A stretch of 62,916 nucleotides of DNA, counting the filler, from Rhabdomonas costata (Eukaryota): NCBI GenBank assembly GCA_019059605.1. It is 44 parts of 44 records of this genome, joined end to end, with 100 filler letters (N's around TTAATTAATTAA, not from the genome) between each part and the next. Parts side by side here need not be neighbours in the genome. Positions count along the whole stretch, not along the records: positions 48,702 to 50,033 come from JAHMHO010019142.1; 43 more parts are not named here. The stretch is one strand, 5' to 3'. The translations under genes were made by a program, and so were the position numbers. Below the pieces are notes generated by a model. It was not told the DNA's origin, did no database searches, and was given only the letters and a program-made list of their open reading frames with translations. Shown in pieces: positions 1 to 62,916 of the stretch. The number at the start of each line of letters is the position of its first letter. Within the stretch, counting starts at the first letter, position 1.

Positions 1-12901: not shown

Positions 12902-14215
12902 GCAGTCACGGTGATCAGATAGCGGGTGGCGGGCTGGAGGTCCCTCAGAGTATAGGTCCTGACCCCACACACATGCAGACACACTCAGTCGTTGCTCTCA
13001 TCGGGTCACTCTTCACAACAATTGTGAGACAAACGGGAGATGAGCAGATTAAATGTTCGGGTACACAAAACGGCACCACGTAACCAAAGCACAACGCGCC
13101 CAAACATACACAGCATGCCTGCAGCGCCTGAAAATGACCCAAGAAGACGCAAACGCCATTGATCACCAAAACTTTTTGGTCATCTTGATTTTGCATTTTT
13201 TTTTTTGCAATTTTTCGGGTGCATATTCCCTAATTCTAACTTGCACCATGCACCACCACCCCGCAAAATGAGGGAGAAAATTGATGTGGAGTCCGCAGGG
13301 ATGGCAATACCTTTGCTCCGAAATAGCTGCCAGTCTAAAGGTGACGCCATTGTCGCTGACTCGAACACGGTAGACAATAGAATCTTCGGCTGCATCCACC
13401 TCAACCGCCTTCCACCTCAACACGATGCTGTTATGGGTAATTTCCACAGGCTGCAAGCAGACCCACAGGAAAGCAGCACCACCGCCACCGCCACCGCCCA
13501 CGACGACAAGACGCTGCAATCACGTTGTTGAGAACAGTACTGATCCCCACAACGTGATCTCCACTACCTTTGCGGGAAACTTACAAACTGCAATTGCTGC
13601 ACTAGAAGCCACCAAACCCCAAAACTCACCCCGCGTGTCGTGCCAGCCTCTGAGACGGGCAGCCTACAAGAATAAGTCAAAAGCTGAACAGCAACGACCA
13701 CAGAAAACAACTGAAAAAGGCAAACATAAGTTCCTGATTTTGCATCGCTGACGTTCAAGAAGAAATCTGCATCCTCACTGCCTACTAACGGAGCGAGCAG
13801 AAGTATCCATCATATGTAGTGCAGAGCGCTCAGCTTTCACTCTCCTCAGAAAAAAGGCATTTTGTTGGTCTGCGGAGAGGGCAAGGAACACAGGCAAACA
13901 TGGAGTCGAAGCATTAGGGAAGGCCCTTGCCTTCTTGCCCTTCCCACCGCGAACTTTAAATGTGCCGAATGTGCCCTTGCAATTGTGGCGCACATCGGAG
14001 GCACCACAAATTTCCTATTCGCCACCCATTCGACGTCCTTGGGTCTCAGGAGCTGTATTGTCCATTTGTGCGGGGTCATTGGCAACCAAAGAAGAAAGGG
14101 GTAAGGTGTAAGCACGCGGAGGATTGACCGTGATCCGAGCAGGGTTGCGTGAGGCTGAGGTTTTCCTGGTCTTGAAGGGAAGCGGTGCTCGCACCACGGG
14201 GTGGTGCTCGGACTG
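12902..14215 (-). CDS. Fibronectin type III domain protein, partial; exons ~14215-14129, 13450-13311, 12958-12902
   Basis: PVEITHNSIVLRWKAV...IVYRVRVSDNG...EQR|TYTLRDLQPATRYLITVTA: FN3 W, Y and LxPxTxY motifs joined across GT-AG introns. Confidence 0.8.
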
Positions 14216-14333
14216 CGATGCAGAACCCCACAANNNNNNNNNNNNNNNNNNNNNNNNNNNNNNNNNNNNNNNNNNNNTTAATTAATTAANNNNNNNNNNN
14301 NNNNNNNNNNNNNNNNNNNNNNNNNNNNNNNNN

Positions 14334-14887
14334 CCTGATGGGAGCATTCCAAAACGAGCGAAGAACCCAAACGGCCCCTGCACGCCAGCCCATGGGACCA
14401 GCGGTGCGAAAAATGCGGAAAGGAGAGGGAAGAGGGGGTTTGGGAAAGAAAAATATGCAACCTGGTAAACCCCCCAGAACAGCGATAAGAAAAAGAACTG
14501 TTTTCCACACACGAGTCACTCAGGGGCACACACAGCGTTCGGCAAGCACGCACAGACGGGGTGCCCAATAATGCGTTTGGTTTATGCCCTCCTTTATTCT
14601 CATAAATGAGGTCTGCCCTGCAACGGAGGAGCACGGCGAGCACCATTTCTGAAGGACGGACGAGGCAGCCCTCTCCCACAGATCCCCGTCCTGCGGCGAG
14701 TCCCCCATCTCTCGCTCGGAAAACAGGCAGAGTGGAGGGTCCTCAATTCGCGAGGCTTGTCCTGATGGGAGCATTCCAAAACGAGCGAAGGACCCAAACG
14801 GCCCCTGCACACCAGCCCATGGGACCAGCGGTGCGAAAAATGCGGAAAGGAGAGGGAAGAGGGGGTTTGGGAAAGAAAAATATGCAA
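14334..14887. repeat. 127-nt direct repeat (14334-14460 and 14761-14887)
   Basis: Two copies differing at 2 positions. Confidence 0.9.
14554..14617 (-). CDS. Possible short exon, ankyrin-repeat-like
   Basis: CAG|ADLIYENKGGHKPNALLGTPS|GTGCGT resembles the GADxxxxNxxGxTP turn. Confidence 0.3.
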
Positions 14888-16130
14888 TCTGGAAAGCAGA
14901 GGGTAGCCTAGAGGCCCAGAGGGACAAGCGAGAGTAGAGAGAGAAAGACAGCAGCCGCGGTGGCGGCAAGTCAATCAAGAATACTGGATGATTTGTGCAT
15001 GGCAAATATGAACCCTGACATCGGTGGTATGCTTTGGTCCCAAGGTGGCACGGACTTCACCGGGCACATGAACAACAACAACATGGGCAGCACGAGGCAA
15101 AGGCACTATGCACAGAGGTCCCAATAGGAAAGACCACGAGAACCACCCTTTCTGTTGTTGAGGACATGTAACGGGAGTCCCGTTACTCATTCACCACTGT
15201 GTCAGTGTTTCAGATTCTGTCGAATAGTGACTAGCAAACGACAACCAACTTCAGGCGGGAACGTAACAGCCCCAGGAAACGCAAACCCTGCACCCCACAG
15301 AACCACAGCACTGACAGCAGATGTGCACATAGCCATCACACAATGAACATACAAGTCTGATGGAAGAAAACAGGATATCGCGGGCCCCAAGCACAAGTAC
15401 AATACAGTCCATTCACAGAAGGCAGAGCGCCAACGAATGATATCACATAATGTCACGCACGGTAGCCAGCAACCGCAGAAAGAAAACAGAGGTACGGGAA
15501 CATGCGACACAGGACCCAACAGCACAATTGCAAAAGGCTCAGCCACGGATAAACTACACCAAAATATAAGCAATCATCCCAAAATTTTCTGGCGAACCGA
15601 CGACCAGGGCCAGCGGTTGCATTTCTCGCACAATCCATCATAGCTACCTACCAGTATTAGAACGAANNNNNNNNNNNNNNNNNNNNNNNNNNNNNNNNNN
15701 NNNNNNNNNNTTAATTAATTAANNNNNNNNNNNNNNNNNNNNNNNNNNNNNNNNNNNNNNNNNNNNTGTGTGTGTGCCTTTGTGTGTGAGCGCTGCGAAG
15801 TGCGGTGCAGTTCTCCACTTTTTTCTGGGTTCTGTTTGTTCAGGTTGAGGCTTTTCATAAGGAAAGCTCTTGCGGGTGCACAGTCGGCAGCTCCGCTCGT
15901 CTGTACATAGAAACCGAGAGGAATCTGTGAAGGGGGGGGGGGAACGCCCGCGGAAGAGAGCTGTGTAAGAAAGGTGGCTATCACTGTTCTAGGGGAGTGG
16001 CTGAACAGCTTCTGCCCGTGATGTCCCGAAAGAGCGATGATTCCGCTCCAAGACACCCTCAGGAAACCCAACCAAGCCCAGGAATAGCGCTCACCATGTC
16101 CTGCTTCCCATTGCACAGCGGGCAACGTAC

Positions 16131-16307
16131 CTGAGCACCCTGAAACCGTAAATGTTCCGTACGACGAGCTGCAAGCCAAACTCACGCTGCCGCTGTAGCC
16201 CGAGGTGCACGACAACCCACCCCAGCTGGAAGCAGTCACGTACCCACTGCAGCTGTAACCGTCGTAAGAGTATCCCGAGGGTATCGAAGGCAGGCTGCAG
16301 GTATTCA
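16131..16307 (-). CDS. Exon encoding a Cys/Ser/Gly-rich extracellular repeat module
   Basis: NTCSLPSIPSGY...LSCTSGYSGSVSLACSSSYGTFTVSGCS; 177 nt, phase 1-1, (TC)n tract plus CAG acceptor, GTACGT donor. Confidence 0.7.
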
Positions 16308-17661
16308 CTGAGAGAGAGAGAGAGAGCGAGAGAGGAGAGGAACGTGGAATGCGTGCGCGCGTGACTTTGAGCTTTAGTTAGGATAGATGATGTGGTATAA
16401 GAGTTGGTATACGAGAATCTGAAAGTGAGGTTTTTGGGAGAAAGTTCTCCAGCTTGAGGGCTCTATCCCCGGCTGGGGCAGTGTTGGTTGTAATAGAAGA
16501 ATGACTGGAACACCCTGAAACAACATTCACCATTAGCGGGAAGGGGAAGTGTGATGCTTTGGGCGTCCCCGGACGAAAAGAGCTAAATACAATGCTGAAA
16601 ACGTGGTTCTTGCACCAATGTCCAGAAATGAGGGGAAAACGTAACAACCTTCAAGTACGACGAGGTAGGACTTTTGCAAATCGAGCTTTGCCATTTCATT
16701 TTAATCCAACTCCAAACAGGATTCAACGCTGACATCTCAAGGCTGCAACGCTAAGGCTACGATTCTGGTATTGCGAATGCTTTTCCACAACTTTTTCTGC
16801 CAAGGTTTTCGCACGATGTCTTTAGCGAAGTGAGCCATACTTATATCTAGGTATTCACGTGCAATGCTAGGAAGTCCACACAAATCACGGCCACCGCGAG
16901 TTAGAAAACAGCGACAGTGACGAGATGAATGGTGGATGAACGGCGCAAAAATTAGCGGAACTTTAGAGGTGTCCTGGACCTTCTACTCCAGAAGATTTTC
17001 GAAGAATTCCAGTGGAATTCTTCGAAAATCTTCTGGAGTAGAAGGTCCAGGACACCTCTAAAGTTCCGCTAATTTTTGCGCCGTTCATCCACCACCCGNN
17101 NNNNNNNNNNNNNNNNNNNNNNNNNNNNNNNNNNNNNNNNNNTTAATTAATTAANNNNNNNNNNNNNNNNNNNNNNNNNNNNNNNNNNNNNNNNNNNNTT
17201 GTGTTGGTGCGTGTTTTTTTGTATGTTTGTGGTGGGCAGCGCGACTTGAATTTTTTTTTACCCCGTGGCCTTTTCCGCGCAGAAATGTGAGTTTGTTGTG
17301 TAACCCAACGTCTGCAATAACCTAAATATTTGTCTTACGTATGGTGAAAAGGCTGAACTAAACCACACACAAACACACAAAAAAACACGCACGAACAACA
17401 CGCAAACAAGAAAACTCGAATTGTTCACAAAACCCCCAAAGCAAAATTCTACCCACACCTGGGCTGCAGTGTTAGCCGTTTGGGAGGATACTAAGATATA
17501 ACTGCGCAATGTGAGTGGGAAAGAGTGGTGCACCACGCAAATAAGTGAACGAGAAATAGCACGTGCAAGGACACGTTGTGACATGTAATCACGAAGAATG
17601 GATTTCTTTGCGTTCGGTCTGCTGTGAGCAGAAGGGCTCCTCCGCCGCTCCCTCCGCAAAC

Positions 17662-18301
17662 CTGAAGCTTCTTTTGCAGCTCCGCCGTGGTTGTCCTCTC
17701 CCGTTGCTCCGCCTCACTCAGCCTGTTCTCGGCCTTAGCCAGCGCGGCGCGGACCTCGTCCAACTGCCTCTGCAGCTGCTCTGACCTCCTCTGCGCAGTC
17801 TGGGCCCACGACACGGCAGCATCCTCGGCAGCCAAGCTGGACGCCTGCATCTCCTGGGACCCGTGCACGCGCACCGCTGTGTTGAGTGGGCTGCTTTGGA
17901 AGCGTCTGAAAACAGTCGTCCCTCGCCCTCCCTTCGTAAAAGGAGAGGAGAGGTAGGATAAATCTTGAACCCATCGGTCCACAATCACCCGGTATCGGCT
18001 GATGAAGGAGCTGACCGTGAGATGCCAGAGGTGAAATGGAAGGCTATACCTATAGCATCCACAGGGTTCTACGAAGCGGCTTGTGCGCGTTCGGAAACCT
18101 GTCCCCCTTTTTGAGAGGATGCTGCATCCCCACATTCCCAACTTTCAAATTCTCGGATTCTCCCCAATTGTTGTTGAAGATTAGCTGAAATATTAATGCT
18201 GGCTCGACCTTGGCTTTCCGGAGAGCTTCGTCTTGGTCCCGAAGCTGCGCCTCGAGGGCGAGGGTTTTCTCATCCTTCTGAGCAACCACCGCCTCGGTTT
18301 C
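17662..18301 (-). CDS. Coiled-coil protein, partial; exons 18301-18209 and 17853-17662
   Basis: Two phase-0 E/Q/A/L-rich heptad exons with AG/GT borders. Confidence 0.65.
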
Positions 18302-20492
18302 CTGAACAGGAAGGCAACGACAACACACCGTACAACGCGGAGCAGCAGAACCCCGAGGGGTAAAAATGCAGGCGGAAACCAAAGTGGAGGGCGAGGGTCC
18401 TTGCACCCTCAGGCCGGAACCCAGCCGTGCCCCTTGGCGGCTGTTCCTTTTTTATCTTGTGCCGCTTCTTTCCCCAGCGCAGCGGAGGGTTTATCGACGG
18501 CACCCACAACGTATGTACAAAAAACCCACACNNNNNNNNNNNNNNNNNNNNNNNNNNNNNNNNNNNNNNNNNNNNTTAATTAATTAANNNNNNNNNNNNN
18601 NNNNNNNNNNNNNNNNNNNNNNNNNNNNNNNGACCTTTTACAACAGAGTCCTAGGCGAGTTGATAGGCAGGGGGAGGCCTCTGCTTGAAATGCACCATTT
18701 TAATCGAAGATCCTCTACTCATTTGCTACCTCACTGATCTGTCATCTGGCAGTACACAATACGCCCAACTCGGCTCACAACCTGAACATTCCATCACCGA
18801 TCAAAGTTCAGCGAAATGATGCAATCACTAAAGAAGGCAGAGATGGCATGTGTGCACTGGGGAAGCTCACAGTGGAGGTGTGTGGGGGTGCTGTACGGAA
18901 GTGCAATGTTTGGCTGGACACCATATTCCACCTGCTCTTGCAGATGGTGGCTTCATTTCTTTTCTTGCACCAAGTATGTCCGCTTCATCCCAAAACGTTA
19001 CAACCGAAAAAAGCGCAAAGCCCAAATCAGATGGTGAAAAACATGGGTTCTTTTACCTGTAGGTGGTTTTTCTTCTTTTCGGCTTGTTCTTTGCGCGTCT
19101 ACCCCAACCCTGCCACATCTTCGCACACCCGTCACACAAACAAGAGCAGGTGCATCATATCGTCTGCTGTGCCTTCCCGTCAGTTGTACAACAGGGTTAC
19201 CAGTCCGTGTTTTAGTGTTCTTTTCATAGTGGTGGTTACCCTCGAGTTTTGACTCAAACGCGCGCGCAAGCGAAAACAGGAGAGCGAAAGGGGACGATGT
19301 CAGTCATAAGAAGTCCCCTTCTTTTGACTTTCGAAAGAACAGAGCAGTATGCAAGCGAGGGGAGGGTGGGGGAGAGACACCGGCTGGTTCCTGCGCCGCA
19401 GCAGCTGGGCTTTGCACACCGTGGGCAGGAGGGTGACTTTGCGGCGGACCCGCTGGGCCGACGCTGAGGGGGTCGCCACAGACGGCGGGGCCACAGCCCG
19501 GCTCCCACCCACCACCCCTCTCATTGCAGGGAGTCGGCTCCCAGAGTCCTGCGGTCCAACACAGAGACAGATCGCTACGCCAGGCGTCATCAACTGCGTG
19601 GAGGCAGCATGACAATTTAAAGGAAGGCAAACATCCAGCCGGGCATACACAATGACAGTTGGGAGGCTTGGCACCTTTCACTGGAATGTCCGCATCTAAG
19701 GAAGAAGCATGGCCAATTCCGCAGAGGGAGACTTTCACAGAGTCGATGGGCGGCAAGACGGACGACAAACAGAGTGTCCTTTCCCCCGGGAAAAGACCAA
19801 GGAACAACACGGCAAACGTGGCAAGCACACACACATAGCTTGCCGCAGTCCCCGCAAACACATGGGCACACGGATATCCCTCAATGCCGCTAAGTCAATG
19901 AGCGATAATGATCCATTCAATTAGTGATCAAAGGAGCACAAACCCAGCGAGACTTGACCAAAAAAANNNNNNNNNNNNNNNNNNNNNNNNNNNNNNNNNN
20001 NNNNNNNNNNTTAATTAATTAANNNNNNNNNNNNNNNNNNNNNNNNNNNNNNNNNNNNNNNNNNNNGCCGTTTTTTACCGAGATTGCTGCATCGATCGGC
20101 ACGCACTTATGCTTTTGGGGACCCCCAGGCCCCAACCGCAGGAATTGGGTGGATGCTAATTTTGATGGGAAATGCAATGCAAGAAGAACTCGCAGAAGAG
20201 CTTCTGTCCGGGATGCGCAGTGCTCACTATGTTGCGTGCAGAGTCACTCTCTCAATCACTCAATCACTCACTCACTCACACCTATGCTTACTCTCCATAT
20301 AACATTGCTCTCTTTTCTCGACCTCGTTGTGAAGTCATTCTTTTCATTTGTGCTCCGTTTTGCATGGTTGTCAACGACTGTCTGATGGGAGTGGGACAAG
20401 GTTTCCTAGTCTCTCATGTTCCACTCTGAGCGCATTATTACTCTGGATCGTTGTTGTCTCAGTCAAAGGATGCTTGGTTGGGTTTTGCCCAG

Positions 20493-20828
20493 GAATCACT
20501 CACGACAGCGCGATTGAATTGGCGCGTCTTCTGGTCGAGCTCACTCCTGCAGGCTTAGAGAAGGTCTCATTTGCACGCACCTCTCAGGCTCTCTCGGGCG
20601 CACCTCTTTCTCATTTTTGCAAACTCGCTTTGACCTAAACTTCATGAGACCCTTCTTTAAAACCATTCAGACCGCTCCCATTTGAGGAATGAAATTCATT
20701 TCTTCACTGCAGGTGTTCTTCTCGGACTCCGGCTCAGTGTCTGTTGAGGTTGCCATGAAGATGGCCCTGCAGTACTGGGTCAGCCTGGGCCACCCCGGGA
20801 AGACCAAGTTCTTGACGGTTCGAGGAGG
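20493..20828 (+). CDS. bioA: Adenosylmethionine-8-amino-7-oxononanoate (DAPA) aminotransferase, partial; exons 20493-20563, 20713-20828
   Basis: [46 protein letters not shown]...KFLTVRGG, the BioA signature. Confidence 0.9.
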
Positions 20829-21145
20829 GTGTGGGCCCTCTGCATATCACTCTGTACTAGGTGTGGGGGATTGCCCTTGGTTTTGAAGATGTGGGCACCC
20901 TCAGGTCCGCAGATCAGGAGACTTTTGACTCTTACACTTTCCAGTCCCATGTGCAACGATGCAAGCCAGTAACTTCGCGGACACTCCCAGTAGAGGATCA
21001 AAGTGCAAATAGCTAAGAAAGAAAATGAACGAGGAAGTCAATTGTTTCCCAAAGGTGCAGATGCGTTGCAGATGCAGCCGATTTGATTCGCTTCACACGT
21101 TTAAATTGCAAAGATGTAGACCAACATCGTTGTTTTGTAGATGAT

Positions 21146-21264
21146 ATGATACTTGGGGAGGGGGGTGGCCATATATTGGAGTATAATGATATTATAGTAT
21201 GATGATATTATAGTACAATGCTATAATACCCCATTATACGGGCGCCCCCCCCCCACAGTATCAT
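21146..21264. mobile_element. MITE-like element with imperfect terminal inverted repeats
   Basis: ATGATACTTGGGGAGGGGGGTGGCC...GGGCGCCCCCCCCCCACAGTATCAT around an AT-rich core; left end recurs at 3514-3534. Confidence 0.6.
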
Positions 21265-21498
21265 TTCCCCGTTTTGTAGATATGTTTCGTCGTTGTTTTG
21301 GGCTTGGTGGACCAGCCCACCCCAACACCCATTGTTGACTTTCACGACATGGAAGAGTAGCAGCGGTTCACCGCCTGCCGCCCTCTGCAACACCAGCGNN
21401 NNNNNNNNNNNNNNNNNNNNNNNNNNNNNNNNNNNNNNNNNNTTAATTAATTAANNNNNNNNNNNNNNNNNNNNNNNNNNNNNNNNNNNNNNNNNNNN

Positions 21499-22537
21499 TG
21501 TGTTGGGTGAGTCTGGGTGTGGGTTGATCACGCTGCCCTGCTTGCCAAGCTGCAGCAGAATGTCGTTCTGGAGTTGGGCCACCGAGATCTCCAGCACAAG
21601 GGAGACGTTCAGGTAGGGCATTGTCCAACTCGCCGCCAGCACTGTGCCGTACCCCGCGGAGCCTAGGACGTCCAGGGCAGTCCCGTTCCCACTACCAACC
21701 GTGGCCTCGGCCGCGGGGTCGAAGGTACACAACGATCCCTGGCAGCCAGGAATGGGCGCTGTCAGGAGAACTCCAGGGCTCGCGGGCTGCACCAGCGCGA
21801 TGCTGGAGTTCTCATTCGGATCCACGAAAAGAGCCATGTTGACCGTGTTGGCCGCCGTGATGACGTACTTCTGAAAAGTGGACTGGTCCGAGACGAAGGG
21901 CAAAATGTAAAGCACGCCCAACCCGCCTCCACCACATGCGGTCAGGAGGCGTGAGGCCATAAATGCGCTGGCCATGTTGTAGGACTCTCCCAGAAAGCTT
22001 CCACCTAACGAGGTCAGCGACATCGCCATGGCCGTGGAGAAGTCATCCGGGTAATTGGTGCAGCTAGGGCTGGGGCTGGGGCCCATGCAGTACCGCAGTG
22101 GGGTCAATGGACTCGGAGTGCCACTAAAACGAGAACAGAAAGGACACGAATGAGCATACATACAGAAAAAGAGAATAAAATCAAGAATCCCGTCACATAT
22201 CCCGCAAGTACCCCTGCAAACAATACCTCGCGTTGCTAACCAGAATCGCTTCAAAACCGGGCGGATACTGCTCCACATTCGTTCGGTTCATCACAGAGAT
22301 CAGCGTGTTGAGGTCCATCAGTCCCATCTGGCACTGCACCGTGAAGGTGTTCGCCAGAACACGCGCTCGAGACAGCGCACGGTCCTTGGCCACGGAGAGA
22401 AACATGTTGTCCGTGAGCATCGCCGCGATTCGGGTGGCCGCAAGGGCTCGCTGGGTGCTGGTGGCCACGTTGGCGTCGTAGCCCACGCCCTGCACCACGT
22501 CGGCCAGCATCTCCGCTGTAGCCAGTTGGCTGGTCGG
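21499..22537 (-). CDS. Extracellular region of a receptor-like membrane protein with Cache-like repeats, partial; exons ~22537-22227, 22123-21499
   Basis: Long open exons joined by a GT-AG intron; GYGTVLAASWTMPYLNVSLVLEISVAQL resembles Cache C-terminal strands. Confidence 0.55.
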
Positions 22538-24362
22538 CTGCGCCGAGGAAAAAGACAAGTGAGCGCGCTGACGCCAGCGGCAGGGCGCTGGATGCTGCTC
22601 CCAGGTTACATTTGCTGGATCCCAGGCCGAAACAGAGGCTAGGCAGAAGGGGAGGGGAAGACATGTTGTATGAAGCTGTAACTGGAACTGGTTCCCGTCG
22701 GGGAGCTCTCCGGGAGAGCCGGTGGCTGGTCAGTTGCAGCGTCGTAGGGGGATTTAAAAGAAAAAGGTCAGAAGGTGGTAATCGGGTGCTTTCAGTTGCT
22801 GGAGCCCGGCGAAAATTGCAAAAACACACANNNNNNNNNNNNNNNNNNNNNNNNNNNNNNNNNNNNNNNNNNNNTTAATTAATTAANNNNNNNNNNNNNN
22901 NNNNNNNNNNNNNNNNNNNNNNNNNNNNNNTTGTTGTTGTACTAAAGCCTGCCCCACGTGTCCCAGGCTTTAGTACAAAAACACGCGAAAGAAACTCTGT
23001 GTCCTCCCACACCAGGCGCCCAACACTGGGCGAGAAACCCTTGTAGGGGTGTGGTGGATGCATTTCCGCATAAAAATGTAACTGTGAATTAAAACACACT
23101 TTGGATATTATTGGTTGTGAAGTAATGTTTCACATTCGAGCCGCTGTGCATGTCGTGGTCGTTTGGAAGAAAAAGAAAAGAAGAAAACTGCTATGTTCTT
23201 AAGCCGTCAGTTTTGCTGATGGCAGCGAGTTCAGAACAACTAATTTTGATAATGACCAATCACTGTTTGAAGGATGCCCCGATTGCGGTTTTGCTCCGAA
23301 CCAAAATAGAAATCAATTCTGGCTGATTTGCGTTTGATTTGCGAGGCTTCTGTGTTGCGAGTCTGAGAGACGTCCAAGACAGAAAAAGGAGAAATCTATA
23401 CAAATCTTGCGGTGCAACATTTTTTGTATTGAATTTTGGATGGATTATTGTGGGTACACTTTTTGTCAGAGCCACGTTTTCTCTTCTCGCTGTGATGGCT
23501 TCTGCGCTGGGGTATACCCTACCTGACTCGGAGCTGGGGAAAATGCGAGAAATGTGGCGAGCAGCGCAAACCTATGTCCCGCTCAGCGCATCCTTTGGAG
23601 CGGTCTTCGAGCCTCAGGAGTCCTCTCTTGGAGATGGAAGCCATCGGTGTGGGCCCGGAAGTTGGCGTGGTTTGGTAAACGTATGAGGGATCCTCTCGTA
23701 ATTCGTATATAGGCATTCGAGTGCGAAATTTCTGTCGCTTGCCAGTTTCCCACTGCAGATAGATGCATCATTCCCCACCCAATGGGGGCATCGTCCCTAC
23801 CCAACCAATATATAGCATTAATACCTATCAGATTTGATTGATGTACCATCGTACCACGTGGTGCATAGCAGGAGAGGAAGTTACAGCTTAGGACTTGTGG
23901 TCCCCCCCAAAAATATCATACAAGCCAGATTTTTCATTTACTCAGCGCTGTTCGCCGGGAGGAGCGAATGTGCGCAACGAATTCCGACGTGAAGATTTTT
24001 GGAGGTGATTTTCAATTGCTGGTTTTTGTTGGTTTTTTAGGGTTAGGGGCCCGCCGCATAAAATGCTCAAAATCAAAAACGCTTCTTTTTGAAATGTCAT
24101 ACACGATGCTGTAGACTAACATACAAACCTGACTGTGTCCTCCGGGCCCCATACACTCGCAAGGCGGTGATGCCTCTTCCCGAGGCCCTTCGCACGGGGT
24201 TTCGCGTCTCGCTGACCGCGTTCAACCCTCGGGGAGAGCTTCGAAGCCTGACCCAAAAACAANNNNNNNNNNNNNNNNNNNNNNNNNNNNNNNNNNNNNN
24301 NNNNNNTTAATTAATTAANNNNNNNNNNNNNNNNNNNNNNNNNNNNNNNNNNNNNNNNNNNN

Positions 24363-24982
24363 CTGATTTAGTGCCGCTCAGCCCTAAACACAGTGCTTGA
24401 AGTGCTCCGACGAAAGTCTCAGTTTACGGTGGAGCCTGCTATGCGAAAGTCTGTAACACGGCTGGGTGTTCCGCATTAAGGGTTCGAAAGGGTTTGGAAG
24501 GCTTCCCACCTTAGTTCTACTGCAGTAGCCCTTGCCCCCGTGAAATGCAAGGCTAGCTCCACCCGGAAACGGAGCGATTAGTCTGTAACATTCCGAAAAG
24601 TCTTTTCACCCTGTTTTTAAGCCGATGGTCTCAAAAATGTAGTGCACGTGGAGATGAGCGCAGCCCGAAGATGAGGGTTTGACCTGGGAGGCCAAGTACG
24701 GTATGGAAAGGAGCTTTGCGGGCCGAAGGCGCGAGCATTTTTTTTAGGAGTAAACTCCACTCCTTTCAGACTTTTAGGTACACCGTGCAAAGGCGAAGTT
24801 TCGGCCCAAAGAGCAGTCTTTTTGAAAGTAAAATAGGCGTGTTTCGGGTGCACGTCGTGCACCTTCAACGCCAGGCATCAGCCAACATACTGGCTGTCCT
24901 GATTTCATGCCGCTCAGCCCTAAACCCAAGGCTTGAACGGCTCCGACAAAACTCTCAGTTTACGGTGGAGCCTGCTATAGTA
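24363..24982 (+). repeat. Dispersed repeat family; ~80-nt terminal block present twice (24363-24441, 24899-24982)
   Basis: CTGATTT..TGCCGCTCAGCCCTAAAC...GCTCCGAC(G/A)AAA(G/C)TCTCAGTTTACGGTGGAGCCTGCTAT twice; third copy at 3128-3200 on the minus strand. Confidence 0.85.
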
Positions 24983-27900
24983 CGTAGATACATACTATAT
25001 ACTAGGTACACAGTATATGATATACAGTAAGTACAGTAGGTGCTAACTACATATACTAGTAATAGCGCTATTAATAGTACAAGTAATAGTGCTATCTATA
25101 CCAGTAATAGTATACTGTGTTGGTTTTATTGTATATATAATGTGTTAATTTTTTCTAAAAAAAAAAATGCTACAAAAGAGAATTTCAGATGATCGAAGGT
25201 GTAGGGTGTAGTTAAGAGTACACTGCACTTAATAACACCTTAGCACGACCACCGATTCATATTTACGCACTTCATTGGATGCTGTTGTTTACATCGAAGA
25301 TCCAGAACTGCGCTAAAACTGCATGGACTCGAACAACGCAACAGTGGCGCGAACTCACTCTGTTCGCTCGGCTGTACCTGACAGCAACAAAGAGACCACC
25401 CCACCCCGCGAGCCCTTCAGAGAGAACAACAGAACTCCAGCAGCGGTGGGGAGCCTTGCCCTAAATACTATAACAGGGGGGAGAAACCCAGAAACACAAC
25501 AGGAGGTGGTGAGGAGGGCGCCGTGCCCCCAGAGCAACGCGCCCTACCAACAACGTTTCGGAAGTGGCTCCACCTATTTCAGGTCCGCCTCGTAGTTGCG
25601 GACGTTGAAGGCCGTCTTTTGTGCGAGCTGTGCGAAGAAAGAGATTGAACAGTCATCACAGTATCCAGCAATTGCGGTTACCACCACCCCAACNNNNNNN
25701 NNNNNNNNNNNNNNNNNNNNNNNNNNNNNNNNNNNNNTTAATTAATTAANNNNNNNNNNNNNNNNNNNNNNNNNNNNNNNNNNNNNNNNNNNNGGGGGGT
25801 TGTTCCATCGCCACAGCCCTCATTTTTGCGGTGCCACTTATTTCCGGGCAACTTTCATACACTCATGCTTCTACCATGACCTTATACATAGACTCCAATC
25901 CTCAACCAAGAACCACTAGACAACGTCTGGCTCTCTGGCCAAGACTCGGGATTTGCATGAGATGCCTTCCATGACTTGCCCATCACGTTGTTCGATAGGC
26001 ACCCTCTGGGCAGACCGTTGTGGTGGGTTCCTCCGCAACTTCCGGCTTCCTCGGCCATGTCCTGCATACCCACCAGCGTCCCACCGCTCAGGCCCATCCA
26101 AGGAGTGGTTCCACCTTCCACCGCGGAAAGCTGCACCGCCGTGGCTCCGGCCCCAGCGCGGAAATGGCCCTGACGAGACACGCACCGGTGCCCCCCCGCG
26201 CACCCGCTTCCCGACGTTTTTAGCAGCTGCGCACCATTTTTCCATAAAGCTGGGTAAAACCTGTACAGCTGTAAAAGTGAACTGTAGAAGCCGCGTCTGA
26301 ATGAAAACGTCTTATGCGGATGCCGCAGTCCAGGACAATTAGAAACCCATATCATATGTAGCTTGGTTATATATATTTGCAGGGCCGTTCTTCCATTGCC
26401 GCAAGCTCCTGGGGTATTACTAATTGATTGGAAGAGGGAACGCACGTGTTGCCAGGTTTTGTTTGCATTGTGTAACTTCTGCGGACAAATTTACACACAA
26501 CTGCGAAGTTTTCTCACATCTTTGATGACTCTAACCACACAGTGTTGTGTTGGTTGTTAGGCGGGCTGTGGTAAGGTATTGGTCCTCTACCTATTCCAGC
26601 CAAGAACGCCATTGCCATAGGCAGTGAAACGATCTAGCACCAGATGCAAATGTGATCATGCCAGATGTGGTGAAATGAAAACACACCCACTTGAACACGA
26701 CAAACACGCCGCCAACGTCCGGAAGCACAAGCACACTACACCCAAATGCTAGAATAACAACCAACGGCCAAGGATGCCTCGGATGTGGCCTTGAGATGTG
26801 TATTGGATTGTGTATTGGGAAGAGGCGAATATGAGTGGGGACTATGACAACCCGCGGCCACCAGTTGCCCAGATAGCGCCGGTGCGGCGGTAGCAGCGAT
26901 GGAGACACGGACGTTGAGGGATTTTTCGTCGTAATGCACATCACCTGTGTGACCTCTGAGCGAGAGTGACCTCTGTGGGAGTCTCAGAGCGGATCCCCTG
27001 AAGCTGCCTTCCAACCTCACCGTAACTGCAACAGCGTGACCATAATTGAAGGCCACTTAGCGCCACTCACCCTAAACAGGGGGCACCCAGTCCCCACTCA
27101 TATTCGCCTCTTCCCAACACAAACANNNNNNNNNNNNNNNNNNNNNNNNNNNNNNNNNNNNNNNNNNNNTTAATTAATTAANNNNNNNNNNNNNNNNNNN
27201 NNNNNNNNNNNNNNNNNNNNNNNNNGGTGTTGGGGATGGGCGCTGGAAAAGGGACTATTCGGATACAGCATTTCATCACCATCATTTATTCATTCGTCTC
27301 ATTGATATGAGAGCCATGCAAAAAGGAAACCAGGTGGGAGAGCGAGGCGGTGGTATGGTAGAAAGAGGATGAGGGACCTCACACCGCAATTCAAGGAGAA
27401 AGAGCAGCAATAAAAAGAAGCATCCAGCGCGGGGGCAAGGCAACTCAAGCAACTGAGTCTCCCAGGAAGAGAATGGACTTGTGGATGGAGTTAAGAATGA
27501 CGGAACGGGATCCGCGACAAGGCGTAACTGACGGAAGTCTACTGCCATGTTAATTTTCGCCTGAAGAGGAGCAACGGCGTGCCGCCACAGCAGATTCCAG
27601 CTCCCCCCCCTTCCGGACGTGGTTTCTTTTCATCTAACAAAACGGTCGAGCCTCCAGCTCCTAATTCGGCGACGGAGCTCCAACGATGGGAAAAACAAAA
27701 AAAGCAAGAAAGTTTTGACCATGCAGGAGGGGAAGCAATTCAGAAACAAGGCAAGACAAGACAAGCGGGACAGCATCGACAAACAAAAGGCTCCGCGCCA
27801 GAGGAGGAAGTCTGCACTGCCAATAATATGCAACGTGTCTATTTTTGTATGAGTCACTGTGTGCGAGAGGTGTGTGTGGGGGTCGTTTACCCGCTTTCCT

Positions 27901-29043
27901 TGTCCTCAACCAGCGCCCGCTCACGTGGTTTCTTCCTGATCTCTTCCCCTGAGATGTCGCGCCTCCAGCTCCAGTGAAAGGAGCGGCGAGAAAGCAAGAC
28001 CAGAGGGACTTAATCAGGTGGGAGGGGAAGCAACTCGGTGTGGCGCAGCACAGGATAGAGGGAGAAAAGGTTCAGGGGGACGATGACTTCAACCATAACA
28101 AGAGCAGGCAGAGATGAACCCGAGCCCATAAACCATAACATAAGAAGCACGAGTTGAGCAAGCCGGAAAAAAGGAAGCAAAGCATCCGGTCTTGAGAGGA
28201 CACAAAGGGACTTTCTATGCGCGTTTTGTATGTGTGAAACGCTGGCGTATGGGTGAACAAATGGGGGAGGGGGCACAAAACCGCCCCCTAATGAAAGAAC
28301 GACACTGCAAAAAGTGGAAAGCAAAGGTCCTCGGGTGACGCACATCCGATAGCTGCAATGCACATGAAAGGCATGTGAAATGCAAAAAAAAAACAAGATG
28401 CGTGAGGTGCACCACCAGATCTGGGAAAAAGGTGGTGGCGACGGAATTTTCCAGTTTTCGATGCTCAAAAACCGGCAGACACAATGCACCGAAAACATAC
28501 AGCGCGGCTCACCTATCCGGCACACACTTTGGGTAAGCATATTCATTTCACAGGGGNNNNNNNNNNNNNNNNNNNNNNNNNNNNNNNNNNNNNNNNNNNN
28601 TTAATTAATTAANNNNNNNNNNNNNNNNNNNNNNNNNNNNNNNNNNNNNNNNNNNNGGGTTGGGTGTAATTCTGGCGGCCTGAGAAGACTGAAGTCGGCA
28701 TGCCCATGTGACAGATCGGTCACTGGATGCTCATTCCGCGGACCTAGCTTGGTTTTTTTTTTGCTGATGTTTACAATCACATCGCATGAAGGTATGACCG
28801 TTGTCTTCTCCATAGTTAGAGGTTGGTGAAGGTACATCTGTACTGATGTTTCCTGCCCTCTTTTTGGATGCGCGGGGAAACGCGTCTGATTCCTTTATTT
28901 TTCTTTATTGTTTCCTTTTGACGTGACACGGGCAATAGTTCATGAGTCTCCCTTTTTTCTGCAAGCATATGTTCATAGCACCTGCTGCTATCGCTTTCCC
29001 TCTGTCCGGTTTTCTCGCACATCCTCCGGGGGGGGGATGCCAG

Positions 29044-29185
29044 GAGTACGCTGTCTCCGTTGGCAGCGTGGGGTGCCCCTCCTCGTTCGCTGGGGAGTCC
29101 CTGGGAAAGCTTTTCATCGGCAACGTCGTGCTGATGGTGCTCGGCATGCTTGTCACCACGGCGGTCTTCTTCGTGTGCATCGACG
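29044..29185 (+). CDS. Exon of a membrane protein
   Basis: CAG|EYAVSVGSVGCPSSFAGESLGKLFIGNVVLMVLGMLVTTAVFFVCID|GTGAGA, one hydrophobic helix. Confidence 0.5.
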
Positions 29186-30626
29186 GTGAGAAACTCCCCC
29201 ATTCCTCCTGTTTTCGCCGTGATGGGAGGGGTCCTGCAGAGCCTCTCTCTGTGGGAGGCCTTGATACCTCTTTTTTCCCGTTGTTCTGCCCTTAATGGAA
29301 GTGCCTTTCGTTGTGAGGCCATATTGTTGAAACTGTTTCGTCTAAGTATTTCTGTTTCGTGAACTATTGATGTTTTGTTATAGAAACCGACCAGCAGAAA
29401 AGCATTAAATCCGCTCTCAAAAAGTCACAGGACTTATCCGGGTACTCGCACGATGCGGGTTACTGTTACCTTTTTTTTTAAATGGATTGCCGCGGATCAC
29501 CGTTTTGGCCAAGAATGCGAGTTTTCCGGTCATGCGCGCGTACTCGAATTCATTTGTATTTCTTGCGTTGATTGGGGCTTATTTTGGGTATTTCAGCGAT
29601 GCTACGCTTGAGATGTGGTTTTTTGGTATTCGGTATTTTTTAGAAATTACTTTCTGTTTTTTTTTCATTTTTGGCTGTATGCCCCTTTTATGCCCTTTGT
29701 AAGAAAATAAAAGCGTGAGTGATGGTGTTCGCATGTGAAATTTCCCTGGGTAATGCTGTGCTCTGTCTCTGTCGTGTCTGCTGCTATCATGTCTGCTCTT
29801 CCATCACTGTGTGGGTGCAGATACCGTCGCTTTCGTATTTCTCTTTTCTGTCTCCCTGGCCCTCCCTCCCCCGCCTTCAGAGACCGAGAAGAAGCAGAAG
29901 CACTTCATTACCCAGGGAAATGTCACATGCGAACACCATCACTCACGCTTTTATTTTCTTACAAAGGGCATAAAAGGGGCATACAGNNNNNNNNNNNNNN
30001 NNNNNNNNNNNNNNNNNNNNNNNNNNNNNNTTAATTAATTAANNNNNNNNNNNNNNNNNNNNNNNNNNNNNNNNNNNNNNNNNNNNTGTTGGTGGTAAAA
30101 AAAACTCAGCACAGCAGGGGGATAAAACATGTGGGAGAACCCTGAACCATGTGCCCCAAGTCTCAAACTCAAAGAGATCAAACCTTTTGCGCAGTCTCGA
30201 ACTCACACACAACGAGAAAAACTTCACAGGAAAAAATAACACACGGTCCAAGTACAAAGACTTTGAAGGGGGTTGGGAGTTGACAGCTGGTTAACGTGGG
30301 GATGTTCCAAAACGAGAGCTGTAAGAGGACAATCAAAGTGCAAAACTTCTTGGGGGGATGGAAGGTGATATTCGGTTACATGGGATTCCAAAACGAGAGT
30401 TGGAAAAGGACGAACATGCTCCTGTCGTTTCAATTCACCACGGCAGCAAGCAACTTAGGAGGACAGGTGTTCTTGAAGGGTCCAGGGGACTGGAGGATCA
30501 TTATCAAGAAGACGTGCACCGCCTCATGTCGACGCATCTACTGCGAAAGAATGAGTGTGTAATAGCAGGACAGGCAGCATAGTCCCTGCAACTTCTCACA
30601 AAACTTTCCCCACAACTCATCGATGC

Positions 30627-30782
30627 CTCAAACGTGGGCTGCAGAAGCTGCACCAGGCCGCAGAGCTTGATCGTCGCCACACTGCCCGTCGCGCCCACCA
30701 AGAGGTGGGGTCTGCCACTGGGCGCACTGGCTGCCACGCTTGGGAGGTCGCTCCTCGCAGAGGAGCCAGCCACGGCGGCCAT
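30627..30782 (-). CDS. PPCDC: Phosphopantothenoylcysteine decarboxylase (HFCD/Hal3 flavoprotein), first exon
   Basis: RPHLLVGATGSVATIKLCGLVQLLQPTFE is the HFCD FMN-binding motif; similarity stops at GAG|GCATCG. Confidence 0.8.
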
Positions 30783-32950
30783 CGTTTAGGGAAATCCACC
30801 ACGCGGCAGAACGACAGAAAACCGTGGAGTCCAAAAAGCTTTTCAACATCCCACGGAGCGAATTAGACAACACTTACCCGCGCTGGCTCACTTCCAGTTC
30901 GCAAGAAGAAGAAACCAACCCCTTTGACCTCTATTTCTCCTTTTTCTCCGAGTGTCAAAGGACGCCAAGCACGTGATATGGCTTGCCATTTCAAAATTTC
31001 GTCAGCCACTGCGTATGCGCAGATAAACAAGAAGGCGTAGCCTACAATCAGCATCGCGGCGAGTGTGCAATTTCACACAGAATGGTATCATCCCACCTTC
31101 ATGTGACGATTTCTGCTCCACAACAGAACACAGTTCCACGTTCCAGTTGGACTAAGGCCTTTGGTCTTGACCTTGACAGCAAACGAAAAGTGCGCCACGC
31201 CGTGCCAGCCGGTGTGTCATCCCCAGAATTGTGCAGGCACGGCATTCACATTCTCAGACCCCCCATCGCATCTATCACCTTTCCACAACATCCGATATTC
31301 ACATCCAAGACAATCCGAAGGGACCCACTCACACCCCACTCACCCCTGATGAAGCATCAAGGGTGGAGCCCTTCACACAATTCCCTCCGTCCAATCAGCC
31401 GCGGAAATTACCAACACANNNNNNNNNNNNNNNNNNNNNNNNNNNNNNNNNNNNNNNNNNNNTTAATTAATTAANNNNNNNNNNNNNNNNNNNNNNNNNN
31501 NNNNNNNNNNNNNNNNNNTTTTGTGTGGCAAGTGGGGTTTGGGATTGGAGATCTGAAAAAGTACTCTCATTGGTTGTATTATATGAGTACTAATAAAGCA
31601 TGGGAATGGCCATATTAGTACTCATATAATACAACCAATGAGAGTACTTTTTCAGATCTCCAATCCCAAACCCCACTTGCCTCGAAAAACCATAACCCTG
31701 GGTCGATGGCTGGGGCGCTCTTTCTCGCAATGCCCCCCGTGCCAAAAAGTTATCAGCACTACCGTAGCGCCCTCTCCCACGCACATTCCTAGCCGCTGAA
31801 GGTCCAGAAACAGGAAAAAGAGCGCCAACGGCCCCGTGGAGTGCCTCTTGTAAACCTGTGCGCAAATGGCACACGTCAAAGGGGTGAAGTTTATCCTCTT
31901 TAACCGGCCTCCCGACCTGAACCAATCGTCAGGGGGGTCACCCAAGGAAGGAGAAGAGGGGGACAACCACTTACAGCATCCAAAATCACACGTCAACGTA
32001 TTAATGACACTCCCGTGAACGTTTTTAAAGCAAAAGCGAGCAATTGTCAGGACTTTCAGGCATGGAAAAAGAATTCAAAAATTAAATGTTAACTCAGAGA
32101 GAACCGGCCTGTTGACCTCGTGCGTGCCGGCCTTGCAACGGCTCTCTGCCGGTGAAAAAGCCTTTCTACCAACCCTGCCTGCTTCCACTTCATTGCAAAA
32201 TTATGTGAATCCCGGCGCCCTTGAATGAAAGTGAATGAGAGTGCGCGACTTCTCTTGGTGGCTGGGAAAAGGAATGGGTTTCAGCATTAGCAATATGGAC
32301 ACAACCCTCGGAAGCTTCCAACAACAGTGGAAGGGAGGGCGGATCGAGGAACCTCGTCATCTCTGAACTCTGGGCCAATTACAAACACGTCTCCCCAGCG
32401 CCGCAGCCAGGAGTGAGGCTGCGTGAGGGGCACGAACCCCCGCATCTCACCACAACCCGGTGCGTTGGGTACTGCCCGACACAGCACCACTGCCAGGGGT
32501 AGCCCAAAGTTGTAGTAAAGTGATGTCAACCGCCACGGCGGCGCCTCGGTCCACACACAGGGTACGTTACCTCTGCACATTGGTTTCAACGAGCTCATTA
32601 CATGCTCAACGTGTCTCTCAGCAGGAGAGACACCCACCAAAGAAGCGGACCAACACCCAGCACTAGAATCGCGACCTCGTTCAGGCGCGAAATTTCCCCC
32701 CCCCCGGAACCCCCGACCTGCCCACGAAAGCAAACTTGAGTTGATGCACGGTGGTGTCGTTTTCACCATTGCGTAATTGTCTCGCAATATTCAAAGAATG
32801 AGGAGGAGTGGGAAGGGCAACAATAGCAGGTGTTCAACGTTTTAAAACAANNNNNNNNNNNNNNNNNNNNNNNNNNNNNNNNNNNNNNNNNNNNTTAATT
32901 AATTAANNNNNNNNNNNNNNNNNNNNNNNNNNNNNNNNNNNNNNNNNNNN

Positions 32951-33694
32951 GTTTTTGGGTGGAGCGCAAGACGGGGGCCCTTCTGGCGAGCTCTGTCTCG
33001 GGGCAGAACCTCTTCCGCTCCTACGATTCGGTGAGCGGTACGGCCCAGGTGGTTCTTGCGCAGCAGGCCAGCAGCGCGGCGATCCGTGACATCGCCAGTG
33101 CCTCGATGGACCCGGTGGTGGGCTGGGCGAGGTTTACCGAAGGCATTGAGGAGGACATTCACTCCGGGGACTACTACGCCCACGTTGGCCCGGTCACGAT
33201 GCAGGTCTGAATGCTGCCCCAGGTGACCGCCTGAGTGTCCGGTAGGATGCGAGCTGCTTGCTGGGGTTGGTGTGGGGGTTGCTTTCCTTTACTTCCTTTC
33301 GCTCTTGCAGGGCCTTGATTGGGTTCTTGTGGTGGGCACGAAGAGGTCGGTGTGGATGGCGTACATCAACTCCGGGGTGCCGCTGACTGTGGGCCTGGTG
33401 GCGGCGTCCATCGTGGGGTGTGCACATCTGTTTATTTCATGGGATTTGTGCAACTGCTTTGGCGAAGGGGTTTGAGGTTGTCCTTTTGTCTGCGATCAGG
33501 CTGTGCCTGATTGTGCTTCTGCTGGTGAGGCTGGCGACGTCCCCTCTTCGTCGGATCATCGGGCAGCTGGTCCTGCTGCAGCATCTCGATCTGGCCCATG
33601 TGGTGCCCTTCAGCCGGCTCAGCGTCCTGGACGAGGTGGCCACCCTGATGCTGGCCTTCAACGGGCTGGCCGCGGCGCTGAAGGAGTACCGCAA
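32951..33694 (+). CDS. Cache-TM-HAMP receptor, probably receptor-type adenylate/guanylate cyclase, partial; exons 32951-33204, 33311-33417, 33500-33694
   Basis: GLDWVLVVG, a TM helix, then HAMP SPLRRIIGQL...LDEVATLMLAFNGLAAALKEYRK; cyclase domain not in contig. Confidence 0.7.
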
Positions 33695-34509
33695 GTATGC
33701 GCGGTGGACTCTGCAGTTCGCGACCCACGATAAAAAACGTGGCACACACACACGCACACACGCATCACCTATTATCACGGCCAGCAAACACCAGGAGCAT
33801 GCTCAGCCCACCAGCGCAGAAGATAAGCGATCATCCCATCGGGAAACTCCCTCCCTTCGTCCGATTGCACGTTGCATAATCCACATTCGCAGATGAACTA
33901 CCTCTAGGACTTCCAGGCTTCCGCTACTCCCCTTAGTGGTACACTGCCAGTGCACTTCTTGCGTTTTAAGGCAGCCTGGGCAGCTCAGAGGCGCGCACAC
34001 GCCTGCTCTTGTTAAAGCAAGCCTGGCTCATCCTCTTGTGGCCGAACACATACCTTCTCTCTCGCTCTCTCACACTCCACCCTGTTCGACATTTGACATT
34101 TGTGGTTCGTGAGAGGTCTTCTTCACAATTTTATACGACAGATATGGTATGGGTGAGTGGTGGTGAAGTGAGGGAGAGCCTCTTCCCTCTAGTGCCATTG
34201 CATGTGTATTGGGTGCGAAGGCCCGCAGGCTGGCGTGGGGCTGTGTCGTGTCACGGGGTTGTGTGCAAGACACAGACCCACCNNNNNNNNNNNNNNNNNN
34301 NNNNNNNNNNNNNNNNNNNNNNNNNNTTAATTAATTAANNNNNNNNNNNNNNNNNNNNNNNNNNNNNNNNNNNNNNNNNNNNTGTGTGGGGGGTCCGAAC
34401 GTAGAGGTTTCCAGAACTGGGGTACCCCCCCTTGGGCGTATGTTTTAGGCCAATAAGCTGCCTAGCTTCCGGAAGAGGATATGCAACCCGTGAGCCCAGA
34501 AAAAGCAAC

Positions 34510-35232
34510 CTGAAGCTGCAGCTGAAGGTCGCTCACACGCGTCTCCAGCTGCCTGCCTTGGGCCGAGGGGAAAGCCCAAAAGAAGACATTGCTGCCGATC
34601 TTGTCCGACTCCACGGCATTCTCGGCCTTGGCCGAGAAGAGCCAGTGTGTCCAATGTATACTGTCCGCTGAAAATGCCGCTGCGGGTGCTTGTTTGGGAA
34701 CTTTCCACAAAAGATTGAGGAGTTAAACATTAGGCATCGCGAAATGCTTTTGATTTTTGCGAATTTTTGGAATTAATATTACATGGGCACGGGCAGACAA
34801 ATGGGAGAAATGGGATTATTGGGGCCCCAAACTCTTCTAACGGAACGGAATGGAAGGTGTGAACATGTAGCGTTGTTATACGTATGAGAGATGCTCCAAT
34901 AAAAAGTGCGCTTGACAGGTCATTCATGAAGAAAATTGTCAGTCAGGCAACAACAATAAGACAGAAAAACGATGCCCAGTGCAGCCCAGGCATGAAAAAA
35001 ATATTTGCCCAGAATCCGCCAAGGTGAAGCACTCCAGCCGCCAATCGCACCACAACGTCAAGGGAACCTGAAGGACGGCTAGGCACTCCTTGACGCTTTG
35101 GAAGACCACACCCTTGGCCTTAGGAAGAAGCCTCTCCAGCTCCTTCAGAGTGAACGGCTCCCGCTTCTCTAGCAGAAACTCCTTCGTCTTCTGCACCTTC
35201 TCGTCGGCGCTCAAGCCTCTCTTCTTAGACAT
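34510..35232 (-). CDS. MND1: Meiotic nuclear division protein 1, 5' part; exons 35232-35068, 34626-34510
   Basis: MSKKRGLSADEK...FTLKELERLLPKAKGVVFQSVKECLAVLQ|AENAVESDKIGSNVFFWAFPS, the Mnd1 winged-helix signature. Confidence 0.93.
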
Positions 35233-36471
35233 CGGTACCCCCCTTCGCCTATTCAACTATCAGGGTGAGGTAACCCCAAATTCCAATCAGCTAATGGAAA
35301 AGCTACAATGACTTAACAACAAATAAAATAACTGAACGCAAAACCAGCCATTCGCCGTTCAGACCAGTCGAAAGAGAGACTGACTCTCCATGTCCAATTT
35401 TGCAGTGAGGTAAATCAGTGACGTACTGCTTTTCTTCCTCAAACCCATTCCGACACATCGAGCATTGGCTTCTATTGCCGTCGAAAGTACTTGACAAACT
35501 CGATTTTAAATGCCCCCATCACGAAGTAAAAAGGGTCAACAATTCAATATCTTATTGCTTCTCCGTTGCAGGAGCCCCTCTAACCCTCCTCAAGACGAGG
35601 CTTTTTGTGTCGTTGTCAGTCCACTCATCCGCGTGTACTTGTAATTTGTTTCTTTTTTCCATCAATTCGGCCATATAAACCACGGTTTTATCCCTAATTG
35701 ATGGAAAAAAACAANNNNNNNNNNNNNNNNNNNNNNNNNNNNNNNNNNNNNNNNNNNNTTAATTAATTAANNNNNNNNNNNNNNNNNNNNNNNNNNNNNN
35801 NNNNNNNNNNNNNNGGGGGGTTTGTGTGTGTGTGTGTGTGTGGAGATTCAGCGGTTGAGAGCAGGAAGAGCCCACTTATGCCGTTGGGAAAGAGCGCGGT
35901 CTCGTTTCATTTGGGGATTGGGGGCTCTTTGAACAGACGAGGGTTATGTCGCCCTTCTTGTGTCCCTCTCTCCCGAAGTGTTTACTTTTTGCTCCTTCGG
36001 AAGAGCAGTAGTAGAGTAGTATACCACAGAAGGAGCCAGCGACCAGAGAAATTAAAGCAGTCTCATGCCAGCCTCCTCATCTTCCGAAGCCAGTTTGACA
36101 TGGTGAGAGTAGCCATGGTGAGCCTGCTATCACATAGAATACCCGCACAAGAATTCATGCACACCTTTCCTTGATCAGGGACATGCTTTGCACGAACCCA
36201 TACCGTGTGGCTGGTGTGTCATGGGCGGTATGGGTGTTGGGGGGAAACAAAGCACGGGGATTGATGGTGAGTCCACATCCGGTGCACTGAGCAGACATCA
36301 GAACAGCCAGGAACCCAGTGTTGTCTTGGCCACATGGTTCTTTGGGGGGTGGAAGTGTCCCAAAAATGGCCAGCCTTTGCATGTGCATCTGGTTGGGTGA
36401 TTGCGGGTGCTCAGGCTCCCCTGGGGGCCACGCCCTGCACCGAACCACGCCGCTCAACCCCTTCTTCCAAG

Positions 36472-36652
36472 TTGTGGCCCCGGCAGCCCGCAGCGACCCC
36501 AACTCAGGGGACCCCCACGGAGGGGACGCCGACGCCATGATCGTCTTTGAGGGCAAGCTGGGCGTGGGGAAGTCCATCCTTGCCATGGAGATGCAGAACC
36601 AGTGGCCTATGCTGCCCATTATGGTGGTGACGGCCAGCGAGCACGACCGCAG
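36472..36652 (+). CDS. Exon with P-loop NTPase Walker A motif (STAND/ADCY10-like possible)
   Basis: MIVFEGKLGVGKSILA; probable donor AG|GCATGG. Confidence 0.55.
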
Positions 36653-37384
36653 GCATGGGGCCAGATCGGTGGGGTGGTTCCGGTTGCTGGTTTCCGGCAG
36701 GACCCTCATTTGCCCCTTGCAGAGATAAACACGACTGGAGGTATGTGGCCGGGTCCCCTTGGACAGGTTGACAGCTGGTGAAGGTGGTTGTCTGCAATAG
36801 AGGTGGAAATGGCAGCCTGCGATACGATTGAAAGAGGCCGCCCGAGGACCCTCGCTTCGGCACGAGCTAGAGTCCAACCCAAAAAATTCCCTTCCCAATA
36901 TACAATTTTACATTGCACTTAGACGTCATCGAAAACTGGTCAAACAGGGCATGCCCGAACAAACGGGGTGCCAATGGTTCGTTATTCAACAATTTCTTCA
37001 CAACAACAACACAATTACGTGCGCTGCGCGGTGTCACCAAAGAAATTTACAAGATGGAACGCGACAGTGTCAGGGGGGATCAACAAAACGCGAAAAGAAA
37101 TAGAACGGTAACCCAATGCGAACGAAGCAACAAAACATGGGGCACTNNNNNNNNNNNNNNNNNNNNNNNNNNNNNNNNNNNNNNNNNNNNTTAATTAATT
37201 AANNNNNNNNNNNNNNNNNNNNNNNNNNNNNNNNNNNNNNNNNNNNGGTGGGGGGTCTGATGCTGGAGAAGTGGTGCTAAGACGTCATTTGGCTAAAATG
37301 GAGGGTGGTGCCGCCATTTCGGGTTCGGTATTTACATGATAAACCGCCGGGGATGCATTTTTTGTTTCTTTCTTCGTGGTTTTC

Positions 37385-37640
37385 GCGTCTTGGGTTCGAG
37401 GTTTGGGTTCGGGTTCCGTGGGTCGATTCCGGCATTGCAGCTGGTGGGTTTCGGTGCGTGGATTTTGGTTTTGGTCTTTGGTTTTCGGGTTTCTGACTTG
37501 GGTTGGGAATTCGGTATTCATGTCTCAGTGCTCGAGTCTGCGCGTTGAGGATGTTCCGGGTTCGGAGTTCTGTCTTGGGGTTTGGGTTTCGGTCTTTGGT
37601 TTCACTCTTCGGAGTTCTTGCCTTCGGTTTCGGTTTCCTT
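37385..37640 (+). repeat. Degenerate GGGTTC/GGTTTC-rich low-complexity tract
   Basis: Many imperfect G/T-rich 6-7-mers with strong strand skew. Confidence 0.6.
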
Positions 37641-39647
37641 GAAGTCCCGCTGGATCTCACAGATGCATTTGACCCTGGAAGCTTTACTGAGACTGCCCTA
37701 TTAGCTGAGAAGAAAAGGATATGAAGGACGCACCAAAGCAGGACCTCGATGTCGACGTGCCATTATCCAAACATCCACACGATTCTCGTTTCATCCGTTG
37801 ACCCGCAAGAGGGTGTGGTTAGATTCCCAAACCCGCGACAAATAGCACGTCAATGTCGGTAAGTAGGTGACCGCGGGTGGGGTTAACCAGTGGGTTAGCT
37901 AGGGATCAACACCTTCTAACGATAAAGGACACACGTAGCTCATGCGGTAGTACTCGATGATCGTGCGGCCAAGAAAATACTCAGATACGGCTGGTAACAC
38001 CATCGTCCGAGCGCACACAGAAGAGGCCACACCACACAGTAGGGTAAGGCGTAGGATATACGGTGAACACACACACACACGTATATGCCGTAGTAGTAGT
38101 GCTGGATGTATACGCCATGCACGCAGCTATGGGTCAACATATGCAATGGGTGCCAGTCACTCAAAAGAAAAAGAACAAAAGGGAACATCATCAGTGAAAC
38201 AACAAACAAACCTGCACATGACAGCCATGTAATAAAGCGGCACGTGCGGCCGGTTGTTGTCCCGGTCCACACAAAAGACTTGTACAATACGCCTAGGTGA
38301 CCACTTCCCGAACCCAACCGCCTTAAAACGTCTTGCTACTACCCACGGTCACCGCCTCAAGGCTGGAGCTTCTACTATTCACAGTTACGCCCTTGCTGCA
38401 CATTGTTTTGCCGGGCCGCAGCACCGCGCGCCGCGGAAAACGCCCAGACTTGCGGATGGATAAAAGGATCCGCTTCCCGCGGCCAGGTCAGCCGGCGGCC
38501 CGCGCGTTGAAGCAGGCGCACATGGATCTAACGTCCCCGCCCTTCCCCTGGCGGGCGGCGTCCGTCCCACACCCAACNNNNNNNNNNNNNNNNNNNNNNN
38601 NNNNNNNNNNNNNNNNNNNNNTTAATTAATTAANNNNNNNNNNNNNNNNNNNNNNNNNNNNNNNNNNNNNNNNNNNNGGGGGGGCAACCTCTTCTCCGAG
38701 AATGCCAATGGCCGAGGTGTAAGTCGCGGAGGACGGCCACTGGTTCATCCTCCACACAGCATCGACAGCCGTTATGGGGAGTAATGCGGAAAGAGACAGG
38801 GTGGGGGTTTATTGGGAAGAAATAGTGGTGAAGAGCGCGGGATGTGAAAGGATGACTGCGGGTTTCAAGATAAGAAAATGTAGATGCAACCGCCGGACGG
38901 CTAACAAAAGACGCTGCGGACAACAAATGTAAATGCTTATAACACCTACCACCATACTGGACTACCCGTGCTAATGTCAGGTGTTCAGCAGCAGAGAGCG
39001 AAAAAAAACTAAGCACAGAAGCGCGGCCAAGAAAGCAAAATACAAAAAGGAAACAATACATTACAGGGTAACGAGGAAAAGCGAAACAAGCTTATGCAGG
39101 AGACAAAAACTACACTACAATAATACGACAACAGAGAAAGGGCACCCTCAGGCAACCCTACAGAAGGAACGGGATACTTGTTCCTGAAGCAAGGCAGACG
39201 TTTTGTTGAGAGCAAAGCCGGAGAAGAATATTGATTTCATGCGGGGGGAAAAGCACTCTAACCCTGCTCGTCTACCCCTGATTCAACGTGCGCTGTTATT
39301 CGACCCGTGCCAACGCTGCCGAGATATAACTCCAAACAGAAAGCCAAAAAAATTAGCATAAGAATGGCAAAAGGCCAGCCTCTCCGCATTCCACACAAAT
39401 ATATCCGCGCTTAAAGTGAATCGGCTCGGGTCGATTGATCACTGCACGGTGGAACGCTTGCATAAAGGACACATTTGCTTTTTTTTTTAGGTTTTGCGTT
39501 TAGTATGTTTTCTCTTGGGAGTTGGCAATTACCTTGCAGCCTGAAAATTTTTGGAACGGGAGATCAGTCGTACTTTGGTTGGAGCCAACTGTGTAAGAAC
39601 TAACTTATTGCTCACCTTGCTCCGAAGACAGATATGCTTTACCATAC

Positions 39648-39960
39648 CTTACGCCAATCCCTCTCCCCAAAACCTTTCAGAAGCGGCCGCAATCGTTTGA
39701 ATGAGTCGTTAATTGCCGAGACCTCCTTTTTAATCGTTCGGACACTGTCGTCGATGTCTTCGAGCTGGGTCTCCAGTTGACTCACAGCGCAATGAAGCTC
39801 CTCATAAAACGCCATGTAGAGCCGCAGCTCCGCCTGCGGGGAGCTCAGTCACTGCCAAACAGGTGGTACTTGCGGGCCACGGGAAGCATCTCATTCTTGA
39901 GTCGCACGAAGTCGGAGAAAGTCTCACCGGTATACCGTAGTTCATCCGGTCGTGATCTTG
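39648..39960 (-). CDS. Coiled-coil protein fragment; exon 39833-39648 and an upstream exon separated by a probable 47-nt intron
   Basis: FVRLKNEMLP|AELRLYMAFYEELHCAVSQLETQLEDIDDSVRTIKKEVSAINDSFKRL...WRK|GTATGG. Confidence 0.5.
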
Positions 39961-40750
39961 AGGAGAACGAGATCTTGAGGAGGGTTAAGTGAGTTCATGA
40001 CCCAAAAAANNNNNNNNNNNNNNNNNNNNNNNNNNNNNNNNNNNNNNNNNNNNTTAATTAATTAANNNNNNNNNNNNNNNNNNNNNNNNNNNNNNNNNNN
40101 NNNNNNNNNGGGGTGTGGGAGCTTGCTTGACCACTGAATTACAGTGCTTAAATCAGAGACTCATGAGAACAGAAATATTGCAAGCTAATGAAGAACGGCG
40201 CGGTGGGTGGGCGAATTCATTCCTGCCTTGCTGTGGCCTTGCATAGAATGAGGAGTCGTTTTTGCCAACAAAGCTGTTTTCGTATGTCCGGAAAGTTCGA
40301 TTTGATGACCAGTGGGCAAGTGCCTAGTGCTCGTGGAACCTGTTTTGAGTGTGAGAGACCAGATCTCGAAATAGACTCGCTTGCCGAGGAACCAACCGGT
40401 GAAACCCCAAGCTTTGACGGGAAATGGCAAATCGCCAAAAAATCGCCAAAAGGGGTTCCAGAATTCTGTCCCTGCGAGTCCCCATGCCGTCAGGGGCTGC
40501 ATTGTGAGACAATGAGTGCCTGGCGCGGGGAATGGGTCAAACCTTGTCCCCGTCCTGCAGCACAGACGATGCCTTCGCGGCGATAGAACCCAATCCCCTT
40601 TCTGTTCAGGGACTGTTCCGGGGACGAAGAAAGTATAGAGAGAGGTGATACAAAACTCTGAGAAAGGTTTCACTGAACCTTTAGCCACGCGTAGAGGAGA
40701 CGGACAAGAGAGGGAGGGGGAAGTGGAGTGAGGAGGAGTGGGAGTGAAAG

Positions 40751-40962
40751 ATGGAGCTTCCGGTGGCACCACCACCCAGTGCGGTGAGTGCGGCGGCCCT
40801 TCGGGAGGAGCTGGCGGAGCTGAATACGCAGCTGCCTCTGTACGGGCTGCCGGAGCTGGAGGAGCTGCCCGAGGGGGCGGCCGGGGTGGGGTTGGTGTCT
40901 GGCTCGGTGTTCCGGTGCCTTCGAGCTGCTCTGCTGCAGCGGCAGCAGGAGACCGCCATGCG
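40751..40962 (+). CDS. First exon, ADIP/SSX2IP (Msd1)-like centrosomal coiled-coil protein
   Basis: ELNTQLPLYGLPEL...VFRCLRAALLQRQQE resembles the ADIP N-terminus; donor GTGCGC. Confidence 0.45.
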
Positions 40963-41304
40963 GTGCGCCGTGTGACTGCACACCTGGTGCCTCTTGTGCA
41001 ACCAGGGGCGTGGAGTGGGCAACCAAATCGTTACTGTGGAGATCAGGAGCAAACTGTAAAACGATGGAGGGGAGGCAATTTTTGGTTGTTGTTGTTTTCC
41101 TTACTTAACTCCTTAACTTCCTTAACTTAATGGAAACAAAATTAATACTTTTTGGGCGAATACCTTCTCTGTAGTTCAGGGGAAGTGAGAATGTGTTGGG
41201 GGTTTCCGTTCGTTGAGATGAGCTGTGGATGAGTGGATTTTGATGAGCAAAGGCACCTAGCGCCTTGGCGGGGTTGGTGCAGAAGAGGCAGTAGGGTAGG
41301 GAGA

Positions 41305-41328
41305 CCCCTAACCCCTAACCCCTAACCC
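41305..41328 (+). repeat. Interstitial telomere-like (CCCCTAA)3
   Basis: Direct reading. Confidence 0.6.
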
Positions 41329-42046
41329 ACTTCACCCTTCGTTGTTGCCGCACCTGTATTTTTCTGAAGCGTTTCTGAAGCGCCCGGGAAAACAAGACAA
41401 GAAAACAAAATGGGGACTTCTTCAGCGAAACAAACCCACAANNNNNNNNNNNNNNNNNNNNNNNNNNNNNNNNNNNNNNNNNNNNTTAATTAATTAANNN
41501 NNNNNNNNNNNNNNNNNNNNNNNNNNNNNNNNNNNNNNNNNGGGTGTGGGGTGTGGAGGTATACGTGAAGCAATGCTGAACGATAAGGGTGCGGTGGACG
41601 TCCGCTGATAGCAAGGGTGCTCACCTCCTGAGCACTTGGCTACAGTGGCGCCACGGCCACAGTGACTTCTTCGGGCCTCTTGAGTCCGCCCCGTGAGTTT
41701 GTACCTTGCGAGTGATCAGTTACCTTGGTGCATGGTGGATTGCTGGAATTGATCTCAGTACTGGTTTGCCATGGGCGCTTTCGTGGGTTCCTGCCTCGTG
41801 CGTGGAGAGACACAATGGTAGTAGGATTCAGTGAGCAGGTTGGGCGGGAAAGGGGCTACCTCATTTTGGATAATTCTATGTATGTGGACCAGGGACAAAG
41901 ACTAACATGTTTCGCTAAAAATGTTACCATTTGTTTTCTTGCCTTAGCGCACGTGTGTCGTCGACAGACTTCACGACCACACAGGAGTAGAGCCCAACCA
42001 CAGATCACGTCAGGCACCATCGGGCGTGCGATGTGTGTTTTTGTGC

Positions 42047-42850
42047 CTTTGAGAAGCACTCCATGGAGTCAAACAGGGAGTCGTTAATGTGGTACATCAG
42101 CCCCAGGTGGAATAGTGCCGGGATGAAGTCTGGGTTGACGTTCAGCGCAAGCTGGAACTGCTCGATCGCCTCATCGATGCTCTTCATCTCCTGGAACACA
42201 ACGCCTGTGGCCAAAATAAGTGACCCTCACCTCAGAAGATCAGTGACAATCTTCCAGCCAACCCGGTCTAATTTTGTCAAATAGGACTTGCAGGGGAATG
42301 TTACCGAATCCATAGAACCTATCGACTGGGGTGATAGTGGCAGTAGTAACATCGTGGAGTACCATGTGGTAAAATACATAAAAGTCAAGCAAGCGGCCCA
42401 AATGAGTTTGGTAGTGGGCTATTGGTAGGAGAGGGGGGGGGACTTTCCCTTACCTTTGCAGTAGTAGCTGTTCTCGTCGTCTGGTGCTCGGCTAATCGCC
42501 TCATCGAAGTCATTGATAGCCTCTTTGTACTTCTTCACGGCAAGAAACGCGTTCCCCCTGCGTGACCACAGAAACCCTTCGAGCACAGGGCATAGACACA
42601 AACACACTTGTCACCTGACCCCATCGACTGGCGCTAGTTACTTTGTTGGAGGCGCTAAAGGCTCCATGTACCATGGGAAGAGTGAGCGCGAAGACGATGA
42701 GGAAAGGCAGTTACTCAGCACGAATAGGTTGGGGATGCTTGTATTGACCAAACTATTCGTTGATGACGATCAGAACGGGAAGGAGAGAAACTCGCACAAG
42801 TTGAGAGAAGGTGACCTGTTGAAGTAAATGTTGGCGTTGTTGTCGTCCAC
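42047..42850 (-). CDS. TPR-repeat protein, partial; exons ~42850-42816, 42557-42454, 42204-42047
   Basis: NANIYFNR|GNAFLAVKKYKEAINDFDEAISRAPDDENSYYCK|GVVFQEMKSIDEAIEQFQLALNVNPDFIPALFHLG. Confidence 0.85.
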
Positions 42851-44673
42851 GAATAGTTTGGTCAAAACAACACNNNNNNNNNNNNNNNNNNNNNNNNNNN
42901 NNNNNNNNNNNNNNNNNTTAATTAATTAANNNNNNNNNNNNNNNNNNNNNNNNNNNNNNNNNNNNNNNNNNNNGGTGGGGGGGGAGCTGTGTAACGAAAG
43001 CGAGATTTATTGCACCCGTCATCGGTTAGCACCCCCCCTCCCCTATTATTCCGTTCCTATCTCACAGCGCAAAGCTTGTTCTCAAGCGAAAATTGGGGTG
43101 GGGGGGTAAATCGTTGGACCACCAGGGTCACACAGGCCTGCAATGGTCGAAAAGCACACCACGCCGCCCTTGGAACTTTTCTAAGTAGAATCAAAAATCG
43201 ACCTTGAGAGGGCTACATCCCGGCAACCGGCACCGAAGCCAGGCGCCAGCCTAAGACCACCAACTCACCCCAAGCCACAACTCGAACTCAGAAGTCAACG
43301 TCAGGTCTGGGTCTGCTTGAGTCGAGTTCGGGAGTGACCGGGAGGTCACTCAGCACAAAAATAGGGATCGTGCTCCACCGCCTCGACGAATTTGTCCGGG
43401 GTCCGGAGGCAACTGAAGAGGCTCGAGGCTAGCTCACTTAGAAGGACCTCAAGATTAGCGACAAAAAAAGTTGGATTCATGGAAGATCAGGAAGATAAGC
43501 ACGACGCCAAATGTTTGATGCAATGAAGTCGCAAGGAAAAGCCCTCATCCTTATATTTTTCGCGAGCAAAAAGACTGCGCCGCAGTCGTAACCTGAGTCT
43601 GAAGAAGGGGATTGGACAGGCGCCGGAGATGGGGGCTGGGATGCCGTGCAGAAGCTGCTCCGAACGCGGGAGGTCCACGGCACCACGGACATCTCAGTAA
43701 CTTTGAGTTTGGGGTATGAAGGGCAGGGAGGGACAAACAGTACAGATGGGACCGAAGACACTGGTAAATGGAATGAAAAGGAAGCAAAAATGGGGAAGAG
43801 AAAAAACGAAAAAAATTTCAACACCAAACAAAAACGAATAAAGATCTGTGGCTGTGGGAAGGAGGACATGAATCAACAAAGTCAGCTCCAGAGATGCAGC
43901 TGTTTTGAAGTAAGCCACTTCTACGAGTTCACACTCCACGATGCAACAAACTCGTAAATATCTCCACTTTCACCTGATCGGGTCTGACAATGAGGGTATT
44001 TTTGCCGGTTACTCAGCACTGGGGACAACAAAAGATGAAATACGCGACCCCGAGGGAGACGCTACCCCAATGATGGTTTCACCATTTTGTTTAAAAAAAT
44101 CAATGGCATATGCATTCCAATGTAATATGCCACTTGCTGCACCTCTACACGGAACTAAGGGAGCGCTGCAGGTCGATAGGTTACCATGAAATGTGAGTAC
44201 GAGGCAGCGGTTCAATTCGAGGTCAAAGGAAAGTCGCATGACTCCACTTCCCAAAGAAAAAAGATTGTGACTCATCTCCCAAAGCCCCAAAGATCAGAAC
44301 TGGGCNNNNNNNNNNNNNNNNNNNNNNNNNNNNNNNNNNNNNNNNNNNNTTAATTAATTAANNNNNNNNNNNNNNNNNNNNNNNNNNNNNNNNNNNNNNN
44401 NNNNNTGTGTTGTGGACATTTGATCGGACTTCAGTGTACGAACTGAAATAAAATGCATTTGCTGGTCGGAAATCAATTCACAAAATTACGTTGCGTTGTG
44501 GGATCATGAATTTCGGGCCCCCTTTTAACCTTTTTGTCGGGAACCGAGGGCGATTCTGAATGTCAAAGCCGTTTGCAAACAGAGCCTTCCGTGAAAATCC
44601 CTTTCATAACTTTTGCTTCCCGTTACCACTTTGCTCGCCTCCTCCTCTTCATCACTCATGATCACCGGAAAAG

Positions 44674-45392
44674 GTGTTCTCGTTTCTGGGCGGCGGCGAA
44701 GACACGGACGCCCCTGGGGCCATCGTCCCTCAGCTGAAGGAACGCACCATGAGCTCTGCGGCGTGTGGGGCGCTTATGCTGGTCTGGAATGACCAGAAGT
44801 TCAACCTTATCGAGGACCTGTTCACCCCCGGGCATGCGCTCCGCCTACCACCCTCCGCCCTTCACCCTTCCCCTTCCTCTCCGCGCCCCCGCTGTTACAT
44901 CGCCGCGCGTCGCTCCTCCCTCAGACACAGCGTTTTGATCTGGATCCTTGCGGCGAGCGATTGATTACTGTTTTTGTGTGTAGGTAGGAATTCCAATCGT
45001 TTGCTCGGTGCTTTGCCCGATTCATTTTCTACCGGATTATCCCCGGTAATCTATGACGCTCTGGGTGTGACGCGAGGCTTCAGTTGCCGTTTTTCCATGC
45101 TCAAATGCTTTCCTGTTCTCCTTGCCTTCCCCTTCCTTTTTGTTTAATTTTTCTCCCCTTCACCTGCTGATTTTGCTTGCATAGGGAGGAGTTCCTGTAC
45201 TGGCACAACGAGACGGACCTGGAGGCGATCCTGACGGACGTTGTGCAGCACTATGAGTCGCGGTACCACCCCATTGCGATGCGGGCGCGAGCCCGAGCGC
45301 TTTCGCAGTACAGTGTGGAGCGGTGGGCGCAGCGCTACTTGGCCCCATTGCTGACGACTCCGCAGCCTTCCGCATATCCGTCGTCTGACTAG
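44674..45392 (+). CDS. CgeB/Glyco_trans_1_2-like glycosyltransferase C-terminus; exons 44674-44831, 45185-45392 (GC-AG intron)
   Basis: VPQLKERTMSSAACGALMLV...IEDLFTPG|EEFLYW...IAMRARARALSQYSVERWA follows the RxFExxACG...FxxGxE pattern. Confidence 0.7.
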
Positions 45393-46074
45393 CCCTGCAC
45401 ACGATGGTTACGTTTGGGAGTTACGTTGCGGTAAACCGACAATCTTCTGTTGCCATGTGTTTCTCTTCGCTTGGCTCGGTTTTTAAAAGTCGCTTTTTGG
45501 ATACGGGACAGTTTCGCAAGAACCTTGGATGTAATTGTGTGTTCTCAAATTTCGGTCGATGCCGTGCAAGTCTCTTCACACATGTTATGTGGTTGTCGTT
45601 GAAGTAAGGTTCCGCCTGAAAAGGTAACGCAATATGCTTCTTGATCTTCTTGGTCTTCCTTCGAAGGAGTTGTTTTGGGATGCACTTAATCCTTGTTATT
45701 ATACCCTTTCTATTCGTTGGTTGTCGGCGCATGCGATNNNNNNNNNNNNNNNNNNNNNNNNNNNNNNNNNNNNNNNNNNNNTTAATTAATTAANNNNNNN
45801 NNNNNNNNNNNNNNNNNNNNNNNNNNNNNNNNNNNNNGTGTTGGGTGTGTGTGTTGTTTGTTTTCACTTTGTCTCGTTTCTCTGTAATTTATTGTCTCTT
45901 CTTCCTGTCTCGCGCGCATCATTTTTCGCGTTGTATTTTTCGATTTCTGCGGAACACCCGTCACTTACTGGACATTGTACATTATTACGTCGAAAGGTAT
46001 TGTTCTCATACAGCGAAAGAAACCATGGCAGTGGATTGACGCAAAGAAACGCAAGGGAAGCACACGGGAGGCAC

Positions 46075-46131
46075 CTTGTCGTAGATGAGCCCCCCCACTT
46101 TGTTGATCACCCAGAAGATGTGCACCACCAT
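46075..46131 (-). CDS. TRAPPC4: TRAPP complex subunit 4 (Trs23/sybindin), first exon
   Basis: MVVHIFWVINKVGGLIYDK|GTGCCT matches the INKxGGLIY N-terminal motif; too short for the ORF track. Confidence 0.75.
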
Positions 46132-48073
46132 TGCTTTCGCAGGCAGAAGAGAAAAAGTGAGAGGAAAAAACAAATCAAAGAAGGAGAAATCCCATCATCT
46201 GAAGTATCCGCCGAAAGCGGATAACGAAAACCAAGTGAAATTCACAAGCAGCCTCATTGCGGTCCTGGGACGCGCAAAGATAACAACCGTCACTGGGGAT
46301 TCACATCTTACGGCCTAAATCGGGAGGGCCAGAACTCTAGGAATGAGAACTGCCCCCAAAGGCTCACGCCTTCGTAAAGACCTCATGCACATGGCTCCAA
46401 GAGAATCACCAAACAGAAGGCGGTCCGAAATTACAAGCCCGCAGCGGGCCATTTCTCGTCGCCACAGCAAAAGCACAAACACGGGCCTCTCCACGCCGCT
46501 GCAATGAAGAGAAAAACACCTCCTCCCTCAGCCAGGCAAAACCAGGCTGGGGAACGCACCCTTATTTGCCAAACTTCCTTTTTCTTCCACCTAAGCACCT
46601 ATATACAGAGTACTGTGCAGGGGGGGGGGACACTGAACACTTCAAAATACACTCCAAAGGGGAAGTGGGAGGGTCTGAGGGGAGTGGAATTTTGGCCCCC
46701 AGCTCCACGCACACCCAAGTGAAGGGCTGAAAGTTGTATGGCGCAGCCCCAGAGAATGTGGGAGAGCTGTTGCCAAGTTGAATGGAACCAAAGTTGCAAG
46801 AGCCCCAAACAAAAGACAGAGCAGACACGGCAACCGTCGGTGCGTACTTCCTGTGCACACTCGCACAGGCACAAGGAGCATGGGTTGACACGAAGCAACA
46901 AAGCACACACGCATCACCCGAGGAGACGGGCAGCAAAGCGAAAGCTGAGGCACTTCCCAGGAATGAAGTCTCTCGTCCATGCTTCCCCATTGGCGATTAC
47001 AGCCCCCAAACCGCTGGCAATCGCCCTAAAGCAACCTCGGTCCGCCCTATACAACCTGTTGCTCGCCGTAATGAAGGAAACCAAACTGGCGGAAGCGCAC
47101 GTACGTCCACGGGATACCTCGTGCTACGCCAAAGCAAACACAAAATCAAGCGAGAGGGTCCACCACAAANNNNNNNNNNNNNNNNNNNNNNNNNNNNNNN
47201 NNNNNNNNNNNNNTTAATTAATTAANNNNNNNNNNNNNNNNNNNNNNNNNNNNNNNNNNNNNNNNNNNNGGTTGGTGGTTTTCAGGTCACCGCTCGTTTA
47301 AAACTGCAAAACATCGAATGATGCTGGAGGTAGCATGCTCTCCAGTTTCCTTGGAAGCAGGTATAAACGAGCGGTGACCTGAAAACCATCTTAACCCCTG
47401 CTGAGGAAGGAGGTGTTAGGCTGGTGGCTGAAAGGCCAAACCTGACGTGCTGGGAGGGACTCCGCACAGCCGCACCCGCCACAGCTCGGACTGCCTCAAC
47501 CGCTCCCTCCACCGCATCACCGCGGTCTCCCACTGCTGCACCTCCAGCACCCGCGCCTGGCTGTGCTTCCCCTGCTTCTCCGCAGGCTCACCTCGCTCCA
47601 GCTCCTGTGAGATCGGTGAGAGGCAAGTGAAGGGTGGAGCCTGTGCAGCTCTCGGTAGCCTGCAACTGAAAGATTTTTTCTCAAGCTCAGTGTTTTCGCG
47701 GTGGTTCTGCGGTTCCGGAAAGGGTAAGCAATGGAATCGCATGGAGGTGACAAGCACAGCGTGTTTTGTGGGCTTTTCTGATTTGCTTGGACCCGTTCAC
47801 AAATCACGAGACAAACAAAATTCACAGACGGCTTGGCTCCGCCTTCTCCAAAAATCTTCAATGGTGAATATCCCGGTGGCCCACAACCACCACTGCAGGC
47901 ATCCGTTTCACCAGCGGTGGCCGCGCAGTGCATATACCTGCAAAAAGCATCGCTGCCAAAGCCCCAGCGTTTCCAGAGCGAGCCGACAAAAAGTTGCGTA
48001 GGTCATCTTCCCCTAGCACTTCATTTCTTTCCCTGCGCGTAGTGCACTGGCTTGCCAGCTTGCGTCAGCAGAC

Positions 48074-48220
48074 CTGGGCGCGGTCCATCTCCTCGCACTG
48101 CGGGCAGGGCACCAGGTCGGGGTCCACGTGGCAGGGCAGCGTCATCTCGTGCATGCACGAGGGGCGCTGCTTCAGCACCTCCTGGGTGCAGGGCTGCCCC
48201 ACGGGGTCCCCACACTTCCG
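48074..48220 (-). CDS. Exon with NF-X1-type zinc-finger-like Cys/His pattern
   Basis: RKCGDPVGQPCTQEVLKQRPSCMHEMTLPCHVDPDLVPCPQC between CAG and GT. Confidence 0.45.
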
Positions 48221-48701
48221 CTGCGCGGGCAGGGGAGAGGTTGGACGAAAAATCCCCAGCACTATCGACGCGCATGTTCCGCAGAAACTTTTAACGAGAA
48301 AGGGAGCTCTTTCGCAAACTTCGCCCATGCACAAGGACTTGTCAGAATAGCCGCATAAAACAGAAAAAGGGAGACAACCATCAAGTCAGTCATGGAGATC
48401 ATGGAGAACAAAAGCGAGGCAAGAGCAACATATGTGCACACACATGTGCAAAAAAAAAGAGCCGCGCCCACAAAGTACAATTAAAATCACTTGAAACAAC
48501 CACTAACCCCGAACCATATACACCGACACCAAATTCCATTTCAATTGCCCGCGCACCCCGGACCCCGGACCCCGGACACCCCCGCATGAGCATCGCCACT
48601 TNNNNNNNNNNNNNNNNNNNNNNNNNNNNNNNNNNNNNNNNNNNNTTAATTAATTAANNNNNNNNNNNNNNNNNNNNNNNNNNNNNNNNNNNNNNNNNNN
48701 N

Positions 48702-50033
48702 GTGTTTTATAAGAACATTTGTATCTTCATTAACAACATGTATTATTTCATTATTCATATTTGTGCCAAACGAAAACGAGATAGGGACTTGTTTGTTCAA
48801 TAAAGTTGTGTTTTTGCCTTTCTTTTTATTAACTTCTAAAGCTATAGATTCAAAATCAAAAACAGCAAAATATGGATTACATAAAAGATTTTGTTTTACA
48901 TTTTGAAAAATCAAGTATTTTCTTCATTATATTATTGTCGTGTGTGAATTCTTCTATTTCTGCTGGGAAAACATCTTTATAGAGTTCACCACATTCGCCT
49001 TTTTGATGATTAACTAATGTATCAGCTCTGCTAAATGTTTTCATGCAATTTTCGCATCTAAATACTTGGCATAGTTTATTAATATCTTTGATAAGAACAA
49101 AATGATCTTCATACAATCCTAAAATCATCTTATTATCTTCTTTTTTATTAATAATTCTATTTCTTATAGCTGTTATACTTTTTTCCTCGATTACAAGATT
49201 GTATACATTTATCGAAATATTAAAGAATATTTCAATATTTTCTATTTCATGCATGTCAATACCTTGGTAATGTTTGTGATTGATTTTTTTTTCATTTTGA
49301 TTGTAATATTTGTAAAATAGTTCTTTTGATATTTTAATAAGTTTTTTATTTTCAATATTTGGGTTATAAAATTTAGCTAAACATCTCCAAAAACATAATT
49401 TATCGTCTTCTTTTGTTTGAATATTTAGTGCAGTATAGATCATCTTTGAATTTAATAGTACATCTGGTAATTGTATTTGTGCACCTATTGGATCATGAAG
49501 TTGATATATTTTAACAAACATTTGGTATACTCCTAATACTTTTGTTTTACTATTTGGTCTTGCTTCTGATATTTTGTCATTAAATTTTTCAATATCAAAT
49601 AAGTGTATATTTTCAATAAGTTTTAGTAAATCAAAATAATTTCTTATTAACATTGGGGCATCTAGTAACGATCTATCATCGCATCCATTACCAATACGAT
49701 ATATATAATCAATATAATATCCCATGTCGTCGTATTCATCTCCTTCTTCATCAACCAGTGTTATTACACCTTCTGTCATAACTTCTTCTTCAAAAACATA
49801 ACCAAACGACACATTAATTTTAAATGCAAATTGCTGAGTATTATATAATTTTATTAAATTAGATTCAATATTTTCAAATGATCTTATAGTATTAAAAAAT
49901 ACAGATGATATATCTCTATAATTTTTTTCAAAATATTTTGTATTTATCACACTTTCTGGTTTATCTGCATATACTAATCCTATATGTTGATCTGTGTATT
50001 TTGCACGAATATAATTTATGTCTGGGATAATTG
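48702..50033 (-). mobile_element. Polinton/Maverick/adintovirus-like protein-primed DNA polymerase B, N-terminal region, frameshifted near 48878
   Basis: Intronless, very AT-rich; motifs AFKINVSFGY, RPNSK, DDKLCFWRCLA, ISINVY, LYEDHFVLIKDI, C2HC finger CENCMKTF...LVNHQKGEC, then in the next frame ExoI-like PYFAVFDFES and QVPISF. Confidence 0.75.
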
Positions 50034-53000
50034 NNNNNNNNNNNNNNNNNNNNNNNNNNNNNNNNNNNNNNNNNNNNTTAATTAATTAANNNNNNNNNNN
50101 NNNNNNNNNNNNNNNNNNNNNNNNNNNNNNNNNGGGTGCGTTGCGCAGGTTGCCCCATCCCCACGTACGGTGGGATTCAAAAGCATACGTGGGGTTGGGG
50201 CAACCTGCGCAACGCACCCGCAATTCATCAATATCGTGATTCCGTAAAATGCAGCGTAAAGTGGGTCCCCAAAATACACTTTATAAGGAGGGAGGTTTTT
50301 CCATCATGCTCGTTCGCCTATAAGTTCACGTATTGACGTCGAGTGTAGCCCGGGGTGAAAGGTCGGAAGAAAAACCTCACCTTTTGTACGACTGCATGAG
50401 GAGCATACTTCGCACGCCAGTATTGATCCTGTTGTGAAGGGATGGGCATGAAACTGGGGCCACGAAAAGGGCATGACCCAGAAAAGAAGAAGCAGCACCA
50501 CGACCCAAAGGGGATGCTGAGCAAACGCAGACGGACGGAAGGCGGGATGGCACACACTGGGTGGGAAGCAAAGTAGCGACGCCCTCCCCCGTCGGAATGG
50601 CCGGAGTCTGCCGCAGCAGCATGCCCCCGAGAAGGCGGCGAATCTGAGGAAGCCACGCATACAGAGAGCAAGTAAGGAAGATAGATCAAAGTAAGCCCAC
50701 AAAACTCGACAGTTCTGCCCAGCTCCGCAGCAACAGGTCGCTGGTCATGTCTCAGAGCAGGGAAGAAGCCAGAGGGAAGGCCATTTTTGACCGCCCGAGT
50801 AAATCGTGATTTTGGTCTTTCCTTCCATCGAGAAAAACCCGCATAACCTGTACAGGAATGCCAGCGCAGTTTCTACCCAAATTTCCTGGAACCAATGTCG
50901 CAAAATCTGTGCAGAACGTACCACACAGGCACGCAAGAAAGCAAGAATCGTGATTGTACTGTGCCTACTGCACTTGCCTCTTGACTCTATTTCGAACCGA
51001 CAAAGGCAAGAAGAAGAAAAAAGAACAAACTCCAGAGTTGGCCACCCATCCTCCAAAAAATGCTGTAGGGTTGGCTGGTAGAATTCAGAAACATTCCAGG
51101 ACCAGAGTGCCAACCACAGAAAACAATGAGCAGCTGGCAAAGATGGTGGTGTTGGGGGTGAGTTAACAAGACCCCTAAACCGAAAACTATGGGAATGGGC
51201 GACAAATTGGGAATAGCAGGGGGCACGGGAACGGGGTTTCCGCCGATTCCGTTTTTGCGTTGATTTTTATGACTTGTAAATTCCTTGACTGGCATCTTTT
51301 GGTGAAGGGTTTGGGTTTGAACCCAGCCATGCATGTGTTGTATTCCAGCTCTGAGTGTCGCGGTGTCGGTGTCGCGCGCTTGTTTCGGTAACCCTAGCAA
51401 AAACACCAACCCTCCCCCCAGAAAGAATTGAGTCAAAACCCAGAAGAAAGGGAAGAGAGAGGAGGNNNNNNNNNNNNNNNNNNNNNNNNNNNNNNNNNNN
51501 NNNNNNNNNTTAATTAATTAANNNNNNNNNNNNNNNNNNNNNNNNNNNNNNNNNNNNNNNNNNNNGGTGTTTGCCATGTCCACCGTGGACTAAGATCCAA
51601 GGTGCTCCAAGGTGCTTCCTGGACTCAAGCTTCTAAGCCAACCAAGTTCTCAAACGAAACATCACCTGCAGCTGCACAGGGGTCCACCAAAGGTGAAAGG
51701 TGGGGGAGGGGGACTTAAAGAGTAAAGGAGAAGAGCGTTGGGAGGAAAGGCGCCTAAACCCAGAAACTCTCCTGCACAGGAAGGCCACTGTTCATGTGCA
51801 CAATGTGTACGCAAGTCAGTGTGGTGAGCCTGATTCGGCCCTTTGCGCAGTCGTGCGGAGGCGCTGACGGTAGATGATGAGCGGCACTCGCGGTGGACAC
51901 AGTACTGCGCTGCCACCCGCACGGCGGTGCCCGGGCCTGCGCCGCCACAGCCAGCCACCCTTCAGGGTTGGCTCACGGTCACCCCTCAGGACCTGCTGCT
52001 AGGTATGCTGTGATCATGTGCCTTAATTTGTAGTGCCTTTCCGTAGCCGGAGTCCAATAATTGGGATGGGGTTCCATGGCATTTCATTTCGAATTGTTGG
52101 GTTTAATTTGTGGCTCATCCTGCAAACAATGCAAAGTCATATGATCGAAATTTCTGAGAATTCAGTTCCTGTATAATTCTGCCCTGTCGTCCGACACATC
52201 CATGAGCAATTCAACAATTCAAGGCCATTGCTGCTGGGGGAGGGAGGGTTGAGGGAGAAGAACGAGGTAGTACTTTTGGAAAAGTATGGGCCTGTGCCGT
52301 GTTTAAAGTATAATGTCACCCGAACCTGGGAGCTTCCACAAGAAACAACCGTCATCACATTTAAACCCACCTGAAATTCTAAAAGGTAATCGTGGGAACA
52401 CTGTATTGGTTCGGGTAGCACGGGCAAAACTACGATGAAAAAAGTAAATTTCGGACGATTCTTAGGGATCTGGTACGTGCGTAATCCTGTGGCTATGAGA
52501 GCAGATGCGCGTGAAAGGCACGCTTGGGAGGTAGCAGTGTGGGTGTGCACGAGTGCGGAAGATTTGGACACACGATCCCGCATTCCCGTGAAGTCATCAC
52601 CCCTAGTATGCATAGTATTTGTTGGTCTCTCGCACACCACCAGTGGTAGAAACAGGGGAGATCTATGAGCGCAACAGAAGAAAAATACGCAAAACGACGG
52701 AATGAAATGCGAATTGTTTTCCTACTCCTGTAACTCAGGTACCAGGAGTTGAGACATTGCCATTAATGAGTTGAATGTTACTGCTGGGAAAGTATTTTGA
52801 TAGGTGGGCTGGGTGCCATTGCAATTTACTCCGCGGTCTGCCATGATGTCCTTGTCTTTTCGTTCACCTTTCCCCTCTTCTTTGCTACCCACAACCNNNN
52901 NNNNNNNNNNNNNNNNNNNNNNNNNNNNNNNNNNNNNNNNTTAATTAATTAANNNNNNNNNNNNNNNNNNNNNNNNNNNNNNNNNNNNNNNNNNNNTTTG

Positions 53001-54589
53001 TTTTTGAAAGGTGTCAGTGCTCCTTCACTGAGCACTTGGGCTTTGCTTTTCTCTTCTTTTTTATTTGCTAGATTTAGAAATTTACCAGTGGTTAAGGGCC
53101 TGCCCATGTTGTTGGGATTTAGGTCGAAGAGCGGGACATCACTCAGCACCCGGGAATTATTTGTATTATAGCATTAGTTTTGCTGTCATTTGTACTCGGG
53201 GGGCTAACCCAAAAAGGGCTAACCCAACAACTAACCCTTTTCTGTGATTGAATTGAATTGAAGAATGAACACTTGGCTGCTTATTTCTGCGAGCATACTT
53301 CCTTGATTACGTTTACAAAACAGGTTTATCCGATGATGAGCGCCGGGGGTTTCCCCGCTCCGAACGGTTCCCTTGACACCGACTCTTCAGCGTGTGATGA
53401 CTCTGGCGTCACTATGGGCTTGTTTGCATCGGTACGTCTCTGAGATTTGCTCCTCCTCAACCCTATGTTCCTGGCCGCAATACTTTTTGCCTATACGTTC
53501 TGTCTGAGCGTTGATGCGCTAGCATGACCCATAACCCACACACTCATCGTTAATGCGCACCGCACCGTTAAGGCATCCTTGCCCCATGTCATGCCTTCCA
53601 TGCCACACCCCAGACATCAGTCGTACGCGTGTGTGCTGCTCGGGGATTTTCTTGTATCGGCCTCCGCAAACGGGTCTCACCGAAGTCACCTCTGACCTTT
53701 CTTCTTAGGCTCTTGCATCGTGCGTCTGGCTGATTTTTGGCCCCCACCCCTCCCCGTTAGCACTCCACCATTCCTTCCTCGGGGCTGCTGGCTCAGAATT
53801 CCACAGGTGGAGGTGTCAGTTCTACCTTTGCACGCAGTGTGGAGCACGCCAGAGCTTTCCATGCCGAAGCTGTGGATGCGGTTTGTATCTCCGCACCCTC
53901 TCCATCCATGCCTTCTCCTCCTGCAGTTCGTGGTGGACGCATCAGTACAGTTTTGACAACTGCACCAAGGAATCGCATTATTTTAGAACCCGGGGGCCAG
54001 AGCAAACCATTCTTGTGTTTGTTCTCACTCAGTGAGGCAGCGGTTGGTAATTGGGTTTCATCTTTGGGGTGTTGTCGTCGTCAAACGCAACCTCCTCTTC
54101 TTTTCCATCCGCGGCTTCTCAATTTTTTTGAGCTGCGGCTGGCTGTCTGTTGAAGTGTCAACGCAAATGAAGCATGTGCCCTCCCATCAAAGGTCTTGCC
54201 TGGGCAAGTTTCTGTTGTTCACGATGGTCCTGCTCTCTCCCTGTTACCACCAGAACCTCCTCCTGCTGTTGCCTTTGAGGAGGTCAGTGATGCGGTTGAG
54301 GCCACACAACACCAAACACACCCCCACANNNNNNNNNNNNNNNNNNNNNNNNNNNNNNNNNNNNNNNNNNNNTTAATTAATTAANNNNNNNNNNNNNNNN
54401 NNNNNNNNNNNNNNNNNNNNNNNNNNNNGTGGGGGTTTGTTATATAAAGTAAATCAAGGTAACAGAAATCAGCAGAAAAATTAAACCGAGAGGAATGTTT
54501 TTAAGATCTGGAGCGCCACAGGCTCAGAAATAAACAGAAAGCGGCGGAATAGCATTGGAATTGTAAGTTGGAAGGTTGAAAGTTAAATA

Positions 54590-55600
54590 GATGGAATTCG
54601 CACAGGATTATTTCAAGAGGAAAACGCGGAGGAGAAGAGAATTTCAAAAACGTTTGAAAGATTTCGGTGAAGTGGTTGTGATGGTTAAGAATGCAAATGA
54701 TTTTAAGCCAAAGACTTTCAACAACAATATGATGAACCAAAGGAACTTTGGAAGCTTTTTGTGGCTTTCACATCACGTGTTAGAGAACTGCGCAAGGCAA
54801 TGATTTGAAGCGTGGCTAGTGCAAAAATAAGCTTTTTGCATTTGCTTGTGGTTTTCGTTGTAGGGGTGGTTTCTCATATTGCAGAGCAAGCACTTTTATA
54901 AAGGTTTGGGCTGTGCAGCTGTGTATCGTAAGACGTGCGGTGTTTTGCTACACTTTTACTTGATTGCACTGTTTGGCTGGTTGCTGTGCTCAAACTTCTA
55001 TAAGCACAAGCCTGGAATCCAGGAGATCCATAAAAGGCCATAAGGCACACTCACACTCACTGATGTGCGCGTGTTTGTTAGGAGAGTAGAAGCCTAGAAC
55101 ACCACAGGCACACACTTTAAGCTAAAGGGAAGACCAAACGCAGGCACATGCCAAGAGGGGATGATACACAATCTTTGAAAGAATCAGTTGGAAAGCCTGG
55201 GACTATTATCGTTAGCCGCAACCTCCGCCACATTACGTGACTTTCATATCTGTTTTCGGCAATTTCAGCAACTAGATCACAGTTAGCGACAACCAGCGCA
55301 GTCGGTAATATTTACAAACCCTCGTGATCGGCAGCTCAACACATAAATAATCACATTGCCGAATCGCATTCGAGCTTAAATGGTGGAAGGTTGTTTCAGA
55401 GTAAGAGGCTTTGCATGACGCAGTATACGGTACAGGTACGCTAGATAGACGTCAGCAGGACGATAATTTAGACAAAGAATTCTTCAAACCACTCCTGTAC
55501 AGAGGCCAATTTCACAAGTCTCTGAGAGTCGTTTGTAGGATTGTGAGAGATCTACGTTTGCTCGATCATGAGTGGATGAAGCCAGGCCTTCAAAGCCTTC
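54590..55600 (+). pseudogene. Degenerate Mutator (MULE)-like transposase remnant
   Basis: One stop-ridden frame gives LFAFACGFRCRGGFSYCR, ERISWKAW, ITVSDNQR and SHCRI in the order of MULE motifs (GFxxCRP, ESWxWF, IISDRQK, HxxCxxH). Confidence 0.35.
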
Positions 55601-55949
55601 AAGGTTTTGCTTTTACTAATATAACTCCATGCACGTATACTGCTACTGCAAGCTGGACAAGGAGAAGTTTGTTGAGTTAGAAGTGTAGCATTGTGTTTGG
55701 AAAAAGACCCAAGATCCAAAAATGATAAGGCCTGAAACTGGGACTCCACAGACCCATCAANNNNNNNNNNNNNNNNNNNNNNNNNNNNNNNNNNNNNNNN
55801 NNNNTTAATTAATTAANNNNNNNNNNNNNNNNNNNNNNNNNNNNNNNNNNNNNNNNNNNNAGATAATGTGCAATTTTTTCCGCCTTGGTGATCCATCATT
55901 GACGTGGCGACTTTTGTTTGTAGGTCTATGCCAGGAGAGGGGGAGAGGG

Positions 55950-56520
55950 GGAAGACAGAGAGGCGCTGCTCCGGCCGAGAATGGGAATCTGGGAATGACC
56001 CGTCCTTGCTGGAAGTCTGTGTGGATGTGCATCAGTTCACCGAAAAAACATTGGTCACGTCAGCAGAAGGCCACCCGACTATCCGAACCATCCTCCCAAG
56101 CAAGACCCGAATTGTTTGGGAAAACAAGCAGCACCTTACGTACTGAACCACGGACCCGCAAAAGGCCATGAAGTCCTTTGTCTCCGCAGCGGGGGGCATG
56201 CACAATGGAGCAGGCACTGTCCCCGCGTGCTCTTCTACATAAGAAATCCAAGGGAAAGAGAAGGGAAAGAAAAAACGTGTCGAATCAAAAGCGCAGAACT
56301 GAGAGAAGTTCACTGACAAGATCATGCCGGCGACACGATCATGAAAACCACACACGAAACTCAACTCCGCCAGCTACACCATCACGAACTGATTACCGAG
56401 AAGGGGGGGACTTCCGATACGATCCCCTGAAAGCTGACCCCAAGTGGTACGACGAACACGGAGAGCCGCCAACCAGGGCGGGCGAGCGCAAACTCACTGT
56501 AATGCTCTCATCAAGCTGAA
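55950..56520 (+). pseudogene. Degenerate non-LTR retrotransposon fragment (endonuclease-to-RT linker)
   Basis: Broken frames give KAQN*EKFTDKI, LPRRGG and DPKWYDE, resembling KANWxxF...IPRG...PWW. Confidence 0.3.
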
Positions 56521-57291
56521 CGCACACCTTCGGAGCCGCGCTCTGCCGCATTAGTTGAGGGGTCGGGGGAGGTGCCGTCACAAGAAGCCCGACACCCTGG
56601 AAACTGGGGCGGGGGCGGCACCCCATTGGGCGTGCCATGGGCACTCTCGCTGCTTGCCCCCAGGCAAGAGCGACAGAATGGCGACCTAGTGGACCCCAAC
56701 CGTGCTCACCCGGTTGCACAAGTGAGCTCTATGCTTCAATGCATTCGCGCATTGGCAGCAAAGCAGGAAAACAAGAGAAGACCCCCATGCTTCGTGGGTT
56801 AGACAGAGGAAGGGGTCCAGAAAAAACGTCCTCCCCCACACCTCTCGTCCCGAAAATCCCCAATCTATCCCCGAAACCTTTTCGGATCAGAAAAGAGGTG
56901 GTTACAGGCAACCTTACCTGGGATTCTCTGCGTGCAGCGGCAAGGTAGCCACGCCAGGAACGGAATTCGTAGCGGGAGAACGCGACGACTCCGAGACGGC
57001 AACCATCCCTGAGAGCGCAAAAGGAGAAGAGAAAAGGAGAGATGGAGGAAGAGAGGTAGCCCTGCGGGGTGCCTCTCGCGTGATTTCTGTGCTGGGCTAT
57101 TCGGGCTCAAAGTCTTGTAAGTCTTCCCCAATAAGATTATTGTCTGCGAATTGTCAGGCCCCAGTAGCAATAGCCCGCTTGCGGCTAGGGGNNNNNNNNN
57201 NNNNNNNNNNNNNNNNNNNNNNNNNNNNNNNNNNNTTAATTAATTAANNNNNNNNNNNNNNNNNNNNNNNNNNNNNNNNNNNNNNNNNNNN

Positions 57292-58411
57292 GATCTGTGG
57301 TCGCTGTGTGGCCACTGGAGCTGTACTTTCCGGCAGGCTCTGCGGCTGGACGAGGACTGCGAGGCCCCACGGGAAAAGGAAGATCCCAAGTCCAAGGTCA
57401 AGCCCCTGACCGTCGCCGACCACGCCGTGGTGCTTGAGTCCGACGAGACCTTGCGGGCGATCGCCCTCAGCGAGCTTGTCGGTGCCCGTACCCCAGGTCT
57501 GGAATCTCTCTGGAAGAGCGCGCGCACTTCTACCCCTCCCTCGATCCCTTCCCCGCATGAGCCATCACGGGAATTGTATGAATTGTAATATCCGGGTCAC
57601 CTCGTAAAATTACAGCTCAGGCATAAATAAGACGGACTTCGGAAAAAAAAAGAGCGGAGAAAAAACGAGGTTCTCAGTGCTCATCGGCAGTGCATTGTTA
57701 CAGCTCTCCTTGATTCTCTGATTTTACCTCCAACCTTTGAGGTTACACGGGCTATATGATTCTAGGCACCTGTGCGTATGCGTGCTGGGGCACCTCAGGA
57801 AGCATGCCGTGGCCTCCGACAAAGCCCTCGGAGCGGTTTCCGCTTAGCCCGGACCCCAAGGCTCCGTCAAAGAACGTCCTCTTCATGGGCGATTACGTCG
57901 ACCGCGGGCAGGCTAGCGTGGAGGTGTGCTCCCCACCAAGAGACATCTTCGCCAAATCTGCCAGCACTCATTGTTCAATGAATCTGTGTTTCACTAGCAT
58001 TATCCTTGTGCACAATCCTGGAATGCAGTTTTATATTGGATTTCTCGGTGGTTTACGAAACTGTGTTGAGCCAAAGGTTTGTGGTGAATTGTGTGCCGCA
58101 CGGTCGTTCCACGTCCTTCGTGGTAAGAAAGGAGAAAGGAGAGGAGGACCAGAAGAGAGCTTTGTTCCTAGCCTCCAAACTCTTGTGGTCCGGCGACCTG
58201 CTTTCTCCATCGGTTCGTCGTCGCGTTGCTCGCCGACCCCCCAACCCCGCCACCCTCATTTGGCATTTCAGGTTTTGTGCTGTGTGCTGGCGCTGAAGGT
58301 GCGGCACCCCTCCACCGTGCACCTGCTGCGAGGCAACCACGAGACCCGCGAGGTCAACGAGATGTACGGCTTCCGCTCGGAGTGCCTCACCACCTTTGGA
58401 AACCAGACAGG
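57292..58411 (+). CDS. PPP-family Ser/Thr protein phosphatase, partial; exons 57292-57496, 57766-57923, 58272-58411
   Basis: LFMGDYVDRG and LLRGNHE...YGFRSEC motifs; GT-AG introns in consistent phase. Confidence 0.9.
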
Positions 58412-60848
58412 GTGTGCGTGTCTGTGTGACCCTTTCGCTGCTCCTTCGCCAGTGACTTTCCCTTCTGATTTCGTCGTGACCGGGACACTCCCTTTGAATT
58501 GGACCCCGAGACAGTATTTATGTTCGGCATACCTTCACTTGTACGGCACGGAGAAAAGGGTGAGGAAGTCACTGAAAACAACCATCCTTGATGCACAACA
58601 GTAGCGAAAGGGTCACCAAACAANNNNNNNNNNNNNNNNNNNNNNNNNNNNNNNNNNNNNNNNNNNNTTAATTAATTAANNNNNNNNNNNNNNNNNNNNN
58701 NNNNNNNNNNNNNNNNNNNNNNNGGGGTGTGGGTCACCACGACGAGGAGGATAATTACGACCACGCCAGTAAAGAGGTCACTGTCTAGACCACAGATGTC
58801 ATCGAGTTCTTTAGAATGTGGTGATAGATCTCGGTTTGCTCGATCAGTAATGAGGACGCCATGCCTCCGCAACCGCCGAGGTTTTGTTTTACTGCTGTAA
58901 CACCGCACAAGTGTATTGCGACTGCGAGATGGCGAAGGAGGAGCTTTTCAAATGGTCGTTGAGTAAGCAGTGGATAACTGTGTTTGGAAAAAGACCCGAG
59001 AGCCCAAAATAGATGGGGCCTGATTCTGCACCACTCCAGCCACATCCAAATGGCACGTTGGGAATGTGAATTTCGGAGTGGCAGTGCGTGGTAATGAAAG
59101 TCAAGGCGACACTCCATGAATTGTTTTGCGCATGGAAGCTCCAGTTTTACGTGGGAAATATTTGCGAGTTCTGTGGAATTCAACGGAGCCCATCAGAATG
59201 TAGTGCGGAAAACATTGGATGAAAGTAACATCACCCCCTGAGGTAGTTTTGGCAATGTCCTCCAAACAAGTGGGCAATTTGGAATGTTAATGTCACATGT
59301 AGCAACACAACCACAGAACAACGTATGGAAGCGAGTGCACCGACACAATCTGCAGATGTTCCACAGAAGCTTCATTCGTTTTGTTTGGTTCAGTAACAAG
59401 CTTTGTCAGTGCCGAGATGTTTTCCTCATGGCGGAAGTTCACACCATATAGCGCCACACTGAGATCTGATGAGCTCTCAGATAGATCCACGTTTCTGAGC
59501 ACTGCAAAGAAAGCGCCAGAAGCAGTGAGCTTTCACTCCATGAGAGGACGTCAGAGGCTTTCTATTTGATTTCAGCGTTGAGCGCACTAATGATTACTTC
59601 GATGACAGCAATGCCACCAATTCGAGACTTAGTAGAGTCGATGTCTTTGCGTGTAGCTTCACAAAAGGTGGTGCAGAGTAGAGACTCTTCCAGTCAGGAG
59701 TACAAGTAGTAGTTCAACCCGTTCTACACGCGCAGCTGGAAATTCAATCTCAGGTGGAAGTTGAGTCTGCTTTAGATTTTCCGCAGATTTTGCGATCCTT
59801 GCCTTTGTCACGGAGTGGAGAGGCACACTCACTGGTGATGGTGGAGTGCTCAGAATCAGACCCATAGGTGTTGTGGAAGTTCCCATCACAGTAGAGAAAT
59901 GGAAGACTCAAAAGTGGAAGTGGAGAGCAACCACAAGGTGGACTCGGATCTTTGGAATGTATACCTTGTGGTTGCTCTCCACTTCCACTTTTGAGTCTTC
60001 CATTTCTCTACTGTGATGGGCTCCATTCATCTACTGTGATGGGAACTTCCACAANNNNNNNNNNNNNNNNNNNNNNNNNNNNNNNNNNNNNNNNNNNNTT
60101 AATTAATTAANNNNNNNNNNNNNNNNNNNNNNNNNNNNNNNNNNNNNNNNNNNNGTGTGGGGGTGGAATTTCGATGGAAATTTTGTAGCGGGTTTGAGCG
60201 CGATGCACATTCCTCAAGACCAACAGTACTACCGGTTTCACCAGCACTGTATTCAACGTTCACCCGCCTGCAACGTGCCACTGTCAGAATCGGTTCAAGC
60301 TCCTTTTTCCATTGGCATTTTATTCGGGGTCTCGTAACGAAGTTGGACCATTCATTTTGAGGGAATAATTGCAATAATATGAGCGTTTAGCAGTGCGAAA
60401 CGGTTACTAACATTTAACACCCCTCCCCCAAAGAAGTACAGGAGGCCAGGTGCTCCGCTTGGAAGCCGAAGCGAACGATCCTTCTGTGCATCCGGAGCGT
60501 TTCTGTGATGTGACTGAAATTTCTCCAACAATTTCAGATCTGGGAAACGTCGCCGCTGGCTTTTAGGGTCCGTTGTATGTGTGAGTGGGGGTTTGTTTGA
60601 AGAAGCGGAATGGTGTGCATGTAAATCTGCTCCATTTATGTGCAAAGTTAAACTGTTTCACACCCCACTCCATAAAAATTGCATCGCAGTTTTTCTACAC
60701 TGGATCCTCATCACCTTCCAACGAACCACCGTTCCAAGTGCACCCCTCGCCCTCTCTCTGCATTTAATCTCCGCTTTCTCTCTCAAAAGTATGCAATGGT
60801 GCTCTGATTTTAATCCCACTCTTCTGGCGATCACCCCACCTTTTGTAG

Positions 60849-61170
60849 GCCACTTTTGGGGACCTGAGCGAGGTCGAGGAGAGCGCTGTGGACCCCAGGG
60901 TGCCACCCAGGATGGTTGCCGAGACCGCGCATCACTGGATCGCTTTGCTCGACAGTACCCTGGCCCAGGACGGCAGTCGACCTCTGGACCCATGGGACCT
61001 GCGCAATGCCATCCGTTACCTCCGCCGCCAGAGTGAGATTTACTACGAGGATCACAACAGAGATGCGGTGTTGCCTCCTTCGATGTCAATTGCTTTTTGA
61101 GAGTTGAGTGATGTGGTCTGCCCGCCCCTGTGCAGCGTGAAGAGCAGGATGTGCGCCTGGCCATTACCGG
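60849..61170 (+). CDS. Unknown protein; probable exons 60849-61067, 61136-61170
   Basis: GC-rich open frames with TAG/CAG acceptors and GT donors; no family recognised. Confidence 0.45.
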
Positions 61171-62916
61171 GTAACCTGCAGAGGCGGGCAACAAGCAGCA
61201 TCTGTCGGCCGCGGAGCCCCCCTGCTCCCTTTGCACTCTCCGCACCAAACCCGCGCTGGAGCTTCTCTCCTTCTTCGAACATTTTTGGCATCAGTCGCAG
61301 TGCGACCTCCTGAATGCCCTGGTATGTTCCTAAGTATCTGATATGAATCAGAAGCAGCTCGGTGATCATTTGAAGCACAAATGCAAATGTGAGTGCGCTG
61401 GATTTCTGTTTAATAGACTTCATTCACGTGAGTTCCTTTTTTGCTTTTGTGCTTTGTTTTATTACCACGCACCGACCCATCTCGANNNNNNNNNNNNNNN
61501 NNNNNNNNNNNNNNNNNNNNNNNNNNNNNTTAATTAATTAANNNNNNNNNNNNNNNNNNNNNNNNNNNNNNNNNNNNNNNNNNNNGGTGTGTTGAGTCTG
61601 CAAGTGGATGTCAGCTCCTACGATTTGCTTGGCCGTTGGACAATGCTGGTTGTTCATTTTTTTTAAAAAAAAATGATGTTTTCTTGTTTTTCCGGTCTCG
61701 GATCGGCTGACCCGCCCCGAACCCGCATTCGTCCTTGCCGGCCAGTGGCGGCGCCGCCCTCAGCCACACCGCCGTGGACAGCGGGTCCAGGTCTGCGCTC
61801 GCATGGGCGCCGCTAGTTTTCAGCTGGGCCTGAGGGTGTAATCCGCCGAGCGTGTCCGCGGCCCACACGGAGTAACTCCATCCTGCGTCCCGGCATCCCG
61901 CAGGGTACCGCTTAACCTTGTGCTTTTGTACCTTGTCCCAGGGATCTTGGGCCCCACCATGCCGCGACCAGACCGTGAAGTCCAAAGCGTGCCCGCGGAA
62001 GCGCGCGGAGGCCGCCGGGACCAAGGGAACTTCCCTTGTCCCTTTGGCTTGCGCCTGGGCTTCTCTCCTTGGCACACCACCTTTCTAAGAAGACCGACGG
62101 CACCGGGGAGCACCCCGATGTCCCCATTTCTGGGTGGCAATGGGCATCACGATGGCCGGAACCAGGCCGGTTTGGTCGGCGTCGGCAGGGTTGCCCTAAA
62201 GCAAAGGTCTTTTACGAACCTTCCGGTCTGGGTTCCAGACTTGGCCACGCGTGCTGTGTCACACGCCCATTTCGCTTTTTGCGGTGGGGCTTCGGCGCGG
62301 CCAACGTTTCGGAAAAATTCTGTCCCAAAGCCGCTCGGCCCGATGGAACGCTAAAAGCGATTTGAAGTGTTTCTTTGAGTTGGTCTCCCCATTTGGTTAA
62401 GTGAGCTTCGCGCATGCAAGGTGTAGATCCGGCCTATCAAGAAAACAGTTTTCGCAGTCCATAACAGGAATTTGTTGCGGCGGGCCCATTCCCCGCAAAA
62501 AGCCTTAATTGAGGCCATCGATTGACCAGCATGCTGAAAGGCATCGAGTGCAACTGCGGCAAAAAGCAAAGAAAAACAATCGAATGCAGCGAATAAAGCG
62601 CTGTGGGAAAAACTAATAAGGCAAAAAAAATAGGGTGCCACCTCTTCAACGGGCTTTCGATTCAGACTTGGAAGATGGGTTATATTTACAACAGGTTTTT
62701 ACCAGCCAATTGAGGCCAAATGGAAATGCAAAAACACGCAACTGGAACTGCACATTACTCGCACAAAAAGCTGGGAATGGCAACACGCGTGTCTGCCTTG
62801 TGCGAAACGCCTGAGCTCGAGAAAATGTCGATGCATCGGAAAATTTAGAACACCGTCATCCATAAAGTTTTACGCTGCTGTGGCGATCAAGCGCATGGCA
62901 CGGAGCACCCACAAAA

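Follow-up and report, generated by a model that had tools for sequence, protein, structure and literature searches.

A probable protein-primed DNA polymerase gene fragment of the Polinton/Maverick type on an AT-rich contig of the Rhabdomonas costata assembly

The contig and its two reading frames

The question raised by the locus described here is what kind of gene is carried by a single AT-rich contig of the Rhabdomonas costata assembly (GCA_019059605.1), and to which organism or virus this DNA belongs. The window, by which we mean the whole analysed stretch of 62,916 nucleotides, is composed of 44 contigs of ~1332 bp each, with spacers N44-TTAATTAATTAA-N44 between them, and the contig in question occupies positions 48702-50033. 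In a preliminary description it was taken for the N-terminal extension of a Polinton/adintovirus-like PolB. This identification is borne out by homologues linked to the family PF03175, by structural matches to adintovirus and MELD virus proteins, and by the rve integrase, A32 ATPase and double-jelly-roll (DJR) genes which neighbour the polymerase gene in relatives. We consider it very probable that what the contig carries is part of a gene for a protein-primed family B DNA polymerase (pPolB), and that this gene comes from an element of the Polinton/Maverick type (the polinton/adintovirus group, which comprises small dsDNA viruses as well as transposons), in a divergent, AT-rich lineage known only from metagenomes.

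The composition of the contig had already been remarked upon as unusually AT-rich, and its GC content is indeed 25.0%, against 38.5-58.6% across the other 43 contigs, which gives a difference of 25 points from the surrounding set. Those other contigs look eukaryotic. Among them is a PPP-phosphatase gene with motifs interrupted by unrelated sequence, as well as a contig (8607-9935) that is open throughout, for which no homologue among longer proteins and no Pfam family was found, and for which the language-model leads were weak (≤0.82). A search of the whole window against Rfam gave no match.

The coding content of the AT-rich contig is divided between two frames of the minus strand:

48702..50033, minus strand: whole contig, 1332 bp, 25.0% GC; both its ends lie within a single gene
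48880..50031, minus strand: open frame A, reaching from the contig edge through 384 codons to a TAA stop at 48877-48879
48876..48882, minus strand: frame change; homology to proteins P0001 and P0002 follows frame A to the codon at 48880-48882 and frame B from 48876-48878
48702..48878, minus strand: frame B, start of the 3'-5' exonuclease, with ExoI DFES at 48846-48857; runs off the contig end

About 385 codons open from the contig edge had been claimed, and 384 were found; measured against P0001 and P0002, two homologous proteins from metagenome assemblies, frame A is devoid of ~110-150 N-terminal residues. When the contig was shuffled (n=1000, mononucleotide), the longest open reading frame had a mean length of 67 codons and a maximum of 146. 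The contig had also been called intronless, in agreement with which no stop or gap pointing to an intron was detected. It might still be argued that there is no gene at all, and that we are dealing with a chance reading frame in AT-rich DNA or with an assembly artefact, since this is a short contig standing by itself, with one break in its frame. Such a reading is, however, refuted by the length of 384 codons, where shuffled sequences reached 146 at most, and by the 688 homologous cluster representatives reported below, and a confident fold with two recognisable domains speaks against it as well; we find it barely credible.

The second frame is open over positions 48702-48923, off the contig edge, and includes PYFAVFDFES; frame B is 63% identical, over 57 residues, to a related metagenomic locus, L001. 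A frameshift was implied in the preliminary description, and DFES does lie out of frame A, with a single change at ~48879. Since P0001 and P0002 are continuous, in a single frame, across the place of the window's break (...KKSFVYPYF.VYDFES...), the two frames of the window are pieces of one gene. The window copy is thus either decaying or carrying a sequencing error at ~48879, and owing to the frame change it may be non-functional. Two other accounts of the frame structure were considered and ruled out: programmed frameshifting, because P0001, P0002 and the related loci L003 and L020 keep one frame at the same place, and a ciliate-type genetic code, because no in-frame TAA, TAG or TGA occurs among the 384 codons.

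Domains of the encoded protein

Frame A contains, in this order, FKINVSFG (residues 70-77), DDKLCFWRCLA (209-219), INVY (274-277), LYEDHFVLIKD (306-316) and a zinc finger, FRCENC...HQKGEC (324-347). All the motifs listed earlier, from FKIN.SFG to DFES, are therefore present in the stated order, the last of them in the shifted frame. The 384 residues were modelled with AF2, for which an alignment of 50 natural homologous fragments served as the input, and the model had a mean pLDDT of 81.7. The following features were assigned:

49492..49917, minus strand: D1, predicted terminal-protein-like domain, residues ~39-180; fold like the little-finger/PAD of Y-family polymerases
49075..49473, minus strand: D2, predicted viral-OTU-like cysteine protease, residues ~187-319; OTU fold matches
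49393-49395, minus strand: putative catalytic Cys213, at the start of helix 213-222 in the AF2 model
49102-49104, minus strand: putative catalytic His310, in the fourth strand of D2 in the AF2 model
48991..49062, minus strand: zinc finger of C2HC/C2H2 type (C326, C329, H342, C347), lying after the protease and before the exonuclease

When the model was compared with known structures by VIA-align, matches 1-21 of the 50 listed were OTU deubiquitinases (Z 8.0-6.0, over residues 186-322 of the model); 19 of these 21 were titled OTU, and the remaining two were deubiquitinases. Another ten of the 50 listed matches were little-finger/PAD regions of the Y-family enzymes pol kappa, eta, iota, Rev1, Pol IV and Dpo4 (Z 5.8-4.5, residues 37-180), to which D1 corresponds. 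According to the program's own warning, Z values of up to 8 are middling and may mean merely a common arrangement, and a Foldseek search of the PDB with the model gave no match at E≤1e-3. Because Z did not exceed 8.0 and the Foldseek search of the PDB was empty, the fold evidence taken by itself is moderate. It is strengthened by the placement and invariance of Cys213 and His310, whose columns are the same in 10 of 10 full-length homologues (alignment A1), and by a published pair of D1 and D2. This architecture was already presented by Krupovic and colleagues in 2024 (PMC11071308); in the part of that article available to us, D1 is a terminal-protein domain akin to the little finger of Y-family polymerases, D2 is a protease of the vOTU type whose helix alpha-1 holds the catalytic Cys and whose strand beta-4 holds the His, and the D1+D2 pattern is known for the pPolBs that polintons, virophages and cytoplasmic plasmids encode. 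D1 of the window protein is presumed to be the priming domain. As regards D2, no OTU family was matched by Pfam in any of the 51 members of the N-terminal alignment A2, so that its assignment to the OTU proteases is one of fold.

Evidence for the zinc finger comes from alignments as well as from profile searches. Its four ligands are invariant in alignment A1, and the profile of this alignment, searched against the PDB, found zinc-finger chains with E down to 1.6e-10. The Pfam family zf-C2H2 was matched by the window pieces at E 0.0041, which is under the cut-off, and at E≤1 by 23 of the 51 members of alignment A2. The words 'zinc' and 'C2H2' have no occurrence in the text of PMC11071308, and the conserved C2HC finger that separates protease from exonuclease, a minor feature, is absent from the discussion in that article. 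Beyond the finger, ExoI is represented by DFES in the shifted frame, its residues D474 and E476 (P0001 numbering) being invariant in alignment A1; the ExoII and ExoIII sites fall past the contig end. Taken together, the model and the alignments show an encoded part that comprises the predicted domain D1, a putative viral-OTU protease with its Cys/His pair, a C2HC finger and ExoI.

These domains also bear on the possibility that the gene is derived from a mitochondrial linear plasmid or another organellar source, or belongs to the adenovirus or bidnavirus type. All of these are pPolBs of the PF03175 type, and organellar DNA is frequently AT-rich, both of which would agree with such an origin. 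However, as far as the available part of PMC11071308 goes, the pPolBs of mitochondrial plasmids are without D2 and those of adenovirids without D1, whereas the window protein has both domains; moreover, the vOTU-like domains of bidnavirids and adenovirids are reported there to have lost their catalytic residues, while Cys213 and His310 are retained here. We therefore hold a polymerase of organellar, adenoviral or bidnaviral type to be most improbable.

Homologues, related loci and the link to the polymerase

When 1.84 billion cluster representatives were searched exhaustively with HMMER, 688 matches were obtained at E≤1e-3, of which 198 were at ≤1e-10 and 3 at ≤1e-30. Many of the matched proteins are 1200-1700 residues long, and the matching region is their N-terminal third. 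In a word-indexed search we found P0001 (1283 aa, 52% identity to the window, E 4.6e-99) and P0002 (972 aa, 51% identity), both from metagenome assemblies; 52% is the best identity between the window and any full-length protein found, all of these proteins being metagenomic. The motifs DFES, GFDANALY, NSAYG and YMDTDS can be read by eye in P0001, and the polymerase-motif columns, together with the ExoI Asp/Glu, are invariant or nearly so in the ten full-length homologues of alignment A1.

Two of these ten homologues pass the threshold of PF03175, 'DNA polymerase type B, organellar and viral' (P0009 with E 3.7e-17 and P0021 with E 4.5e-18), and P0001 aligns with P0021 from end to end, including the PF03175 region (E 3e-172, 34% over 1185 columns). 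As judged from these sequence comparisons, the link between the window and PF03175 appears strong, though transitive, as it passes through homologues of ~34% identity. Direct searches gave no such assignment. The window pieces matched a sub-threshold zinc finger and no polymerase family in Pfam; with P0001 as a query, the polymerase was not recognised by Pfam, PHROGs, NCBIfam or phmmer against the PDB, and the profile of alignment A1 found in the PDB zinc fingers only, and no polymerase. There was no match to P0001 in a tblastn search of bacterial plasmids and phages, and no relative in a scan of viral_contigs. Because sequence searches of Pfam, PHROGs, NCBIfam and the PDB miss this lineage, contigs of this kind will be left unannotated by routine pipelines.

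In a library of predicted viral structures, 9 matches were obtained at E≤1e-3, the best being the C2H2-domain protein of Drosophila-associated adintovirus 2 (8.9e-13) and the PolB of a MELD virus (3.3e-9); bidnavirus-like PolBs (matches 3-6 and 8) and the PolB of Adintovirus sp. (4.6e-6) were also found. Identity within the structural alignments with adintovirus and MELD proteins was 11-16%. The nearest language-model clusters consist of unnamed proteins of eukaryotes, arthropods and nematodes for the most part, and one of the sequence homologues is an uncharacterised protein of a scallop genome.

Since the polymerase palm, integrase, capsid and ATPase genes and terminal repeats were found neither on the contig nor elsewhere in the window, its membership in a Polinton-type element rests on the relatives. 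A scan of JGI metagenome contigs gave 469 confirmed relatives, 80 of which were kept as loci, and many of them are AT-rich like the window contig (22-31% GC). In L001, whose identity is 55% with P0001 and 49-63% with the window pieces, PolB is directly followed by an rve integrase core (PF00665, E 4e-15). L059 combines PolB with rve bearing a chromodomain and with an A32-type ATPase, while in L069 PolB and an A32 ATPase are encoded together with rve and with a protein that contains a double-jelly-roll-like domain (PF21738, E 1.2e-30); an A32 ATPase is also present in L015. An rve-like match was found on the PolB contig in 31 of the 80 loci (two queries combined), most of the others being too short for neighbours to be seen.

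A maximum likelihood tree of the N-terminal region was built by a quick method (39 rows, 314 columns), from which L038 and L052 were left out due to poor coverage, and L001, L002 and L004 because most of the region is missing from them. The window groups with P0001 and P0002 (SH-aLRT 97), within a clade of seven rows (SH-aLRT 99) that also holds P0159, P0160, L003 and L020. L059, L069 and L015 fall outside this clade, in which no capsid or ATPase genes were seen, all its contigs being short. The clade sits among others holding the integrase-, ATPase- and capsid-bearing loci, and from this position it follows that the family is of the Polinton/Maverick kind.

The same neighbouring genes are relevant to another conceivable source, a polymerase of a cytoplasmic linear plasmid of the yeast killer-plasmid type, derived from a contaminating fungus. 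Cytoplasmic linear plasmids are very AT-rich, as is the contig. Integrase, A32 ATPase and DJR capsid genes are not known to belong to killer plasmids, whereas an rve integrase lies directly downstream of PolB in L001 and its like in 31 of the 80 loci, and more distant relatives possess genes for an A32 ATPase and a DJR capsid protein. The language-model clusters of arthropods and nematodes and the scallop homologue also argue against a fungal plasmid, these plasmids having been compared by description only. Thus, despite the fused terminal protein and active vOTU that cytoplasmic linear plasmid pPolBs are reported to have (PMC11071308, in its available part), a plasmid of this type is a very unlikely origin of the contig.

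The state of the closest loci is of interest with respect to the break found in the window. Four of the seven loci closest to P0001 are broken: L001 shows a frame change; L002 combines one with an in-frame stop within the conserved YYNNLDV block and with YMETDS replacing YMDTDS; L063 has at least two frame changes; and in L004 the similarity to P0001, with 95% identity over residues 565-860, then ends abruptly. L003, L020 and L071 show no break along their length. Such a proportion would be expected of integrated, decaying copies and not of a replicating virus population. The end of similarity in L004 coincides with a jump in GC content from 24% to ~40%, where a 936-codon open reading frame of the minus strand starts; it has a weak Pfam match to RVT_1 (E 0.0078, under the cut-off), and YADD can be read in it by eye. 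L004 may be a chimeric assembly.

A rival candidate is a mavirus-like virophage, or an EMALE-like endogenous virophage, in place of a polinton; such an element would be an AT-rich provirus in a protist of higher GC content, reactivated on infection by a giant virus. In the part of PMC8547959 available to us, integrated virophages are described as having 30-50% GC in a host of 70% GC, and as interrupted by GC-richer retrotransposons, and both the contrast and the interruption resemble the GC gap in the window and locus L004. Virophage pPolBs have D1 and vOTU too (PMC11071308, in its available part), and the rve integrase and A32 ATPase possessed by relatives would fit as well. On the other hand, ExoI is intact and P0001 aligns across the exonuclease region, whereas the mavirus exonuclease is described in the same part of PMC11071308 as a remnant, and no mavirus or other virophage protein was present among the 50 viral-structure matches listed. 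A virophage polymerase is in our opinion decidedly unlikely, and the Polinton/Maverick-type element is the reading that we retain. As to the lone capsid gene identified in the relatives, it fits a generic DJR-like family and does not discriminate between virophage and polinton.

Origin of the DNA and comparison with known systems

If the intact protein worked in the way proposed in the published model for polymerases so built, replication of a linear genome would be primed at its ends by a hydroxyl residue of D1, and the polymerase would then elongate the product with strand displacement. The OTU protease would sever the terminal protein from the polymerase, the former staying on the 5' end of the DNA. 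The rve integrase, whose gene adjoins PolB in relatives, may insert the element into a eukaryotic chromosome.

A separate problem is whose DNA has been sequenced. On balance, we lean towards an organism or virus sampled together with the sequenced eukaryote as the source of the contig; a copy integrated in the genome of that eukaryote is possible but rather doubtful, and a free virus infecting it is unlikely. When the 44 window contigs were compared by tblastx with the 80 related loci, which include integrase, ATPase and capsid genes, only the target contig itself matched (1/44), in keeping with the earlier remark that capsid, integrase and ATPase genes are absent from the window. No integration junction is present on the contig. 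The sole point for integration is the precedent of AT-richer virophages in a GC-rich host (PMC8547959, in its available part); the lack of a junction and of any other matching contig in the window, the 25-point GC gap, the very fragmented state of the assembly, and the fact that the lineage is otherwise found only in environmental DNA weigh against integration or do not support it. One may also imagine an AT-rich, polinton- or virophage-like provirus that resides in the ~50% GC genome of a poorly sampled protist and has been colonised and broken by host retrotransposons in the manner of endogenous virophages. We regard this scenario, too, as improbable; were it true, it would provide the first host for a lineage of integrating dsDNA viruses now seen only as metagenome fragments, and might represent an instance of antiviral defence based on a provirus.

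The result itself is an ordinary one, as the contig is a probable fragment of a well-known type of virus-like mobile element, the domain architecture of which was published in 2024. Environmental metagenomes are rich in its relatives, of which a single scan confirmed 469 stretches, and if reads tied the contig to the host genome, a host would be named for a lineage that is now without one.

Comparison with known systems of protein-primed replication may help in placing the window gene. The pPolB of cytoplasmic linear plasmids (pGKL1/2 type) has a fused terminal protein, the vOTU catalytic residues and proteolytic release (PMC11071308, in the part available), but the relatives of the window gene, in contrast to these plasmids, are linked to integrase and virion genes. 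Another system to be considered is that of Bidnaviridae, whose pPolB derives from polinton pPolB. Bidnavirus-like PolBs are among the structural matches of the window protein, yet the vOTU catalytic residues of Bidnaviridae are replaced, according to the available part of PMC11071308. Mavirus and endogenous mavirus-like elements share with the relatives of the window gene the combination of pPolB and rve integrase, and have a GC content below that of the host; the GC-richer retrotransposon insertions in such AT-rich elements parallel L004 and the GC contrast seen in the window (PMC8547959, likewise in part). The pPolB of mavirus differs from the window's in the exonuclease, of which, in the accessible text of PMC11071308, only a remnant is described. 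Adintoviruses, described as animal-tropic in the part of PMC8502044 available to us, and MELD viruses provide the best structural matches to the N-terminal region of the window protein, though with an identity of 11-16%.

The Polinton/Maverick elements remain the closest counterpart, even though certain differences are evident. Unlike a typical Polinton pPolB, P0001, the closest full-length relative, is not scored by PF03175, and it is ~34% identical to the homologues that are. Compared with the polinton pPolB presented in the available part of PMC11071308, the window gene has a C2HC finger between vOTU and exonuclease which is not mentioned there, a GC content of 25%, and the form of a broken fragment. 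Nevertheless, as in the polinton pPolB described there (e.g. polinton 1 of Caenorhabditis briggsae), D1 is followed in the window protein by a vOTU domain with its Cys and His and then, in the shifted frame, by the start of the exonuclease, and the hallmark neighbours of Polintons/Mavericks, namely the rve integrase, the A32 ATPase and the DJR capsid gene, are all found in the relatives of the window gene.

Zinc finger of the polymerase

Window 48991-49062 (minus strand): C2HC zinc finger, between the vOTU (viral-OTU cysteine protease) and exonuclease domains

All four ligands of this zinc finger are invariant in the full-length homologues of alignment A1 (10/10). In the paper on the domain architecture of such protein-primed family B DNA polymerases (PolB), the terms 'zinc' or 'C2H2' have 0 occurrences, and a zinc finger is not mentioned there (PMC11071308).

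Other contigs of the window

Window 57741-58604: open frame of a PPP-family phosphatase with GDYVDRG and LRGNHE motifs (Pfam Metallophos, E 3e-4)
Window 8606-9937 (plus strand): whole contig open in one frame, 443 codons
Window 10038-11369 (minus strand): whole contig open in one frame, 443 codons

The two phosphatase motifs are separated by about 130 unrelated residues, which suggests an intron-containing eukaryotic host gene. Neither of the entirely open contigs contained a Pfam family, and no homologue of the plus-strand one was found among longer proteins; both probably represent large exons that encode host proteins specific to its lineage. The contigs next lowest in GC after that of the polymerase (48702-50033), at 11470-12801 (38.5%) and 54429-55760 (42.5%), showed no similarity to Polinton-type loci in tblastx.

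Related metagenomic loci

L002:1-2575: close relative of the window gene, pseudogene
L003:54-198: in a close relative, short-period tandem repeat that precedes the start of PolB by about 650 bp
L015:1-17779: long, AT-rich related locus that encodes PolB, on a 22904-bp contig (22% GC)
L004:1-4372: PolB fragment to about base 899, followed by a segment of about 40% GC

These loci come from a scan of JGI metagenome contigs. L002 is a pseudogene, in which the frame changes near bases 584-609, the conserved YYNNLDV block is interrupted by an in-frame stop, and polymerase motif C reads YMETDS, not YMDTDS. The repeat of L003, translating as FKN/FKI repeats, may be a terminal or regulatory one. L015, a long-branched member of the tree of the N-terminal region, encodes, in addition to PolB, an ATPase of the A32 type (E 7e-6) and a protein with a methyltransferase domain; since no match resembling the rve integrase family was found on it, it may represent a non-integrating polinton-like virus. 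Two near-duplicate open frames resembling GIY-YIG nucleases were noticed by eye in the same locus.

The possibly interrupted polymerase gene of L004

The PolB fragment of L004 (24% GC) is 95% identical to residues 565-860 of P0001, a full-length metagenome homologue of the window gene, and the GC-richer segment bears a 936-codon open frame on the minus strand, whose Pfam match to RVT_1 was weak and below the cut-off (E 0.0078). A YADD motif was noted in this frame by eye. The arrangement resembles the insertion of a retrotransposon within the gene for the polymerase; the junction may, alternatively, be a chimeric assembly. Retrotransposon insertion would liken L004 to endogenous virophages, whose interruption by retrotransposons is reported in PMC8547959.
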